Part shown: positions 1-64,000 of the stretch, in pieces
How the letters are laid out: every line of letters starts with the position of its first letter
Position numbering within the stretch: the stretch's first letter is position 1
Source of the DNA: Ascidiella aspersa
Taxonomy: Eukaryota
DNA: 64,000 nt
Assembly: GCA_963924565.1 (NCBI GenBank)
Contig: OZ004613.1
Span: 8,928,001 to 8,992,000, forward strand
Reading direction: 5' to 3'
The notes under the pieces: generated by a model
Told to the model about the DNA's origin: nothing
Databases searched by the model: none
What the model saw: only the letters and a program-made list of their open reading frames with translations
Made by a program: the position numbers and the translations under genes

Positions 1-212
1 ACTGACATACCGCTGGCATTGGCACCGTAAAGGGAAACATAAAACTGTGGTGTCACCAGCCCATGCTAGATGTGGCACAAAAATCAATTTTAGTGAACAA
101 CGTAATATTTTTTTATTGACGTGAAACCGTTATCCTTCGAAAAACCCTGGAGTGGTTGATATTACAAATGTACAGGCAATATTTTGACTCCGACTCTTTT
201 TTAAACTACAAC

Positions 213-554
213 ACGCTAACTCTTTTAACGCTAACTCTTTTAACGCTAACTCTTTTAACGCTAACTCTTTTAACGCTAACTCTTTTAACGCTAACTCTTT
301 TAACGCTAACTCTTTTAACGCTAACTCTTTTAACGCTAACTCTTTTAACGCTAACTCTTTTAACGCTAACTCTTTTAACGCTAACTCTTTTAACGCTAAC
401 TCTTTTAACGCTAACTCTTTTAACGCTAACTCTTTTAACGCTAACTCTTTCAACGCTAACTCTTTCAACGCTAACCCTTTTAACGCTAATCCTTTTAACG
501 CTAACCCTTTTAACGCTAACCCTTTTAACGCTAACCCTTTTAACGCTAACTCTA
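213..554. repeat. 15-bp minisatellite (ACGCTAACTCTTTTA) x about 23 in the PDX1 intron
   Basis: Directly visible tandem array with a few variant units (CCC, TTC) at the right end. It explains the ALKEL/LTLTL/SVKRV repeat ORFs. Confidence 0.97.
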
Positions 555-782
555 TTACTCTTAAAAACTTTTCTAGCTCCAACTCTTCTAACTCCAATTC
601 TACTAATACATGTATAAATCAGTGGAAATCTGCACATTGCGTCATGCGCACAGTCTAAAAGTGAGCACATTTCAGGGCATTTTTTCGCACATTACGCAAA
701 AAACGCCACGTCCCCTGTTCCCTATATGGTTGCAGTTAGGACAAGTCAGCCAACATATTTGCGTTTCTACAAAAATTCTCAC

Positions 783-1538
783 CCCGGCTTGTTCGGCAAC
801 TCTGGCTTGATCGGCGTTGACAACGTCCATAATGATGCCGCCCTTCATCATCTGGGCGAAGCCGGTTTTTACCTTCAACGTCCCTTAATTTTGACAAAGA
901 GCGTTTAAATATTGAGGGTTTTCTAAATGTTTTTTCGTGCAAAAACTGAGTAAAAACAAAAGTTTATTTGTACGGTTTTTGGCGCTGGTCTAGAATCATA
1001 CCACTTTTTTACAGTAGCGAAACGAGTTTAAAATTTAAATTATGAACTGGGAGAATAAATATATTAATATAATGTTTGACCGACCCAAACCAAAATAATG
1101 TTAGCAACATTAACCCCCAGGACAAAGTGTGGTAGGACGCTAGACCAGTGTCATTTTATCTGATTTAACTTTTGAAGTTTAGTTTAAGAAATAACTAACT
1201 TAGTAGCTTAAAATGAATAGTTACGCCTATCAGCTATTTGAGTAAAGTTTTATACTGTAAGCTTGTAATATTTTATGTATAGTCTTGCGCAACCAGGTTG
1301 TTAAGGTTAAAGCATCCAGTGCAAACTAAACAAAGCGGTTATTAAAACATACAAAACCGTTGAGCATATAATAGCAGCCCCGCCAAAAAAGAACATACGT
1401 CACGGCAAGAAGCATGACAAAGCATTTATCCGGCACAATGCAGTTAAAACTACAGTCGAGACTTTTGTTCTCTCGTACAAAACCAACAATATGAGATATG
1501 GACGCAATTTCCTTACCTGTGGCCTGTTGCTGCTCCAT
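783..1538 (-). CDS. PDX1: Pyridoxal 5'-phosphate synthase subunit PDX1/SNZ/PdxS, coding exons 1-2 (gene continues beyond the left edge)
   Basis: Exon 1 1538-1517 (MEQQQAT+G, donor GTAAGG, phase 1) joins exon 2 883-783 (acceptor AAG, donor GTGAGA, phase 0). Product [41 protein letters not shown] matches the PDX1 N-terminal signature (KxGxAQMxKGGxIMDVxNxxQAxxAExAG). The next expected exon is not in the window. Confidence 0.93.
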
Positions 1539-3675
1539 GTTAGTTATATTTAAACAAAAACAAAAACAAAACGACTGTATAACCTTCATAAAACAGAAAA
1601 GGGTTATAGGGAGCAATGTTGCATTTTATGTTAAGCCATCTTTGACCAGCAGTAAATTATAAAAAAACTATATTATGTTTAAAAATAACATATTAAAGGT
1701 TTAGTAGAAGACTGTGCAGACAACTATTATTTTCATGCTTTATGAATTTATGACCAAGTAAATGTATTACTTTAATCCTGCTCCATTGTACGAACGTTCT
1801 AATTTGAGCAAAATAGAAAACGCTAACTGACTTTTGACATAAAGGCCATTTAAAGTGAAAAATAGAAGGCCTTATGAAACTTTAAGTTGGTTTACGGCAG
1901 CCAAGCGCGATTTCTGAACTATAATCACGAATTTTAAGAACGTATTCTCACAATTTAACTCGATCTACCGCTAAGACAACAAATTTCCCTAAACTTGCGT
2001 GATGACATTGCATTTTAGCTTGCGTAACGAATTTCAGCTGTCAATGAACCTTACCATTGTACACCATTGCGTTTCAGCTTTTGCGTGCTGATTAATTCTT
2101 CTTAATGAACATTACAGTCTTTCACATCTGTTTAAACTATGCTACCTATCTATGTGACTGGCTGATCTGCTGAAGGGCGTATAAATGTGCTTTTACCTTG
2201 CTGTTTCGCCAAATATCGCTTCTGTTGCGTCATGCCTTCTCGAAGGGCGTGTGAAAACCCGCCCACCTACTGTTAGTCTGCAGCTCCAACTCGAGTGGAC
2301 GTCTTACATAAGTGCGCCATGTGTAGCTCAACTGAACTCTTACGGCGTGGTGAGCGCGCTTGACAATTGATCAACTGCTCTGCGGGGCGCTGGTGATTTC
2401 ATCATCAGTCAATTACGCGGCAGGCCTAGTTACGTTGTGCGAGCTGTACGAGTCGGCAACTGGACTCTTAATCAGAACTGTCTGACTTCGCAGCAGCTAA
2501 ATATCGTAACCAAGAAGGCTTTTAGCTATTTGTGCCTCAGAGGCTATTAGCTATTTGTGAAAGTATAGCCTAAAACTGTAGGTTTCACTTCGACTGCAGA
2601 GTATTTTGTTTCGACTTAATAACGCACTTCTTAGGCTCTGTTTGCTTAGCTGACTGTGAGCGGACGGTTTTAAGAAAGAGTATGTTCTGTGCGTTTTTCA
2701 AACCGGATATGCCTACTCACTGGTGCCTATATCAAATAGCACGCCATTCAAGCCTAGACTCCGTGTAGAAACAGTGAATAGCCGATATTTTCAGATTTTC
2801 GCACGAATAGTCCATACTCTGAACAATTAGATTGGTGTTAACTTTGGAACTGATTTTTGTTACTTGAGTGTAGTCAAGAAGAAGAAATGGCACGGCAAAG
2901 GTACATTTTAAGTTGGATTGACGTTCCAATGCTTTACAAACATTATTTTAGAAGATATCAGTAGCCTAAAACATTATTGGAGCATTATTTGAGAAACTAA
3001 AAACCCAATTAAAAGCACGGGTATTTTATAGTACAGATAATATTTGTGAATCGTCAAATATATAAGAATATGTTAGAATTTCGCTCTCTGTGTACACGCC
3101 TTGCACTTTCATGCTTTTAATAAACTTGATTTACAATAGCCATCGGCGCAGAACTATAACACACTCCCAATAATTACAGTAGGACATTTGCCAGTATCCC
3201 ATTGATTTCCCCGGGGAGCAATAGAGATATCAATTGCAAAAAAACGTGTGGAACATGCCATGGGTCCACCAACTGTTTCGTATAATAACGTGAACTTTTA
3301 ATTTTTTTCTCGACTATGGTGAGTATTGTAACTGAACCACGGCCGTCATTTTAAATTTATCAGTGGCAAGAAGGACTAAGTTAGCTATTAGGCAAAACAA
3401 GCACGTGCTTAGTGCACTAAGGAAAGGGAGCGCTACAGAAAGTTTCATAACCGACTTTTTAATAGTGCCTGAGTGTTGAATGAAATATTTTTCTGGTTAA
3501 ACGTATTAGACCTCAATATTGGCCCGTGAAAAAATATTTTTTGTTTATTTGTTGGATATGTCTTGTGTGGTTTATTTTGTTTAAATTTTAAATAACACAT
3601 ATAGGGCAAAATTTTATTCAAGTGTTTAGGCTTAGGGCCTCTAAAAGGCTTGTCCGGCACTGGTGGCAGAAGGAT
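1539..3675. promoter_or_regulatory. Putative shared (bidirectional) promoter region between divergent PDX1 and PDX2
   Basis: Inferred from the head-to-head arrangement of the two start regions. A more GC-rich tract lies at about 2150-2500. No transcription start site can be assigned. Confidence 0.45.
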
Positions 3676-6600
3676 ATGGAAATCGTTACGTGTTAACGTT
3701 ACCCCCGGGATTTCTCTGGGCTCTTAACCTAATAAGTTCCACTTTTTGCAGCGTGAACGTTGGGGTGCTTGCAATACACGGCGGAGTGGTGGAACACTTC
3801 GATTGCCTGAAGAAGGCTGCCGAGCAACTTCAATCGAACGGACATGAGGCCGTCCGCTTTAACGTCTTCAACGTTACCAAACCGGAGCAGGTAAATCTTC
3901 AGTGTTGTAAACTCGTCATTTTGAAATGACTGAAATTCCAGTCAAGTATTTGTTAAATAATTTAAGTCTATGTCAAGTCAATTATAAAAGAACTTAAGTC
4001 CCAGTCAAGTCATAATAGAGCAAGTCAATTTTAAGTCCTTACCGTAAAAAATAAACTAGAAACTATTAAAATTTGTGAATTAGTCCTGCTATGAACCATA
4101 CCCTCTATTAAAAAAATCCATCCTATTGCAAGCAAAATGTTTTACATGCGAAATTTAAGATAAATAACTCAGTTTTGTAATGAAAAGTGCTTAATGAAAA
4201 CAGTTATCTTAACAAACCTGATCTGTTCAAAACACTTACGTCAAGTCAAGTCATTTGAATAGCGTGACTTAAGTGTACAAGTAATTGATTTAAGTCATTA
4301 CAACACTAAATCGTAACGCAAAATATGCATCACTATGACACCTAGATCTGCGATGACTACTTTTACGTTGCGCCTACATGACCTAATAGCTTCCGGAGTG
4401 CTGTTACACATTTAAACGTAAAAATTGACAGTATGTGACCCGGTTTGCCCCTGGCTTGTCTTGTCCCTGCTTTGCATCACAGCAAACGATGTTTAACGTA
4501 TAGGTGAATGACGAACTGGACGGCCTGATTCTTCCCGGAGGCGAGAGCACTGTGCTGACCAAACATCTGAGCAAAAACGGATTTCTTGATCATTTGCGCA
4601 AATGGACGAAGCAGCAAAACAAGGTTTGTGGACTACAGAAAACCCGCGTTTTTATAAAACCTTCTAGTAGCATTTTTATAACCAAATCACGTTTTTGAAT
4701 GTGCCTGTATGTTCGCGGCAAACTTTATCAGCCGTTTGCGTAAAATGAACTGTGATAAACTTCGCGAAATTTATATGTTACATTTCACACAGCTAAAATT
4801 ATTAAATTTGAAAACTAGTTTTTTGGTTACACAGCGAATGGTTGCATTTAAATTTAAAGCTAATAGTTGCATTAAAAACTTTTTTCTAAATTCTATTTGC
4901 CAACATTTAACATACTCTATATGTTGTTTAGTTCACGTGGGGTACGTGTGCAGGATTTATCCTGCTCTCCAATCAAGTTAGCGGGCACGGAAAAGATGCG
5001 GTATCCCTGGTAAGGCTTTCTGTTGTCAAAACAAAATAAAACGCAATTACATATAGAGTCTACAATATGTTTCTGGTATTAGTTCTAGAGTTTTAAAGTT
5101 ACAGTTAAAACACATAAAATATATGAAATATTACCACACAAATTCCTTGGTTTGGGTATCACTTATTTATAAAGGCATATCTCTGTGGTTGGTTATTGTC
5201 GATGATTCTATATTAACTGTAGAATGTGATTCTAAATATAGGCTACATATTAAATGTTTTTTTATTGGCCCCGATTGGACCAACAATGTACAGATGTTCG
5301 TATAACAAACGATGACATCGTGTTGCGTGGCTAACGACCGTACTTAGTTTACAATGCAGTAATAATAGAGATTTCGTCGCTTACGATCACAACAGGTTAT
5401 TTAGAGATGACAGCGAACGGTGACAGTAGCCGTACGCACGTTTGTGTTTGCTTTCGGCCGCTAAATACAGTTGTCATCGAGGCGGGTTCATTATATAACA
5501 TGATTATCACTGGTTAAAAAAAGTGTCACAGTGCCAAATCGCTAAGACACAGAATAAACCATTTCATTCCGACATATATTTCGCCAACTAAGGCATCGTC
5601 AGTATATCTGAATAAAAACAAACGCAACAGTATAAGAGTCTTATACTGTTGCGTTTGTTTTTATTCAGATATACTGACGATGCCTTAGTTGGCGAAATAT
5701 ATATATATCTTTTAAGATCTGGTTAATGTGTCTGACCTGAATTGCTAGCTTTGCTAGATTATTTTGCTGTTACTGATCAGGAATTAAGGTCGACATTTAT
5801 CTTGCGAGGGTCAAGGTGATTTCCATTTTTAACATATTCAGTGCAACATTCATTCCGACATAACGATATTTTGTTGTGCAAAAATTTGCTCTGGTACGTA
5901 TTATGACATAGGTATTCCAGCGATGAGTGACGACAAAAATGCAATATTTTATGCGTTAGATTTGTCGAAATATAGTGGGTGAAGAAATTGAAAGTTTTAC
6001 CTATATATCTTAAACATTCTGCCTAACATGGATTTTGAATGATTGAGATTAAACATATTATTCTAATTCGAGCGTGATGATGAAGTATTTGATCCCGGAT
6101 TTACACAGACTTGGACAACTAGATAATTCTAGTTTTCTAATTCAATGAATAAGAGCAAGGAGCGCCTAATTCTAATTCTAATCTAATTTGTAAATTGCTT
6201 GTGCGCTCTAATTCTAGTTCTAATCTAATTCGGATTTTACCAAAAAATGCTACTTTATCCAACGGCATTTTTAGTCTCTTAGTCAAAAAAAAATTCGAAT
6301 TCCAACTCTTTGGTTGGAACGTAATTTGCACAGTCTGAAAAGCATATGCTATGCTAAAAGGCATCAATATTAGCACACACATATTTACTATTCACTTTCC
6401 TATTAGAATAATTGCGATTTACTGAAACTTATTGTGAATATTCAAATGTAATTCTAGTCCTAATTCTAGTTCAAATTCGTTTTTTTTTAGAATTCGGTAA
6501 TTCTAATTCTAATCTAATTTGAGAAAACCCAAAATGATCTAATTCTAATTCTAATCTAATTGGAAAAAAAATGAAATGCTCTAATTTTAATTCTAATCTA

Positions 6601-8994
6601 ATTTTAAAAAGCTAAAATAAATCTAGTTGTCCAAGTCTGGATTTACAAACGTACTTTTTGACCTTATAATATTGCGCTTTTGTGTCGAAATAAAAAGTGA
6701 TGGATCTGATGTTACGTTGCACTACAAAATTATCACCGGTTGCTAATTACGCCGACTGTGAATTCTAAAATTCATTATTAGTTTTGCGTCTTTGCTTTTA
6801 AATGTAGGGCTATATAGGATTTAGGTTTTCGCATTTCGGGATATATATATAATAACGTAATATTTTTGTGCGCTCTGGTGTTCGCCCGTTTAATTGGACT
6901 CTGGATCTGTTGTTTCCTGTCTCTAAACAATTCTACAAATCTCACGATCATTTATCGCTTGTGTTTCGCCGCGGTTTAACTTCGCACGAAAAGGTCCGCC
7001 CATTGCAATCTTTCCACGAAACGGCCGCCCTGTAAGGCAGGCCTCGGGTTCTCGGGAGCGCGTCGGTTCCCGTGAGAGAGAGTTTTTGTTTAACGTTTAT
7101 TATGAGCGGCTGACCGCTTAGCCCTAGAGAGTAGTAAACGTTTTGGGTGTAGCCTTGTGATATTAAGGGGTAAGACTTTGTGTTATATGCTCTGTCATTC
7201 GGTTGTTTGTAAGTAATTGTGTGTGTCTAGTTGTGATTATTGTTTGTGGTGTGGTAATATTTAACTCTTGCAACCAATACATCTGTACATTGGGTTTTCT
7301 TGTTGTGGTCTTTAATATAAACTCTCTTTGCTAGTTTATTTAATACCCGAAAAATAGGGCTCACTAGCGGCTTTAACGGGAAGCCAAGGTAATTTTCTAA
7401 AATTACTAGTTAAAGTCGTAACATCTGGCATTGTTAACCACTCATTGATTAAAGTTCAATAAAAATAAATGTTATGCTACAACCACTCAGTGATTAAAGT
7501 ACAATGAAAATAAGTTTTATGCTAGAATTAAAACGAAGAGGGTGTTCAATCCCGGATCGGACAAACTTTTTGCTCAAAACATAGGGTTTTTATATCAAAA
7601 TAAAATGCGACCAGCTTGGCATCCTTAACCATCCCTATTTATTAATAAGTAACGGAAACGAACTTTGGACAAGAAAACAATTATAAAAAAAATAAAGGGG
7701 GGAGAGAACTAGAATTTTGACAACTAGATTTTATTTTTTGATTTTTTTAAATTAGATTAGAATTAAAATGAGAGCACTTGTTTTTCAAACTTTTTTTTCA
7801 AATTTTTCAAGGTTTTTCAAAGTTTGTTTAAAATTGAAATTAGAGCATCTATTCCAATTTATATTAGAATATAGAATTACCGAATTCCCAACAACTATAA
7901 ATGAAACCACAATTTAAACCAAAATTACGTTTAATTAATTCACAATCAATTGAGGTTATTTGCTATTGATTCTCATAATATTCAAAATTTAGCTGTTTAG
8001 TTATTGCGACCGAAGAGTATTTAGTTCTTTGTTCAGGATGAGAGACCAAAGTATGCCGTTGGACAAAGTTCAATTTTTTGTAATACCGGAATTAGATTAG
8101 AACTAGAATTAAAGCGCACAAGCAATTCAAAATAGATTAGATTTGGAATTAGCTGCACTTTGTTCTAATCTAATTCGTTAAATGAGACTAGGGTTCACCA
8201 TATTGCGACAGTTTGTGTTGCACATTACAGTTATCGGAACCTTTATGTAAAAAGGTTGGTTACTCTTGCATTAGACAACTGGACTTAAACCAACTCTTTT
8301 CAGGCCAGAATTGTTTTAAACCATCTCGTTTCTAACAAGAATTAAAATAAACCAACTTTTTCGCCAAAATTAAAATAAAACAACTCTTTTCGAACAAGAA
8401 TTAAAATTAACCAACTCTTTTCGAACAAGAATTAAATTAAACCAACTTTCTTTGAACAAGAACTCAGACAAGCCAACTTTTGTCACCAAGAATTAATATT
8501 AACCAACTATTTTCGAACAAGAATTGAAATAAACCAACCCTTTTCGGTCAAGAACTACAATAAACCAATTCTTTTCGGTCAATAACTAAAATAAACCAAC
8601 TCTTTTCGGGCAAGAACAAAAGCTAATCAACTCGCCAACTGTTTAGATCGGCGGATTGGACGTTACCATCGTTCGAAACGCCTTCGGTCGCCAGATCAAC
8701 AGTTTCGAGGGTGAACTGCTGCTGACCGACGCCAACCTGGCCAACTCCGAATCCAAGTTCCAGGGGGTCTTTATCCGGGCGCCCGGCGTCAAATCGGTGG
8801 ACAGCGACGCCGTGTCGGTGCTCTGCCGATTTCCGGACGGCGCCGCCACCAGCGGAACCGGGGAATCCCTGATCAGCGCCGTGGGCGTGCGTCAGGGCAA
8901 CGTCATGGGATGCACCTTTCACCCGGAGCTCACTGAGGACACCAGGTGGCACAAATACTTCTTGGCCGAGGTTTTTCGACTAAAGTACAATTAA
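3676..8994 (+). CDS. PDX2: PLP synthase glutaminase subunit PDX2/SNO/PdxT (class I glutamine amidotransferase)
   Basis: Exons 3752-3890 (VNVGVLAIHGGVVEH...KPEQ), 4504-4623 (DGLILPGGEST), 4932-5009 (WGTCAGFILL, catalytic Cys) and 8647-8994 (IGGLDVTIVRNAFGRQINSFE...VFIRAP...FHPELT, His-Glu). All have GT-AG boundaries and consistent phase 0. The start exon is uncertain: 3676-3689 (MEIV+AC, weak donor GTGTTA) gives the required phase 2, whereas ATG|GTGAGT at 3316-3318 is out of phase. Confidence 0.93.
3900..4307. mobile_element. hAT-like MITE family B (CAGTGTTGTAA...TTACAACACTG termini, internal TCAAG/GACTT motifs) in a PDX2 intron
   Basis: TIR-like ends; near-TSD TAAATCTT / TAAATCGT with the right terminus clipped. 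Related copies or fragments at about 10480-10600, 11200-11608, 19077-19217, 21111, 37757-37945, 44838-45234 and 46735-46905. Confidence 0.7.
5563..5862 (+). mobile_element. Penelope-like retroelement remnant with 5' inversion (129-bp perfect palindrome) flanked by 14-bp direct repeats
   Basis: Direct repeat TTCATTCCGACATA at 5563-5576 and 5849-5862; perfect 64-bp inverted arms 5574-5637 and 5639-5702; contains a minimal hammerhead motif. Confidence 0.65.
5667..5710 (+). ncRNA. Minimal type I hammerhead ribozyme motif
   Basis: Stem I AGATATA/TATATCT, core CTGACGA(T), stem II GCC-ttagtt-GGC, GAAA, palindromic mini stem III ATATAT, predicted cleavage triplet AUA (cut after 5703). Confidence 0.65.
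6106..6639. mobile_element. hAT MITE family A, 534 bp
   Basis: 19-bp TIR CAGACTTGGACAACTAGAT / ATCTAGTTGTCCAAGTCTG; perfect 8-bp TSD GATTTACA (6098-6105, 6640-6647); internal TCTAAT motif repeats. Confidence 0.92.
6710..7423 (+). mobile_element. Probable solo LTR (Gypsy or BEL/Pao type), about 714 bp
   Basis: TGTTACG...CGTAACA termini; 5-bp flanks TCTGA / TCTGG (4 of 5 match); internal TATA-like run at about 6841; GC-rich core followed by a GT-rich tract; no ORF. Confidence 0.55.
7717..8185. mobile_element. Degenerate copy of hAT MITE family A, inverted relative to 6106-6639
   Basis: Shares GACAACTAGAT, GAATTACCGAATTCC, ATGCCGTTGGACAAAGT and AATTAGATTAGAACTAGAATTA blocks with the copy at 53564-54087; termini decayed. 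Confidence 0.7.
8287..8640. repeat. Degenerate minisatellite of about 31 bp (AACCAACTCTTTTCGAACAAGAATTAAAATA), about 11 copies, abutting the last PDX2 splice acceptor
   Basis: Visible recurring AACCAAC...AAGAA units ending just before the TTTAG acceptor at 8642-8646. Confidence 0.85.
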
Positions 8995-11900
8995 GCTTCG
9001 TGAACGCAAACTGCATGGGGTTTTAGATCGTTTTTTTTTTCGATTTTAGGTGAAATTTGCTGCTGCTGCCTGGCATTTCTTTAAGATTAAGCGAGATCTT
9101 CGCAATTTGCGTTTTCTGTCTGAAGTTTTTCTGCCTTTTTGCCTCATTTTTAAACAATTTGCCGCAAAGTTTTATCAAGATACACAACAATAAAGCGTAG
9201 CCCGTGTAGCATAATTAAGCGTGGTGCTGAATTTCTCAATTTGCGGCTCCTGCCTGGGCGTTTTTGCCACGTTTTTAACAATTTCCCGCGAGGTTTTATC
9301 AAAATACGCTAGAAAAGCCGTGGCCGCGTGTGGCACAAGCATGGGGTTAAATTTCCCTTCTTTTTTTTAAATAGTTTCAATTTCCCCTCTGAACGGTTTT
9401 TTGCCATGTTTAGGCAAAAGTTGTTTTTCGTATACTTTTCTCCTAGTTGTGCGTTGTACTAGCAGGGTTTTAATTATCCATTTTATTGCCCTTTTAGTTT
9501 GAATTTGCAATTGCTAGCTAAACATGTTGTTACGGTACGCAGAAGTTTTTATTAATTATTTATTTTTCTTATATACGCGCGTGTCATAGGCGCTAAAATG
9601 AAGAACTAATCTTGTCATTTATATCTGTTTTAGTTAAATTCTGCGACTTCCGCTAATACCTGAACGTTTTACCTCGTTAGGCACAAGTTTTGTTACATCT
9701 TTTTCTCATCGAAAAAGTGTTTGTCGTGTATCGGAAGGTTTTAAATTACATTAAACATGTATTTTATGGTTATTGCCCTGTACGCGCGGTTGTATATGTG
9801 TTTTCTTAAGTATTTAGTTTGTTAGCATTTCTAGTGGAATAATCAAATATAAGACGACGATAGAAAACTATCAATATAATATTGAGTAAATTTCATTTTT
9901 AGATCTATTTTTAACAAATGTCGACATATGCATGCTATACTTCTAATTACTTTTCTTATTTTATAAAACAGTCACCTTAAACAAAACAATAAATTTTAGG
10001 TCCAAGTTTGACATTCCTATTTTGTTATGAAGAAAATTCCAGAAGGGTCATCTTCCAGAACTGTGTAATGTAAACACAATTTTTTTGCTTCGCAACAACT
10101 TTTAAGTTGGTTGTTTTGCGGTTTATTAGGCTGCTCGAAAATACAAAATACAGATAAATAGGGCAACTTATCTTATAGTTAGTGCTTGGTACCACAATAT
10201 TATCTTCTTATTGAGTAAGGACTTGCTTAATAACTCAACAGACCAGCAATATCACGAATTTCTAAGTCGTTTATATAGGTTAACCTTATTCATCTCAAAA
10301 TTGTTGAAAGAAAAAAAGTATGGATTGGCTGATTTGTACTTGTATTAACGTGACGTGGTATTTTGTTTAGATCACTACATTAAATTAAGTGGCTTGTATC
10401 AACTCTGCCCTCTAAAAAACAATTATTGCTCATAGTCGAGTTTACCAAATTTATTGGTTTAATTTTATTCATTTTTATGTCAATGACTTGACTTGTTTTA
10501 ATTTTATGTCAATGACTTGGCTTGAAGTTTACTTGTTCTCATAACGACTTGGCTAGGACTTGAATTAGGGAACTGATGCCTAGGTTTGAAACTTGACTAA
10601 ACGTTAAAGTAAACATAGGATTTTCCTAACTGAGTTGCACATTAAAAAATAATTATCTTCAAACGATAAAGGCGGAAAAAGTTTTAATTAATTTTACCAG
10701 GTTGTAGCCTTTTTTACAAAACCGGCTTCGTTTCTTACACCGATTGAATTTTATGTTTATTTTGCGATAGATTGTTTCTGCGTTAGGCTTTTAAATTAGT
10801 TAATCTTTGCTCAACAAAAATGCAAAGTCAGGTAAAATGTTGCGTATAGTTACTATTATATTTTGCGCGTGTAAATTTGAAAACAATAAATGTTTGTGTT
10901 TTACTACCCAAGCTAGTCTAACATTAATTTTGGAAAAATTTCACTGGAATAATATCGACCTAGTTTGATGTCATTCTTTAATGTCATTCTATACATCGTT
11001 CGTTTTGTGACTCCGCCAATTTGCAACACGATCTGTCTGTGGTAGAACGCGTCATATCCGACCGGGCTTCAGGAAATTGTGCCGCCACTCAATCGAGCTA
11101 TTCTTTATCGTACCAGCTTCCGTTTTTCTCTTTTAGCGCTAAGCACTGGTTATTAATGTCATAAACAACTCATTTGGAACAGATAACAAGGTCCAGTCCA
11201 AATTATCAGTTGTCCAAGTCACAGTAAAGTCATAGTTCAAGTGAACTTCGAGTCAAGTTCTTGTCAAAATATAAAACGTTATGCTTTTAAAATAGCTAAA
11301 CTCGTTCGATTTATGAGCAATAACTCGACTAAAAAAGGACGAAAACCTGACATATAGCAAGCAAATCGTTTTATGCGCAAAAGTTAATCTAAATACACAA
11401 TTTTATAAATCAATTACTTGATAAAATCACTTCGTTTCAACCCAAGTCATTCGTCCAAAACACTTAGTCAAGTCAAGTCATTTGTCTAAATGCAAGGCAA
11501 ATAATTTTGTTTAAAATACTTGAGTCAAACCAATTAAGTCATTTGAAAACAGCGACTTAAGTGCACATAATTTAAGTCAAGTCTTTAACTTAAGTCATTA
11601 CAACACTGATGGTTATTATTTATCTATAAGCCGGTGGTTATAATACAGTGAGCCATTTACTTTAATTTGGTTGGGCAAATAAAATAAACCAGTTGGAACA
11701 AGCAATTTAATTTATGTTATGTGATTTTTGTTAATCCCGTACACCAAAATCACTGTTAGAATTGACGTGCAATTGTTTCTTGTGTTAATTGAATGGCCGT
11801 CGCTCTGTTTTGCAAGATCTAAAAAACACTCAGTAAAACCTAGCTGCAACGAAAACAAGGTTAAATGAGCAGAACTGACCTAGGCGCGTTTCGCCAATTC

Positions 11901-12074
11901 CGTTGGAGTTTTGCATTTACATGCAGCTTATCGTGTTGTTCAATAAACAAAATAAACTCAAATGACCTGATTTACGTACGTGATACAGACACAAATTGCG
12001 GTGTCAAAAGTGTAATAATATTAATGTCGCCGAAATTTAGAGCTCAAAATATGTAATTTTCTAACTGTCTAGCG

Positions 12075-12309
12075 CAGTGGTTCTCAACCTTTTTAACAAA
12101 AATAGCGAAGCATATAACAATAAATTTACATATCATTTTCATTCCTACTCAATTCCTCCCCAAGCCATTATTCCTGTAAAATTAGGTGTAGTGACAAAAA
12201 TGAAACTAAATTCTTCAATAAATCTAGCTTTTTTAAATTCGTCTGTAGCCCATCTAAAAAGTTTCCATGGCCCACCAGTGAGCCATGGCCTACTGGTTGA
12301 GAACCGCTG
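12075..12309. mobile_element. hAT (Charlie-like) MITE, 235 bp
   Basis: TIR CAGTGGTTCTCAACC / GGTTGAGAACCGCTG; perfect 8-bp TSD GTCTAGCG. Confidence 0.9.
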
Positions 12310-13351
12310 GTCTAGCGCTAGGGCTCTTGAACTGTTTTTAACGCCGACCCCCAAAAGTATTTTGGTGGGCGTGGATGATCGGCATGAAATTTTTAGAGTT
12401 GACGCCATAATTTGACATCATAAAACAAGTGAAACTAAAAAAATCCCAAAATTCCAAAATGCAAAGTTCAAGGAGAAGGCGCGGAACCGCAAGGGTTTTT
12501 AATTAATACATATTATTTTCAAAAAAGTCTATGTTTAACGAATAATTCCACCTGTGAAATAATACACTATAATATTTTAATACGGCTTTTGACCCTAGTT
12601 TAAAGAAACCCTGCTATAGCGCCATAATATACTTCACAGAAGAAAATAGCATTTTTTCATTTCGCACCTAACTGATAAATTAGGTAACAGCCATTCCGAG
12701 CCTGTCAAAACATCTTACGCATATTAAAAGTAACCAATAGAGACCCACGCGTTACAGTATGTTTATTACACATGTGAAAAAAACAGACGCTGGTGAATGA
12801 AATCGGTAATATAGCTGTTCGCTAAACAAGTAGTTGCAAATGTTGCAAAGACACACATTTTTAGTTCTTGCTAATTAGTAGCTTCATGTTTATGCAGTGT
12901 ACCGCCACCTAACGGCAAAATATTTTGAAAATTATCTACACGGTGGCGCTATTGCGTCAAAACACGGTCGGTCTTCTGGAAGTGGTTAAGAGTGTTTCAT
13001 GTACATCGATAACGAAGAAATACTTTAAACAAGTGAAATATTGAAGTGTGTCAAATGAAGACGACAAAACCGCATTATTTTCGTCGTATTTCACCGCATT
13101 GTCTCTTTTGGCGTAAACACTGTGAATTGTAAAGAAATGCGACACAAAATGAGCAATGTAAAAACATTTAAAAGCGATTATCGGCTGCCCCAAGGCAAGA
13201 GTCACATTTAACAACGTGTATTGCAGCAAAATATGAAGATTGACGATACTTCTGGGTCGTTGTTTTCGTTAATACGGAGCGACAGCGGTCTCTTGTTCAC
13301 CGCTTCGCCTTTTTTCTCTTTTTTGCGCTCGGAAACTCTTCAGTGTTCAAC

Positions 13352-16300
13352 TTAGAGCAGCTTCTCTGTGGTCGCGGGCTTTCGCTCGCCGTTTTTAGGC
13401 TGAAATAAAAGAAACACTTTGCAAAGGTGTCGGGCCAGGATTTGGACTACCCTGGGCTGTAACATAAGACTTTTATAAACTTACACGGTCATGCGGTACA
13501 AAATAATATGCAATACTGATTTACAGATCAGCTTGATGGATTGGTGTATTTTGTTTAACTACGCAAAATTTAGGTAAATTTTGTGAATAATCGCGCTTAT
13601 TGCAGCGGGTATTACTTGACATCAGGACAACGCCAGCATTCCAAACAATTTTTGTATTATACAATGTTTGACGCGACATCGTATATAACTGGTAAAAGTC
13701 GTATATTTAACCTGGGAAACGGCGGGCATTTCGTCTTGTTGTGTAATATTTTGCAATATAACTGTATAACAAGGATTGTGTGTAATTGAGGAAGATTCGG
13801 GTTAATATTTCTCTAAACCCATTAACCTACGTGTTTCGTTAATTGACTCTATGCGGTTAACACAGTAAGTTAAGTAATAAATTAGGCTGTTCGTTTTTCA
13901 CTGGTTGGCCATAGTTTAAGCAATTTTAGGTGGTCTAAAATTATTATTTAAAAGTTATGTCAGATAAGATTAGAATTAACCCTGACACCAAACTAAAATT
14001 ATGCAAAAACGACCCGTTTAAAGTCCTTTTTAAAACTTCATTAAATAATTAAAAATATTTATTAAACAAGAGAAATCTGCCACAGTTTGGCAAACCTAAC
14101 CTATCTTGTGTGAGATTCGAACTTCGGCCAAAAACAACTAACTCAGCGTTTTTCTCAGCACACGCTACACCTGCTATGTAAGCACGGCGACAGGCAGTTT
14201 GTCCCAAAGGTGAACACAAGTCGAATTAAGCGATTTTCGTCGCGGCGCAGCTGTGCGACACTTCCGCCATTTAACTCGACGTCCCTTGGATGGCGGCCTG
14301 GACGCAGGCAGGGCATTGGGGCCAGCGGAAGCTAATCAGGGCCCGGCGGAAACACGGTCAGTCGCTTGCCCTGGAGTTTCTACAAGGCAGGAAAAGAAAG
14401 AACCAGCCAGTGCCGCTTATTTTCAGCAGCAGCAGAACGCGCTGCATTTCGGGACAGATCTGTACCTGCCAATTGCCCTAGAAGGCTTCCTCTTAAGAAG
14501 GAAACTCAAGCTGGAAGACTGGAAAGGGCTTTTGTTTCTTTCTTGGGCGTCAAAGCGCCTTTGGAAGAAAACAATCGCGCCCGAAACGCAACCAGGTTGC
14601 GCTCCACTGGAAACGGTGTCGGCATGGCTGGGGAACGGAATCTTTTTGCGAGTATTGCTTCCGCTCTGTTTTGCATTGGCCTGGTTGGGAAAGTGGCTGG
14701 TCGGGTTGAGAAAACACGGCTGTCGGTGCGCAATGGGCGACCAAAATAGGACCGAGTGCACCGAATTCGGGCTTGTCGACGTCGTAGCGGAGGAAACCTG
14801 ACTGCGATCGAAGGGCTCGATAATTTTAAGTTGAACGCTGGCAGCTCTTGATTTGAAGGGTTTAAGAAATGCACCAGAGGGCTAGAGTTAATTTCGAACT
14901 CTAATCAATAAAACAGTACATATGCTGTTGCTAGCAGGCATAGTATATATGTATTGTATACTGAAAAGTGAAAATAAGTTCTTCTGGTAAAATACGCCAA
15001 ACTGATACACACCATTGTCAGACATATACCAGAAGAACTTATTTTTAGCAAACAGTAAAGGAAAACAGCACGTTTACCACTTTTTAATGTGTTCAAAAAT
15101 CCTTTATAAGGTCGAAATTACCTAGCCTATTTAACCGACTCTTTGAACAAATGTCACTGATTAGGCGTTATTTGATTATAAGCAAACGACTGATTTCCCT
15201 TAGGTTTAACGAAGGCATTCGGTATGCTGGTAGAGCTACAGGTATATGAGGGCCTGAGCAACCTGTCTATAAACAGAAATGTTAAAAATTTCATGTTTTA
15301 TATACAGAGGTTAGGATCTTTGAGTTGAACAGACCTCGAGTGAGCCAGCAATCACCTAATATTTTTTTATTATTAACATCTGGTAAAAGATGATTTCCTT
15401 ATGAGGTTCATTTGGCTTCTGTGTGAGTTTACTAAATATTCCCAAAGGGTGTCATACGCTCTCCCATAAATGGTTTGCCATTGAGTCGCATCCCACGCGG
15501 AAATAATTGACCTATGCGTTCACATGACCAAACATTGTTACAAAGTCATGATTCACGACGAATTATTAGGTCAACTTCTTGCTTCCATTTCAAGCAGGAA
15601 ATATGTAAGTACAGCTTGGCCCCTGCGCCACGCCTTCAAACAGTCTCAGGGTGCTGAAAATCGCGAAATACACACTTACTTGGCACAGAGGCTGGGTGAC
15701 TTTCATCGAGAGGTCGCCCTGTTCAGAATGACTGGCCTCCTGTTTCTTGCTGTGTGCTGGTGTCTCACCTCGACTGCAAAAACACCATAACAGTTAGGTA
15801 AATAGGCGGTTAAAGTGATTTTAGTAAAACTCGTAAAATAGAAGCGTCAATTGACGAACTGTTTACTTTTGACATTGTTAAAAGTTTTACAGCTTACATT
15901 CCACATGGTGAAAAAAATCCAGTCGTTTCTACTGTTTAGTCTGTTCGCACTCGATAGTGCTATATAACAATAGTACTACATTTTCCAAAGCAAATAAAAC
16001 TTGACTTTTATAGCTACCTGACTGTGTTGGTGGTGTACCTAGTCGTGTGTAGGGAAAACGAACGGAATGAGATCGCAATACTCTTGCGTAGTCTCTCCTG
16101 GAAATTGTGACCCAGGAATGTGTAGAGGATCGGATTCAGGCAGCTACAAAGAGCATTAGTGGTTAAACAGGTTGAAAGTGCTGCCTAACGCGCATTGGTC
16201 AACGTTGGTCAACGTTCGCCTGCTAGAGGTTAAACTTTAACAATTAAATGTAGAATACATTGGGAAAAATACCCTGAACACATTCTTTGCCGCAGTCTAC

Positions 16301-19300
16301 TAACATTCCGAAACACTTTTTAAGCATGCAAGAAACACGCACGAAAAACACGAGTCACCAGAAAATAAATAAAAAGGAACCTGTAAATACACAGCAAATG
16401 CAAAAAGAGAGAGAAACTAGAATGTGCAGGATACTTTGTTAGTTTACCCACCAAACCAATCGTCTATTTTCCGAAGCTATAGAGCTAAAAAGAATAAACT
16501 AATCAAACTTTAAAGTAGTTAATCCTGTCTGCCTCTTGTTGTTTCGCGGTGCTTCAGCAAAGCCCTATATCTTACTACTGCCGCGACCTTATCGAAGTTA
16601 GGAAATGGATACGAATCAAGCTCTTCAGAAGCCCTTTAACGTTCTGGCAAGGGTTACGGATGCCAGTGGCTGAAGAAGGGATTCGTCGAGTCATTGTGAG
16701 TCAACTCGATTGTGATAGATTTCAGCGGGCGTCACGATATCTAGCTTTACACAGTTGTGTTGAACTGAGAAACTGTGATTAGCCTCTCCCAGTATAGAGG
16801 ACCACACGTGGTCTGAGATTTTTCAGCAATCCTAAAGAACCGGGCCTGTGAGCATTTCTAAAATTCAGCTTTAACTGGAGATTTGTTTTGTTTAAGACAC
16901 CCTCCAGTTAAACTCATAGCAACTGCACTGCAATCGGTTTTGTATGCTGAAGGGGCCATTTATGTTTCGTCAATACTTGCCTTTATGGTTTTAATTTGCA
17001 CATGTTTAAAATAACACTATATCAGTGACATATGTTAAAAAGTGTCGAGTATAAAAGTACGAAAATTCTCGAAAAACTGTTTTGCTTTCAAAATTACTCA
17101 AAGCAACGAAAAAGTTTTGAAAGAAGTAACCACAAACCGGTTAAATTAATTTAGAGGATTGCTTTCTTTACAAGAATATCACTGTGTTGTATCAATTAGG
17201 TAATTCAATATGATTGAATTTGTTTTTAGTGGTTTCAAAACACAATCTTGAGTTTTTCTTGCAAACCCCAACAGACACAGCTAAATTTGAAGCCTTACGC
17301 AATTATTAGCGAAAAAGGAGAACTCCCCGTCATTTAAAACAAAATAAATTGCTTCTTAGTGATGAGTTTCACCTATCGTCAAGCTTTGATGCATTAAGGC
17401 CCAGAGGGCTGCGTGTTTGATGTATCGAGCCCAGATTTTTGGCAGAACAGGGTGAGATTCTTATCGAGACTCGCACAAGTACCCCCCCCCCCCTTCGCAA
17501 CGCTCGTAAGAGCTCTTTTAGTGAGACGGATGAAGGCTTATGATTTTTGTTTAGCGTTATATCGCGTCTTCGCCCCGCATTCAATTTGACGTAATTCACT
17601 GCCGGCAAGCGCGTTTTTCCGGCCGATGTAATGCCGCTGTTCCGAAGTCTTGACCTTCGACTACCTGGCGACTCGGTTAAGGCTGCATTCCGCTCTCGAC
17701 TTTAAACGTCTTCTGTTTGCGCCCGTGTTATGTTACGCGGCGCGAACAGCAGTTTACTTGATCAATGTCGTCGCACTCTTTCGCAGTCGAACAAACTCGA
17801 ACGGTTATCCTGCTTGCTTTTGGGATTAAAGCGTTCAAAAGGCAGCTCAACCTTGTTGGAAAACTTGGTTTTGCAAGCCTAGCAACTTTTAGGTTGTGTA
17901 TACTTTTTTTTTTCGCTGAATTTCGTAAAGCAGGTCAAGGTAAAAATGACGCTTTACCTTCGGCTTGCACCGACAGATCAATAACTTGTATACAAGTTAA
18001 ACAATAGTATACAATTTTTAGATTTTAAAATGAATGTTTTTTCGGCAGTAATGGCCTAATTTATTCATCAAGTTGGTTGTTGGGGCGCACAACAAAAAAG
18101 TGACTGCAATACAAAACTATAGATATATGCCTGGAATTTGAATAGCTCGAGGCGTAATAAATCACCGAGACAGTATTTCAATAACTCATACTTATATATT
18201 ATATCAAAGATATACCATTTGAAAAAGCTACACACATAACACGCGTTGTCAACGCAATTTCTACAGTTAGCCGAAAATCTTTGCCAAAAGATAGAAAAAA
18301 ATCACCTGTTTGCGAAGGCGAGACAGAAGGTGAAGTCCCGTATATTGTGGCACACCCCCTGGCGTGCCCGCACCCCCTTGATCTGCATGAGATGCCACAT
18401 GTAGAAGGGAAGCCAACAGATGAAGAAGGTGATTACGAGGGCCACCACCATACGGGTAACCTTGCGTCGTGTGCGCTCGGCCTGTAGAAAACAAGAGCGT
18501 TATATTGCCACCGAGGCTTGTCATTAAGATATTTGTAGCGTCTTGACAGGCACCGGATGGAAGTAGCACTGTGGGCACATTTTTCACGCTATCATTTTAC
18601 ACATATTTGATTTGAAAATTGTTATTTCTACTCTATACTTGTATTTTGTAGCTCCAGAAGTGGCATCTATTTATAAATACAAGTTTAACAACAATGCCTA
18701 TGCGGCATGTTGGCCTGGAAAGTTGTACTGCTAAAAAGGCAGATTTTTGCTTAATTGGGATTACGGGTATGCGTCTGTGGTGCACCAAATTCATTAATTT
18801 CCAACCGAAGCGCGAATTTACGATACAACGGCTAAACGTAGTGGAAACATTGTGCTTGCGAAAAATAGGCATGAATTTTGATCGCTTATTATTGCTTTTT
18901 GCTTTAGGACCTCAGCTCTTTACAAAATTTAAATGAAAGAAGACAACCCTTTTCTCGGCCTCCCCCCAAATACAAATATTTTGAAGCTTTGTTCTTTTGC
19001 AGCGTTGAAATCTCATACCATGTTCGAATGTACTTTTTACTGCAGTTGAAATGGCATGAGCAGCAGCGACTTGCCCAGTGTTGTAAACAAGTCATTTTGA
19101 TGACTTGTCCAAGTCAAGTTTTTTCAAAAAATCCCAGTTTATGTCATCGGTTGCCATTTGCCCAAACGACTAAGTCAAATCAAGTCATTTTGACCAAAAG
19201 ACTTAACTCAAGTCAACCTTTTTGGGCTTGCGGCACTATACACAAATTATAAATAGTTCGCGGCACCCTTGCTCGTACTTTTGCTGATTGGTTCACTGGA

Positions 19301-22300
19301 ACGTTTTAATTTTTGGCACTTTGATCGTACACAAAAAATTGTATCACGAAGCTTATTGTTAAAGCAACAATTGGAGTCCAAAAGAATTTAAAATATTTCT
19401 CGGCACCCTTATGCGTTAAAAATGGCACCCTAGAGTGCCGCGGCACCCCGGTTGAGAACCACTGCCTGAAATCATTACAGCACTGGACTTGCCTGTCTCG
19501 ACCGGCTTCGGGTCTCAGACGGCTGTAGCATCCTCACGACGATCATGATGTAGCATACCGAGATGATGGCGAAGGGTATCACGAAACCTACCACTGTAGA
19601 AAAAATGAGGAAAGTGTGGAAGGTCTTGGACGTGTTGTGCTTGCACATGACCGTGGTCGACTTGTCGCCTTGCTGCTCCATCGCGCTGTAATCAGGGTAG
19701 TCGAACGGCATTTCACCGGAGGTTTCTGCCAGAAAGCAACGTAAGGGTTAAGACAATCTCAGCTGGTATAGACGTGCTGTTAATTATAACAGTGATTTAT
19801 AACCGCTGTTTATCGTTAACACTTGTGCTCCGTGACAGAATAAAAACCCAATCTGACAGTGAAATAAACTGTTGATGTGTTGTCGATTTTATTGCATGAT
19901 ATTAACTTTCGTTTGGTCTTCCGCAAAATTACTTTTTTTCATGTGTGACTCAAAAGAAAGTAAAAAAAATACTGATTTAGAATACTGTAAGTTAGATGGT
20001 TACTGTCAAAAGACAAATTATAGCCGGATTGACTAAAAAATGCTATAGGTCGTGACTGAGCTTCTTGCTTTGAAATAAAGTCATGTGGCAATGTTGACAA
20101 ACTATAACATAATACAATACCCTTTACAAGAGAGATTTATTTACATAGAAGCGAGGAACACGTTTCTGACAGGACAGAATTACAGGTGATTAGATATTAA
20201 AGGAAATGTGTTAGGTATAGAATATACTAAAGGTGTAGCCAAGGTCGTCTGAAACCGGTGAACTGTTGACAGACCATGAGACCAAGCAATGTCAGCATGA
20301 TCGACACCCAAATGGTATTTTACAGTGTTCTAGTCTAATAGTCCTTAAAATACAAATGTAAAGAACGAAATGCCCCCCTGATTGTTAAAGTGCACTAAAC
20401 CTTTACCTGGCATGTTGGACAGCCTCATAATCTCCTCGAAGCGCTCGCAATCGTAATCGTAAGCCGTTGGAAGCAATGCGCGCGATTCTTCCAACGTAAG
20501 GTCGTCTTTGAATTCTGGGTCTTCAGTGTGGAACATCAGAGCACAAACTCCTGAAAAATCATTGGGATAAGCATTGGGATACCCCTGGGGTCCAACGAGC
20601 AGTCTTTCAGTTTTTTTGTTGATTTGATAAGTTATATTACCAGAAGTTCAATTATGAGAAATTATTTTTTGGCATATTGTGTACAATGAGAATAGTTAAT
20701 AATTGAGCACCGAATAAATGTTAAGGATTTTCGTAACAGCGAATATTTTCCAGCTTTCACTGTTTTGCGAATTAGGCGGTTTCTCCATTATTTAAAGAAA
20801 CTAAAAGAGGTACGCCTGGTTAAAAGGTTTAAGAACTACTCGTCCAGACGCAGGAAAGCTATCGGATTTCTACTTTACCCTATATGCTAGAAGGTCATTA
20901 GATGAGTAAACTTTAAGCTTTTAGATGAGTAAACCAATTCAGCGGCGTATAACGGCAAACAGTTACAGAGCACAGAGGTATCATAGGGCTTAAGGGCTTT
21001 GACGTTAGTATAACATGAGAAAAAGCGCTTGGATTGAGATAACTTTGCTTTAATTCATAGGATATTTATATCTAAAACAGACTTTTCGTTTTTGACTAGC
21101 ACAATATACAAGTGTTGTAATGAATTAAGTCAATGACTTTTAAGTATTTTGCATAAATAACTAGGGTTCAAATAAGATGTTTTAGACTATTTGTTTTAAA
21201 TAATTTTTAGCAACACAAGACTTTGTCTTTAGGCAACAGATTTTTATGGTAAACACACAAACGCGGTCTGGCACTTTAAGTAAATATCGTTAGGCAAACT
21301 TCATTCAGTTCCATCCTATAGTTAAACTTCATGAGACTGTAAAGTGTAAACAGCTCCGTCAAATGAACAAACATTGTTTGTCTGTGCTTGCTCTTTCGAG
21401 TTCAACGAAACTGATGCCAATGTGTGTCTTTCGCATGTTCTCGTCACGTAAATTATTAAGCGAACATAGAAACCCCGTATGTTACATCTCTGTCAATAAA
21501 ACTTTCAGGTGTCTACATTAAACAAGCAAAACAAACCTAATTTGCAGTGTTTGGATCCGGCCAAATGTCACGGATGAGAAATGACTTTTCACCGAGTTGG
21601 CATTTACTCGAAATGGTAAACCAATTTTTTTTGTGAAGAACAGAACAGCGATTGTCAACCATCTTAGTGTCGTTAGAGTTACACATTTTAATCATCGCGT
21701 TTATAAAATTATCAAGATCTTTTTTCGCGGTGCTGTCTTTTAACAGTAGTGTCATTACGCGGTGCTGTCTTTTGGCAGTAGTGTAATTTGTTGCGGTCTA
21801 CGTGATTCTGCTCAACTCCAGCAAAGATTTCGGTTTGGGAGTTTTAAGTGTCAAACTTGAGTGCTGCTGTTTGAATAAACTGCTCCTGTTTCAACAAAAA
21901 ATAAAGCGGAATTGCTGTCGTTTTACTGTAGTAAAATTTCGTGGTGTTGTCGTTTGGGAGTAGTGTCATTTCGCGGAGCTGTCTTTGGGAAATAGTGTAA
22001 TTTGCTGCGGTGTATGTGATTCTGCTCAACTCCAGCAAAGATTTCGGTTTGGGAGTTTTAAGTGTCAAACTTGAGTGCTGCTGTTTGAATAAACTGCTCC
22101 TGTTTATATAAAAAATAAAGCTGAATTGCTGTCGTTTTACTGTAGTAAAATTTCGTGGTGTTGTCGTTTGGGAGTAGTGTCATTTCGCGGAGCTGTCTTT
22201 GGGAAATAGTGTAATTTGCTGCGGTGTATGTGATTCTGCGTATTTCCAGCAAATATTAGGGTTTGGGAGTTTTAAGTGTCAAACTTGAGTGCTGCTGTTT

Positions 22301-25300
22301 GAATAAACTGCTCCTGTTTATATAAAAAATAAAGCTGAATTGCTGTCGTTTTACTGTAGTAAAATTTCGTGGTGTTGTCGTTTGGGAGTAATGTCATTTC
22401 GCGGAGCTGTCTTTGGGAAATAGTGTAATTTGCTGCGGTGTATGTGATTCTGCTCAACTCCAGCAAAGATTTCGGTTTGGGAGTTTTAAGTGTCAAACTT
22501 GAGTGCTGCTGTTTGAATAAACTGCTCCTGTTTATATAAAAAATAAAGCTGAATTGCTGTCGTTTTACTGTAGTAAAATTTCGTGGTGTTGTCGTTTGGG
22601 AGTAATGTCATTTCGCGGAGCTGTCTTTGGGAAATAGTGTAATTTGCTGCGGTGTATGTGATTCTGCTCAACTCCAGCAAAGATTTCGGTTTGGGAGTTT
22701 TAAGTGTCAAACTTGAGTGCTGCTGTTTGAATAAACTGCTCCTGTTTCAACAAAAAATAAAGCGGAATTGCTGTCGTTTTACTGTAGTAAAATTTCGTGG
22801 TGTTGTTGTTGGGAGTAGTGTCATTTCGCGGAGCTGTCTTTGGGAAATAGTGTAATTTGCTGCGGTGTATGTGATTCTGCGTAATTCCAGCAAATATTAG
22901 GGTTTGGGAGTTTTAAGTGTCAAACTTGAGTGCTGCTGTTTGAATAAACTGCTCCTGTTTCAATAAAAAATAAAGCGGAATTGCTGTCGTTTTACTGTAG
23001 TAAAATTTCGTGGTGTTGTCGTTTGGGAGTAGTGTCATTTCGAGGAGTTGTCGTTTGGCAATTGTGTCATTTCGTGGTGTTGTCGTTTGGCAGTTGTGTC
23101 ACTTTGCTGCGGTGTACGTGACCTTGCGCAACGTCGACGGATTTTCTCCCGAGCAATACACTGGCTACAAGCAAATCCTGTTTCCCCTTTAACCACGTTT
23201 TGGGCGATGATCCGGGGTTGCTAATTATTCACGCGGAAACCTGATCAAGGCAGCAGTCTCCGTGACAAAGTATTGCATCCGACTGGACTGAGTAATCCAC
23301 ATATGACAACGGTACAGACCGGAACCCTATGCATCTATTCGGAAAACCTAGACCGTCCATCGCGGTGTTAAATTTATTTATAAAAAGCCTGAGGTCGCAA
23401 CTAACACCTATTAAGTTGCTACAACCAACAGAAATAATACTGTGTTTAGTTAACTTTTCTAAAAATGTTTTATATATTTTAAAGTTAATCGACTATACAC
23501 AGACTTAAATTCTGAACAATAGGATAAAAACTGATGTAAACAAAAATTATCCAATCCCTTCAAATACAAAAGACCCACATAGAAGAAATCTATAAGAGCA
23601 CTATTCAAGACGTTAATTAAACGACGGTTTATTCGTAAATTGAGTAATATTATTGGAATCACAAAACATAGACGCTGGAAATTTCAACTAAAACGACAGG
23701 CGAAAAACAAAGATTAAGTACATACAGTTAATTGTAAGTTTGTTTAAAGATGGTTTGCCAGTGTTGTGTTTTGCAAAGGCTTAAAGCAAAGATAAATGCT
23801 TAATCTTACCTCCATCAAGACGAGAATAGATGAGTAGGGGAGTGACCATGACAAGAGACACGACCCAAATCGCAGCACAGACCTTCAATTTAAAAACAAA
23901 AGTGGGAATATAATCACAGAGTTGTCATATTAGCATGATTACTGAAGAAAACTTATGTAGGCACATGCTTGAAATGTATGCTGTTATACTGTTATAACCG
24001 CACATGACAACGCGGATATTAACGAATCTAGTTTTACAATTTGTATATTTGATAATTCCAAAGTCATATTTTCAGTTGTAATTCTGTAATAGTCCTAAAC
24101 AGAATTGACTTGGCAAACTGGTGTAAGTATAGGGTATCCAACATCCAAACAACAAAAAAGCGAGTTTGCATAAAAATGTTTATTTATTTAATTGAATTTA
24201 GTCAAAACACGCAAAAATACCACAAGTATGTATTGTATAATTGAAAATGTGCCACGGGTCGGATAAAATGCTTTGTTGGTCGGACTCCGTGAGGGTCCTA
24301 TTTTTGCCCAGGTCCGGTCAAGTCTCTACGATCCCACTAATCTTATATACGCAACAGACGCTTCCAGACAAAAAAGACATCATGAATCATTCGAGTTAAG
24401 GAACTGACAATGTAAGTATAGGCGAAAAACATATTCCTTTAAAAAATGTCTCATTTACAGGGGTTTTTAAACTATGAGTTTTATTGTTAATATACGCGCC
24501 AGGGTAACACTGATCGACAAGCAAAAACCTGCTGCCAGTGGCTTTGGATTTTATAAACAAATAAAACTCAAATTTAAATAACCTGAGTTTACTGAAAGGA
24601 ACTGACGATACCACCATAGGCGAAATAAATATTCATTTAAAAATGTCTGATTTTGGTTTTACGCGGGTTTTTAAACTTTGATTTCTATTGGTAATAAGCG
24701 CGTCAGGGGAACAGTGATCGACTAGCAGAAACCTGCTGCCAGTGGTTTTGGATTTCACAAAAATACGCCTTTTTCCAGGCAACAAGGACTCACGAAGAAA
24801 GTGTTGCGACTGGTTCTCCAACGACTTGAAGTGACGACATACTGAACTGCGATGTAGCGATCGATGGACATCGCAGTGAGAAAGAAGATGCTTGAGTAGT
24901 AGTTCAGGTACTTCACTGCTTCGACGATCTGCGTTTAAAGATCATGTTAGTTTGTTGGTTCGTGCAAAACTTGGTCAAATGATCTACATGCCACAACCTC
25001 GGTATTACCAAGTAAGGGTGTCTCCCCTATGGTTCGATCACTATCCCGTCGTAAAACATTTGCCAAAGTTATGAACAAACTATACGCTGATACACTCAAT
25101 GTTTTGAGAGGGGGGGGGGGGGGTTAGACGTAAAGTTAAATAAACCTTGGAACACAGTGGTTGGAAGTTGCAGTAAGACATAATAAGAAGATCAAAGTCC
25201 ACACAGAAGTATAGGTATCATTTTGAACGTTTTATTAGTTGAAAATGAACAAAGATTTATTCGAAACGTTCAAAATAATACCTAGTTTACAGTTGTGTAT

Positions 25301-28300
25301 GCGCATTGATATTTCTACTACGTCTTACTACAACCTTCAACCATTATGCTTCAAAGTTTATTGTCAGCCACTATGGAGAAAAGACAAGGATCACTCTATG
25401 CAAGTCGGAGAGTACCATCCGCAAGCTTGCCAAAATGCGCGAGGACTTGCCTTCGCTGCGATCTAACACTCAATGTGTTAAAAATATATAAACCTATGTA
25501 TGGGTAAATTGATGCTATAGTTGTTATGTCAGTAACCAGTGTCTAGTACTTTTTTCAGGAAGACTTCGAGTGCCCATGGGAGTGAAAATGCTTAATATGA
25601 TGATGATTAGATAGAATCACTTCATTTGAAAAAGCTTTACGAAACAGCTATAGTGAATTTAATCAACAACAGAGTTATATTCGTTTTGTTTTAGAATCAA
25701 ATAATGATTTTGTGATCAATTTATTAATATCATGAATAACACAGACTTAACTATGGTTTTGTAAATTGTCACTCCGAATTGCAAAAACATTTTTTTAATA
25801 AGTGTAATATTAGTCTTCAATTTCTAAAACGTTTCGGAATTACGAAGAAGAAACCACGCAGAAAACATTAGACTTTACTGGGAACGATAAAAGCTATACA
25901 GTTGCTTTATTAGCTTGTTGCTGAGTTGTAAATAAAACCAATTCGTAGTAGCCTACACGGAGTCAGATCTAAACTGAGATTTCGTTGCAAGTTATAAAGT
26001 ATACGCAAGTTGAGTGACGTAACCCCTTCAACCTGGCGCGCGAATTCAAATAGTTGCAAGCCGCCGTTCAAAGAAGCGAAAGATGCGTATCTAGCAGTTT
26101 TGGCGACCTGGCGCAGACTGTGAAATTGCCGCGGTGTCTTCCGAGCTTATTTTGACAAGCGCCGTTTTCGTTACAATGACAGATGGGCGGAAAGCAATAT
26201 AAAGTTTGACAAGTTAACTGAAGATGATACAAGCTCGTATCGAAACGTCTTGATAATCAAGATGATGTCGATCTACGACCTTTTTGGCTTTGCAATTCAT
26301 TATCAAGCAACATTACAGATCCGTGCATAGCGTACCAGGTTTGACACGATTCAAATGTTGGTCGGTAAGTAGATAATTAATCAATTGAGCGCTACAATAA
26401 CGTTTGACCGGTAATTTATCGCGCGTAACCTAATTACCTTTGCCAGGCGCCCAGTTCAGGGTTATAGGTCACGTGTGACCGCTGTCTGACGTCACAAATG
26501 TGCAACGGTGGCTCCAAAGCCCAGCATACCTCGGCAGACAGCGATTAGTCGGCTTAGCTGTTTGCTGAATAAACAGCAGCCCCCTGATTCTGGGGTGTTC
26601 TACTGGACAAATGACACAAACCCCCGCTGGGGGTAAAGCCGGGGGCGGATTAGCGGTTGGGGGTGCCAGCTAACGACTGATGTTCACCTTTGGAAACCTG
26701 ACCCCAGCCTGTTGAGTGTTATCTGCTAAAAGCACATCGCGCGTTTAGTCGATAAAAGACACGCTATTCGTTTAAACGGCTCAAAGCAGGGTTTAAATCT
26801 TGAAAAATTCCAGCCGCATTTCTGGGTGTCCGCCATTCGTACATGAATAATTGCAATTCGATTAATTAGCTTTGGATATTGCTTACAGCCATAGAAATCA
26901 ACGTGTTTGGAAACAGTTGCAACGAAAACAACACAGTAATAAGGGATTTTGCTTTGTATTTCATAGGCTATAATGAATATTTTCTGTGGTATACGTAAAC
27001 GCTTTTTTTTCACATTTGCTTCGTATTTAAACCGCAGTTTAAATTTTTTACAACCCTGTGACAATATGACACGCCACGGTTGGGCGGCTACTATAGAGAT
27101 TTTCCATGCCTGAAAGATTTGCTGTTGATCACGATTTTACTAAATTCGAAAATAAATGCTGAACTAATGTCGAAAGTTGAATATTAGAAATAGATCGAAT
27201 TTCAAGAAACGTAAGATAACAATTTTTCAAGAAATCTAATTTTTTTTGGAATTATGTTTACTATTTTGAAGTCAATACAATCGTTCTGACGTATACCGAT
27301 GTATATCTGTGGTTCCTATGTTATTGTTACAGTCAGAGGACACCGGAATCGGCAAGGCGTTTGTTTTTACTGCTGGTTGATTAAAACATTTCAAAAAAAT
27401 ATTGGTACTAAATGTGCGGAGATAAACTTAACGTTTCCCCAAAACAGTAAAACCTTTTGATTCTCGATTAGCGAAATAGCTAAAACCAGTCCGAGAGCGG
27501 ATTCCGAAAACCAAGGAAAAAAGGCAATCGGAAAGTACGAGAGAGCTCAAATATAGGAACGGCGTGAAGCGGAGAAGTTAACTACACACTGAACGATAAT
27601 CGAATGATGATATTTCGCCGATCGGCCATCTCTCCAGACGAGTGTCTGGTTCACACGGCCATCAACGGCCGAGTCATTTGCCAGTCGTGCTTCTCGTGTC
27701 CGGACGAACACACACGTATGGCTTTGAGCACCGTACAAGGCGAAAAACATGCTAAAAAAACGGGCGAAGGAAGCCGTTGCTTTTTACATCGCTACCGATC
27801 TGAGCGTTGAATTACACAGGATGGAGACCATTTTAGAGTAACCAGTCCTTAACAGGGGCCCACGGACAGTCCACGAGGTAATGCCATTGGTAAAACATGG
27901 GATAATTGTGAACTATAAGCAAACAATAATTGGCATCAAAAATTAACTTCAGCTGTAAACAGATTGATTTCTTACCGAATCCCTTGATTTCGTGAGTGTA
28001 CACTGGTGGTGTTTTAAAGGTGCTTTGAGGAACTAAAACGGTCCCTCAAAACATAGCCGAAAAACAGCCGTAAATATTCAGTCAAGTATTTGTTTTTACA
28101 TTCTCAGATAGAATAGTTCTGGTTCCTTAAAGTTTCTTGGTGAAAAAAAAAATGACACAGGCCTTGTTTTTTAGCAACTACCCCCAAACAACCCGGCACC
28201 CTAGCCTGATTTGTAAAGTGGTTGTATCCGGCTACGTCTTAATCACATTCTTATCAAGAGAGGAATTCTGAGGGTGACGCGCCTTTAGAAGGCCAAGAAT

Positions 28301-31174
28301 GTGTTTTGGATACATTTTACCCCAAGGTAATATCAAGTGATGTTACCGTTGTGTGGTAATCGTGACACTTTATTTTTCAGACAATCAGTAACTAAAAAAA
28401 ATTAAATGCTTTAATAAAAGCTGTCTCGCCATGCGTACATTCGGGACGCACAAGAACCACCTCTAGGCGGCTTTTAGCACTGTTGTGGTCAGGCGCTATT
28501 GATAGACGAAAAGACCGGCGACTAATAAGCACCTTCGCCCAAAGCAGCCGCGTAAACATCGGGATGAAAAATTATAGCCCGCCGCCTCGCGAGCCCGCAA
28601 TTACCGCAAGTCGGTTTCCGAATGGCCGAAGAAGACCTATAAGCCGAGCCCGCCGGTCGAAAAACCTGGCCACATCGGCGAGCAGTAATTGCTGGGTGCG
28701 ATACGCAGTGTTGGCCGCTGGCGAGTTTTCTCAGCACTTAAGCGCCGACGATTGCCTGAGAAAAAGCATACCCCAATACTTTTACGCGCGATCGGCCAGT
28801 GCTGACTGTCAAAGCACCGATATAACCATGCTATGTGCGCGATTACTTAAAAAGGTCAACTGGCCTGCGGTTTTGGCAGGGTGGTGTATTGCATGCGCCT
28901 TTGCCCGCAGATCCGTTTATGCCATCTCGTAGACGCATTACCGCAATCCGTCAGCGCAGTTAGGTGATTGGACGGGGTAAAGGTGCCTTGGCGTTGACGC
29001 CAAACCGCAGTGACTGCGATTTTTTTTTCGTTTGACAAATGACATGTATGTGCAAATCGGTTTCTGGCACCTTTGTGAAACGGAAATTAAACGACATCGA
29101 ATGACCATGTTGGCGCCCGCATCGGACTTGTCAATACAGTTTATCAAAAAACTATAGTGATACATGCCGATAATATTGAACGTACGAAACTGCCATGTAC
29201 TTCACTATCTTACACAGTGGAGATAAAATAATGTAAATAAGCCAATACAGTTTCAACCAATGTGTGGGTTTACGCGCTAACGCAATGCATTACTTAACTA
29301 TATCTTACACCATGAAGATAAATTAATGTTAAGAAGCCAATACAGTTTTAAGTAATATGCAGTTTTACATGCTAACAAAACGGCAGGCGCAATTTGTCTC
29401 TCTTGTGCCTTGTCAGTTAGGATAAATTGGACATCCCAGTCCGGATTGCTGATGGGCTGTTTACATGTTGTTGTCAGAAACAGTCGCGCTGTCTCCAACC
29501 CTCGGTCCTAAGCGGATTAAATGGATTGACGGGCCGAGAAATGCTGGCCTGGAACAACTATGCAAGGGATTTTGCCAAAGATTCGCAGCGTGAGACACAA
29601 GATCAAAACAAAAGTAAGCAGTCCTTCACTGCTTCGACAAGCACTGAATGCGCGTTTAAAGTCGGTTTTGCCTTCACCAACGAATTTGAAGACTTATCCG
29701 AACGATCTCGAGATTTTATGGCACTTCTGGTCAGTTGTAGGTTTATAAATGCAACAAGCAAGATTAGAAACGATCACTGCGATATTCTCACATCAAATTG
29801 CGAGGTTCATTTTAAGGCCTAGTAGAAAGCAATTTATACAAAAACGTGTATAGCTTTGGCGCAACACACCATCAAAGATTACGCCTTTGAGAAACACTGG
29901 TGTAAATTCTATTACAAATAAACGAGTCGAAACAGGTTAAGCAAACAACAAAAAATAGCCGCATAAAGCTATAGTCCCAAATCTTACAAAAGCCACAATC
30001 GGCAGCACAGCCAAAAAACTACTATAGCCTCGTTCAGGAAACGGGCAGAAAGTCAAGGTACCTTGCACATTCCGGCTCCGAAAGGCCACTCTAGCAGAAA
30101 CCTCTGCGTTGAGCTAAAGGGCAATGTGACCAAAAAGAGTGTGTCGGCCACGGCCAGGTTCCAGATGTAGATGTTGGCCACCGTCTTGGTCATCTCCTTG
30201 CTTCCAAAGATGACGAACATCACCTAAACGTGTTAAAATCGACGCTGTTTTTCGATGGTGATAAAGGAAGTTTAAGTGTTATACAGAGGTGTAGCGAAGG
30301 GGTAAGCTGTGGGGTACATATGTCCCCGGGCGCCAAAATGAGGCTGCTTCTTCTTAAAAACAATGTTCTATTGAAATGTACATTGTTTTTACGTATAAAG
30401 TAAGGTATATTATATTAATATAATAGGAAATGTGATTAAACATGGAGAAGGGGCGCCAGCTTTATAATTTCCCCGGGCGCAAAATACCTTGGTTAAGGGA
30501 AACTATAGTAGTTAAGGGAAACTTTGCGAGTGGTTAAGGGAACTATCGTCATTTTTTAAGATCGTTTTTACCTAGAGGTTGAGAATTGCCGGTTGCTTTA
30601 CCATATCCATAATTTGTGGCTGTTTTTAATGCGAAATATGTAGTTTATTGGCTAAAAACTTAACAAACAGCAAATGCTGGCTATGCAAACAAATGCTGGC
30701 TATGCTTAAGAAAAAAACACAGTAAACCGGTTCCCACGAATCCAATGGAGCAATTTTTTAAACCAGACATACGAAAGGTTGTAAATTGCCTCGCCAACCT
30801 CGAACGCTGCTAATTTGCGCGCGCCAAATTGGTCACTTACCTTTTGAACTGCTATTTACTGAAAAATCAGTCCCAGCGAATTATACGCAAGCACTTACCA
30901 GTCCGTTTCCGATCAATCCTATCACGCAGATCAAACAGTACACGACCGGTATCACTATTTGGCTGGGAGCGTAGTAGGTCTTCATGGCCTCGAAAAACTT
31001 GAGCATTTCGGTGCAATTTGTCGTCATCATACTGTCGTTGCCCGGGATTCCACCGGGAACGCCTGGGTCCATATCCGGGTAGTGGCCCCCGTCGGTGGGT
31101 ACCGGGTAATTCCCGAATGGGTCCTCGTTGCCGTAGTCCCCGCCAACATCTAATCCTGGCCAGTTGTCCGCCAT
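13352..31174 (-). CDS. Class A (rhodopsin-like) peptide GPCR, somatostatin/opioid receptor-like with chemokine/angiotensin receptor-like features; 10 coding exons, 481 aa
   Basis: Exons 31174-30899 (N-terminus, TM1 GLIGNGL), 30223-30062 (TM2 NLAVAD, WPFG, CK), 24928-24794 (TM3 MSIDRY), 23882-23810 (TM4 IWVVS), 20550-20407 (ECL2), 19725-19493 (TM5 FVIPFAIISVCY), 18481-18306 (RRKVTRMV, CWLPFY, FANS), 16143-16039 (CLNPILY), 15773-15680 and 13399-13352 (PKNGERKPATTEKLL*). All phases are compatible, total 1446 nt. One donor is GC. Confidence 0.92.
14971..15045. repeat. Short foldback element (19-bp arms AAAATAAGTTCTTCTGGTA / TACCAGAAGAACTTATTTT)
   Basis: Perfect inverted arms. Related arms (AATAGCTCTTCTGGTAA / TTACCAGAAGAGCTATT) at 58025-58141 suggest a small MITE family. 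Confidence 0.65.
21776..23120. repeat. 214-bp tandem repeat, about 6 copies, in GPCR intron 4
   Basis: Near-identical ORF track entries recur at 214-bp spacing (21844, 22058, 22272, 22486); each unit contains internal sub-repeats of about 30 bp. Confidence 0.95.
24398..24770. repeat. Imperfect tandem duplication (unit about 198 bp, 2 copies) next to the donor of GPCR exon 3
   Basis: AAGGAACTGAC...ATAGGCGAAA...TGATCGAC...AAACCTGCTGCCAGTGG...TTTGGATTT occurs twice, starting at about 24398 and 24596. Confidence 0.8.
25157..25480 (+). mobile_element. Decayed Penelope-like element: inverted pseudo-LTR, degenerate hammerhead and ORF N-terminus
   Basis: Imperfect inverted arms at about 25157-25232 and 25263-25344; mutated hammerhead core tTGAAaATGAA...TTCGAAACGTT; downstream peptide FIVSHYGEKTRITLCKSESTIRKLAKMREDL resembles Penelope ORF N-termini. 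A related fragment lies at about 46280-46347. Confidence 0.5.
26206..26260 (+). ncRNA. Minimal type I hammerhead ribozyme in a Penelope-type pseudo-LTR
   Basis: Stem I GTTAA/TTGAT extended by TTGA/TCAA; CTGAAGA(T) at 26218-26225; stem II GATAC-aagctc-GTATC; GAAAC GTC with predicted cleavage after 26249; TATAAA just upstream. Confidence 0.75.
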
Positions 31175-31960
31175 TTTTGGTTAAAATTGAAATAATAAGT
31201 TAAAATGTCTTAAACCAGTGTCTCTCAAACTTTACGGCTTACGGACTCCTATAAAAAGATGAATAGATTGCGGCACAGATAGAACTGGGCGACCCGAGAT
31301 TTTTATAGAGCAATGTCCTTTTGGTGACACTGTTTATATTTACTCATATTATTTTTTTAACATTTGCTGCTAAAAGTGTGTTTGCTGGATAGCTAAAGCC
31401 TAAACAAGCATTTGCTTAAAATTTCAGCTTATTAGCCTTACAACTTTCGGAGATATTTCTCTACAAAATCTCGGCGCGCTTAGTTCGCTCAGGTACTGTA
31501 ATTTGCTACAGTAAAAACAATTGCAACATCGTTCATCAATAGTGTACAATATACGGGAAAACCTTCGATTAACAGTCCCCCATTTTAAGAGGCTTAGCAT
31601 AAAGCAAAAAAGAGCAGATCCGAAATAGGAAAGAATCCGAAATAACTCTTATCACCCGTAATGAGCTACTATATTAGATTTGTGTCGGCACAGAAAGACC
31701 CGTCTATTTTATTGATATTATTATTTATAAAACTGTACATTGTGCCTTAAATTTTAGTTTATTGATTGTCAATTTTAGCGAAACATTATTTTACACCATC
31801 TTCCCCTATAGCTAAAATAATATCTCCGTGTATGTTACGTGTTATTCAGGCATCACGTATACTGGCCACATATAAAGCATCTCTTAAACTCCTGTCCAGT
31901 TTATGAGCCAATGAAACGCGATTGCTTTTGCACAACAAAACGTATACGCTCCTGACACAT

Positions 31961-32027
31961 TAACAACTCTACAGGCACGTTAACAACTCTACAGACACGT
32001 TAACAACTCTACACGCACGTTAACAAC
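31961..32027. repeat. 20-bp tandem repeat (TAACAACTCTACAGACACGT), about 3.3 copies
   Basis: Directly visible. Confidence 0.85.
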
Positions 32028-35000
32028 AGAGCAAACAGATGCGCGCTTTTTATCGCCATAAAACCTGTCGAAAAAGTACCCGCCGATGCCGACAGACAAA
32101 ACTCCTTTCGCGGCGGCCTGTAAACAGTTTTGGCGGCTTTAACGTATCGCTATAAAAAACAGCGGTTTTTGGCAATTTCTTTCGCTAGAACATAGTCTCG
32201 TAAAACCTGTCAGCTGCCTTCTAACCTCAACACAAGGCGGCCGGTGTCTGCGGGCAGTTTGTCAAAACAGAAGACTGCCTCGACAAGCCGCTAAGCCCTG
32301 TGCAAATGTCAGGAGCGTCACAGCGCAGGCGACGGCGCCTGTGTAGTGATGTAATGTGAGCTTGCCGAAGTGAGTCGGTCGGTCCGGGGCCCGAGCCTCG
32401 TCGGAAACACAGAAAAAGGTTTCAAGCGCAATCAGGCCGCATTTGGAGTAGCCATGACGCGGGCGAACTTCCGTGCTAGTGGCTGCGCAAAGCTCACTGG
32501 AAAATATGCTTGTTTAAAGGCAGTTATTCTTGAACTGTGTGCAGTGAAACACCAGCTTACCTTGAGAGATTTTCTGGTGCACCGCGAACTTTTTTGTAAT
32601 TTTACAACATAACTTATTTCAAAATAGGCGTGCATGCGAGCATATAAGACTCAAAGGCGCAATATTCACAAGACACCATTTCCATAATACTGGAAAGCTG
32701 TTTCTTTGCTGTGTACAAGCATGAACATTTACAGAACTAAATTTTCAAAGCAACTTTTGTAGAAAAAGTGCTGCGATTTATTTTACTTTTTTAGTGCAAC
32801 ACAAACCGAAAAAAGTCAGCACAACTGGTTCTGTTTTAGGATTAAAGGCTCTTGGAAAGAAATTACATCATCAACAAATTACATCAATTAAGTCGATAAA
32901 GAAATGTTGAAACTGTTTACTGTTACGCGCGCGGTTCTTTACATATGTATGCAAAAATAATTGTCTATTACTAGATTATTTACATTTTCAATAGGTAAAA
33001 ACGCCCAGAAAAGGTGTGTTAAACGCTGGGAAACTCCCAAGTTACAAAATAATGTGGGCTGGCATTTAGCCCAAACTGCCTCTGTTTGCTAGGTTCTGTA
33101 TGAACTCGGCGTCTGTCTAATAATGGTTTTGCCTAATAATGGTTTGCTTGGTGGTGCCGGTGGTAATTTGTCCGCGAGTTAAGCCGTTACGGAAAGGCAA
33201 AGCCCTCGCGCGCTGTAGCTTAGCTTAAATACACACCGCGAAAGCCCTAAATGTCGCTGTCTAGATCATCCGTATCCACAACGGTCTGTGCGTCACTTAC
33301 TTTCCTGGAGTCTAGCCGCATCCGATACTCCAGGGCTGCATTTTCGAATTCTCTAAGGGCGCGAAAAACACACACGCGGATTTTTGGCCGTTGTGTCTGA
33401 CAAATGAGTAAGCGGCAAACGATTTTCTTGACTTATTTAATGTATCAGCTGCCATTTAAACGCTACGCGGTTTTAAAATGTCTCGTGAAAAAAAGATCAC
33501 AAAATCGCAAAATTTGACACACATTTTTTCAATTGGAAAGTTGTAAATTTCTCCTTCAATGCATCATCTTGCGTTTAGTTTAAAAAAAACAGTTAAAACA
33601 GTTTTACCGAAATTGTAGCTTTGACATACACCATGTGCTATATTCCTACACTTTACGCACGCAGAAATTACATGGGTCAATACAGTTAAAATTCGCCATT
33701 TACAAAATTCGAGCGTAACGTCTGCAAAGTGTCACTGTATTTTTATCGTTATCAAGGCTAAAAACTCTGATTTTACCTAAGCCAAAATGGTAGAGTCGAA
33801 CAGTTTCAATCCAAATTTCGGCAAACCCAATCGCGCTCTGAAATCTCGACACTTTTGTTTGCGAAGCCTGGCTGTAGTAGTATTATTATTGTTATCGAAG
33901 CTGGACATCTCTCTGAAGATTCACACACGGGCGCTTTTGCCTGACGAATCGACCCGATATGAACCAACGATCCTGTCCAGTGTGTAACTTTCGGATTAGA
34001 ACTGGAGCACGCGGTAAACAGGTCTTTTGTCAGCGGAGGGTTCATGCAGTCGTTGTATATGCATATTCCCTTCACTGGATGGGTGTGCTGCTGTTTGCAC
34101 AACCCTGATTAGTGATCACACTTGCCACAGGTATTCTTAAGCCTGTTTTGAGTAAAGCCCTCCGCCCTCGTATCTATGTTTGATGGTTTGTGGATAACAT
34201 TGCGGAAAGCAGTGGATTTATGCGTTTAATCAGTTTAAACATCTTAGAGAATTGTGTCGCAATTGGACCATCATGAAACGGTTTTTGTGAATAGACTCTT
34301 TCGCAAATAAAGGTGACAGAATTAGAAAGAGTTTTGCTCAACAAAAACCATTACTATTATTACACATTTGCAAAAATAAATACCGAACAATTGGTAAAGT
34401 AACAAAATCACTTTTACGTTTCGGCAAAACCTCATGCCAACATTAGTGTAAAAATTGTCGTTTTTTCTTTTTGTATATGTTATTGTTTTTTATGTTCGCT
34501 TGCATATTTTACATTGTTAATGGCATGAGGCATTTCCGAAACGTTTGTTAACAACGAAATGACAATATTTAATGGCTTTAATATTTTTATTGAAATTACT
34601 ACAAAAAGTGTATTGAGTTCCAAATGAAAACATCAGCTTGTTCATATTCCATATTAACAATTTCAAAAAAACATTGCGTACTTTGTATTTCAGGGTTAGT
34701 CATACGTAAACGATTTTCACACCCAAAACGCCTTACAAGTATTCCATTGTCCCCGACGAACACAAGCGACCCAAATTGTAATGCCACTTTGCTTGTCCGC
34801 TTTTGTCAAATTGCACGCATATCCGTTGACGTAACGAAATGTAGATAAGGCGCCGCGATTTCGTCACTGACGCCCGTACGTTCTTATTGAGGGGAACGAA
34901 AACTCGTCGGTCTTTACTGAGGGATTTGGTAAGGCGCGTGTCACCCGTACCACCCAAAGCGCTACTTAGGTCGGCTTAAAGTGCTCTCTATAGTCGCGAG

Positions 35001-36593
35001 TGTCTGCATTCAAAGACAGCTATACAGCGTTCGGAAATACACCTGGCAATTTACGAATGGCTCGCTGAAGTTCAGCAAAACGAGCGCGCCTCCAAGCGAA
35101 GGACAAAGGCTAGTTAAGCGATAATTCCTAGCAGATTAAGGCCAAAATAAACATGTTTACTTAAACTTTTTTCAAAACAAAAACAATACTTCCGTCTTAA
35201 GACCATCAGTCTATATTTTCAACATTAAAAAATAAACAATTAAAATGACCAAAAATTCAAATATTATTAATCGCAAAAACAACTAAAAACTTCAGGTTCA
35301 AACTAGATTATATTGATAGCGTAGGAATAAACCTTATCATCGCTGCCTCGTTTGTTATGAATTGATTGGGCACTCAGGGTTTAATCCGGCGAAAAAACTA
35401 TATTAACATTCATAACCGATCGCTAAAATTTTCCAAAGTCCCTAGAACCATAATATAAATCAGGACCGGGCGAATCTTTCACACGCTGATTTTGAAAGGC
35501 GTAGTTTAGCAAAGAACCAAAAATAATTAAATTTTTTAAAGTTTTAAAATTTTATGTTTATCTATTAATAGGCGCAATACCGCGATCTTTCAGCCCAGGG
35601 AAAAGTCGTCGCAAGGACGTTTGACTTATACTTACAAACATACGCGCCTATATGTCGAACAGCAGTAAACACGTTAACGATTGTACGACGTGCCCAGTTA
35701 CACGTTCCACCTTGTGTAAGATTTTACTGGTCAAACTAAGCAATTGTTTATGCCAGTGAAAACACCTGTTACTTGATGTTAATCCGTCGGGAAGCGTTAT
35801 ACAAAAAACTCCCGCCGTAAATCGAACTACGCCTTCGTAAACCCGTGAAAACTCTTTCTGTGAACGAACTTATTTATGACCGTGATATTTTTTCTCAATA
35901 CATCCCTGATCCCACCTTATACTACGCTTTTTCTAGCTTTCCCTCATGAAAAAATATTTTACCGCACAATTCACAGGCAAGGACGCAGGCCTATCACAAT
36001 GGCAAAAATATATACCGAGATTAAGTTACAAATATTTTGTCGAAAGCTGCCGATATAAAACCATTTCTTGCAGAAAACGTTTTACATAAATCAGTAAACT
36101 TAAGCATATAGCAGAAGTAATTCAAAGTATACAAAAGTCTATTTCCCCATTTACGTCAGGCGAACCATAAAAGCTGTCTCTCGAAATAGAAAAGCATCGC
36201 TAAGACCTCAGAAAACAGAAAAACGAACAAAATTGCGACAGAAGTATCCGAAACCAACTGTACAAGAGAGGATTGTTTCCTATCAAGAAGAGATCTCGAC
36301 ATTAACAAGATTACTGTCAAAAAAACGAAGCCGTCGTCGGCAATTACAAAAGGGCGCTTATAATACAGCGCCACGCGTTGCTACACTTTGAATGGTTCAC
36401 GCTCCTTAGGCTTGTTTACGACGCTCGATGCATGAACGGACGCCAAAGTGGCTACACAGTAGTAGCCAGTCGCTAAACGCCAAATACTTTTACCTGTAGA
36501 GAGGTGCTACTTCGGCTGCAACAAACCCATGACGGCAAGTAGCGTAAAAACACAGGGACTCAATAAAAGTTTTAAGAGCGCCCTTTGCAAGGA

Positions 36594-36894
36594 CCTTGGT
36601 GAACTAGGCGTGCCGAGATTTTGTATAGGCCAATATCTCCGAACGTTGTGCCGCTAATAAGTTTTGTATTGGCTGTAGCGATTCCCGTGCAATCACACCT
36701 TAAAATAATTAATTTTATAACTTTTGCGACAATATTTACCGATATTACCATCTATAATTATTGAGCTTTCTCGCTGAATTTTTCACCATATAAACTAAGT
36801 CATGTTCTCCTATAAGAGCCATATCTTGTAGCAATATAAATCGGTCCATGCTTTTTACATTCGATCAAATCTCGGCGCGCCAAGTTCACCCAGG
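36594..36894. mobile_element. MITE-like element with imperfect TIRs of about 28 bp
   Basis: CCTTGGTGAACTAGGCGTGCCGAGATTT ... AAATCTCGGCGCGCCAAGTTCACCCAGG; a second, decayed copy at about 31280-31493. TSD not resolved. Confidence 0.65.
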
Positions 36895-37756
36895 TTAGTT
36901 CGTTCCGTCCGCCGAGTGCTTTGCACTACGTTCTCTTATGTATTTAGTTAGCCAATGTCTAGGCTGGTTCTTTGCTTTTAAGTCCAATTTCCGCAGACGA
37001 GTCGCAAGGCTGTACTGTCCAAACAACTGGTATCTTTGCCCCATTGTAAACAACCATCCCGGAACGTACTTGCGTCTGCGGTTATTTGGCCCTGTATGTA
37101 TTTACTGACGCAAAACTATCCTGTAACTCAAACCGCACGTAGAACAGTTTGCTCAACCTGTACCGCTGTAGTAATAGGTGAATGCTTTTTGGTTGAATGA
37201 GAGCAGTTTTTAGGTATTTTGTAAAGTCTCAGAAAATTACTCGCAAGGTAATCTTCATAAAGTTATTTTCTTTCTTAGTCAAATTAAATCGACGTAAAAT
37301 CTAAAATCTTGTACTAGATGATTTTTCTTTTAATTTTTTGGCGTTATGAAGTAAATTTGAGCTATATTTTTATGTAGAAACCTTTTGCATTGGCTCAGCG
37401 ATTGTAAAGGGCCAACAGCTGGCGCCCCCGGAAAAGGTTGAGAACCGCTGACGTAGAGAGTTTATCAACAAAACAACTAAATTATCTAGAGCAATACGCT
37501 TCTCTGTGTGTTTCGAAGTTTAACATTCCCGTGTAGACTTGTGTCTGCTGCGGTCTGCGCGCAACGAAACTGTTTCTTCAACGGGGGAGTTGCGGCCAAC
37601 AACAAGTGGCTTGTGATCTTGGACATGGCGAGGCTTGTTTGTCGAAAGGTTCCGCTCGCATTCCTTGCCTTTCGCTTGCCAGAGCAAAGTGTAATAAAAC
37701 TTTTAAGGTCTATTCCAATGGTTATCATTCTTTCACCTTTTACGAGAGGGTGGCCC

Positions 37757-37945
37757 CAGTGTTGTAATAACTTAAGCCAATGATTTGACTTAAATGCAGT
37801 TAAGACACTGTTTCAAATGACTTAACTTGACTTGGCTTGGAATTGACTTGCTCTAAGAATGACTGACTAGGACTTTACCTATTATTTAACAAAAATACTT
37901 GACTTCGACTTGGGCGTATTTTAAAATGACTTGTTTACAACACTG
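37757..37945. mobile_element. hAT-like MITE family B, short copy
   Basis: CAGTGTTGTAA...TTACAACACTG termini with internal GACTT repeats; no clean TSD. Confidence 0.7.
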
Positions 37946-40900
37946 GTGTCCTCTTTCATTAACTATTTGTACCTTTTAAAAAACAGTATTCAAAGAAAGG
38001 TCTCTGAAATCATGAATTTGAGTTAAAAAAACAAAGAATTTAAATATTGTAAACTCGTGGCCCCCCGTAAACTGCTCTGTGGCCCCCAAAGCAACTGGCG
38101 GACCGATTAAGAAACCCTGGTCCAATCTAACTTTTAAAACGCGTATTTTGATCAAGCGGCTATCTTATCTGAAACTGAATCAAACACCTTTAAACAGGAC
38201 CAACATACATTCGTGCTGTCTTTAATATTAGCTGCAAAATGCACAAAATTCCTTAAATGGTTCGCCCTGGACTCGACAGTCGCACGATTGTCGCTTTGAC
38301 CTGCCAACAGCATAACTCTACCTTCTGCCACAGTAGAAATGCTGAATTTGGCTGCAACCGACATAACCTCTTAACACAGCGACCTGCGCGACCAAAAAAG
38401 GCACGGCCCTTGGTTTTATCTCGAATCCGCCGGTGCATCGTGTCGCCTACCGTGTCGAGCTGCCACGGCGGGTCGAGAACCACCCAGAAAAGGTAAGTTA
38501 AAGATGGCGGCGCAACTGGGGAAGGATACGCGGGCCCTGAGCGATTTCCGCCCGGCCGAAAGGTCGCCACGCCGCGAACCGAAAACATCCTTTTGCGGGC
38601 GGGACACGTCTTTGTCGCGGGTCGCCGATAATCAGAACCCCTGCGCGCGCGTGCTGCTCGCCAAAACGTTTGTTACAACCAAATATATAAAAGTCGCGCT
38701 TATTTTGCCTTGTGAGCCTTACTGACTTCATAGTTTTCCTGAAAAAAATGTAGCTAGGATAGAGTTGCAAATGGGTTGTCAATTAAAAAAAAAAATGCCG
38801 AGAAGAGTCTGAGGGTCAGTAAAGCCGTTTTTTGCGCAGGTCTGCTTTAGATGAAATTTTAATTGCAAAATACCCGTGAAACTACTTTATTAAATCTTAT
38901 ATGAGTGTAAATATATATTTAGGCAACACAATACTGCTAACTACAACGCTTTTCATTAAGGACGTGATAACTGTAAGGCCTGGCCATTGTGGGCCGGTTA
39001 AATGGTAGATTTACGATTGCGGGCCGGATCAAAATTTTTGTCGAACTTTTAAACTTGATTATTTCGTCAAATGAAGGGAATATGATAGACTATGCAAAAA
39101 AACTGAAGTGAGCCTTTATAAATTGTTGTACAGCTTAGTTAAACTTTGCGCGCTAAGATGTTGAGCAATATATGCGAATTTATGTCGCTACTTAATTATT
39201 GTGGTTGCCAATCTTTTTGGCTCGCGAGACTCAACAGAATGGATAAACATATACCGATACCCTTACTAGTGTCTGTGCTCATTGATTAACACTAATGACA
39301 CAATACACGAAATCACAACAACACATATCGACTGTGTACAACGTGATAAGTATTGTTTATTGCACCGAAATCGCACATAGACATTGTCCAAAGAAGTTTA
39401 CCAATAAACCAGTTATTTTCATCCCAAAGAACCTAAACTATGTATTGGCACCCATCTGGTTTAAAATCGCCACTCCAGTTGCTTCAAGTTTATTTTTCTC
39501 CACATCCACGATAAATGCAATACACACACAATAGGAAAATAAATAATGTCAGCGCATTGGGAACCACTGCAGTTGTGCCTGTGATCCACTGCAGTCGAGT
39601 CTACGCTCCTTCAGTTTGAATTCTTGATATTGTGACGTCATACTAGGATACTGGAATGATTTTTAAATAATGGACAGCTGAATACAGGTTGACCTTTTTA
39701 TGGTTTGTGGCCCCATCTATATAGGCTCTCAACATGTGCCCCGCTTATCAATTTAAATGCCTATAGCGGTGATTTAAATGTTTTTTGGTACGTTGTTTGG
39801 TCGCCAGATAAGGCCAATAAACGAATGTCCAAAAAAGCCTTTTTCAAGAAAAAATAAGGTTCGTCATAAAGAGGTTTACCAGGTAAAAAACTGCTACAAA
39901 ATTATATGTATTTGATAATATTATTCTTTGGGATTACGGCACTTTTTATTTAGCTTCATCATTATATGTTTTTTTTTTACTTATTTGGTTTTCCTTTAGG
40001 ATTTGCATTTTACGAAAATATACAATGTCTTAATACGCTAGTGCACCACTACCGGGCTGGACCCGAGTTTTCTACTCCCGTGTAAGTAAAACTGATTCGT
40101 CGAAATCATCTTATTAAAATATTTACCATCTGCTGATTGGTAGCTGACGTAATAAAGTGGCACATTTTTCAAAATACACGAATTTCAGCCTATAGGACTA
40201 CAAGGTTCAGGGAATACAAGTAAGTATGCGATAATGCTGCGTATATAGAAGCTGTTTGGTTTCGGCCAAGATAAATGGACGACAAGATGTCAGTTGGTGG
40301 GTTTGCAGAGCTGTGCACACATTTCGACTCAACAGCTGATTCATGATGTCGTCTTCGGACAACACTTTTGTAACGAACCTATAATGTACTCCTTTTGAGC
40401 GCTGTACACGTTTTGATTATGCTTTGACATTTGACAAGTCAAAATTATCAAACGATTTTTTTGTTATTTTGCCAAAAAATGTGGGGATCCCATCCTCATT
40501 AGGGCATCTCCATAATGAAAAAAATCCTGTAATATTTCAAAATCCTCACTACTTATCTTTCTATCATTACTGTTTTACAAAATTACGTGCCACTAAAATA
40601 TGCAGACGCACGCTTATGTGTTGCTTCATACAGGTTGACAGATGGTAGCGTTTTTGTATTTCCCGGATGGGCCTGATATTTTATCAAATGACGTAACGAG
40701 GTCGTTATCCTGTCCAACTTTACTAGTCTGACAACAAACCAGGCCAAACAACTTGCTGTGCGTCTCACAGATACATTTCATATAGTTTAAGGCTGATGTA
40801 TAAGTTAAACAGATCTTGTACAACCATTAAAACATCATTCGGGACAACTGCGTTATTTTGTTCGAAACACTAAAATGTTAGTAGTCAATAAAGTCGCTAT

Positions 40901-43900
40901 TCCACCTTTTTCCTTGAGCAATATATCCTACAACAAGTATATGAATTTTGTGCTGGGGTTTAAACTTGAATGTATGATTTGACAATTTACGGGCCGTGTA
41001 GCATGTTGGATATATATATAAGTACCTCTGATAAAATTAATGACATTTCGGTTCCGCACCCCAAAACAGTTAAAAATAGCAAAGTTTCATAAAAAGGGAA
41101 AGTATATCTACTTCTTCCGCTTTGGTTTGCGTAAAACGAAATTCAGACTTTGAAAATAAGTAAAAAGTATAATTGCTTGAAATGAACAGTTTTTATAGGT
41201 TTAAGAAACCTAATGATTGCTATTAATAGAAGTCTGAAAAAAGAAATTTGGTTAAAGTTTCACTCAAAATCAATTCGCGATCAAGTATCTCAAGCTGTTT
41301 GTACAAAAATAACCTCTTTTAAGCTTTCGGTATCAAAGAGGAGCTTTCATACCGAAAAGAGACTTTCCTTTAAATCTACGATTTCTCCGCTCTTTCCAAT
41401 GCTAAGTACCTCAACCAGCTGCTACAAAGCCGGCCTTTTCCCTTTGATAACGCAGCGGGCGTGTTATAAGGCTGTTTCGCTAATCTTCTTCAAATCCCCG
41501 TTACCGACATACCGTAAATTTCGCTTCAGTTTGTTGAGGTCTCGAGTTACGAGCGCAAGCAAATAATCAAGCTCGAGTTTGTGTCATCGCCCCATTAAAG
41601 CGTCGACGCCCTTTGGTTCAAATAGCCTGGCTTCGGCTTGATATTCGCACGTATACATACACGGTCTTTGTTTTATCCCTTTCCAAAACTGCCCAAAACT
41701 CGTAATGCTGTAGTTTGGTTAATTACTTACACGTCAAACGCTGATTTAAAGTCAAGTAATTGACTGCGAGTATTTGTGCTACACAAATGTGTTCTTAAAA
41801 AGAATGGTTTCCAACCTTTATTTAGTCACCAACCTCTTCAAAGAAATATCAAGGTTAGATACCCAAGACTTACCCATTAAAATAACCAATACTTTCGCGA
41901 CATGTCTACGTTTAAAAATGCTATAGCCAAATGTAATATTGTAGTCGAATTGAAATAAAACAAAATTAGGCGAAAAATCAATACTTGATTACTTATCATG
42001 ATACGATTTGACCTCAATGAAAATATCTATGAGCCATATTATTCAATAAAATCATTTCGTTGTTCACAAACGTTTCGGAAATACCCATGCCATATTGAGT
42101 CACTGAGAAAATCCGTGTATTGCGTTACATTGTTACAACGATTATACCTCGTTTTGCAAAACCAGAAGAAACTTTGGCCAGTCTAAACGATAAACACTGA
42201 CCGCAAGTACGTTTTAAAATATGTTTTAGGAAAGCTTTCCTTCTTATCGTTAATTTCTTCGTAGGTTATATGCACTTTTGCCTACAGCCAAGTACAGATT
42301 ATAAAACAAAGTGTAAAGGCCCTAAAATGACTTTAACTGGCGTAAAACTCGGGCAAATATCACAAGTCGAGCATTCTATGAGTAAGGAGCTTTGTCGACA
42401 TCTGGGTCAACCAAAATCGTGTTTGCTATTTTTGTTGTCTCTCTTAACATTTTGCACAGTCGGTTTCCCTCCACCTATAGTTTCAGAAGAGACGCATTTA
42501 CTCAAATTTACTTAAGTTGACATTAAGCCGAAAAGTTGATTTTGAAATCGCTTCAAACGCTGACCGCAAATTTCAGATGATAGGTGAATTTATTTGGGAC
42601 AAAAAGAGAATATAACTTACGGCCGCGACAATACTATTGCATGCTCTTGTCTTAATATTCCCAAACTCCGTAAAGGAACTTAATGCAGCTCGCCTATACA
42701 AGTGGTAGTACATAAAGCGAAGTATGAGAACAATGGATGCAAAAAGTCCTTGCGTTTATGTTAACGCGCTTGGGAATACTTGTCAGCGAATTATCGCCAA
42801 ACCGAAGTGAATGCGGAAACAACACTTACACGAATGTTCCAGAAGCGAAATCTCTCGGGAAAATCCTTCCCGCCATAAAAATGCCGTTTTTAATCGCGCG
42901 AACCGCAATGTATTGTGTTTCGACAACCTTTCATTTTGGCCTTTCGAAGGTGCAAATTAACCTGATCAACTTGTCACGCCTAAAGTGTGCCACTTGTAAA
43001 GCGTTCGTTTCGGAAACCATATAAATCGCCTTTCGCACATACTTATGTCGAAAATGCGTGTGAAAACTATTTTCCCACAGCAATAGCGACCAATGTTCGA
43101 GTTTACACTGGTGTGAACTTAATAGGTGTGTAATGAACTTTTAGTTAATTATACGGTGTCCTTATAGGAATTGACTAGACTTTACCAATTTAGAGTCATT
43201 TACCTCTGTTTTTTTGCAAGAAATATTTGTAGAATGCAAGTGCGAGTCCAGCTCAAACAAATAATCGTCAGAGGAGGATCCAGAACCACCCCGAACTGCA
43301 TTTTTCGCCTATGTTAGCTACCTATGAGCTTTTGTAGCTCAACATTTTATAAGATTGCTCTTTATCGTTTTGAAATGTTATTGTAATGTTGTTGCTTTGG
43401 CGCCCATCCTAATTATGTACTTGGCGACAATAAAACCGACGAATTACTATAAACGCAATGCTGGCAATAAAATGAGTAGCTGAATCAGTGTTTCTCAAAC
43501 TTTGGTTTTTCAATTTATGACATGTATGTATTATTTATTGCTATGTGCGTAGCTGTGTTTTATTTATTAGGATTCTAGCAAAAGTCGCAATTGTGTTGTA
43601 CGATCATTTTCTCGCAACTTTTTTTTCTTCGCCAACTCAAACTTTTATATTGCTAAAATTGAAAGGGTCGGTCTCTTTGTATAACCACTTGTGGTTCAAG
43701 GCTGATCCTTCCCCAAATCCGACAACGTTATTTACTTTTCTATTTGTGTGCGTATTGTATTGAGCGTGGATGGGGACAGATAAATAAACTTGAAACTTGA
43801 AACTTGGTCGCGACCCAAAATTACGTCGCCGTATGATTTGGTTGTACCTCCAAATGCAGTAGTTTACATGGTTGAATTTATTGAGATCGGTTTTTGGTAA

Positions 43901-46900
43901 GATTTTTTTTAAATGTGAGAAATTGCGTAAAACATACGACGACATGGTTCATGCCAATTAATTTTGAATTTAACAATCCTATATTGTATATTTCTGATTT
44001 AATCACTTACAAAAAGTTCAGTGAAGATATTCGCGCTTATTATTTATGTAGCCGCGAAAAGGAGGTTGAGAAACACAAGAGAAAAGCTAAGCGATGCTCA
44101 AATTTATTATTCGCGCCGTCGCAAAAACATTAACAATGATCTAAAAATGAATAAATCGAGGAAAAATGTGGTTTATTGCTATCCAAACATGTTTTTTTGC
44201 AAGGTCAATATTTGATGTGAAAAACCCAGACGTATTGAAGTGTTTGGAAAAGCAATGGCACCAAAAGACGAAGCGACAATATGAACCAATTCTTTGAGTT
44301 TTGGATTGACAAATCTAAATCGTCTTCAAGTTGTTAACAAAGTACATTTTTGCAATACAATGATGCGGAAAACCATAAGAGGTAACTATATGCTATTACG
44401 TTATCGCTCATAAACATTTACATCTACGTAGCATAACTGTCTTCGCGAAAAATTTATTTGGGTTGGGCGGCTTAAGCGAAACAAAACAAAGTCTTTTTCG
44501 TCGATTTAAATGAATGAGTCTCTTGTTGGGTTGAAAACGGGCGTAACGCCTTGTGCCTTATCTCCGACCGTTTACCGCTTTCAATCGAGCAAAACTGATA
44601 CAACAAAGTTCGAATAATTGCCAATCGGCTAAAGACAACAACACAGCTGAAAAACAAACAGAAAACGAAATACCGGCGATTTGCACCTTGCCGGTCTCTT
44701 CTGCATTCAAGTATGATGGATAGAGGCACTGTTGAGCCATCGTCATAAGACTATTAAGCCACCTCTAGCAAAACTTCTACCGCGTGATAAATTATACTTT
44801 GGCAAACTACTATTTCTTATATAAGCATATAGGCTAATGTTGTAATGACTTGATTTAAAGACCTAATTTAAATGCACTATGTAATTAAGGTCGTTCAAGT
44901 AAAATTACTTAACTTGTCTGAAGTTTTGACTTGGGCTAGAGCCGCTAGAATAATTTACCTAAATGAATTGACCTAAAGTAAGGTGTTTTAATTTAATATA
45001 TGTTCAGTTAAAATAGGATGTTTAAGACCAATATTAAAAGTGGCAAATGTTACCTTGCTATTTTTTTTAATTTTCGATGTTTCCGATGAGAAATACTGGC
45101 CAGAATGAAGCGCGTTACCATTAATGTCTAGGGCTAATTCTGTGACTTGTCATTAACTCGTTATTTGTTGAACATGACTTGATAAACTTAACTGGGACTT
45201 TTAGTCCTTTAAAAATAACTTGTCTACAACACTGGAATGAAATTTCATTTAAAATTGATGCAGTCAATCTTAACATTTCTATTATTGAGAGAAATAAATA
45301 AATGGCGGGGGAATTGACAGCGTTGTCGACCTACGTTACAAACAGTAAAAAAGCTAGACTCAGTGTGTGCGAAACGAACAATTTTTTGGCTGTATATCGC
45401 CTCAAGTGGCCACCAACCCTATACTAATTCGTAAATTTTAAACTGATTTATCAGAGGAACATTTAATCATAACAAGATCAATCATAACAAGAAACCTATT
45501 CACACATTAAACTTGAGCCATACGTTAACTTTACTGCGCTTAACTTTTATCTTAATCTTGATCATTTCCCTTTTAACCTTTTCCATTGTCATCCAATTCC
45601 CACTTAGTTTGTCTGGCACAGCAACGTTTTTTGTTTTCAAGTTTGATAACTGGGGCAATGAAAAGGTTGGGTGAAGCTTACAATTCTAAACCAACACACT
45701 CTAACATCTCTTTTATATCTATTTAGGTTGATTGATAGCCGTATTTGTCTTATTCAAAAACTGAAAACAAGTGGCACTGTTGCCAAATTGCATTTAATTG
45801 TTGACAAGCTTAAGCCACTGGTTTGCTGTTACATCTAGTTTAAGTCATCGGTCGCGTATTGTTTTGTCCTTAGCATTAATTATAAAAAATAATATTACAA
45901 AAACTAAGTCGGTAATATTTAGCATTACCGGTTTAAGGCATGTCTGTGGAGTCGGTGTCGGATTCGGACTCGACGGAGTCGGTTTGACTGTAAGAAACGG
46001 TAAATGGTAAAGGTGGAATAGTATATATGATTGAATATTCCATGTTTGTGGGTGGATGAAATATAACATCCCTATGAGTTGATCGAATATCCAGCCTATT
46101 TTAGTTAAGTAAATGGGCCAAATACAGGCTGCAGAGTCGAAGCCGGACTCTGAATTCGACAAAATCGTACATTTGGCCGTCATCGAACTCGGGTTATTTT
46201 TTAACCGAGTCCGCAGCCCTGGTTTAAGGCAGGCATTATTTTGCCTACCGGTCTTCAATCTAAAAACAAAAAGAGCCTAAAATGAAACCTACTTCTGCAT
46301 GTGCTTTAAAATTCTTATTACGTCTTACTACAACCTCCAACCATTATAGCCTTAGAATGTGAACAGTATAGTTTGTAATGTAATACCACGTTCTTTAGCT
46401 TACTTGTTTAATAGCGTCATGGTATGACTTCATATTGCGTGAATTGAAGTTCTTATTTTTGACCTGGCCCGTCTAAACATGTTATGTTTCTCATGCGGCC
46501 CGCGGTAAAAATAATTGCCCACCCCTGGGTTAAACTATGCGTCACTGCGTCGTTCGTCTGTTATCAACAACAAAAATTCACAATAAAAAAAAGCGATCGA
46601 TGCAGGACTCGAAATATGGTCAAATACTCATTTAATCGTCGTTATGTTGCTCAGCGCAAATTGCGTTTAAAATGTGGCACGACGCTACTTTAAACACTTA
46701 CATTGCGTGATTGGGCGAATTCACATTAGTATTGCAAGTCCCAGTTAAGTAATTTGTAAACTGCTTAAGTGCAACTCAAGTCATTTTCAACCACTACAAA
46801 TTCAAGTTCCGGTCTAAGTAATAAGGTATAACTATACCCCGGCCAAGGCCAAGTCGAATCATTTCCTAGGCAATTTGTCTAAAAGACTTAAGTCAAGTCA

Positions 46901-47911
46901 TTGACTATATGTTGTACATTTGTTTATATTTAATGAGGCATAATCAAAACTTGATCAATAGTGGCCTCTATGGGTGCCTTGACACCTTTTAAGCGAGCTA
47001 AAAGTTCAAGGCGGCAATTATTTTCAAAATTAAGGGATGGCCATAACAATTAAATTAAAGGTTCTTAAACTGGGGTCCATAGACCCCTTGGGGGTCCGTG
47101 AACCAGTTTTAGAGGGTCCATGAAAGTTTTTGTAAAAATTATTAGCTTTTTTTAATAATATTAAGCCCAATTAAAATATTAGTTTGTATATAAGAAGTTA
47201 TTAATTTATCAAGGAAAACGGTTTTGCACCGAATGCATTAAGCCTACATTTTACTCTCACATTGTCTCCATATGTAAAATAGATATCAATCAGGAATTTG
47301 TAAACGTTATTATTTAAGTTAAGTTAAAAAAAAACTAATCAAGGAAACCAGCAATCAGACTTAAAAATATATATATCTATATTATTAAAATTTTACTACT
47401 CATATTTTGCTGACTGCCTTACACCTTTTTGTTAAAAAAATTATAGAAGTTGTCAATAAAGCGAATATGTAGACTACTATATATTGCCAGAAAGGGTAAA
47501 CTATTAATGCTTTTTGCAACATTATTAATAGTTTACCCTTGGTGGCAATTTTCTTGACTCCACTTGCTTTATTTTAACAAATAATTTTACATTGAAAAAT
47601 ATTCCTGGACAAACCGACTCTTCCGCACGCGTCGTTTTGAAGCATATTTTAAGACGCAATTGATTTGCGCAAAGCGAGATAAAAGAGATTTCTATGTCGA
47701 CCAGTGCTTCCCAACCTGGAACCATGGCACCTATCAGGAGTACCATTTCTAAGGCTCAAGGGTGCCAACATTTATTAGAGAATCTTTAAGAATCTAATTT
47801 GTGCTCAATTGTTAAGCCTCTAAAAAACTATTTATGCACGATAAGATTGGAATAAATCAAATTATATTTTCCTCGGTTGTGTAGAGTTGATGTATGTTGT
47901 TCCGTTTATAT

Positions 47912-48258
47912 CAGGGGTTCTTAACCTTTTTTGTATGTTTTACCCTTTTAGCAAAGACGAATATCAGATTTACCCCCAATATATAAAAGGTGTTATTCAT
48001 GACGTAACAATGAAGTTACTAAGGAATATAAACTAGCAATTACCAAAGCATAACGTTACCGACATTAGACGATAAAGAAATCAATAGGCTACTAGGTTAG
48101 CTTTTTCTATCAGTTGATACGAACTAGGAAAGTAGGCTACCAATGGCAAAATTTTCTGTCCCGCCAACTGAGATGTATATTTTAATTCATAGCTTATTTA
48201 CCCCCTGAACCGAAGAAATTTACCCCCCTATTTAAATTTACCCCAGGTTAAGAGGCTG
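47912..48258. mobile_element. hAT MITE, 347 bp
   Basis: CAGGGGTTCTTAACCT ... AGGTTAAGAGGCTG ends; perfect 8-bp TSD GTTTATAT; internal TTTACCCC repeats. Confidence 0.85.
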
Positions 48259-49226
48259 GTTTATATGAACATCATAATGAGCTACTTAACAAACATTCTT
48301 GTGTCGCCATTTAAGACAAACGTAATTATGCAGTATACCAAACGTTCAAGCAACCGTTTATTAAAGTGTTAATAAAAGCCAAATGCGCATGAAATGACGT
48401 CATATAGTGAATCATATGACGTAATAGGTACTCCCATTCACGGTTTATTTACAATGATGCTCATGACTAACTTTCGGCCAATTAATATTCTAAAAAAAAA
48501 ATTTCTAAATACTTGTCATATTTTCGTGATGAGACTAATTCACAAGGTTCGGCGTTCGTGGTATAACAATAATACACAGACGCTAATTTTTTTATGTAAG
48601 GAGAGCGGACATTGCGATCATTCATTGCTCTAGTGTACGTGTTTGGTGTAAACAGGCCGTCAGTTCCTGTTTGCGCTTCTATTTAAGGACAATAATTAAC
48701 GGTTTGAACCTTATTTTTTTATGCTTTTTAAACTCGCTTGATTTGTATGAATTACAGCAAACGTTGTCGTGTGTTTTGGGTTACTTTGTTTGTTATACTT
48801 TCATCGTCAACATGTTTTTATTCAAACAGTATTTAATGCGCCGAACCTAAGAAGTACATTCGGACATAAGACAGACAGGCAATTGAAATCCAGGATTGTT
48901 TAGCTTAAAACTAGATGGAAATTCGGTGAGAGCTTTATTAGGTTTTTGTCAGAATATTTATCGCTTTAGTGAACTGGTTCAAAAACCTTTAAAAAATTGA
49001 GGAGAAAATATTGTTGCTTTAAAAATGTGTTTCGCAAACCATTGCATTATGCCCCAAAGCCCAAAGTTTGCGGCTTCTTAGGCAAAAGTATGAAACGATA
49101 TTGACTAAAGAATCATGTGCGAACAATATTACTAAACCTTTTACCACTTTTGTCGTTTTTGGTTTTAGTGTTCTCTTCATAGTTTCTATAAGGTGTTTTA
49201 TTTTTTTCTGCAAATCTGTTGAAATA

Positions 49227-52200
49227 ATGTCGAGTCGATATTTGGCGTCTTTCTTCAGGAAATACCAACCACTTGCAATATTCACGCAGCGCAACCTGCA
49301 TTGCAATACAAGCAGAAGTATAAGACTGTCGCATCGAAACGATGTTTCATCAAAGGTGAGTACAAATTTTAAAGCACTGACAATTACAATGCAAAAAGAG
49401 AGGAATATTCCATTAAAAGTTATTTAAAAAAAAAATAAAAATTTACCTCAGGAGAGTTCGTATGATTGTATTGCCAATTGACAAACCAGGGCATAGAAGT
49501 AGTTTTCACGCACTGTTCTTAAACAGAATCTCTTAAACAGTGATTCTGAAACAATGTGCTGCGCCACAGAATTGAGCTTTGCGACATTCTTAAATGTACC
49601 GCGCAGCTTTTTGCCATTTTTGTATACGTATTAGTAATAGGTGTGAAACCGTGCATGCAAGTCTTGAATTCACACGACACGTTAGATAACTGATAATATT
49701 ATTGTATTTCCCTATTGCTTTGTCATGTTATAGTGTGGGTATCATCTTATTAAACTTGCAGAATGATGTTTTTTAAGAGAATTTGTTGTGTTACGTTTTT
49801 TTCAGTTATAAGTGTGATGCAATCTGAAAATGTTTGAGAGACGCTGTTCTAAAAGAAGTGCCGTGGATTTAAATTATGGGAATTTAAACGCGTGACGTAA
49901 GATTTTTGTTCAGATGCGTATTACCGGATACGCCTAAACAAACAACACTAAATTTAAACTAATGTAAAAAAAACACAATCTTTTTGTTGTTTTTTATACA
50001 ATAATAAAAACAAAGGACTGCAATAACAACTAACGGAATCTAGTTTATTTCAATAATAATTTAGGGAAATTAAATGGCACAGTATAGGCTATGGTAGTTT
50101 GAACGCACTACTTAGCAGGGACATGTTATCTTCAAAGCAGTGTCTTGATAATCAATAAGCGTCATTCTAAATTACGGCCGAACTAATTTGAGAGAGTGTG
50201 CTATTTTTGCAACAAACTGAAACTTGTGCAATATTGGGCCGTAATATTTTGGCCTGTGAAATCAAACAAATTCGTTGAGCAAATTAGGAAAATGTTCGTT
50301 CAAACTTTGTGACACAATTAAACTTTTCATGCTTTTATGTATATAAAAACAACTGGTTAGGCCTATTTATAAACGACTTATGGTTCTTCTCAATTTAACA
50401 GGCGTTTAGCTCGATTAGCACCGCAATGACGTCATCAACCACTATGAAGGCCGACGGAATAAACTATAACATATCTTTTCCCAAAGGTAAGCTGCGAATT
50501 CAGAAGGTATATCATAAGCAAAAGCTTAAACATACCACATCGAAACTTTTGCCTTAAACATTTTTATTAAAATAATTGAGAAAGATAACATAATTAATTA
50601 TGTACTATGGGAAGCTTACAGCGATAGGTCAACTATTTATTTTCAGGGTGCGGAAATCACGTTCACTCTCTATTGTCACGAACACAATAATGTGCCCGCT
50701 ATGTTAGAATATCAATTTTGTTACAACTTTTAATGTAGAAAAACCTGTAAACATCGCGCCACCTTTGGGCATTGTGACGTAAAACAAACGGTTAGTCGGA
50801 AACAATAACTATATAAGTTTAACTCACATCGGGCAGAATGTTAAACACAACTGTTGGGTACCAATTTGTGGCATCTATAGTCACCTTATTTCCCTCAGTT
50901 CTCCACCTTTTTGTGTTCAACAAACGTGTTTCATTTCACTAAAAAACTAATTGTAACTCGATTAAAATTCCAGAACCAATAAACTCTTCCACAAGTGTTG
51001 TTCTTATGCTGGGTTGGGCTGGTTCAACGCGACGGCAGCTGGATAAGTACGCCGCCATTTACAGCTCGCAAAACTGTGTTGTTATCTCCTACACGCACCC
51101 GGTCGCTACAGTTTACCTGACACGTAAGTTGACTTAAATCAATGGTACTATAAATAACCTAACATAGTATCATTGCTAAAATTGTGTAAAAGTTTCACCT
51201 AAGAAAAAATAGTATCCGAAAGTTGAGTAGTCTGATGATGCTATATCTTTGCTAGGTGCGTTTCAATGTCTGTTAACCGTTTAGACCAGAGTTTAGAAAC
51301 CAAATATATCAGTTGGTCAAGTTCGGTAACTTGATAAACGATACATAATCGACTAAGTCCGAACCTTGTTCAAATCGGAATTTTAAAATTGTCAGATAAG
51401 AGTATCAGTAAAGAGAAACAATATACATATCGAAAAAATTATTGATTGAATACGTAACACCGTCCACAAAGATATAGGACAACGCAAAAGAGAACATAAG
51501 TTGTAATCAAGTTATTCTTAATAAATAACAAACCAAGTACACGTCTCTGTTTTTACTTACCCAAGTCAAGTCACAAACCAACACATTAGGCTTCCATAGC
51601 AGACAGCTCCAAGTTAAGTCACTATACTCACTAGATTTGAAGTACAACAATTAAAACTAAAAAAATGATTAACTTGTTCCATCTCTATAGCATTGTTTTA
51701 TATAGCAGCAGCAGAAAAACAAACAAATGGCTACAAACTGTTTTAACACGTAAAGTGAACGCCAATTTTACTAAACTTGCATTTAATGAAAGTACTAGCC
51801 ATTTCTTGAATTGACCGAAGTCATAAATAGGCCTACTGATTTCACAAATATCAGTGACAGTTGAACGCCAAAAACCATTATTGATAAGCGTAGGTTAAAA
51901 GAGACGTAAACATTGAGTAGCCTATACCTGCGTAAATTCCCTCTGGGACAAATGGACAAAATCATTTTTTATCATTTTTACAAATAGATCCAAACTCTCG
52001 ATGGCATCTCGTGGCTTCGGAGAAGATTGCTGGACTGCTGGAAAAGCACGACCTTGAAACAAATCCGGTCCTCATTCACGTTTTCAGCAATGGCGGATTC
52101 TCGGTCTACCAGCAACTCGCAGAAGTTGTCGAAGTAAGTACAGTTCTTTAAATAGAAAAAATTGATATGGCTTGTTTGAACAAAGTGTGGGCAATTATTT

Positions 52201-55200
52201 TTTGTACCGCGGGCCGCATGAGAAACATAAAATCTTGTGGCGGGCCGGGAAATAAGATCTCAAATACACGCAGTATGACGTCATACTGTTACGATGGAAA
52301 ACAAGTAAGATGAAGAACCTGTTATTACGGTTTGAGTTGTGACAAAGTGTGCATCGGAAGTCGAATTCGATAGGCTTCGCGGAAAAAAAGTGGCTATTTG
52401 GTTTAAAACGCAAACTTTACTTCAGATTTAGAGAGGAACGTGGCGCATTAAAGCACAGTTAAAATTTATGTACATCATTTGATATACTAACATTTATTAA
52501 GTCGTGTGGAAGGGGGACGTTGACTCAAACGCGGTGAGTTTAAACTCCAAAGCGAAGACTGCAAGTAATCTCTTACTTAACAACGTGTTCACCGAAAAGC
52601 CATCGCAGACTCGCCGAATCTGTCGATCTATGATGCAAGCAGAGCAAGCCAGAAAAACAACTGGCCTGCAGTGAGGTTCGAACTCACGACCTCCGGTCAA
52701 GCCGGGACCGTCGCTCTACCAACTGAGCTATGCAGGGTCAGAGAGGAGCGAGTCGAGAAACAACCATGCTATGCACTCTTGATACGGAAGCCGTAATCGT
52801 TGGTCATAAAGCAACTTCCGAGGGGCTAGATCACATATGTTATTAAACACATATGTTTGTGTGTGTCTTTCATTAACAACGTGTAGTGTCGAACGTCAGT
52901 ATAAACGTTTTTGTTTCATCCGGGGTTTGCTTACAGACATATTTGCAACCGCATGCAGGAAATTATAAAGTGCCGGTGGCTGCAACCGAGTTGGTCTGAT
53001 GCTGAGATACATCCCTTAACAATCTCAGCCGATGCCTACTTTTCTTATTACTCAAACGGAATATAGCGCTGTTAACAACTGGTGTTTTAATGTTCACAAT
53101 CTTTCACGCCACCGTGCTTTATGGGGTCACATTAAAAAAAAATAATTATTACTTTTACGGTTGAGTTCAGCTTTTCAGTATTACAATACAGTTTTTTAAA
53201 CAGTTAACAATATAGTTTTTGAAACAGTTTACAATATAGTTTTTTAAACAGTTTACAATACAGTTTTTCAAACAGTTTACAATACAGTTTTTCAAACAGT
53301 TTACAATGCAGTTTTTCAAACAGTTACAATATAGTTTTTAAAATAGTGCCACATCATTTTCAGTTCTCCAAAGCTGAATTTTAAACTTTATTTTTTACAC
53401 CCAACCTGAAGTGATACCAAGTTTGTCGGATTTTTGTGTTGCTTAATTTCCCCCCCGAGGACCCATGCAGATGCTATACGCATAAAGCTCGATTCTCTCA
53501 ATAAACTTTTTTAGGCGAACACAACATGAGTCATAGGGATAAATAAGAAATTAGGGTGACATGCAGACTTGGACAACTAGATTTATTTTAGCTTTTTAAA
53601 ATTAGATTAGAACTAAAATTAGAGCATTTTAATTTTTCTAAATTAGATTAGAATTAAAATTAGATTGTTTTAAGTTTTTTTTTTTAAATTAGATTCGAAT
53701 TGGAATTACCGAATTCCTAAAAAAACAAATTTCAACTAGAATTTGAACTAGAATCACATACAACCAATTTAATTTAATCGCAAAGTATTTTTGTAAGAAT
53801 GTGAATGGTAAATATCTGTGTGCTAATTTGTATGCCTTTTTATGCTTTTTAGCTTGTGAAAATTACATACAACTCGTTCCAACCAAAGAGTTTGAATTGA
53901 AATTCTGTGTTTCAACTGAGTGACTAAAAATGCCGTTGGACAAAGTAGCAGTTTTGGAAATATCCGAATTAGATTAGAACTAGAATTAGAGCCGACAAGC
54001 AATTCACAAATTAGATTAAAATTAGAATTAGCCGCATTTTGCTCTAAATGAATTAGAAAACTAGAATTATCTAGTTGTCCAAGTCTGGTGACATGAGCCA
54101 TGTCTTTGTAATACTTTCGGGCTTGAGAAACACCGATCTAAGTCAAACAAAACATTGCTATCTTCACAGAAACGTGACGTTCATGTTCTCGGCACTGTGT
54201 TCGACAGTAGCCCGGCAAAAAACTCTTACATGATGGGCTACTCAGCATTGATCGACCTACCTATGTTCCGTAACCCGGTACTCAAGGGATTGGGGGTGAC
54301 GTTGTATACCCTGCTCTACGCCAAAGCCACGTTCCAACACTACAGTGGCCTTCAAGAACTCAACAAGGGCTTTAGGGTAAATATTGATTTTTAAATACGC
54401 TTATCTACGTATATATTGTAGATGGGCAAACATCAGGCTATGCCCCCAAAAAACTTTATTTTTGCCAATTACACAATGTAACTTTTTGTCTTCAAATTAT
54501 TTGCCAAAGACGCCAAGCATATCGTGGCACGGTACGCCGTGTGAACTCATAAACTCCATAAAATAATTTTGTTCAATTAAACTATAAAAACTGGCAATTT
54601 CGAGCAATATGCATCTCTTTAATGTACTTCCACCATTTTAAAGTGAAAATTTTAATTTGCGAGTTTTTTCAAATGAAATATTTTTTTAAGCTTATTTTGT
54701 TTATGGTGGGTACAAACACTGTTTTTTTAAAGGTGTCAAATTTCTCCAGCGGTTTCTCAAATTTTGGACTTGCAACTTTTTGGTATTTAAATGAAACACT
54801 TGCAGTCTCTTAAAACTACTTAGCGGTCACCCAAACCAAACCTTAAAAAAACCCTGGGTACAAAGATTAAAAATACCTGGTCATTTTTGTCTGGTTTCAT
54901 ATTGCTAGACAATCGAAACCTAATAATAATAATAAACGAATCCAATTTAGTACTAATGAGCAGGCAGCCTTCAGTATTTAAGGCAGTCCTTTTTACCTTT
55001 TTTCCTACACCCCTTTTAAATCACCAACCTATTCGCGCACCCCCTTCTAGAATCGCTTAAATAGCAAAATCATTGTAAATTTATTTTTGTACAATTAACT
55101 GATAACACAGTAACGCAATATCAAAATGTGAGTTAGTTTTACATTTAAGAAATAAAATACAGTAACACATTTTTTGTGCATTGTTTAGCATCCCTGACCC

Positions 55201-55654
55201 CCTTGGAACAGTTTTCGCGCCCCTAGTAATCTGAAAGGGGCGGGACACGAACCAAATAAGGATAAGAAGTGCTGCTGAACTCACCTAGTTGTTAAAAGCT
55301 AAATTCATCTAGTTGTTCAAGAAACGTAGTGGGCCAAAAATTATACTCTTCATTATTTAGGTCATTTCGGAATCGCCGGACCAGCGCTGGCCACATCTCT
55401 TTTTGCACTCTGCCGTAGACAAGGTAGCGCCACCTTGCGGCGTGGCCGAAATGGCCGAGAAACGTCGAAGCTCGGGGGCGCCCATGGTGCGTGTTCACGA
55501 CTTCGGGGATTCACCACACGTGCAGCACTTCCGTCATTACCCCGAAGAATACACGAAATACGTTGAGAATTTTTTTGCCGAATGCGTGGATTACAGCAAA
55601 TCTAGAAATGTACCCACTAGTGGCGAAAATCCAGCTGTCGTTGCGGCTTACTGA
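49227..55654 (+). CDS. TMEM53: Transmembrane protein 53 (DUF829, alpha/beta-hydrolase fold), 6 coding exons, about 336 aa
   Basis: Exons 49227-49355, 50402-50486 (internal ATGs at 50426 and 50444), 50974-51123 (LMLGWAGS...LDKYAAIY), 51988-52133 (IHVFSNGG), 54170-54376 (GTVFDSSP) and 55361-55654 (RWPHLFLHSAVD...DFGDSPHVQHFRHYPEEY). All are GT-AG with compatible phases and carry the TMEM53 family motifs. The first exon is less certain. Confidence 0.9.
52663..52737 (-). pseudogene. tRNA-like sequence (pseudogene or tRNA-derived repeat head) in a TMEM53 intron
   Basis: CCCTGCA TA GCTC AGTTGGTA GAGC GA CGGTC CCGGCTT GACCG GAGGTC GTGAG TTCGAAC CTCAC TGCAGGC C. A and B boxes and the cloverleaf are intact and a TTTTT follows, but there is a 1:72 mismatch, C33 instead of U33, and a GGC anticodon. 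Confidence 0.7.
53180..53345. repeat. 24-bp minisatellite (GTTTTTCAAACAGTTTACAATACA), about 7 copies
   Basis: Directly visible. Confidence 0.9.
53564..54087. mobile_element. hAT MITE family A, 524 bp, opposite orientation to 6106-6639
   Basis: Same 19-bp TIRs; perfect 8-bp TSD GTGACATG. Confidence 0.92.
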
Positions 55655-58242
55655 AATTAGGGATGATATCGAATATCGGAGCCGATAACCGACACTGTTA
55701 ATTGACAAGCTAGATTCAAAACAAGTTAGGAAGACCGGAATGCATAAAATGGGTGACATATATTTTTTGCTTTATCAGTCTGATTTGTTTGTTAAGTCTT
55801 TCCATACTCCGTGGCCCATACAAAACAAAAAATGTGTTTATTAGACATCGTATAGATTAGTATTAAATGTTCTGTTTAATCTGACTGATTGATTGTTTTT
55901 GAAAGAGTCACTTTTCTACTCTTCCAAATATATTGAGAATATCGAATATCGGAGCCGATAACCGACATTAAGTAAATATATTCGGCTCTAGTTTGACACT
56001 CCAGGTGTATCGTCGTTGAACCGATACAAAATTAATATGTATACTTCAGTTTTTTTTTGCTATTCAACGTATAGGTTTCCATACCGAAAGGAAAATTTCT
56101 CACGAAACATTGTATTAAAAAACAAATGTTCACAAGCCTTCGACTGCAAAAGCAAATTTTTCTATATAATTACCTGCAATATATTACGTCTTCTTGACTT
56201 TTCCGTATTTTTACTAATGGCATAGTTTGGTATTGGTATTGTTTTGCCCAACGTATCGTATAACGCATATCGAAAAAAATATATTCGAAAACCACGTGAT
56301 CCTGTTAACTGATCTGGCATGGGCCTTGCAATGTTTTATTGTTTTTTTTGTGGCATAAACACAAAGTGTTCGACTTATTACTCGTCCGCTGTTAACTGAA
56401 TTTATTGAAATTTGAAATACACAAAAACGTGTTTTAGCGTTACTGCGAAGTGGCGATATTAGTGTTTCTTAGCTTTGGCTATCCCGGTTGTGCAAATCAT
56501 TTTTGTTATGAAATTATAATCGGTGTATAAATAATGCCGACTGATTTATAGCTTTTGAATTATGACAAATAAGGCGATTATTTAAGTTTGTATTTTTTAC
56601 TTTATACATTGTGACATTCTATTAAAACCTATTTTGAACAACATACAAATCGTAAAAGGTGTAGTCGCAAAACGTTTTTTAGAACGAAAACATTAAAATA
56701 TCAGGCTGTTTTGTGATTGGTTTTATATTGCAAGAGACAAATACCTGCTATATTTTGAAAGAATTTACAAAACTTGTGAAGATATTTTAGTGTATTAAAC
56801 TGTATATATATTTTAGCAGCCTGTTCCATAAAGAAATGGTAAATTACGCACGATACCCAGGTAAGAAATGAGAAAGTTTTGTTTATATACATACGATCTA
56901 CAATTAAAAAGTTTTAAGCGAACAAAAATGGCAAACTTTTTGAGATTTCTGCAACACGAACAGCACTATACAATAAAAAAAAAACGATGTTGTCAATATT
57001 GCGAAATGTCATGACAGTCCAAAGTTCCAAACTATGGAGGTCGGTCAATTGGAGCTTCTTGTCAAATCTTGAAAATACAACCAAAATACTCACCTAACTT
57101 TAATGGCAAAAGCCAAAGTTGTGAGTTCAAACGTCATCGCATGCAAAGTCAAATCTGCTATAAACTCTAACAAGCCTAAGTTTTTCCCTAAATAAATTAA
57201 AGATGCAATAATTGGTCATGCTGGTACATTGAATTTCTCTTTTTGTGGCAAATTTTCTCAATTTTTTCTCTTTTTGTAAATTTTTTTTGGCAGCTTTTTT
57301 CTCTTTTTGTAAATTTTTATTGGCAATTTTTCTCTTTTTGTGATTTTTTTTGGAAATGTTTTTTTTTTCTTTTTTTAAAGTTTGATCTCTTCTAAACATA
57401 ACACTCATGACATTTTTTAAAACAAAAGGCCTACAAAAGCCAAATTGAATTTGGATTTTTGTTTTTTTAAATGAAATCCAAAAAGGTTGAAAAAAGCCTA
57501 AATTTTCAAATTTGGCTTTAAAAAATCCTAACTGGCAACCCTGCTTGTCCCAGCTGTCGGAAGTTATTCAAAGTCGTCTTTAGTCCAGCTAGTTTTATTG
57601 GAAATGCAGACCATGTGAGACTCTTTAAGAGTTTAAAACAAAACACCTAGTTCTTTACGGTTTTTGGTATCAGACCTGTCATGTTGTTGGCAAAAACCAG
57701 GTCGGGCCAGCTGGTGGCTTAAAAACAGTGACTCCCAATGTGTGGCGCACTAGTGGTGAACGAGGGCTTTCAAAGTAGCACGCGAAGAGATTTTTGATCT
57801 TCTGTGAGTTCAAAAAGCTCTTTTCCCGAGCAATATCACCTTAGTGAGGTGACTTTGTTTAAAATTCAAGAAGTTGTATAATGGCGGATTAATTATTATT
57901 ACAGGCTCGATCTTATGGAGTTAGAATTAGGAGCGTGTGGGAAGACTTAAGCAACCACCTGTCCACGTCTCCCAGGAGCCTGACTTGCCCTAGCAACACC
58001 AATCTCTAAAAAAGTTGGTAATACAATAGCTCTTCTGGTAATTTTAATTGTTAACCAACTTATTGCGCGATCTTTTCAAGTCGCTTTTTTCATGGTGTAT
58101 GACATCGAACTGGTAGTAAGAAATTTACCAGAAGAGCTATTTCTTGACTAATACTATACCAGGTAGCAACAGGTTATATAAAGACGGATGTTTAAAACTT
58201 TACAGACTCTCTGTAAAACACATCACAACAAACTTTTTTTTT

Positions 58243-58343
58243 TGAGTTTGCAAATAGCACTGTGTAACTGCATAACAGTGATTAAAACATTAAAACACAA
58301 TGTCAACACTTCATGTATAAACAATGTGCTATTTGCAAACTCA
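58243..58343. repeat. 101-bp foldback element with 18-bp perfect arms (TGAGTTTGCAAATAGCAC / GTGCTATTTGCAAACTCA)
   Basis: Directly visible inverted repeat; probable mini-MITE. Confidence 0.7.
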
Positions 58344-58771
58344 GTTTACATGCAATAAACGGTCTCTGTGTGAACTACTTACAGGCAGTCTAAGCGTCAG
58401 AATGCAGTGAATTGGACTGCAAACGCAAAAACAAAATTCGGTCTCGTCTTTTTGCGCGAAATATCAATCAGGCCCCAGGGCCACACTGCAATCACTTACC
58501 TCGTCACGACTCATCCCTGCCAAAACCAGCACAAATTTATTTTCTTCAAAAAAGATAACCTAGAACTCACAATCGATTGAATGCAAATCAATGATCTGGT
58601 AACAACAGCACACAAATGATTAAATGTCTCAGTCTAAAAAACATATATTTTCATTAGGTTGGCTAAAAGCTAAGAGCAGCCTAAATATGCCCACAGAAAG
58701 ATGAACTGATTTGTGGTTTACGCTTGGCGCTCTTCTGTACTTCAAATCGTCGTCCAATAAAGGGCTTGCAT

Positions 58772-58788
58772 ATGCGCGCGCGGCGTGC

Positions 58789-58819
<31 letters not shown>

Positions 58820-58822
58820 CGT
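58772..58822. repeat. (GC)n-(GT)n-(GC)n alternating purine-pyrimidine microsatellite
   Basis: Directly visible; lies about 400 bp downstream of the stop codon of the NLR-like gene. Confidence 0.9.
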
Positions 58823-59224
58823 TCACGCGTGGTTGTCGTGTTCTTTTACTAGCGGTGCGCTTGTGTGAAATGTAACGAAGAAAATGGGATGCCACTCGAG
58901 TATGGGACGAGTACCGTTACAAACAATTGGCATAGGACATAGGCTCCAATTCGATTTAATTTTTTGTACATATTTTTACATGTGAAGATACATCGGCATT
59001 TTTTACATGAGTAATTTTGAGAGTCCAAAGTTAGGGAAAATTATCCAGCACTTAACAAAATACAGGTGGCCAAGCGAGAAAGAAATTACATAATATATTA
59101 TATGTGATTTTTTTGAAGTAAGTAAATTAGAAACAGCCTAATTTACTAAAAAGACGAAAAACATTACGCTTCATAGTTAAAGTTCATGATGTGTATCATT
59201 TTTGATTTAAGACTTGCTAAACTA

Positions 59225-62200
59225 CTAACGTTCCGGCAGCTGGCGTAAACAAACTTTAATTTTCTCGACGAGGTCAGCATCAGTTTCTTCTTCTTTTTCA
59301 AGAACTTCTTTGCAACGACTCTTTGCCGCCCCAAAGTGTTCATCCAGATTCCCACTCACCACCGCTCTGGTGTAGTTGTAGCAAGCCCAGGCGTACAAGT
59401 TGGTCGACTGGGCAATTCCAGCCTCCAGGGCTTCAACGAAACATTTCGCGGCGTCTTGGTACTTGCCCTTGCAGGCCAGATACTTGCCACAATACACAAG
59501 GCACTTGGGCGCCATAATCCAAGCAATATTGTCGCTGGCAAGTCGATAGAGTTGGTCGTGCACTTTGTCCCCCTGAGCGACGGACTCCGGGTCTGGCCGC
59601 CCCTCCAAAGCCATAAGCTTAGTGTTCACGCGGATCAGAAAGCGGCGGAGGATCATTCGGTCATAGACGGCGCCCTCTGTCTCCTTGACATGGCCGTGTT
59701 CGTAGAAATCGACCTTCTCGTCTTCGCCTGACTCCATCAGTCGCTGCAGCAAGGATTTGGCCTCGGTTAGAGTCGCCTTCTTTTCCTCGCTCGGGCGACC
59801 GTTGAGCGCCTTCAGCATGATCGGTACCAAGCTGATGGTGGTCAAACGCTCAAACAGGATTCTCAGCTCGGTGTTCTTGCCTGACTCCAGGGCGACGGCG
59901 TGCGCCAACTTAGAGTACCACTCGTACTTGCGGCGCATTGCGGCGGTCACAGGTACGTTGTAGTAGAGCAGCACGCGCCCGAACGTGTGTAGGATGGACG
60001 AGAGGCGCTCAGCGAAGAACATGCTACAGTGAGACTTGCGATCCAGGAAAGCGCCCTGACACCCCCTGAATCCGCACATAAGCGACGAAGTAAGGCCCAC
60101 GCGGGTTTCGCTCGCCTCTTTGGCACTCGAGAAAAGGGCGTGGTCGCTGTTGGCGGCCCGCGATTGGAGGAAATCGATTTCGGTCGACTTCATTTGCAGC
60201 ACCAGCGCCATGTAGTTGTCTATCGTTCCTTCGGGAAGCTCGCGAAATAAGGTTTCGCCCGCTTTGGTGCAATTACTGACGATGTCCCGTGCTGTTTCGT
60301 CCGGGTTATCGCTTGGAGTGAAGACTTTTGCGGCTTCGATGCCCTTATCTTTCACCAGAGAGTTGACCATGTCCAAAATGAGCGTCGCCGCCGAGGTAAG
60401 GCACTCTTCCGCGAAAGATTTCGATGAAAAGACGCCGAGGCTCTTCACGATTCCTAACACCTCGAGCAGATGGCACGTGCACATTTGTATGACAAACTGC
60501 TCGGAAGACAGGGTTCCGTGGGTGCCAGAAAGATCGAAGCTCTTTTTCAGGTGCGGCAGCAACGTTTCAATCTGGCTGGAGATCTTATTCATGAAAATGT
60601 TGTCTTGTGATTTCCTAAGGTCCTTGTGTACGATGCCGCTGAGGGAATAAAGCGCCGTTTTCAGCTGTTCTGTGTAATGGTCACTTTGCTCTTTGTCGTT
60701 GAGTTTGAGCATAACGCGGACAGCGCGGAACACAACCTCGTGGAAAGTGACTGTGGTGCGCAAGTATCCCGATCCGTCGATCTTACATATTCCATAGTTT
60801 TCCAGGTGTGTGATGACGTTGCCCGACGACGCCTTGTTTAGCGTAGCCGTTCGCCTGACGTCATCCCTGAACTTGGTGCGCTGTTGTTGGGCGACCCTAG
60901 CAACCAACAGCTGGGGCAGCTGGCCGTGGTGAAAGAAGCTCAACACGTTTACAACGCGCCAGATCTGCTGGTAAATCTCGTCGTCTTCCGGCTTTGATTG
61001 CAGCAGAAGGACGATCGATCGGAAGAGATGCATGAAGTTGCCGCCGTATTCCTCTCTTAAGTGATGCGCCTCCATCTCCTGCACCTCAGCTTCGAGCCGA
61101 TTGTCGCGCAGAAACTCCAAGTATTCGGTGTAGGTGCTGCGCGAGTTGACGCAGTTTGCCTTTACTGCAACCAAGCCGAGAGGCGAGCGGCTGTTCAGCT
61201 CTATTATCTTCAGTCCAGCTTCCCGCTCCTCTCTTTCCGGTTCGTTGTCGCCTCCGAAGAGCATCTCAAGTCCTTCTTCGTCTGTGAATCCGTCCACTTG
61301 AAAGCTTTTGTAGCAACGAAGTCCCTGTTTGAGTTGGGCGCTCGGCATTGACACCGAGTTTTTCCTTGAGGTAAGATAAAGGTGAAACTTGCAAGAAGGC
61401 TCGCCAACATTGAGGCCGTTGACTTGAGTCAACAAGTCACTCAACATCTCTTGCCGTACCGACTTTTGCGGATCCTCTATAAGTATCAGGATTGGGATGG
61501 CGAGACCACTCAACATAGTCATTAACGGCTTGGTTTTTCCACGTTTCAGCTCGTTTTCGACGCTGCGGTAATCACAAAGTAGAATATTGTTTTCTTTTAG
61601 GGCAATCAACATGTTTACCAGCTCGGTTTCGATGTCGTGGTTGTTGTCGTCGCACTGCACGTGCCATTTGGCATAAAGACCGGCACTGCTACCAGCACTT
61701 GTGTAAGGGAATTCGGAGGCGACCGTTCTGATTATTTCCGATTTGCCAGTCCCGGGAAAACCGTGCACGTGTAGTATGCATACCGTTTCTTTCCTTGCCA
61801 CGTCCGCTATTTCTTTGTATTTAACAGTCGAAATAAAGTTTGGTCTGGCTGTCAACGTGTTGTCGACTGGACGCGGATCGAGTTTGGGCTTTTTGGCATC
61901 TGGTCCTTCCATGATTCCTAAGAGAAAAAAAGTTGAGTTGCAGACATTTGTATTCTAAATACATTCTTTTGGCGTATGGACAAATATGTTACGGTTTAAA
62001 CTTTAAAGACATAACACTAAATACGCAGTATATGTTTCGCTTTTACAATCGCATAGGAATATCAAGCTGCACTGTTGTGGTCTGGATATCTATAAATTGT
62101 GATATGAAGTTAAATCATAACTGCTAAAACGCAGTCTCTAACCGTCTCAATTTGTTTTTATAGTGAAACTATATTTTGGGTGTTTTTCTGTAATTTGAAC

Positions 62201-63507
62201 GTTCAAAATGAATGTCAAAGTCAAAAGGGTCGAGTATCGACATCATATTACCATAATCACTTGTATTATCATCAGTTGATGTTTAGATGTCTATATACTC
62301 AATCCTTTTAGCTTTCAAATTCATTTTTAAGCTACATTACAGATACATGAATAGTGTACCCAAGTTAAGATTGTAGTGCAAACTTAGATGGTTAAAATGC
62401 CAGCCTAAATTTCAACTTTAAATGCTGATAATTTTCAATTTAAATCAAATTTAATTCTAATCTTGGTATCACTAGTTTGTAAACTATTAAACTTTGGTTT
62501 ATAAAGGACGAAGTTTCTCGTGTCTATTAGCTAGTGATGTTACAGTCTACATCATACAACCAACAGCCGCTCGAAAATGAGGCGTAACTTGTAGTATACA
62601 GCCTTACCTTGTCTTCCAATAGTAGAATTTAATATGTTGCTGTTTTTAATGACGACATGTTGTTGACAGCTATCACCGTTCACGCGTTCTGCAAATAGCC
62701 ATGCACAGTATTATCGAAGTTTACAATCTCCATTTACAGTTGTCACATTATTTCAGCAATTGCGAGACCGGGTGTTACCAAGGAATACCAAAAACAGGTA
62801 CATAGCAACCAAACCGCAATCAAACACAGTTTCATTGTTGAACAAATTTTGAACTGCTGTCTACTCAACTCACTATTTATATTGCCGCATTTTGATTTTC
62901 TGCTTGGAATTTTGACCTTCTTTGTAGTCGAGCTGCTGGCTGTAAAATATCGTTTTCGTGAAGGTTAATGATTAACTATGATTTAGCCAGTGTTTGAGTT
63001 TGTCCTATGTTTAAAATAAATCAATGATTTCTATGAATTCGAACAATATCGCCATCTTTAAAGTTGTTTATTAACAATTTGCAAAAACGACTTTAGCTTA
63101 AAAAACAACAAAATTTAACAACATCCTAATAAATCCCAAGATTATGATATAAATACACATAAAGTAACTTTTATGTTGCCAGGTGCGTTTCCATGATTTT
63201 AGTTTAAAGGCGAGGTAATTTTCGAGGGACGGCATCAAATAGATATAACGTGACGTCATGAAACACTTAATTTTTAAAAGAACTGTTGTTCTCAAGTGAA
63301 ACGGGTCATTGTCTGGTGAGGCGGCAAACCAAGATCTTTGATTTTCTAAGCTATTTAAAAAAAAACTATTGGAAGCCACGAATGGAGGCCTTAAGCGTCT
63401 TATATTCTACTGACCCTGTCCGTATTACAATTACGCTATAATTGCTAATTTCTAACTAATAAGTTACCTTTGTTTCTCGAACTTCTTCTTAGTTGTTTTT
63501 TATCCAT
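59225..63507 (-). CDS. STAND P-loop NTPase (NB-ARC-like) with C-terminal helical/TPR-like region (NLR-like protein), about 959 aa
   Basis: Large exon 61917-59225: Walker A GFPGTGKS, Walker B ILILIED, sensor-1 LYLTSR, QVDGFTDEEGLEML, GLPL-like RSPLGL, C-terminal TPR-like KCLVYCGKYLACKGKYQDAAKCFVEALE. The acceptor TTCTCTTAG at 61918 is followed by GA ATC ATG. Three in-phase (phase 1) upstream exons, 63507-63468, 62939-62874 and 62688-62608, each have canonical GT-AG ends. Confidence 0.85.
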
Positions 63508-64000
63508 GTCAATTGTAGTGGCGTCACATGAGTTTTAGTTAAGTGACTCAAAATTAGTACGATTTTTTTTCATAAAGTGTCTGCAGTCACATGTTTTATA
63601 TCAGATTATTTGCATATCGAATAGGTGTACAGTCCAGACAATGTTGGCATTCAATGTTCGCTTGTGTGTTTGGTTAGCATAATACAACCCAAAATAGCTT
63701 TAAATGGTTCGAAAATTTTTTTTTTAGATATATCAAATTGTGTTGCCGGTTTTCGGATCAAAAAAGTTTTTAATTTTTATAAAACTTTAAATTCAAATGT
63801 AAAACCATCAACTACTTGTATATCAAGCTTTGTGCTGGGTTGAAAAAATTTATAATTTTGTACAAGAATGTACAGTGACAAGACTTCAGACGTTAATTTG
63901 TTGCTAAGACATTCCTAACCGAGGTGCTAACCCTTTGGTAAGCATTCCTTTCCGTATGCCCTTAATTACACCAAAATTAGGTTCTACAAAATAAATGTCG

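What the first reader, a model, noticed from the sequence alone, without database searches (positions are those of the whole stretch)
783..8994. Head-to-head PDX1/PDX2 pair: a de novo vitamin B6 synthase locus in an animal genome
Seen: intron-containing PDX1 (-) and PDX2 (+) diverge from a spacer of about 2 kb, next to a class A peptide GPCR gene and among typical animal repeats. PDX2 keeps PGGEST, GTCAG and FHPEL. Known: PDX1 plus PDX2 form the DXP-independent PLP synthase of fungi, plants, apicomplexans, archaea and many bacteria. Vertebrates, insects and nematodes lack it, and homologues are reported from only some invertebrates. Yeast SNZ/SNO genes are likewise divergent pairs. Inference: this animal may make its own B6 and co-regulate both subunits from one promoter, through either ancient conserved linkage or re-created/transferred clustering. 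Multiple introns with host-type MITEs argue against bacterial contamination.
Basis: partly seen in the sequence, partly recalled or inferred. Interest (0 to 1): 0.85.

Follow-up and report, generated by a model that had tools for sequence, protein, structure and literature searches.

The report
Head-to-head vitamin B6 synthase genes

Summary
PDX1 (- strand) and PDX2 (+ strand) diverge from a 2,868-bp spacer on a 31.7-Mb contig. Each gene is single-copy in the 308-Mb genome.

I recovered the rest of PDX1 to the left of the window. It has 8 conserved GT-AG exons encoding 291 aa and no stops. PDX2 has 4 conserved exons encoding 228 aa. Both keep almost every column that is conserved across about 190 homologues, including the catalytic motifs.

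The first conserved exon of each gene starts at a splice acceptor with no in-frame ATG. Each gene therefore needs a small ATG exon inside the spacer, and the true intergenic region is shorter than it looks (candidates give 0.2-1.35 kb).

Trees put both proteins with the tunicate Clavelina, inside an animal clade. An AU test rejects grouping PDX1 with prokaryotes (p = 0.0002). Prokaryotic loci show pdxS followed by pdxT on one strand and never head-to-head.

The find is not new. NCBI already names these genes in many cnidarians, molluscs, annelids, a copepod and a tunicate. A 2010 gene-order survey lists the divergent SNO/SNZ pair in Ciona intestinalis, Dictyostelium and fungi.

The parts
783..883 (-). 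PDX1 first conserved coding exon ([20 protein letters not shown]...AEQAG). It is an internal exon: acceptor ttaag|GG, donor GTGAGA. The seven further exons lie left of the window at G000:C7 8926950-8927030, 8925961-8926081, 8925291-8925421, 8923723-8923845, 8923159-8923234, 8921509-8921687 and 8920607-8920669 (the last includes the stop).
   Evidence: Pfam SOR_SNZ E 7e-11; genome scan; splice model with all GT-AG introns and a 291-aa open frame.
1517..1538 (-). Best candidate for the coding part of the PDX1 start exon: ATG plus 7 codons plus 1 nt (MEQQQAT, then a split Gly codon), donor ACAG|GTAAGG. This is inferred, not shown.
   Evidence: Phase-compatible ATG/donor scan; sequence. The N-terminus it would give resembles those of the closest homologues (MEHQTG..., METKTG..., MGDVKTG...), and the alignment offset of 6-7 residues fits.
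884..3751 (.). Region between the first conserved exons. It must hold both start exons and the promoter or promoters. Dispersed host repeats lie at about 950-1160 and 3358-3663. The middle is single-copy, with a GC peak (0.52-0.54) at 2200-2500.
   Evidence: There is no ORF of 100 aa or more and no Rfam family at gathering score.
1750..1757 (+). Candidate A for the PDX2 start exon, coding part (ATG ACC AA|gtaaat, giving MTN-VNVGVLA...). It would put the two ATGs 211 bp apart. Inferred.
2887..2900 (+). Candidate B for the PDX2 start exon, coding part (ATG GCA CGG CAA AG|gtacat, giving MARQS-VNVGVLA...). It would put the two ATGs about 1.35 kb apart, around the GC peak. Inferred.
3752..3890 (+). 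PDX2 first conserved exon (VNVGVLAIHGG...KPEQ). Acceptor tttttgcag|C, phase 2, with no in-frame ATG.
4504..4623 (+). PDX2 exon carrying DGLILPGGESTV.
   Evidence: Pfam SNO E 1e-7.
4932..5009 (+). PDX2 exon carrying the nucleophile motif FTWGTCAGFILLS.
8647..8994 (+). PDX2 last exon (IGGLDVT...RNAFGRQ...FIRAP...FHPELT...), with stop TAA at 8992-8994.
   Evidence: Pfam SNO E 2e-21; PDB PdxT chains at E 1e-14.
19478..19747 (-). Exon of the neighbouring class A GPCR gene (TM4-TM5 region). It is context only and not part of the B6 locus.
   Evidence: Pfam 7tm_1, 31 bits against a cut-off of 30.5.

Best explanation
The locus holds the two single-copy nuclear genes of the DXP-independent PLP (vitamin B6) synthase of a probable tunicate. 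PDX1 is the synthase subunit, which builds PLP from ribose 5-phosphate, glyceraldehyde 3-phosphate and ammonia. PDX2 is the glutaminase subunit, which supplies the ammonia. Both genes were inherited vertically within animals and look intact. They sit in the divergent (head-to-head) order also recorded for Ciona, Dictyostelium and fungi. Each gene has a short ATG-bearing first exon inside the 2.9-kb spacer, so the two start sites probably flank a shared promoter region of at most about 1.4 kb that helps keep the two subunits in step.

Shown here: gene structure, intactness, conservation, animal/tunicate ancestry, orientation and single-copy status.
Inferred: enzymatic activity, the exact first exons, and co-regulation.
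For: - Pfam hits lie above the cut-offs, and the assembly has a single locus for each family.
- The models are complete and stop-free, and every intron between the modelled exons is GT-AG.
- PDX1 keeps 132 of 133 columns that are at least 95% conserved in 192 homologues. PDX2 keeps 36 of 38 columns that are at least 90% conserved in 186 homologues. The motifs MDV, PVMAK, DESE, RTKGE, PGGEST, GTCAG and FHPE are all present.
- PDX1 tree: the window groups with tunicate Clavelina (SH-aLRT 93), inside a starred clade (96) that holds every named animal and no prokaryote.
- An AU test rejects window plus prokaryotes as one group (p = 0.0002, lnL difference 125.6).
- PDX2 tree: the window sits in a starred clade (98) with Clavelina, next to annelid and mollusc sequences.
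- In 80 of the 145 prokaryotic and metagenome loci with a full PDX1 frame, pdxT lies just downstream on the same strand (median gap 27 nt). None is head-to-head.
- The introns and the spacer carry repeats that are dispersed over this genome.
- The divergent SNO|SOR_SNZ pair is tabulated for Ciona intestinalis, Dictyostelium and fungi (PMC2871058).
- PDX1 and PDX2 sit on contigs of identical length in Clavelina (20,453,238 bp) and in Owenia (37,288,061 bp).
Against:
- Neither start codon was identified with certainty. The first conserved exon of each gene has no in-frame ATG, and several phase-compatible candidate first exons exist.
- The spacer contains repeats and could hold two separate promoters.
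- The trees are 'quick' IQ-TREE runs, and the AU group was named after the tree had been seen.
Confidence: 0.8

Rival explanations
1. The two genes are functional, but the head-to-head order has no regulatory meaning. Each gene would have its own promoter in the 2.9-kb spacer, and the order would be either a passive leftover or independently re-created in this lineage.
For: The spacer is long for a classical bidirectional promoter and holds two dispersed repeats. One candidate pair of first exons leaves about 1.35 kb between the ATGs. From general knowledge, PDX1 and PDX2 are unlinked in plants and Plasmodium and still work.
Against: The same divergent order occurs in Ciona, Dictyostelium and nine fungi, which is hard to explain without constraint. 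The other candidate pair of first exons leaves only 211 bp between the ATGs. The two subunits form a complex with fixed proportions (general knowledge of PdxS/PdxT).
Confidence: 0.12
2. One or both genes are unexpressed relics (young pseudogenes) that have lost their start exons.
For: No in-frame ATG precedes the conserved N-terminal residues in either gene. No RNA data are available.
Against: There is no stop or frameshift in 12 conserved exons, and every intron between them has GT-AG splice sites. 132 of 133 and 36 of 38 strongly conserved columns are kept. A phase-compatible ATG exon with a strong donor gives an N-terminus like that of the closest homologues. Both first conserved exons start at good acceptors.
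Confidence: 0.06
3. The pair is bacterial contamination, or a recent horizontal transfer of a pdxST operon.
For: PDX1 is 63-79% identical to prokaryotic PdxS. This reflects the family's extreme conservation.
Against: The locus lies on a 31.7-Mb contig and has spliceosomal introns containing host repeats. Both trees place the proteins among animals, and the AU test gives p = 0.0002 against a prokaryotic grouping. Prokaryotic loci are co-directional operons and never divergent.
Confidence: 0.02

Closest known systems
Yeast SNZ1/SNO1 (and SNZ2/3-SNO2/3) and other fungal divergent SNZ-SNO pairs
   Same: Same two protein families (PF01680, PF01174) and the same head-to-head order. PMC2871058 lists them as a conserved divergent pair.
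   Different: The fungal pairs are compact, with short intergenic regions. Here there are at least 9 and at least 5 exons, introns up to 3.6 kb, and up to 2.9 kb between the first conserved exons.
Ciona intestinalis SNO/SOR_SNZ divergent neighbour pair
   Same: Also a tunicate, with the same families and the same divergent orientation. It is recorded in the Pfam-based gene-pair table of PMC2871058 (supplementary file 4).
   Different: A different species. The published entry is only a table row with no gene models. I could not fetch the Ciona locus to compare intron positions or spacer length.
Suberites domuncula SNZERR / SNO genes (Seack et al. 2001, PMID 11470156)
   Same: The first animal (sponge) SNZ and SNO genes, with gene structure and promoter activity studied. 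NCBI names animal PDX1 proteins 'SNZERR-like' after it. It is cited as evidence that some sponges have the pathway (PMC7954711).
   Different: The paper is not held in the library. My recollection that it describes a head-to-head pair with a shared promoter is from memory and was not checked.
Bacterial and archaeal pdxS-pdxT operon
   Same: Same enzyme; PDX1 is 63-79% identical.
   Different: The prokaryotic genes are co-directional, with pdxT a median of 27 nt downstream, and have no introns. The window's proteins do not group with prokaryotes.

Membership tests
PDX1 / PdxS / SNZ (Pfam PF01680 SOR_SNZ) | Profile match above the curated cut-off over the whole (beta/alpha)8 domain | tested here: met
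   Five exons match profile positions 2-187 of 207, each above 27 bits. The joined model aligns end to end with full-length homologues at about 80% identity.
PDX1 / PdxS / SNZ (Pfam PF01680 SOR_SNZ) | Catalytic lysines (the PVMAK Schiff-base lysine and the RTKGE lysine) and the MDV and DESE acidic residues (residue roles from established PdxS biochemistry) | tested here: met
   All four motifs are present at model positions 19, 73, 98 and 143. 132 of 133 columns that are at least 95% conserved are kept.
PDX1 / PdxS / SNZ (Pfam PF01680 SOR_SNZ) | PLP formation from R5P, G3P and ammonia or glutamine | not testable with these tools
   This needs an enzyme assay or complementation.
PDX2 / PdxT / SNO (Pfam PF01174) | Profile match above the curated cut-off | tested here: met
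   77.4 and 32.2 bits against a cut-off of 27. PDB PdxT/Pdx2 chains match at E 1e-14 to 1e-9.
PDX2 / PdxT / SNO (Pfam PF01174) | Class I glutaminase triad: Cys in GTCAG, His and Glu in FHPE; plus the PGGEST loop | tested here: met
   The motifs are present at model positions 91, 204 and 58. 36 of 38 columns that are at least 90% conserved are kept.
PDX2 / PdxT / SNO (Pfam PF01174) | Complex formation with PDX1 and glutaminase activation | not tested
   The spliced models have no reference and so could not be given to complex prediction. No job was sent.
Conserved divergent SNZ/SNO gene pair with shared promoter | The two genes are adjacent, on opposite strands, with their 5' ends facing | tested here: met
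   PDX1 is on the - strand ending at window 883, and PDX2 is on the + strand from 3752. The spacer has no ORF of 100 aa or more and no Rfam family.
Conserved divergent SNZ/SNO gene pair with shared promoter | Bidirectional promoter and co-expression | not testable with these tools
The first exons are only candidates.
Conserved divergent SNZ/SNO gene pair with shared promoter | The same arrangement in related animals | tested here: inconclusive
   The literature table lists Ciona intestinalis.

The most novel reading that the evidence does not exclude
The divergent PDX1-PDX2 pair may be one unbroken piece of micro-synteny, inherited from the common ancestor of Amoebozoa, fungi and animals down to a chordate. 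That would make it one of the oldest bidirectional gene pairs outside the histones. In tunicates it would be organised around two ATG-only mini first exons that flank a core of 0.2-1.35 kb. Loss of the whole locus would then have happened on the vertebrate stem, after the split from tunicates.
Probability: 0.45. Interest if true: 0.4.

Novelty: already known. Interest (0 to 1): 0.22.

Why it matters
The locus is a clean example that 'animals cannot make vitamin B6' holds only for some lineages (vertebrates, insects, nematodes). A chordate relative still carries the whole two-gene synthase. The back-to-back order looks like a very old, selectively kept arrangement. This is useful for teaching, for annotation (the tiny first exons are easy to miss) and for dating the vertebrate loss. 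It does not open a new question, because the genes are already annotated across invertebrates and the divergent pair is already tabulated for Ciona.

Tried and rejected
- The search for homologous proteins with a Clostridium PdxS scaffold plus window exons (A2) returned only Clostridium relatives and was wasted. The metatranscriptome contig L091 worked as a query instead.
- A profile of animal PDX2 proteins (A3) returned mostly bacterial, fungal and plant PdxT. These served only as outgroups.
- MAFFT misplaced short exon fragments against a full-length scaffold (A1), so A1 was discarded.
- The ESM Atlas search with the NB-ARC-TPR ORF, tried to identify the organism, gave only bacterial-labelled clusters and no help.
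- Paper searches for 'SNZERR', for 'Suberites' with 'bidirectional promoter', and for 'pyridoxine biosynthesis' with 'Ciona' found nothing. Seack 2001 is not held.
- The sigma-70 promoter and terminator scan of the spacer was no better than shuffles and is irrelevant for a eukaryote.
- Translation starting at the internal MMKGG methionine of PDX1, and SL trans-splicing directly onto the first conserved exons, were both considered and judged unlikely. The in-frame residues upstream of that Met match the family profile and the homologues. PDX2 exons 2-3 contain no Met at all.
- The joined (spliced) protein models were never sent to any search, fold or complex tool. Searches were done exon by exon, by reference. 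The joined models were assembled only inside scripts, from the held files, for alignments, conservation counts and trees.
Full report
**1. What is there**

The window is G000:C7:8928001-8992000, on a 31.7-Mb contig of a 308.6-Mb assembly.

Pfam SOR_SNZ matches the - strand frame at window 672-878 (E 7e-11). Pfam SNO matches + strand frames at 4504-4698 and 8656-8994 (E 1e-7 and 2e-21). A six-frame scan of the whole assembly finds each family at this locus only. For PDX1 it adds four exons just left of the window.

I fetched the 20 kb to the left (L008, L009) and built splice models from the sequence.

- PDX1 has eight conserved exons. One lies at window 783-883. The other seven lie at C7 8926950-8927030, 8925961-8926081, 8925291-8925421, 8923723-8923845, 8923159-8923234, 8921509-8921687 and 8920607-8920669.
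- Every intron between these exons is GT-AG. Together the exons give 291 residues with no stop, ending ...MVGINCDDMKVKFAEREAKRN.
- PDX2 has four conserved exons (3752-3890, 4504-4623, 4932-5009, 8647-8994), with GT-AG introns between them, giving 228 residues.
They are present and intact.

**2. A correction to the anatomy**

The first recognisable exon of each gene starts at an AG acceptor: ttaag|GG for PDX1 and tttttgcag|C for PDX2. Neither has an in-frame ATG upstream. A stop codon directly precedes the PDX1 frame, and PDX2 exons 2 and 3 contain no Met at all.

The in-frame residues before the first Met of PDX1 ([10 protein letters not shown]) match the Pfam profile and the closest homologues. 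They are therefore coding.

Each gene must therefore have a short ATG exon inside the 2,868-bp 'spacer'. A scan for phase-compatible ATG and donor pairs gave these candidates.

- PDX1: a strong candidate at window 1538-1517 (-), with donor ACAG|GTAAGG. It would give [13 protein letters not shown]... The closest homologues begin MEHQTGSFVVK..., METKTGTVVVK... and MGDVKTGSFTVK..., and the alignment offset of 6-7 residues fits.
- PDX2: two candidates of equal weight, at 1750-1757 and at 2887-2900.
- The ATG-to-ATG distance would be 211 bp or about 1.35 kb. The second option brackets a GC peak at 2200-2500.

These first exons are inferred, not shown.

The spacer also holds two dispersed host repeats, at about 950-1160 and 3358-3663, with copies on contigs C1-C9. 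Under this model both would be intronic.

**3. Are the genes functional?**

- PDX1 keeps 132 of the 133 alignment columns that are at least 95% conserved among 192 homologues. The one difference is Leu to Ile.
- PDX2 keeps 36 of 38 columns that are at least 90% conserved among 186 homologues.
- The motifs known from PdxS/PdxT biochemistry are all present. For PDX1 these are MDV, PVMAK, DESE and RTKGE. For PDX2 they are PGGEST, GTCAG and FHPE. Their roles are established knowledge.
- The last PDX2 exon aligns with solved PdxT/Pdx2 chains at E 1e-14 to 1e-9.

This is the pattern of genes under purifying selection. Enzyme activity itself is inferred.

**4. Whose genes are they?**

The last PDX2 exon, searched against 1.84 billion cluster representatives, has no hit above 57% identity. 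The named best hits are animals: Clavelina lepadiformis (tunicate), Argonauta hians (cephalopod) and Owenia fusiformis (annelid). Later look-ups added Xenia (octocoral) and Tigriopus (copepod).

For PDX1 I used a full-length metatranscriptome relative (L091) as the query. Its named hits are 'pyridoxal 5'-phosphate synthase subunit SNZERR-like' or 'PdxS-like' proteins from many cnidarians, molluscs and annelids, and from Clavelina.

Trees (IQ-TREE quick, LG+C20+F+G4):
- PDX1 groups with Clavelina and three unnamed sequences (SH-aLRT 93). That group sits inside a starred clade (96) holding all named animals and none of the 24 prokaryotic rows.
- Holding the window together with the prokaryotes costs 125.6 lnL units and is rejected (p-AU 0.0002). 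One caveat: the group was named after the tree had been seen.
- PDX2 falls in a starred clade (98) with Clavelina, next to annelid and mollusc rows and apart from fungi, plants and bacteria.

Notes from other agents on this genome call it a sea squirt. My two trees agree with that.

Contamination and recent bacterial transfer are effectively excluded. The evidence is the introns, the host repeats, the trees and gene order: pdxT follows pdxS on the same strand (median gap 27 nt) in 80 of the 145 prokaryotic and metagenome loci with a full PDX1 frame, and none is divergent.

**5. Is it new?**

No.
- The pathway in animals has been in the literature since the sponge work of Seack et al. 2001. That paper is cited in PMC7954711, but it is not held here.
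- Public annotation shows both genes in many invertebrate phyla.
- The head-to-head order is also on record. Davila Lopez et al. 2010 (PMC2871058) list SNZ1/SNO1 among the most conserved divergent pairs. Their Pfam-based table names Ciona intestinalis and Dictyostelium discoideum beside nine fungi.
- In Clavelina and in Owenia, the two genes lie on contigs of identical length (20,453,238 and 37,288,061 bp). This fits linkage but does not prove adjacency.

**6. Mechanism**

PDX2 hydrolyses glutamine, and the ammonia passes to PDX1. PDX1 condenses it with ribose 5-phosphate and glyceraldehyde 3-phosphate into PLP. This is established for PdxS/PdxT and Pdx1/Pdx2.

The divergent order around a short central region most likely lets one regulatory region drive both subunits in step. 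This part is inferred from orientation, and from the persistence of the same order in Ciona, Dictyostelium and fungi.

**7. What could not be done**

Expression, start sites and the first exons remain untested.
- The spliced models were not sent to any search, fold or complex tool. Searches were made exon by exon, by reference. The joined models exist only inside scripts, built from the held files for alignments, counts and trees.

**8. Verdict**

The locus is real, well preserved and vertically inherited. It is a tunicate PLP-synthase locus in the known divergent SNZ/SNO arrangement, and it counts as already known. The only small additions are the complete gene models and the observation that both genes need tiny ATG first exons inside the apparent spacer.

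Noticed in passing
window 5574-5702: A perfect 129-bp palindrome (64-nt arms, 100% complementary, 1 nt between them) inside PDX2 intron 4. Another note of this scan calls it a hammerhead carrier. Rfam at gathering score found no family anywhere in window 1-12000.
   Followed up: partly
window 213-557: A 15-nt tandem repeat, 23 copies at 97% match, in the PDX1 intron just downstream of the exon at 783-883. It produces long spurious ORFs on both strands.
   Followed up: no
window 8286-8616: A 31-nt tandem array (about 11 copies, 77% match) ends about 30 bp before the acceptor of the last PDX2 exon.
   Followed up: no
P0156 / P0005 (Clavelina lepadiformis PdxT-like isoforms X1 and X3): The public Clavelina PDX2 models lack the normal N-terminal strand (MxxGVLAxQG) that other homologues have, and start with unrelated residues. 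The short 5' exons may have been missed in automatic annotation, the same difficulty met here.
   Followed up: no
window 51936-52148 and 55361-55651 (+): Exons of a DUF829 (PF05705) gene, E 9e-6 and 3e-13.
   Followed up: no
window 59225-61912 (-): An 895-aa single-exon ORF. Its nearest ESM Atlas clusters are NB-ARC/TPR STAND NTPases labelled bacterial. It is the subject of other notes of this scan.
   Followed up: partly
P0082 (Tigriopus californicus): A copepod carries a PdxT-like gene on a 16.5-Mb contig, so arthropods do not all lack the pathway.
   Followed up: no

Follow-up and report, generated by a model that had tools for sequence, protein, structure and literature searches.

Gene structure

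The minus strand of the window, by which we mean the whole 64,000-nt stretch of Ascidiella aspersa DNA analysed here, carries a four-exon gene in which three short exons precede a 2.7-kb exon with the entire NB-ARC/TPR-like body. Junctions were read from sequences placed on window coordinates 59001..65000, including 55 reads from the RNA-seq run X5 (about 6% of the run sampled) and X3 contigs, which are termed transcript-like because they are spliced, although X3 also contains unspliced pieces. The covered part of exon 1 (63468..63643, minus strand, as are all features below) is supported by record 22 of the X3 contigs together with the joint at 63468, and the exon reaches at least 63643. Intron 1 (62940..63467; 528 nt, GT..AG, phase 1), joined in one X3 contig at depth 10.8, leads to a K/S-rich exon 2 (62874..62939; 66 nt, phase 1-1) that reads SSSTTKKVKIPSRKSKCGNIN in translation and has X3 joints on both sides. 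The joint of intron 2 (62689..62873; 185 nt, GT..AG, phase 1) occurs in an X3 contig at depth 3.7 and in a further contig at depth 8.7 that differs by 2 bases where exon 2 ends. Exon 3 (62608..62688; 81 nt, phase 1-1) encodes the peptide RVNGDSCQQHVVIKNSNILNSTIGRQ and is followed by intron 3 (61918..62607; 690 nt, GT..AG, phase 1), whose joint is carried by two X5 reads with different starts and one X3 contig at depth 14.8, and whose position and phase are also predicted in five paralogues. The coding part of exon 4, including the stop (59225..61917), holds the complete STAND body according to the ORF list, Pfam, the family and the model of a Ciona relative.

The 81-nt exon is thereby confirmed with AG/GT borders (ttgcag/AACGCG...GACAAG/gtaagg), and the joints on each side of it mean that both borders are in use. 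Because every intron is in phase 1, the exon is correctly called symmetric; the original prediction had placed it as a phase 1-1 exon directly before the NB-ARC exon, and the joints and the frame analysis agree with this, the exon 3–exon 4 joint being seen in X5 reads as well as in a contig. That prediction also held that the exon might be switched by skipping, and no exon-skipping joint was seen among the X3 contigs and X5 reads, which have very low depth. No proteins of the A. aspersa genome were found in the protein databases searched.

An ATG at 63507..63505 (context gacATGg) lies inside the X3 contig, and the 40 coding nucleotides of exon 1 that start there encode MDKKQLRRSSRNK plus one base. 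From this ATG the frame stays open for 13, 21 and 26 full codons and three split codons into an 895-codon ORF. Only one of the three frames of exon 3 is open, giving 26 residues, with two and three stops in the others, and an out-of-frame ATG within the exon opens a frame of only 9 codons. Since the 81-nt exon lies in the sole frame open from ATG 63507 to the STAND body, translation from 63507 would include it. The 81-nt exon is a real, coding-compatible exon. Together, the three upstream coding exons amount to 62 full codons, too few to accommodate a death-fold or TIR domain, just as the absence of such an N-terminal domain had been claimed.

The receptor family and its N-terminal slot

Exon 4 encodes a P-loop (GFPGTGKSE), an NB-ARC-like NOD and a helical, TPR-like C-terminus. 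The NB-ARC profile scored 16.7 bits in the window ORF (cut-off, 23.5) and 36.4 bits in the family member P0012, and the Pfam TPR_2 match was weak (17.3 bits). Overall, the family has 107 representatives among 1.84 billion proteins, and all of its named members are ascidian. Widening it with a 22-row alignment returned the same three proteins as the first homologue search, and cluster look-ups for 10 further representatives revealed nothing but unnamed metagenome calls that lacked spliced N-termini.

Among named relatives, Ciona intestinalis LOC100185875 is the closest (42% identical). Folding was done on this natural protein, whereas the exons of the window gene were searched one by one. The AlphaFold2 model of the Ciona relative (pTM 0.81) has a confident body, with fold matches to 6mfv (an archaeal STAND-TPR protein), CED-4 (TM to target, 0.5-0.62), Apaf-1, the plant NLRs NRC and ZAR1, and Avs3. 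Together, the Pfam results and the fold search agree with the earlier description of an NB-ARC-TPR protein and place it in the CED-4/Apaf-1/plant-NLR clade of STAND NTPases, with helical repeats at the C-terminus. Residues 1-59 of the Ciona model have pLDDT below 50 and carry no secondary structure, and the tail of this closest named relative is predicted to be unstructured. In other family members the N-terminal slot is occupied by TIR_2 (P0030; E 1.6e-19) or by Death (P0078 and P0089), which supports the view that a short motif here fills the place held elsewhere by TIR or Death domains.

The motif and its conservation

The motif core within exon 3 is VVIKNSNILNSTIGRQ (62609..62656), as placed by alignment A2. 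It has the form h-x-h-x-N-S-x-h followed by S-T-I-G-x-Q, and the next, split codon encodes G. Across the family the core is h-x-h-x-[N/D/G]-S-x-h, often continued by T-I-G/x-Q-G. Similar versions occupy the matching N-terminal position in the nearest Ciona relative, in further members from Ciona and Clavelina and, within the same genome, in a paralogue, on a predicted phase 1-1 exon of 93 nt. Unguided alignment by MAFFT brought seven tail segments together on this core, with one invariant Ser. A profile of the six non-window segments scored exon 3 at 6.8 bits, which was reached by 31 of 2,000 composition-preserving shuffles (p ~0.016). The seven-segment profile found the 93-nt exon at 16.5 bits (E 7e-4; eight loci, six frames), lying on the expected strand and 1.4 kb upstream of paralogue L003; with exon 3 left out of the profile, its score was 17.2 bits and none of 2,000 shuffles reached it. 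The core pattern occurred 7 times in the 722 residues of 20 short N-tails versus 43 times in 61,685 residues elsewhere, counted with a pattern picked after the tails had been viewed.

A crude de novo motif search of 12 tails failed to beat shuffles (best width 10, z 1.7, reached by 4 of 60), and pairwise comparison of exon 3 with 19 tails gave p<0.05 in just two. The profile did not match the predicted first exon of paralogue L006 (p 0.33), two P0011-like genes on metagenome contigs had no motif in the 8 kb upstream of them, and Pfam amyloid-motif families had no match in the peptide or in 10 homologues (E<=10). These null tests suggest that much of the likeness among tails may be shared N/S/I/V/T composition, and the statistical support for a motif beyond composition is modest. 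The L003 exon, the modest score of exon 3, the aligned core and the count of the core pattern speak for conservation of the motif beyond composition; the de novo search, most pairwise comparisons, L006 and the P0011-like genes speak against it. Separately, a by-eye likeness between exon 3 and the tail of Ciona LOC144744498 was dropped, with no BLASTP alignment and a Smith-Waterman score reached by 54% of shuffles.

Among PDB chains, the best matches of the motif profile were weak and comprised repeat turns of the alginate lyase AlyGC (E 0.039; LAIKNSTFENL and LTIENSNVSDL) and lacto-N-biosidase (E about 1). Through this weak match the core h-x-I-x-N-S-x-h resembles a single turn of a right-handed parallel beta-helix, as in the PL6 alginate lyases, which have parallel beta-helix domains. 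Unlike these lyases, in which many turns are stacked within one globular chain, the window protein has one turn-length stretch, so any stacking would be between chains.

Search for a motif-sharing partner

Searches of genomes and databases are insensitive to motifs of 20 residues, and within this limited sensitivity the search for a partner with a similar motif in the genome or protein database came back negative. The DNA of exon 3 matched only itself in the genome, as did its peptide and two paralogue motif exons at E<=10, while the motif profile found itself and two weak matches, one with an internal stop and the other on contig C5 (E 3.6 per genome). Across all six frames of the window, nothing else exceeded 8.2 bits by motif profile, consistent with the original observation that no partner effector is visible there. 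The tail of Ciona P0065 found only itself in the protein database (123-390 aa; one candidate scored), and an Atlas search with the Ciona tail was blank.

The nearest 10 kb or so on each side of the C5 match contain no family member. The nine open frames in the 10 kb upstream gave weak LRR_6 matches only, and a guess that a ZU5 exon lay nearby was not borne out by them; PDB and Atlas searches with an open frame near the match were blank. The open frame G000:C5:1963278-1963334 is an unverified candidate for the C-terminal tail of a partner.

A proposed role for the N-terminal tail

We favour, with a probability of roughly one in three, the reading that the motif is a stand-in for an adaptor domain, which would stack when the NOD oligomerises and recruit in the way of amyloid signalling motifs, without being a RHIM. 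On this proposal, exon 3 would add a short, strand-prone stretch (VVIKNSNILNSTIGRQ-G) to the N-tail of a STAND receptor, where it would be unstructured in the resting monomer. Oligomerisation of the NOD would gather the tails, which could then form intermolecular beta strands stacked like the consecutive coils of a beta-solenoid. The surface of the stack would recruit more copies of the same motif, carried by paralogues or by a putative effector, much as happens with the amyloid signalling motifs that fungal and bacterial NLRs carry at the N-terminus. Translation from an internal ATG, found at the beginning of the big exon and conserved in the Ciona relative, would yield a form that lacks the motif.

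Nearly as probable is the reading that the exon is coding but that the tail is a disordered, basic, low-complexity leader, such as a linker or a localisation or turnover signal, with a compositional likeness to other tails and no templating or homotypic stacking. The tail before the STAND body is about 64 residues long and K/R/S-rich in its parts from exons 1 and 2 and where exon 4 begins, and the entire tail of the Ciona model has low pLDDT. A leader is likewise favoured by the de novo search that did not reach significance, by pairwise tail scores that mostly fall within shuffles, by relatives that lack the motif, and by partner searches of the window, genome and protein database that found none. 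However, the profile made from other species scores the paralogue exon far above shuffles and exon 3 modestly above them, the Ser-centred core was aligned unguided, and the motif sits in the slot of the TIR or Death domains of other members.

A short linear motif that adds a beta strand to a globular partner and does not template itself is unlikely. Hydrophobic triplets (VVI, IVV, IIV and LIV) recur beside S, N or acidic residues, the context is disordered in the Ciona model and NLS-like basic runs lie close by; the V-V-I stretch, for example, would be of a SUMO-interaction-like (SIM-like) kind. Against this, the conserved N/D/G-Ser and the G-x-Q-G are foreign to such motifs.

Translation of the upstream exons

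Quite unlikely, in our estimate, is that exons 1-3 are 5' untranslated, that the protein begins within the big exon, at an ATG 5 nt from its start (61912..61910, context gaatcATGg), and that the upstream frame is open by chance. This ATG has an A at -3 and a G at +4, and its Met is kept in the Ciona relative LOC100185875, two annotated forms of which begin at it. In addition, four short upstream ATGs (63529, 63573, 63592 and 63615), each closed by a stop, come before 63507. A scanning ribosome would nonetheless reach the ATG at 63507, which has a good context, before the internal one.

As a background for chance openness we used the gene's own introns, with 108 stops in 1,397 codons. There, 26 open codons by themselves are common (138 of 1,169 windows), but a run of 62 is improbable, with an independence estimate of 0.007 and 41 of 846 intron windows of equal length open. 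Relatives also argue for translation. The Ciona isoforms X1 and X2 differ upstream and have in common GSESTTRITIRNSILKDSAVCSQGVTIGSHET directly before the Met that opens the big-exon part, and in them the homologous segment is annotated as protein. In four of the five paralogue open frames no ATG precedes the conserved block where the big exon begins, so that these genes need upstream coding exons, and in each of the five a candidate acceptor is placed such that 2 nt remain in front of the first full codon.

Comparison with RHIM

The RHIM core tetrad has the consensus [I/V]-Q-[I/V/L/C]-G. The weakest reading is that exon 3 carries a genuine though divergent RHIM whose partner would be a RHIM-bearing kinase or adaptor, as known from necroptosis and from the IMD pathway of insects, and what speaks for it is a by-eye I-x-N-S-T ... 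I-G, which we take to resemble the run-up of mammalian RHIMs. However, the exon 3 peptide RVNGDSCQQHVVIKNSNILNSTIGRQ contains no such tetrad. It matched 0 Pfam families at E<=10, and hence not RHIM (PF12721; curated cut-off, 20 bits), and the Pfam RHIM profile was equally silent, at the same threshold, in all 10 homologues scanned. Searching the genome for RHIM in six frames gave 14 matches, with exon 3 not among them, and the 10 inspected all proved to be copies of a single non-coding repeat. Neither the peptide nor the motif profile retrieved a RIPK, ZBP1 or HET-s chain from the PDB. The exon 3 motif is not a RHIM, and the original interpretation is only partly supported, its by-eye RHIM likeness not being borne out. 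Although an amphioxus RHIM-NACHT-repeat protein exists (Kajava 2014), two papers report tunicates to be without RHIM or a RIPK1 homologue, and the RHIM reading is close to refuted.

Relation to known signalling motifs

The proposed stand-in for an adaptor domain has counterparts in fungi, bacteria and animals. Like NLR amyloid motifs (HRAM/PP/sigma and BASS), the exon 3 motif is a short N-terminal stretch on a NOD protein that ends in repeats, and the Ciona relative model has the non-globular monomer and disordered flanks that go with such motifs. In those systems the same motif is also found on the effector end, usually in a neighbouring gene, and searches of the window, genome and protein database, with their limited sensitivity, found no such copy. 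Podospora anserina PNT1, as described in a review of amyloid signalling (PMC7889193), has its parts in the same order, beginning with a short non-globular motif at the N-terminus and continuing with an NB-ARC-type NOD and TPR-type repeats. Its partner HELLP is encoded by the adjoining gene and carries the same motif, whereas no partner was found for the window gene. The PP motif is related to RHIM while the exon 3 motif matches neither PP nor RHIM, and prion behaviour has been demonstrated for PP.

The concept is also like that of NWD2/HET-S and the bacterial BASS/BELL systems, where an N-terminal motif of ~20 residues on a NOD receptor is unstructured until oligomerisation. What defines those systems is a motif common to neighbouring genes together with demonstrated fibrils; no motif-sharing neighbour of the window gene was found in the window. 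Among animals, amphioxus BF82280 is likewise an NLR-like protein in which a short amyloid-type motif replaces the death-fold, according to Kajava et al. 2014. However, BF82280 carries a profile-detectable RHIM on a NACHT protein, whereas the window gene is NB-ARC-like, fails the RHIM profile and belongs to the lineage that, according to the same paper, seems to be without RHIMs. The RHIMs of mammalian RIPK1, RIPK3, ZBP1 and TRIF resemble exon 3 in being short, rich in N/Q/G and beta-branched residues and set in a disordered context, but exon 3 lacks the core tetrad and a profile match, and tunicates are reported to have no RIPK1 homologue.

Significance

The amyloid-signalling review (PMC7889193) asks whether animals have any signalling amyloid other than RHIM. 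The full answer that our reading would offer is doubtful as a whole: that ascidians own an amyloid-type motif, consisting of one beta-solenoid-turn-like stretch in the N-tail of NB-ARC/TPR receptors, which is carried by a frame-neutral exon, is omitted from forms that start at the internal Met and would form a cross-beta stack, nucleated by oligomerisation, that recruits a partner with the same motif. Short peptides are on offer for testing it, namely exon 3, residues about 22-53 of Ciona LOC100185875 and the paralogue exon, all of which occupy the place of the templating motifs in fungal and bacterial NLRs. Fibril formation or seeding, if shown, would bring animals a second motif family, together with a chordate in which to study it; if negative, the tails would be ordinary disordered leaders.

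The gene model is itself a sound annotation, with four exons, phase-1 introns, an alternative internal start and a frameshift allele. The last of these stems from a 5-nt deletion at 61199..61203, which shifts the frame at about codon 238 and brings in a stop at codon 274. It is present in other individuals and is carried by X2 and X3 contigs, while X1 and the reference allele are intact.

Gene structure and transcripts

Three joints, all GT..AG on the minus strand, define a gene with at least four exons: E1 (at least 63643 down to 63468, from a contig of set X3 and the joint at 63468), E2 (66 nt, 62939..62874, from X3 joints), E3 (81 nt, 62688..62608, bordered by ttgcag before AACGCG and by gtaagg after GACAAG) and E4 (61917 down to a stop at 59225, from the joint at its acceptor and its ORF). 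The joint spanning 61918..62607 is crossed by two reads with two different starts from the raw-read RNA run X5 and by one X3 contig (depth 14.8), and that spanning 62940..63467 by X3 (depth 10.8). The joint spanning 62689..62873 is found in X3 at depth 3.7 and again in a contig of depth 8.7 with a two-base variant at the end of E2, which keeps the frame and changes a split codon from Lys to Glu. With splice joints on both of its sides, the symmetric phase 1-1 exon that had been proposed ahead of the NB-ARC exon is real. E3 lies 690 nt from E4, which carries a single ORF of 895 codons (59225..61912) starting 5 nt past the acceptor, ctcttag followed by GAATCATGG.

Contig sets X1 and X2 look genomic, since they run unbroken across the introns, whereas X3 looks transcript-derived because its contigs are spliced, with some pieces unspliced. 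X5, which carries the same species label, placed 55 reads on window 59001..65000 from about 6% of the run. Every intron of the gene is in phase 1, so that E2, E3 or both could be removed without loss of frame; no joint skipping either exon was among those reported, the 55 X5 reads being too few for rare isoforms.

Five nucleotides inside the long ORF (61199-61203) are absent from X2 and X3 contigs and intact in the reference and X1. The resulting frameshift, at about codon 238 and just ahead of an SPLGL motif, leads to a stop at codon 274. The X3 contigs whose splicing establishes the joints carry this frameshifted allele, so a null allele seems to be segregating at the gene. Window 64201-64600 is a very high-copy repeat, with many loose ends at its borders and a summed contig depth of ~30,000 (X1) and ~55,000 (X2) versus ~70-100 in its surroundings.

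Protein family

Pfam gave sub-threshold matches only on the ORF (P-loop, NB-ARC at 16.7 bits against a cut-off of 23.5, and TPR_2), while the family member P0012 carries NB-ARC at 36.4 bits. Searched in full with HMMER, 1.84 billion representatives yielded 107 relatives at E<=1e-3, 48 of them at E<=1e-30. Eight of ten clusters examined were named and all eight were ascidian (Ciona intestinalis, C. savignyi, Clavelina lepadiformis and Phallusia mammillata); ten more clusters were metagenome calls. A sea-squirt origin of the genome is accordingly the most likely one. The genome itself (308.6 Mb), of which the window is C7:8928001-8992000, contains 11 profile matches, or about 9 genes. Exons were searched individually, and the fold was predicted on the closest named relative, isoform X2 of Ciona LOC100185875 (42% identical; AlphaFold2 pTM 0.81, 32-row alignment). 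The body of this model matched the archaeal STAND-TPR protein 6mfv, CED-4 (TM to target 0.5-0.62), Apaf-1, plant NLRs and Avs3 in Foldseek, and NB-ARC-TPR, the identity originally given, holds as a fair name for the protein.

The N-terminal slot of relatives holds a TIR domain (P0030, TIR_2, E 1.6e-19), a Death domain (P0078 and P0089, E 9e-12 and 6e-18) or a motif similar to that of E3. Close relatives of another member, P0011 (89-99% identical), occur on six JGI contigs from marine metagenomes, the longest 64.8 kb; one contig (L040) has the big ORF whole, at 854 codons, and in another (L037) two frames, of 448 and 414 codons, take its place, pointing to a broken copy.

Conservation of the N-terminal motif

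Isoforms X1 and X2 of LOC100185875 differ in their first segments and then both read GSESTTRITIRNSILKDSAVCSQGVTIGSHET directly ahead of the big-exon Met, at which two more annotated forms begin; the layout is that of the window gene. An unguided MAFFT alignment matches the E3 peptide and six Ciona and Clavelina tail segments over a core, h-x-h-x-[N/D/G]-S-x-h, in which a single Ser is invariant. When the profile is built from the six foreign segments alone, E3 scores 6.8 bits, a value reached by 31 of 2,000 composition-preserving shuffles. Applied to eight loci in six frames, the seven-row profile found an open frame with 16.5 bits (E 7e-4), in the orientation of the paralogue L003 and 1.44 kb upstream of it. 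This predicted exon (93 nt, phase 1-1, between cag and gtagaa) reads TPGITNEVNIHNSTIRGLQLNVIPPNTNFS, and none of 2,000 shuffles reached its score.

In 20 short N-tails (722 residues) the core pattern is present 7 times, spread over 6 tails, compared with 43 times in 61,685 residues from the rest of the family, a descriptive count for a pattern picked post hoc. Other comparisons were weaker or negative. Pairwise Smith-Waterman alignment of E3 with 19 tails gave p<0.05 in two only (P0114, 0.025; P0065, 0.039), with p 0.057 for the Ciona X2 tail, and a simple de novo motif search of 12 tails did not rise above shuffles (best z 1.7, reached by 4 of 60). A likeness of E3 to Ciona LOC144744498 seen by eye failed on testing. 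At a second paralogue, L006, a predicted first exon with an ATG (C6:20783713-20783787, minus strand) reads MEPHNSNTTITGVQGNLIIDSTIVQ and has a phase 1 donor, CAAG before gttagt, ~420 nt before the big exon; it does not match the motif profile significantly (p 0.33). By eye it does resemble the motif, and two half-repeats of the form T-I-x-(G)-V-Q-G are visible in it. The two P0011-like genes on the six metagenome contigs have a phase-0 acceptor and showed no motif within 8 kb upstream. Given these mixed results, the motif appears to belong to part of the family, with modest but real support beyond composition.

Proposed mechanism and alternatives

A spliced, frame-compatible exon puts a strand-prone stretch on the tail of a STAND receptor. 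We tentatively propose, with a probability of about one in three and by analogy with amyloid signalling by fungal and bacterial NLRs, that NOD oligomerisation would bring the tails together, that the gathered tails could stack as intermolecular beta strands, and that the stack might then recruit further copies of the motif. By domain order the nearest parallel is Podospora PNT1 (PP motif, NB-ARC, TPR) with HELLP, and among animals the closest case is amphioxus BF82280 (RHIM-NACHT-repeats). In the PDB, the E3 peptide matched GrlR alone (E 1.3), while the motif profile best matched repeat turns of the AlyGC alginate lyase (LAIKNSTFENL and LTIENSNVSDL, E 0.039), followed by lacto-N-biosidase (E about 1). 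PL6 alginate lyases have parallel beta-helix domains (PMC12992946). The core thus looks like one beta-solenoid turn, a lead and not proof, and one worth noting since HET-s amyloid also has a beta-solenoid fold (PMC7889193).

An ordinary disordered leader is a serious, if doubtful, alternative: residues 1-59 of the Ciona model have pLDDT 25-40 and no secondary structure, so the relative's tail is predicted to be unstructured; the unguided alignment on the core and the profile score of the L003 exon speak against this alternative. Improbably, the core could instead be a linear motif that binds a globular partner. In the Ciona model the tail is not docked on the monomer body.

Still less probable is that the exons are untranslated. 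E1 contains four ATGs upstream of 63507, each stopped before that position, and position 61912 holds a further ATG, with A at -3 and G at +4, which makes a shorter, tail-less protein plausible too. Against this reading, E3 has one open frame, encoding RVNGDSCQQHVVIKNSNILNSTIGRQ, with two and three stops in the other two. From the ATG at 63507 (gacATGg, inside an X3 contig), 13 + 21 + 26 full codons and three split codons (A, K and G) lead into the big ORF. With the introns of this gene as background (108 stops in 1,397 codons), the chance of 62 open codons is 0.007; among intron windows of equal length, 41 of 846 were open. All five paralogous ORFs of the genome, 31-33% identical, have a candidate acceptor leaving two bases before the first full codon. 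In four of the five no ATG precedes the conserved block, and coding exons further upstream are therefore required in the family. E3 and the frame upstream of it are very probably coding.

A true RHIM is highly improbable: the peptide lacks the [I/V]-Q-[I/V/L]-G tetrad, Pfam found no family in it at E<=10 and no RHIM, HET-s or Ses_B in ten of ten homologues, and E3 was not among 14 matches in a six-frame RHIM search of the genome. The original prediction thus keeps its architecture and a family motif and loses its RHIM. No RIPK1 homologue was found in tunicates, according to the eLife 2025 RIPK study, and Kajava et al. (2014) report that this lineage appears to lack RHIMs. Our literature search, with supplements outside its reach, returned no publication on such a motif in tunicate NB-ARC proteins; the E3 core is a candidate new form of the short signalling motifs that accompany NLRs, here in a chordate lineage.

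Ten of the 14 RHIM matches were examined, and all are copies of one stop-riddled interspersed repeat (C2:19665904, C4:22126173, C1:37912121 and seven more; best 20.3 bits, barely above the cut-off). It reads ..EFSGVQLGKNNFLS.., flanked by stops on both sides, and is liable to mislead any survey of this genome for RHIMs. Outside the RHIM-profile matches, the big exon of paralogue L004 (L018 ~8140-8170, C7:27369139..) is predicted to open with AVGTIQIARRAIDN, which includes T-I-Q-I-A, one residue from a RHIM-type tetrad.

Search for a motif-sharing partner

As originally noted, no partner is visible in the window, the rest of which gave nothing above 8.2 bits with the motif profile. A search to the right of the window and through the proteome had also been suggested, and no partner emerged: over the first 10 kb to the right the best score was 8.9 bits, on the other strand, and when the genome was searched with E3 as DNA and as peptide, with the profile and with two paralogue exons, the matches beyond the queries themselves were two weak ones to the profile. 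The profile search missed the locally found L003 exon, so its first-pass filter is lossy. The Ciona P0065 tail matched itself alone in the protein database.

One weak match (C5:1963278-1963334, plus strand; 278-334 of L017/L023) is an open frame, ITVEDSNVSESTIGEQTVNA, that closely resembles NSNILNSTIGRQ of E3. At 16.6 bits and E 3.6 per genome, it may be due to chance, and searches of its surroundings linked it to no gene. A strong polypyrimidine acceptor stands just before it, a stop lies three codons past a candidate donor, and AATAAA follows ~275 nt further downstream; the frame could be a 63-nt phase 1-1 exon or, given the nearby stop and AATAAA, a C-terminal tail. About 10 kb upstream lie the last exons of a ribonuclease-inhibitor-type LRR gene (C5:1953000-1953454, 1-454 of L022, plus strand; weak Pfam LRR_6).
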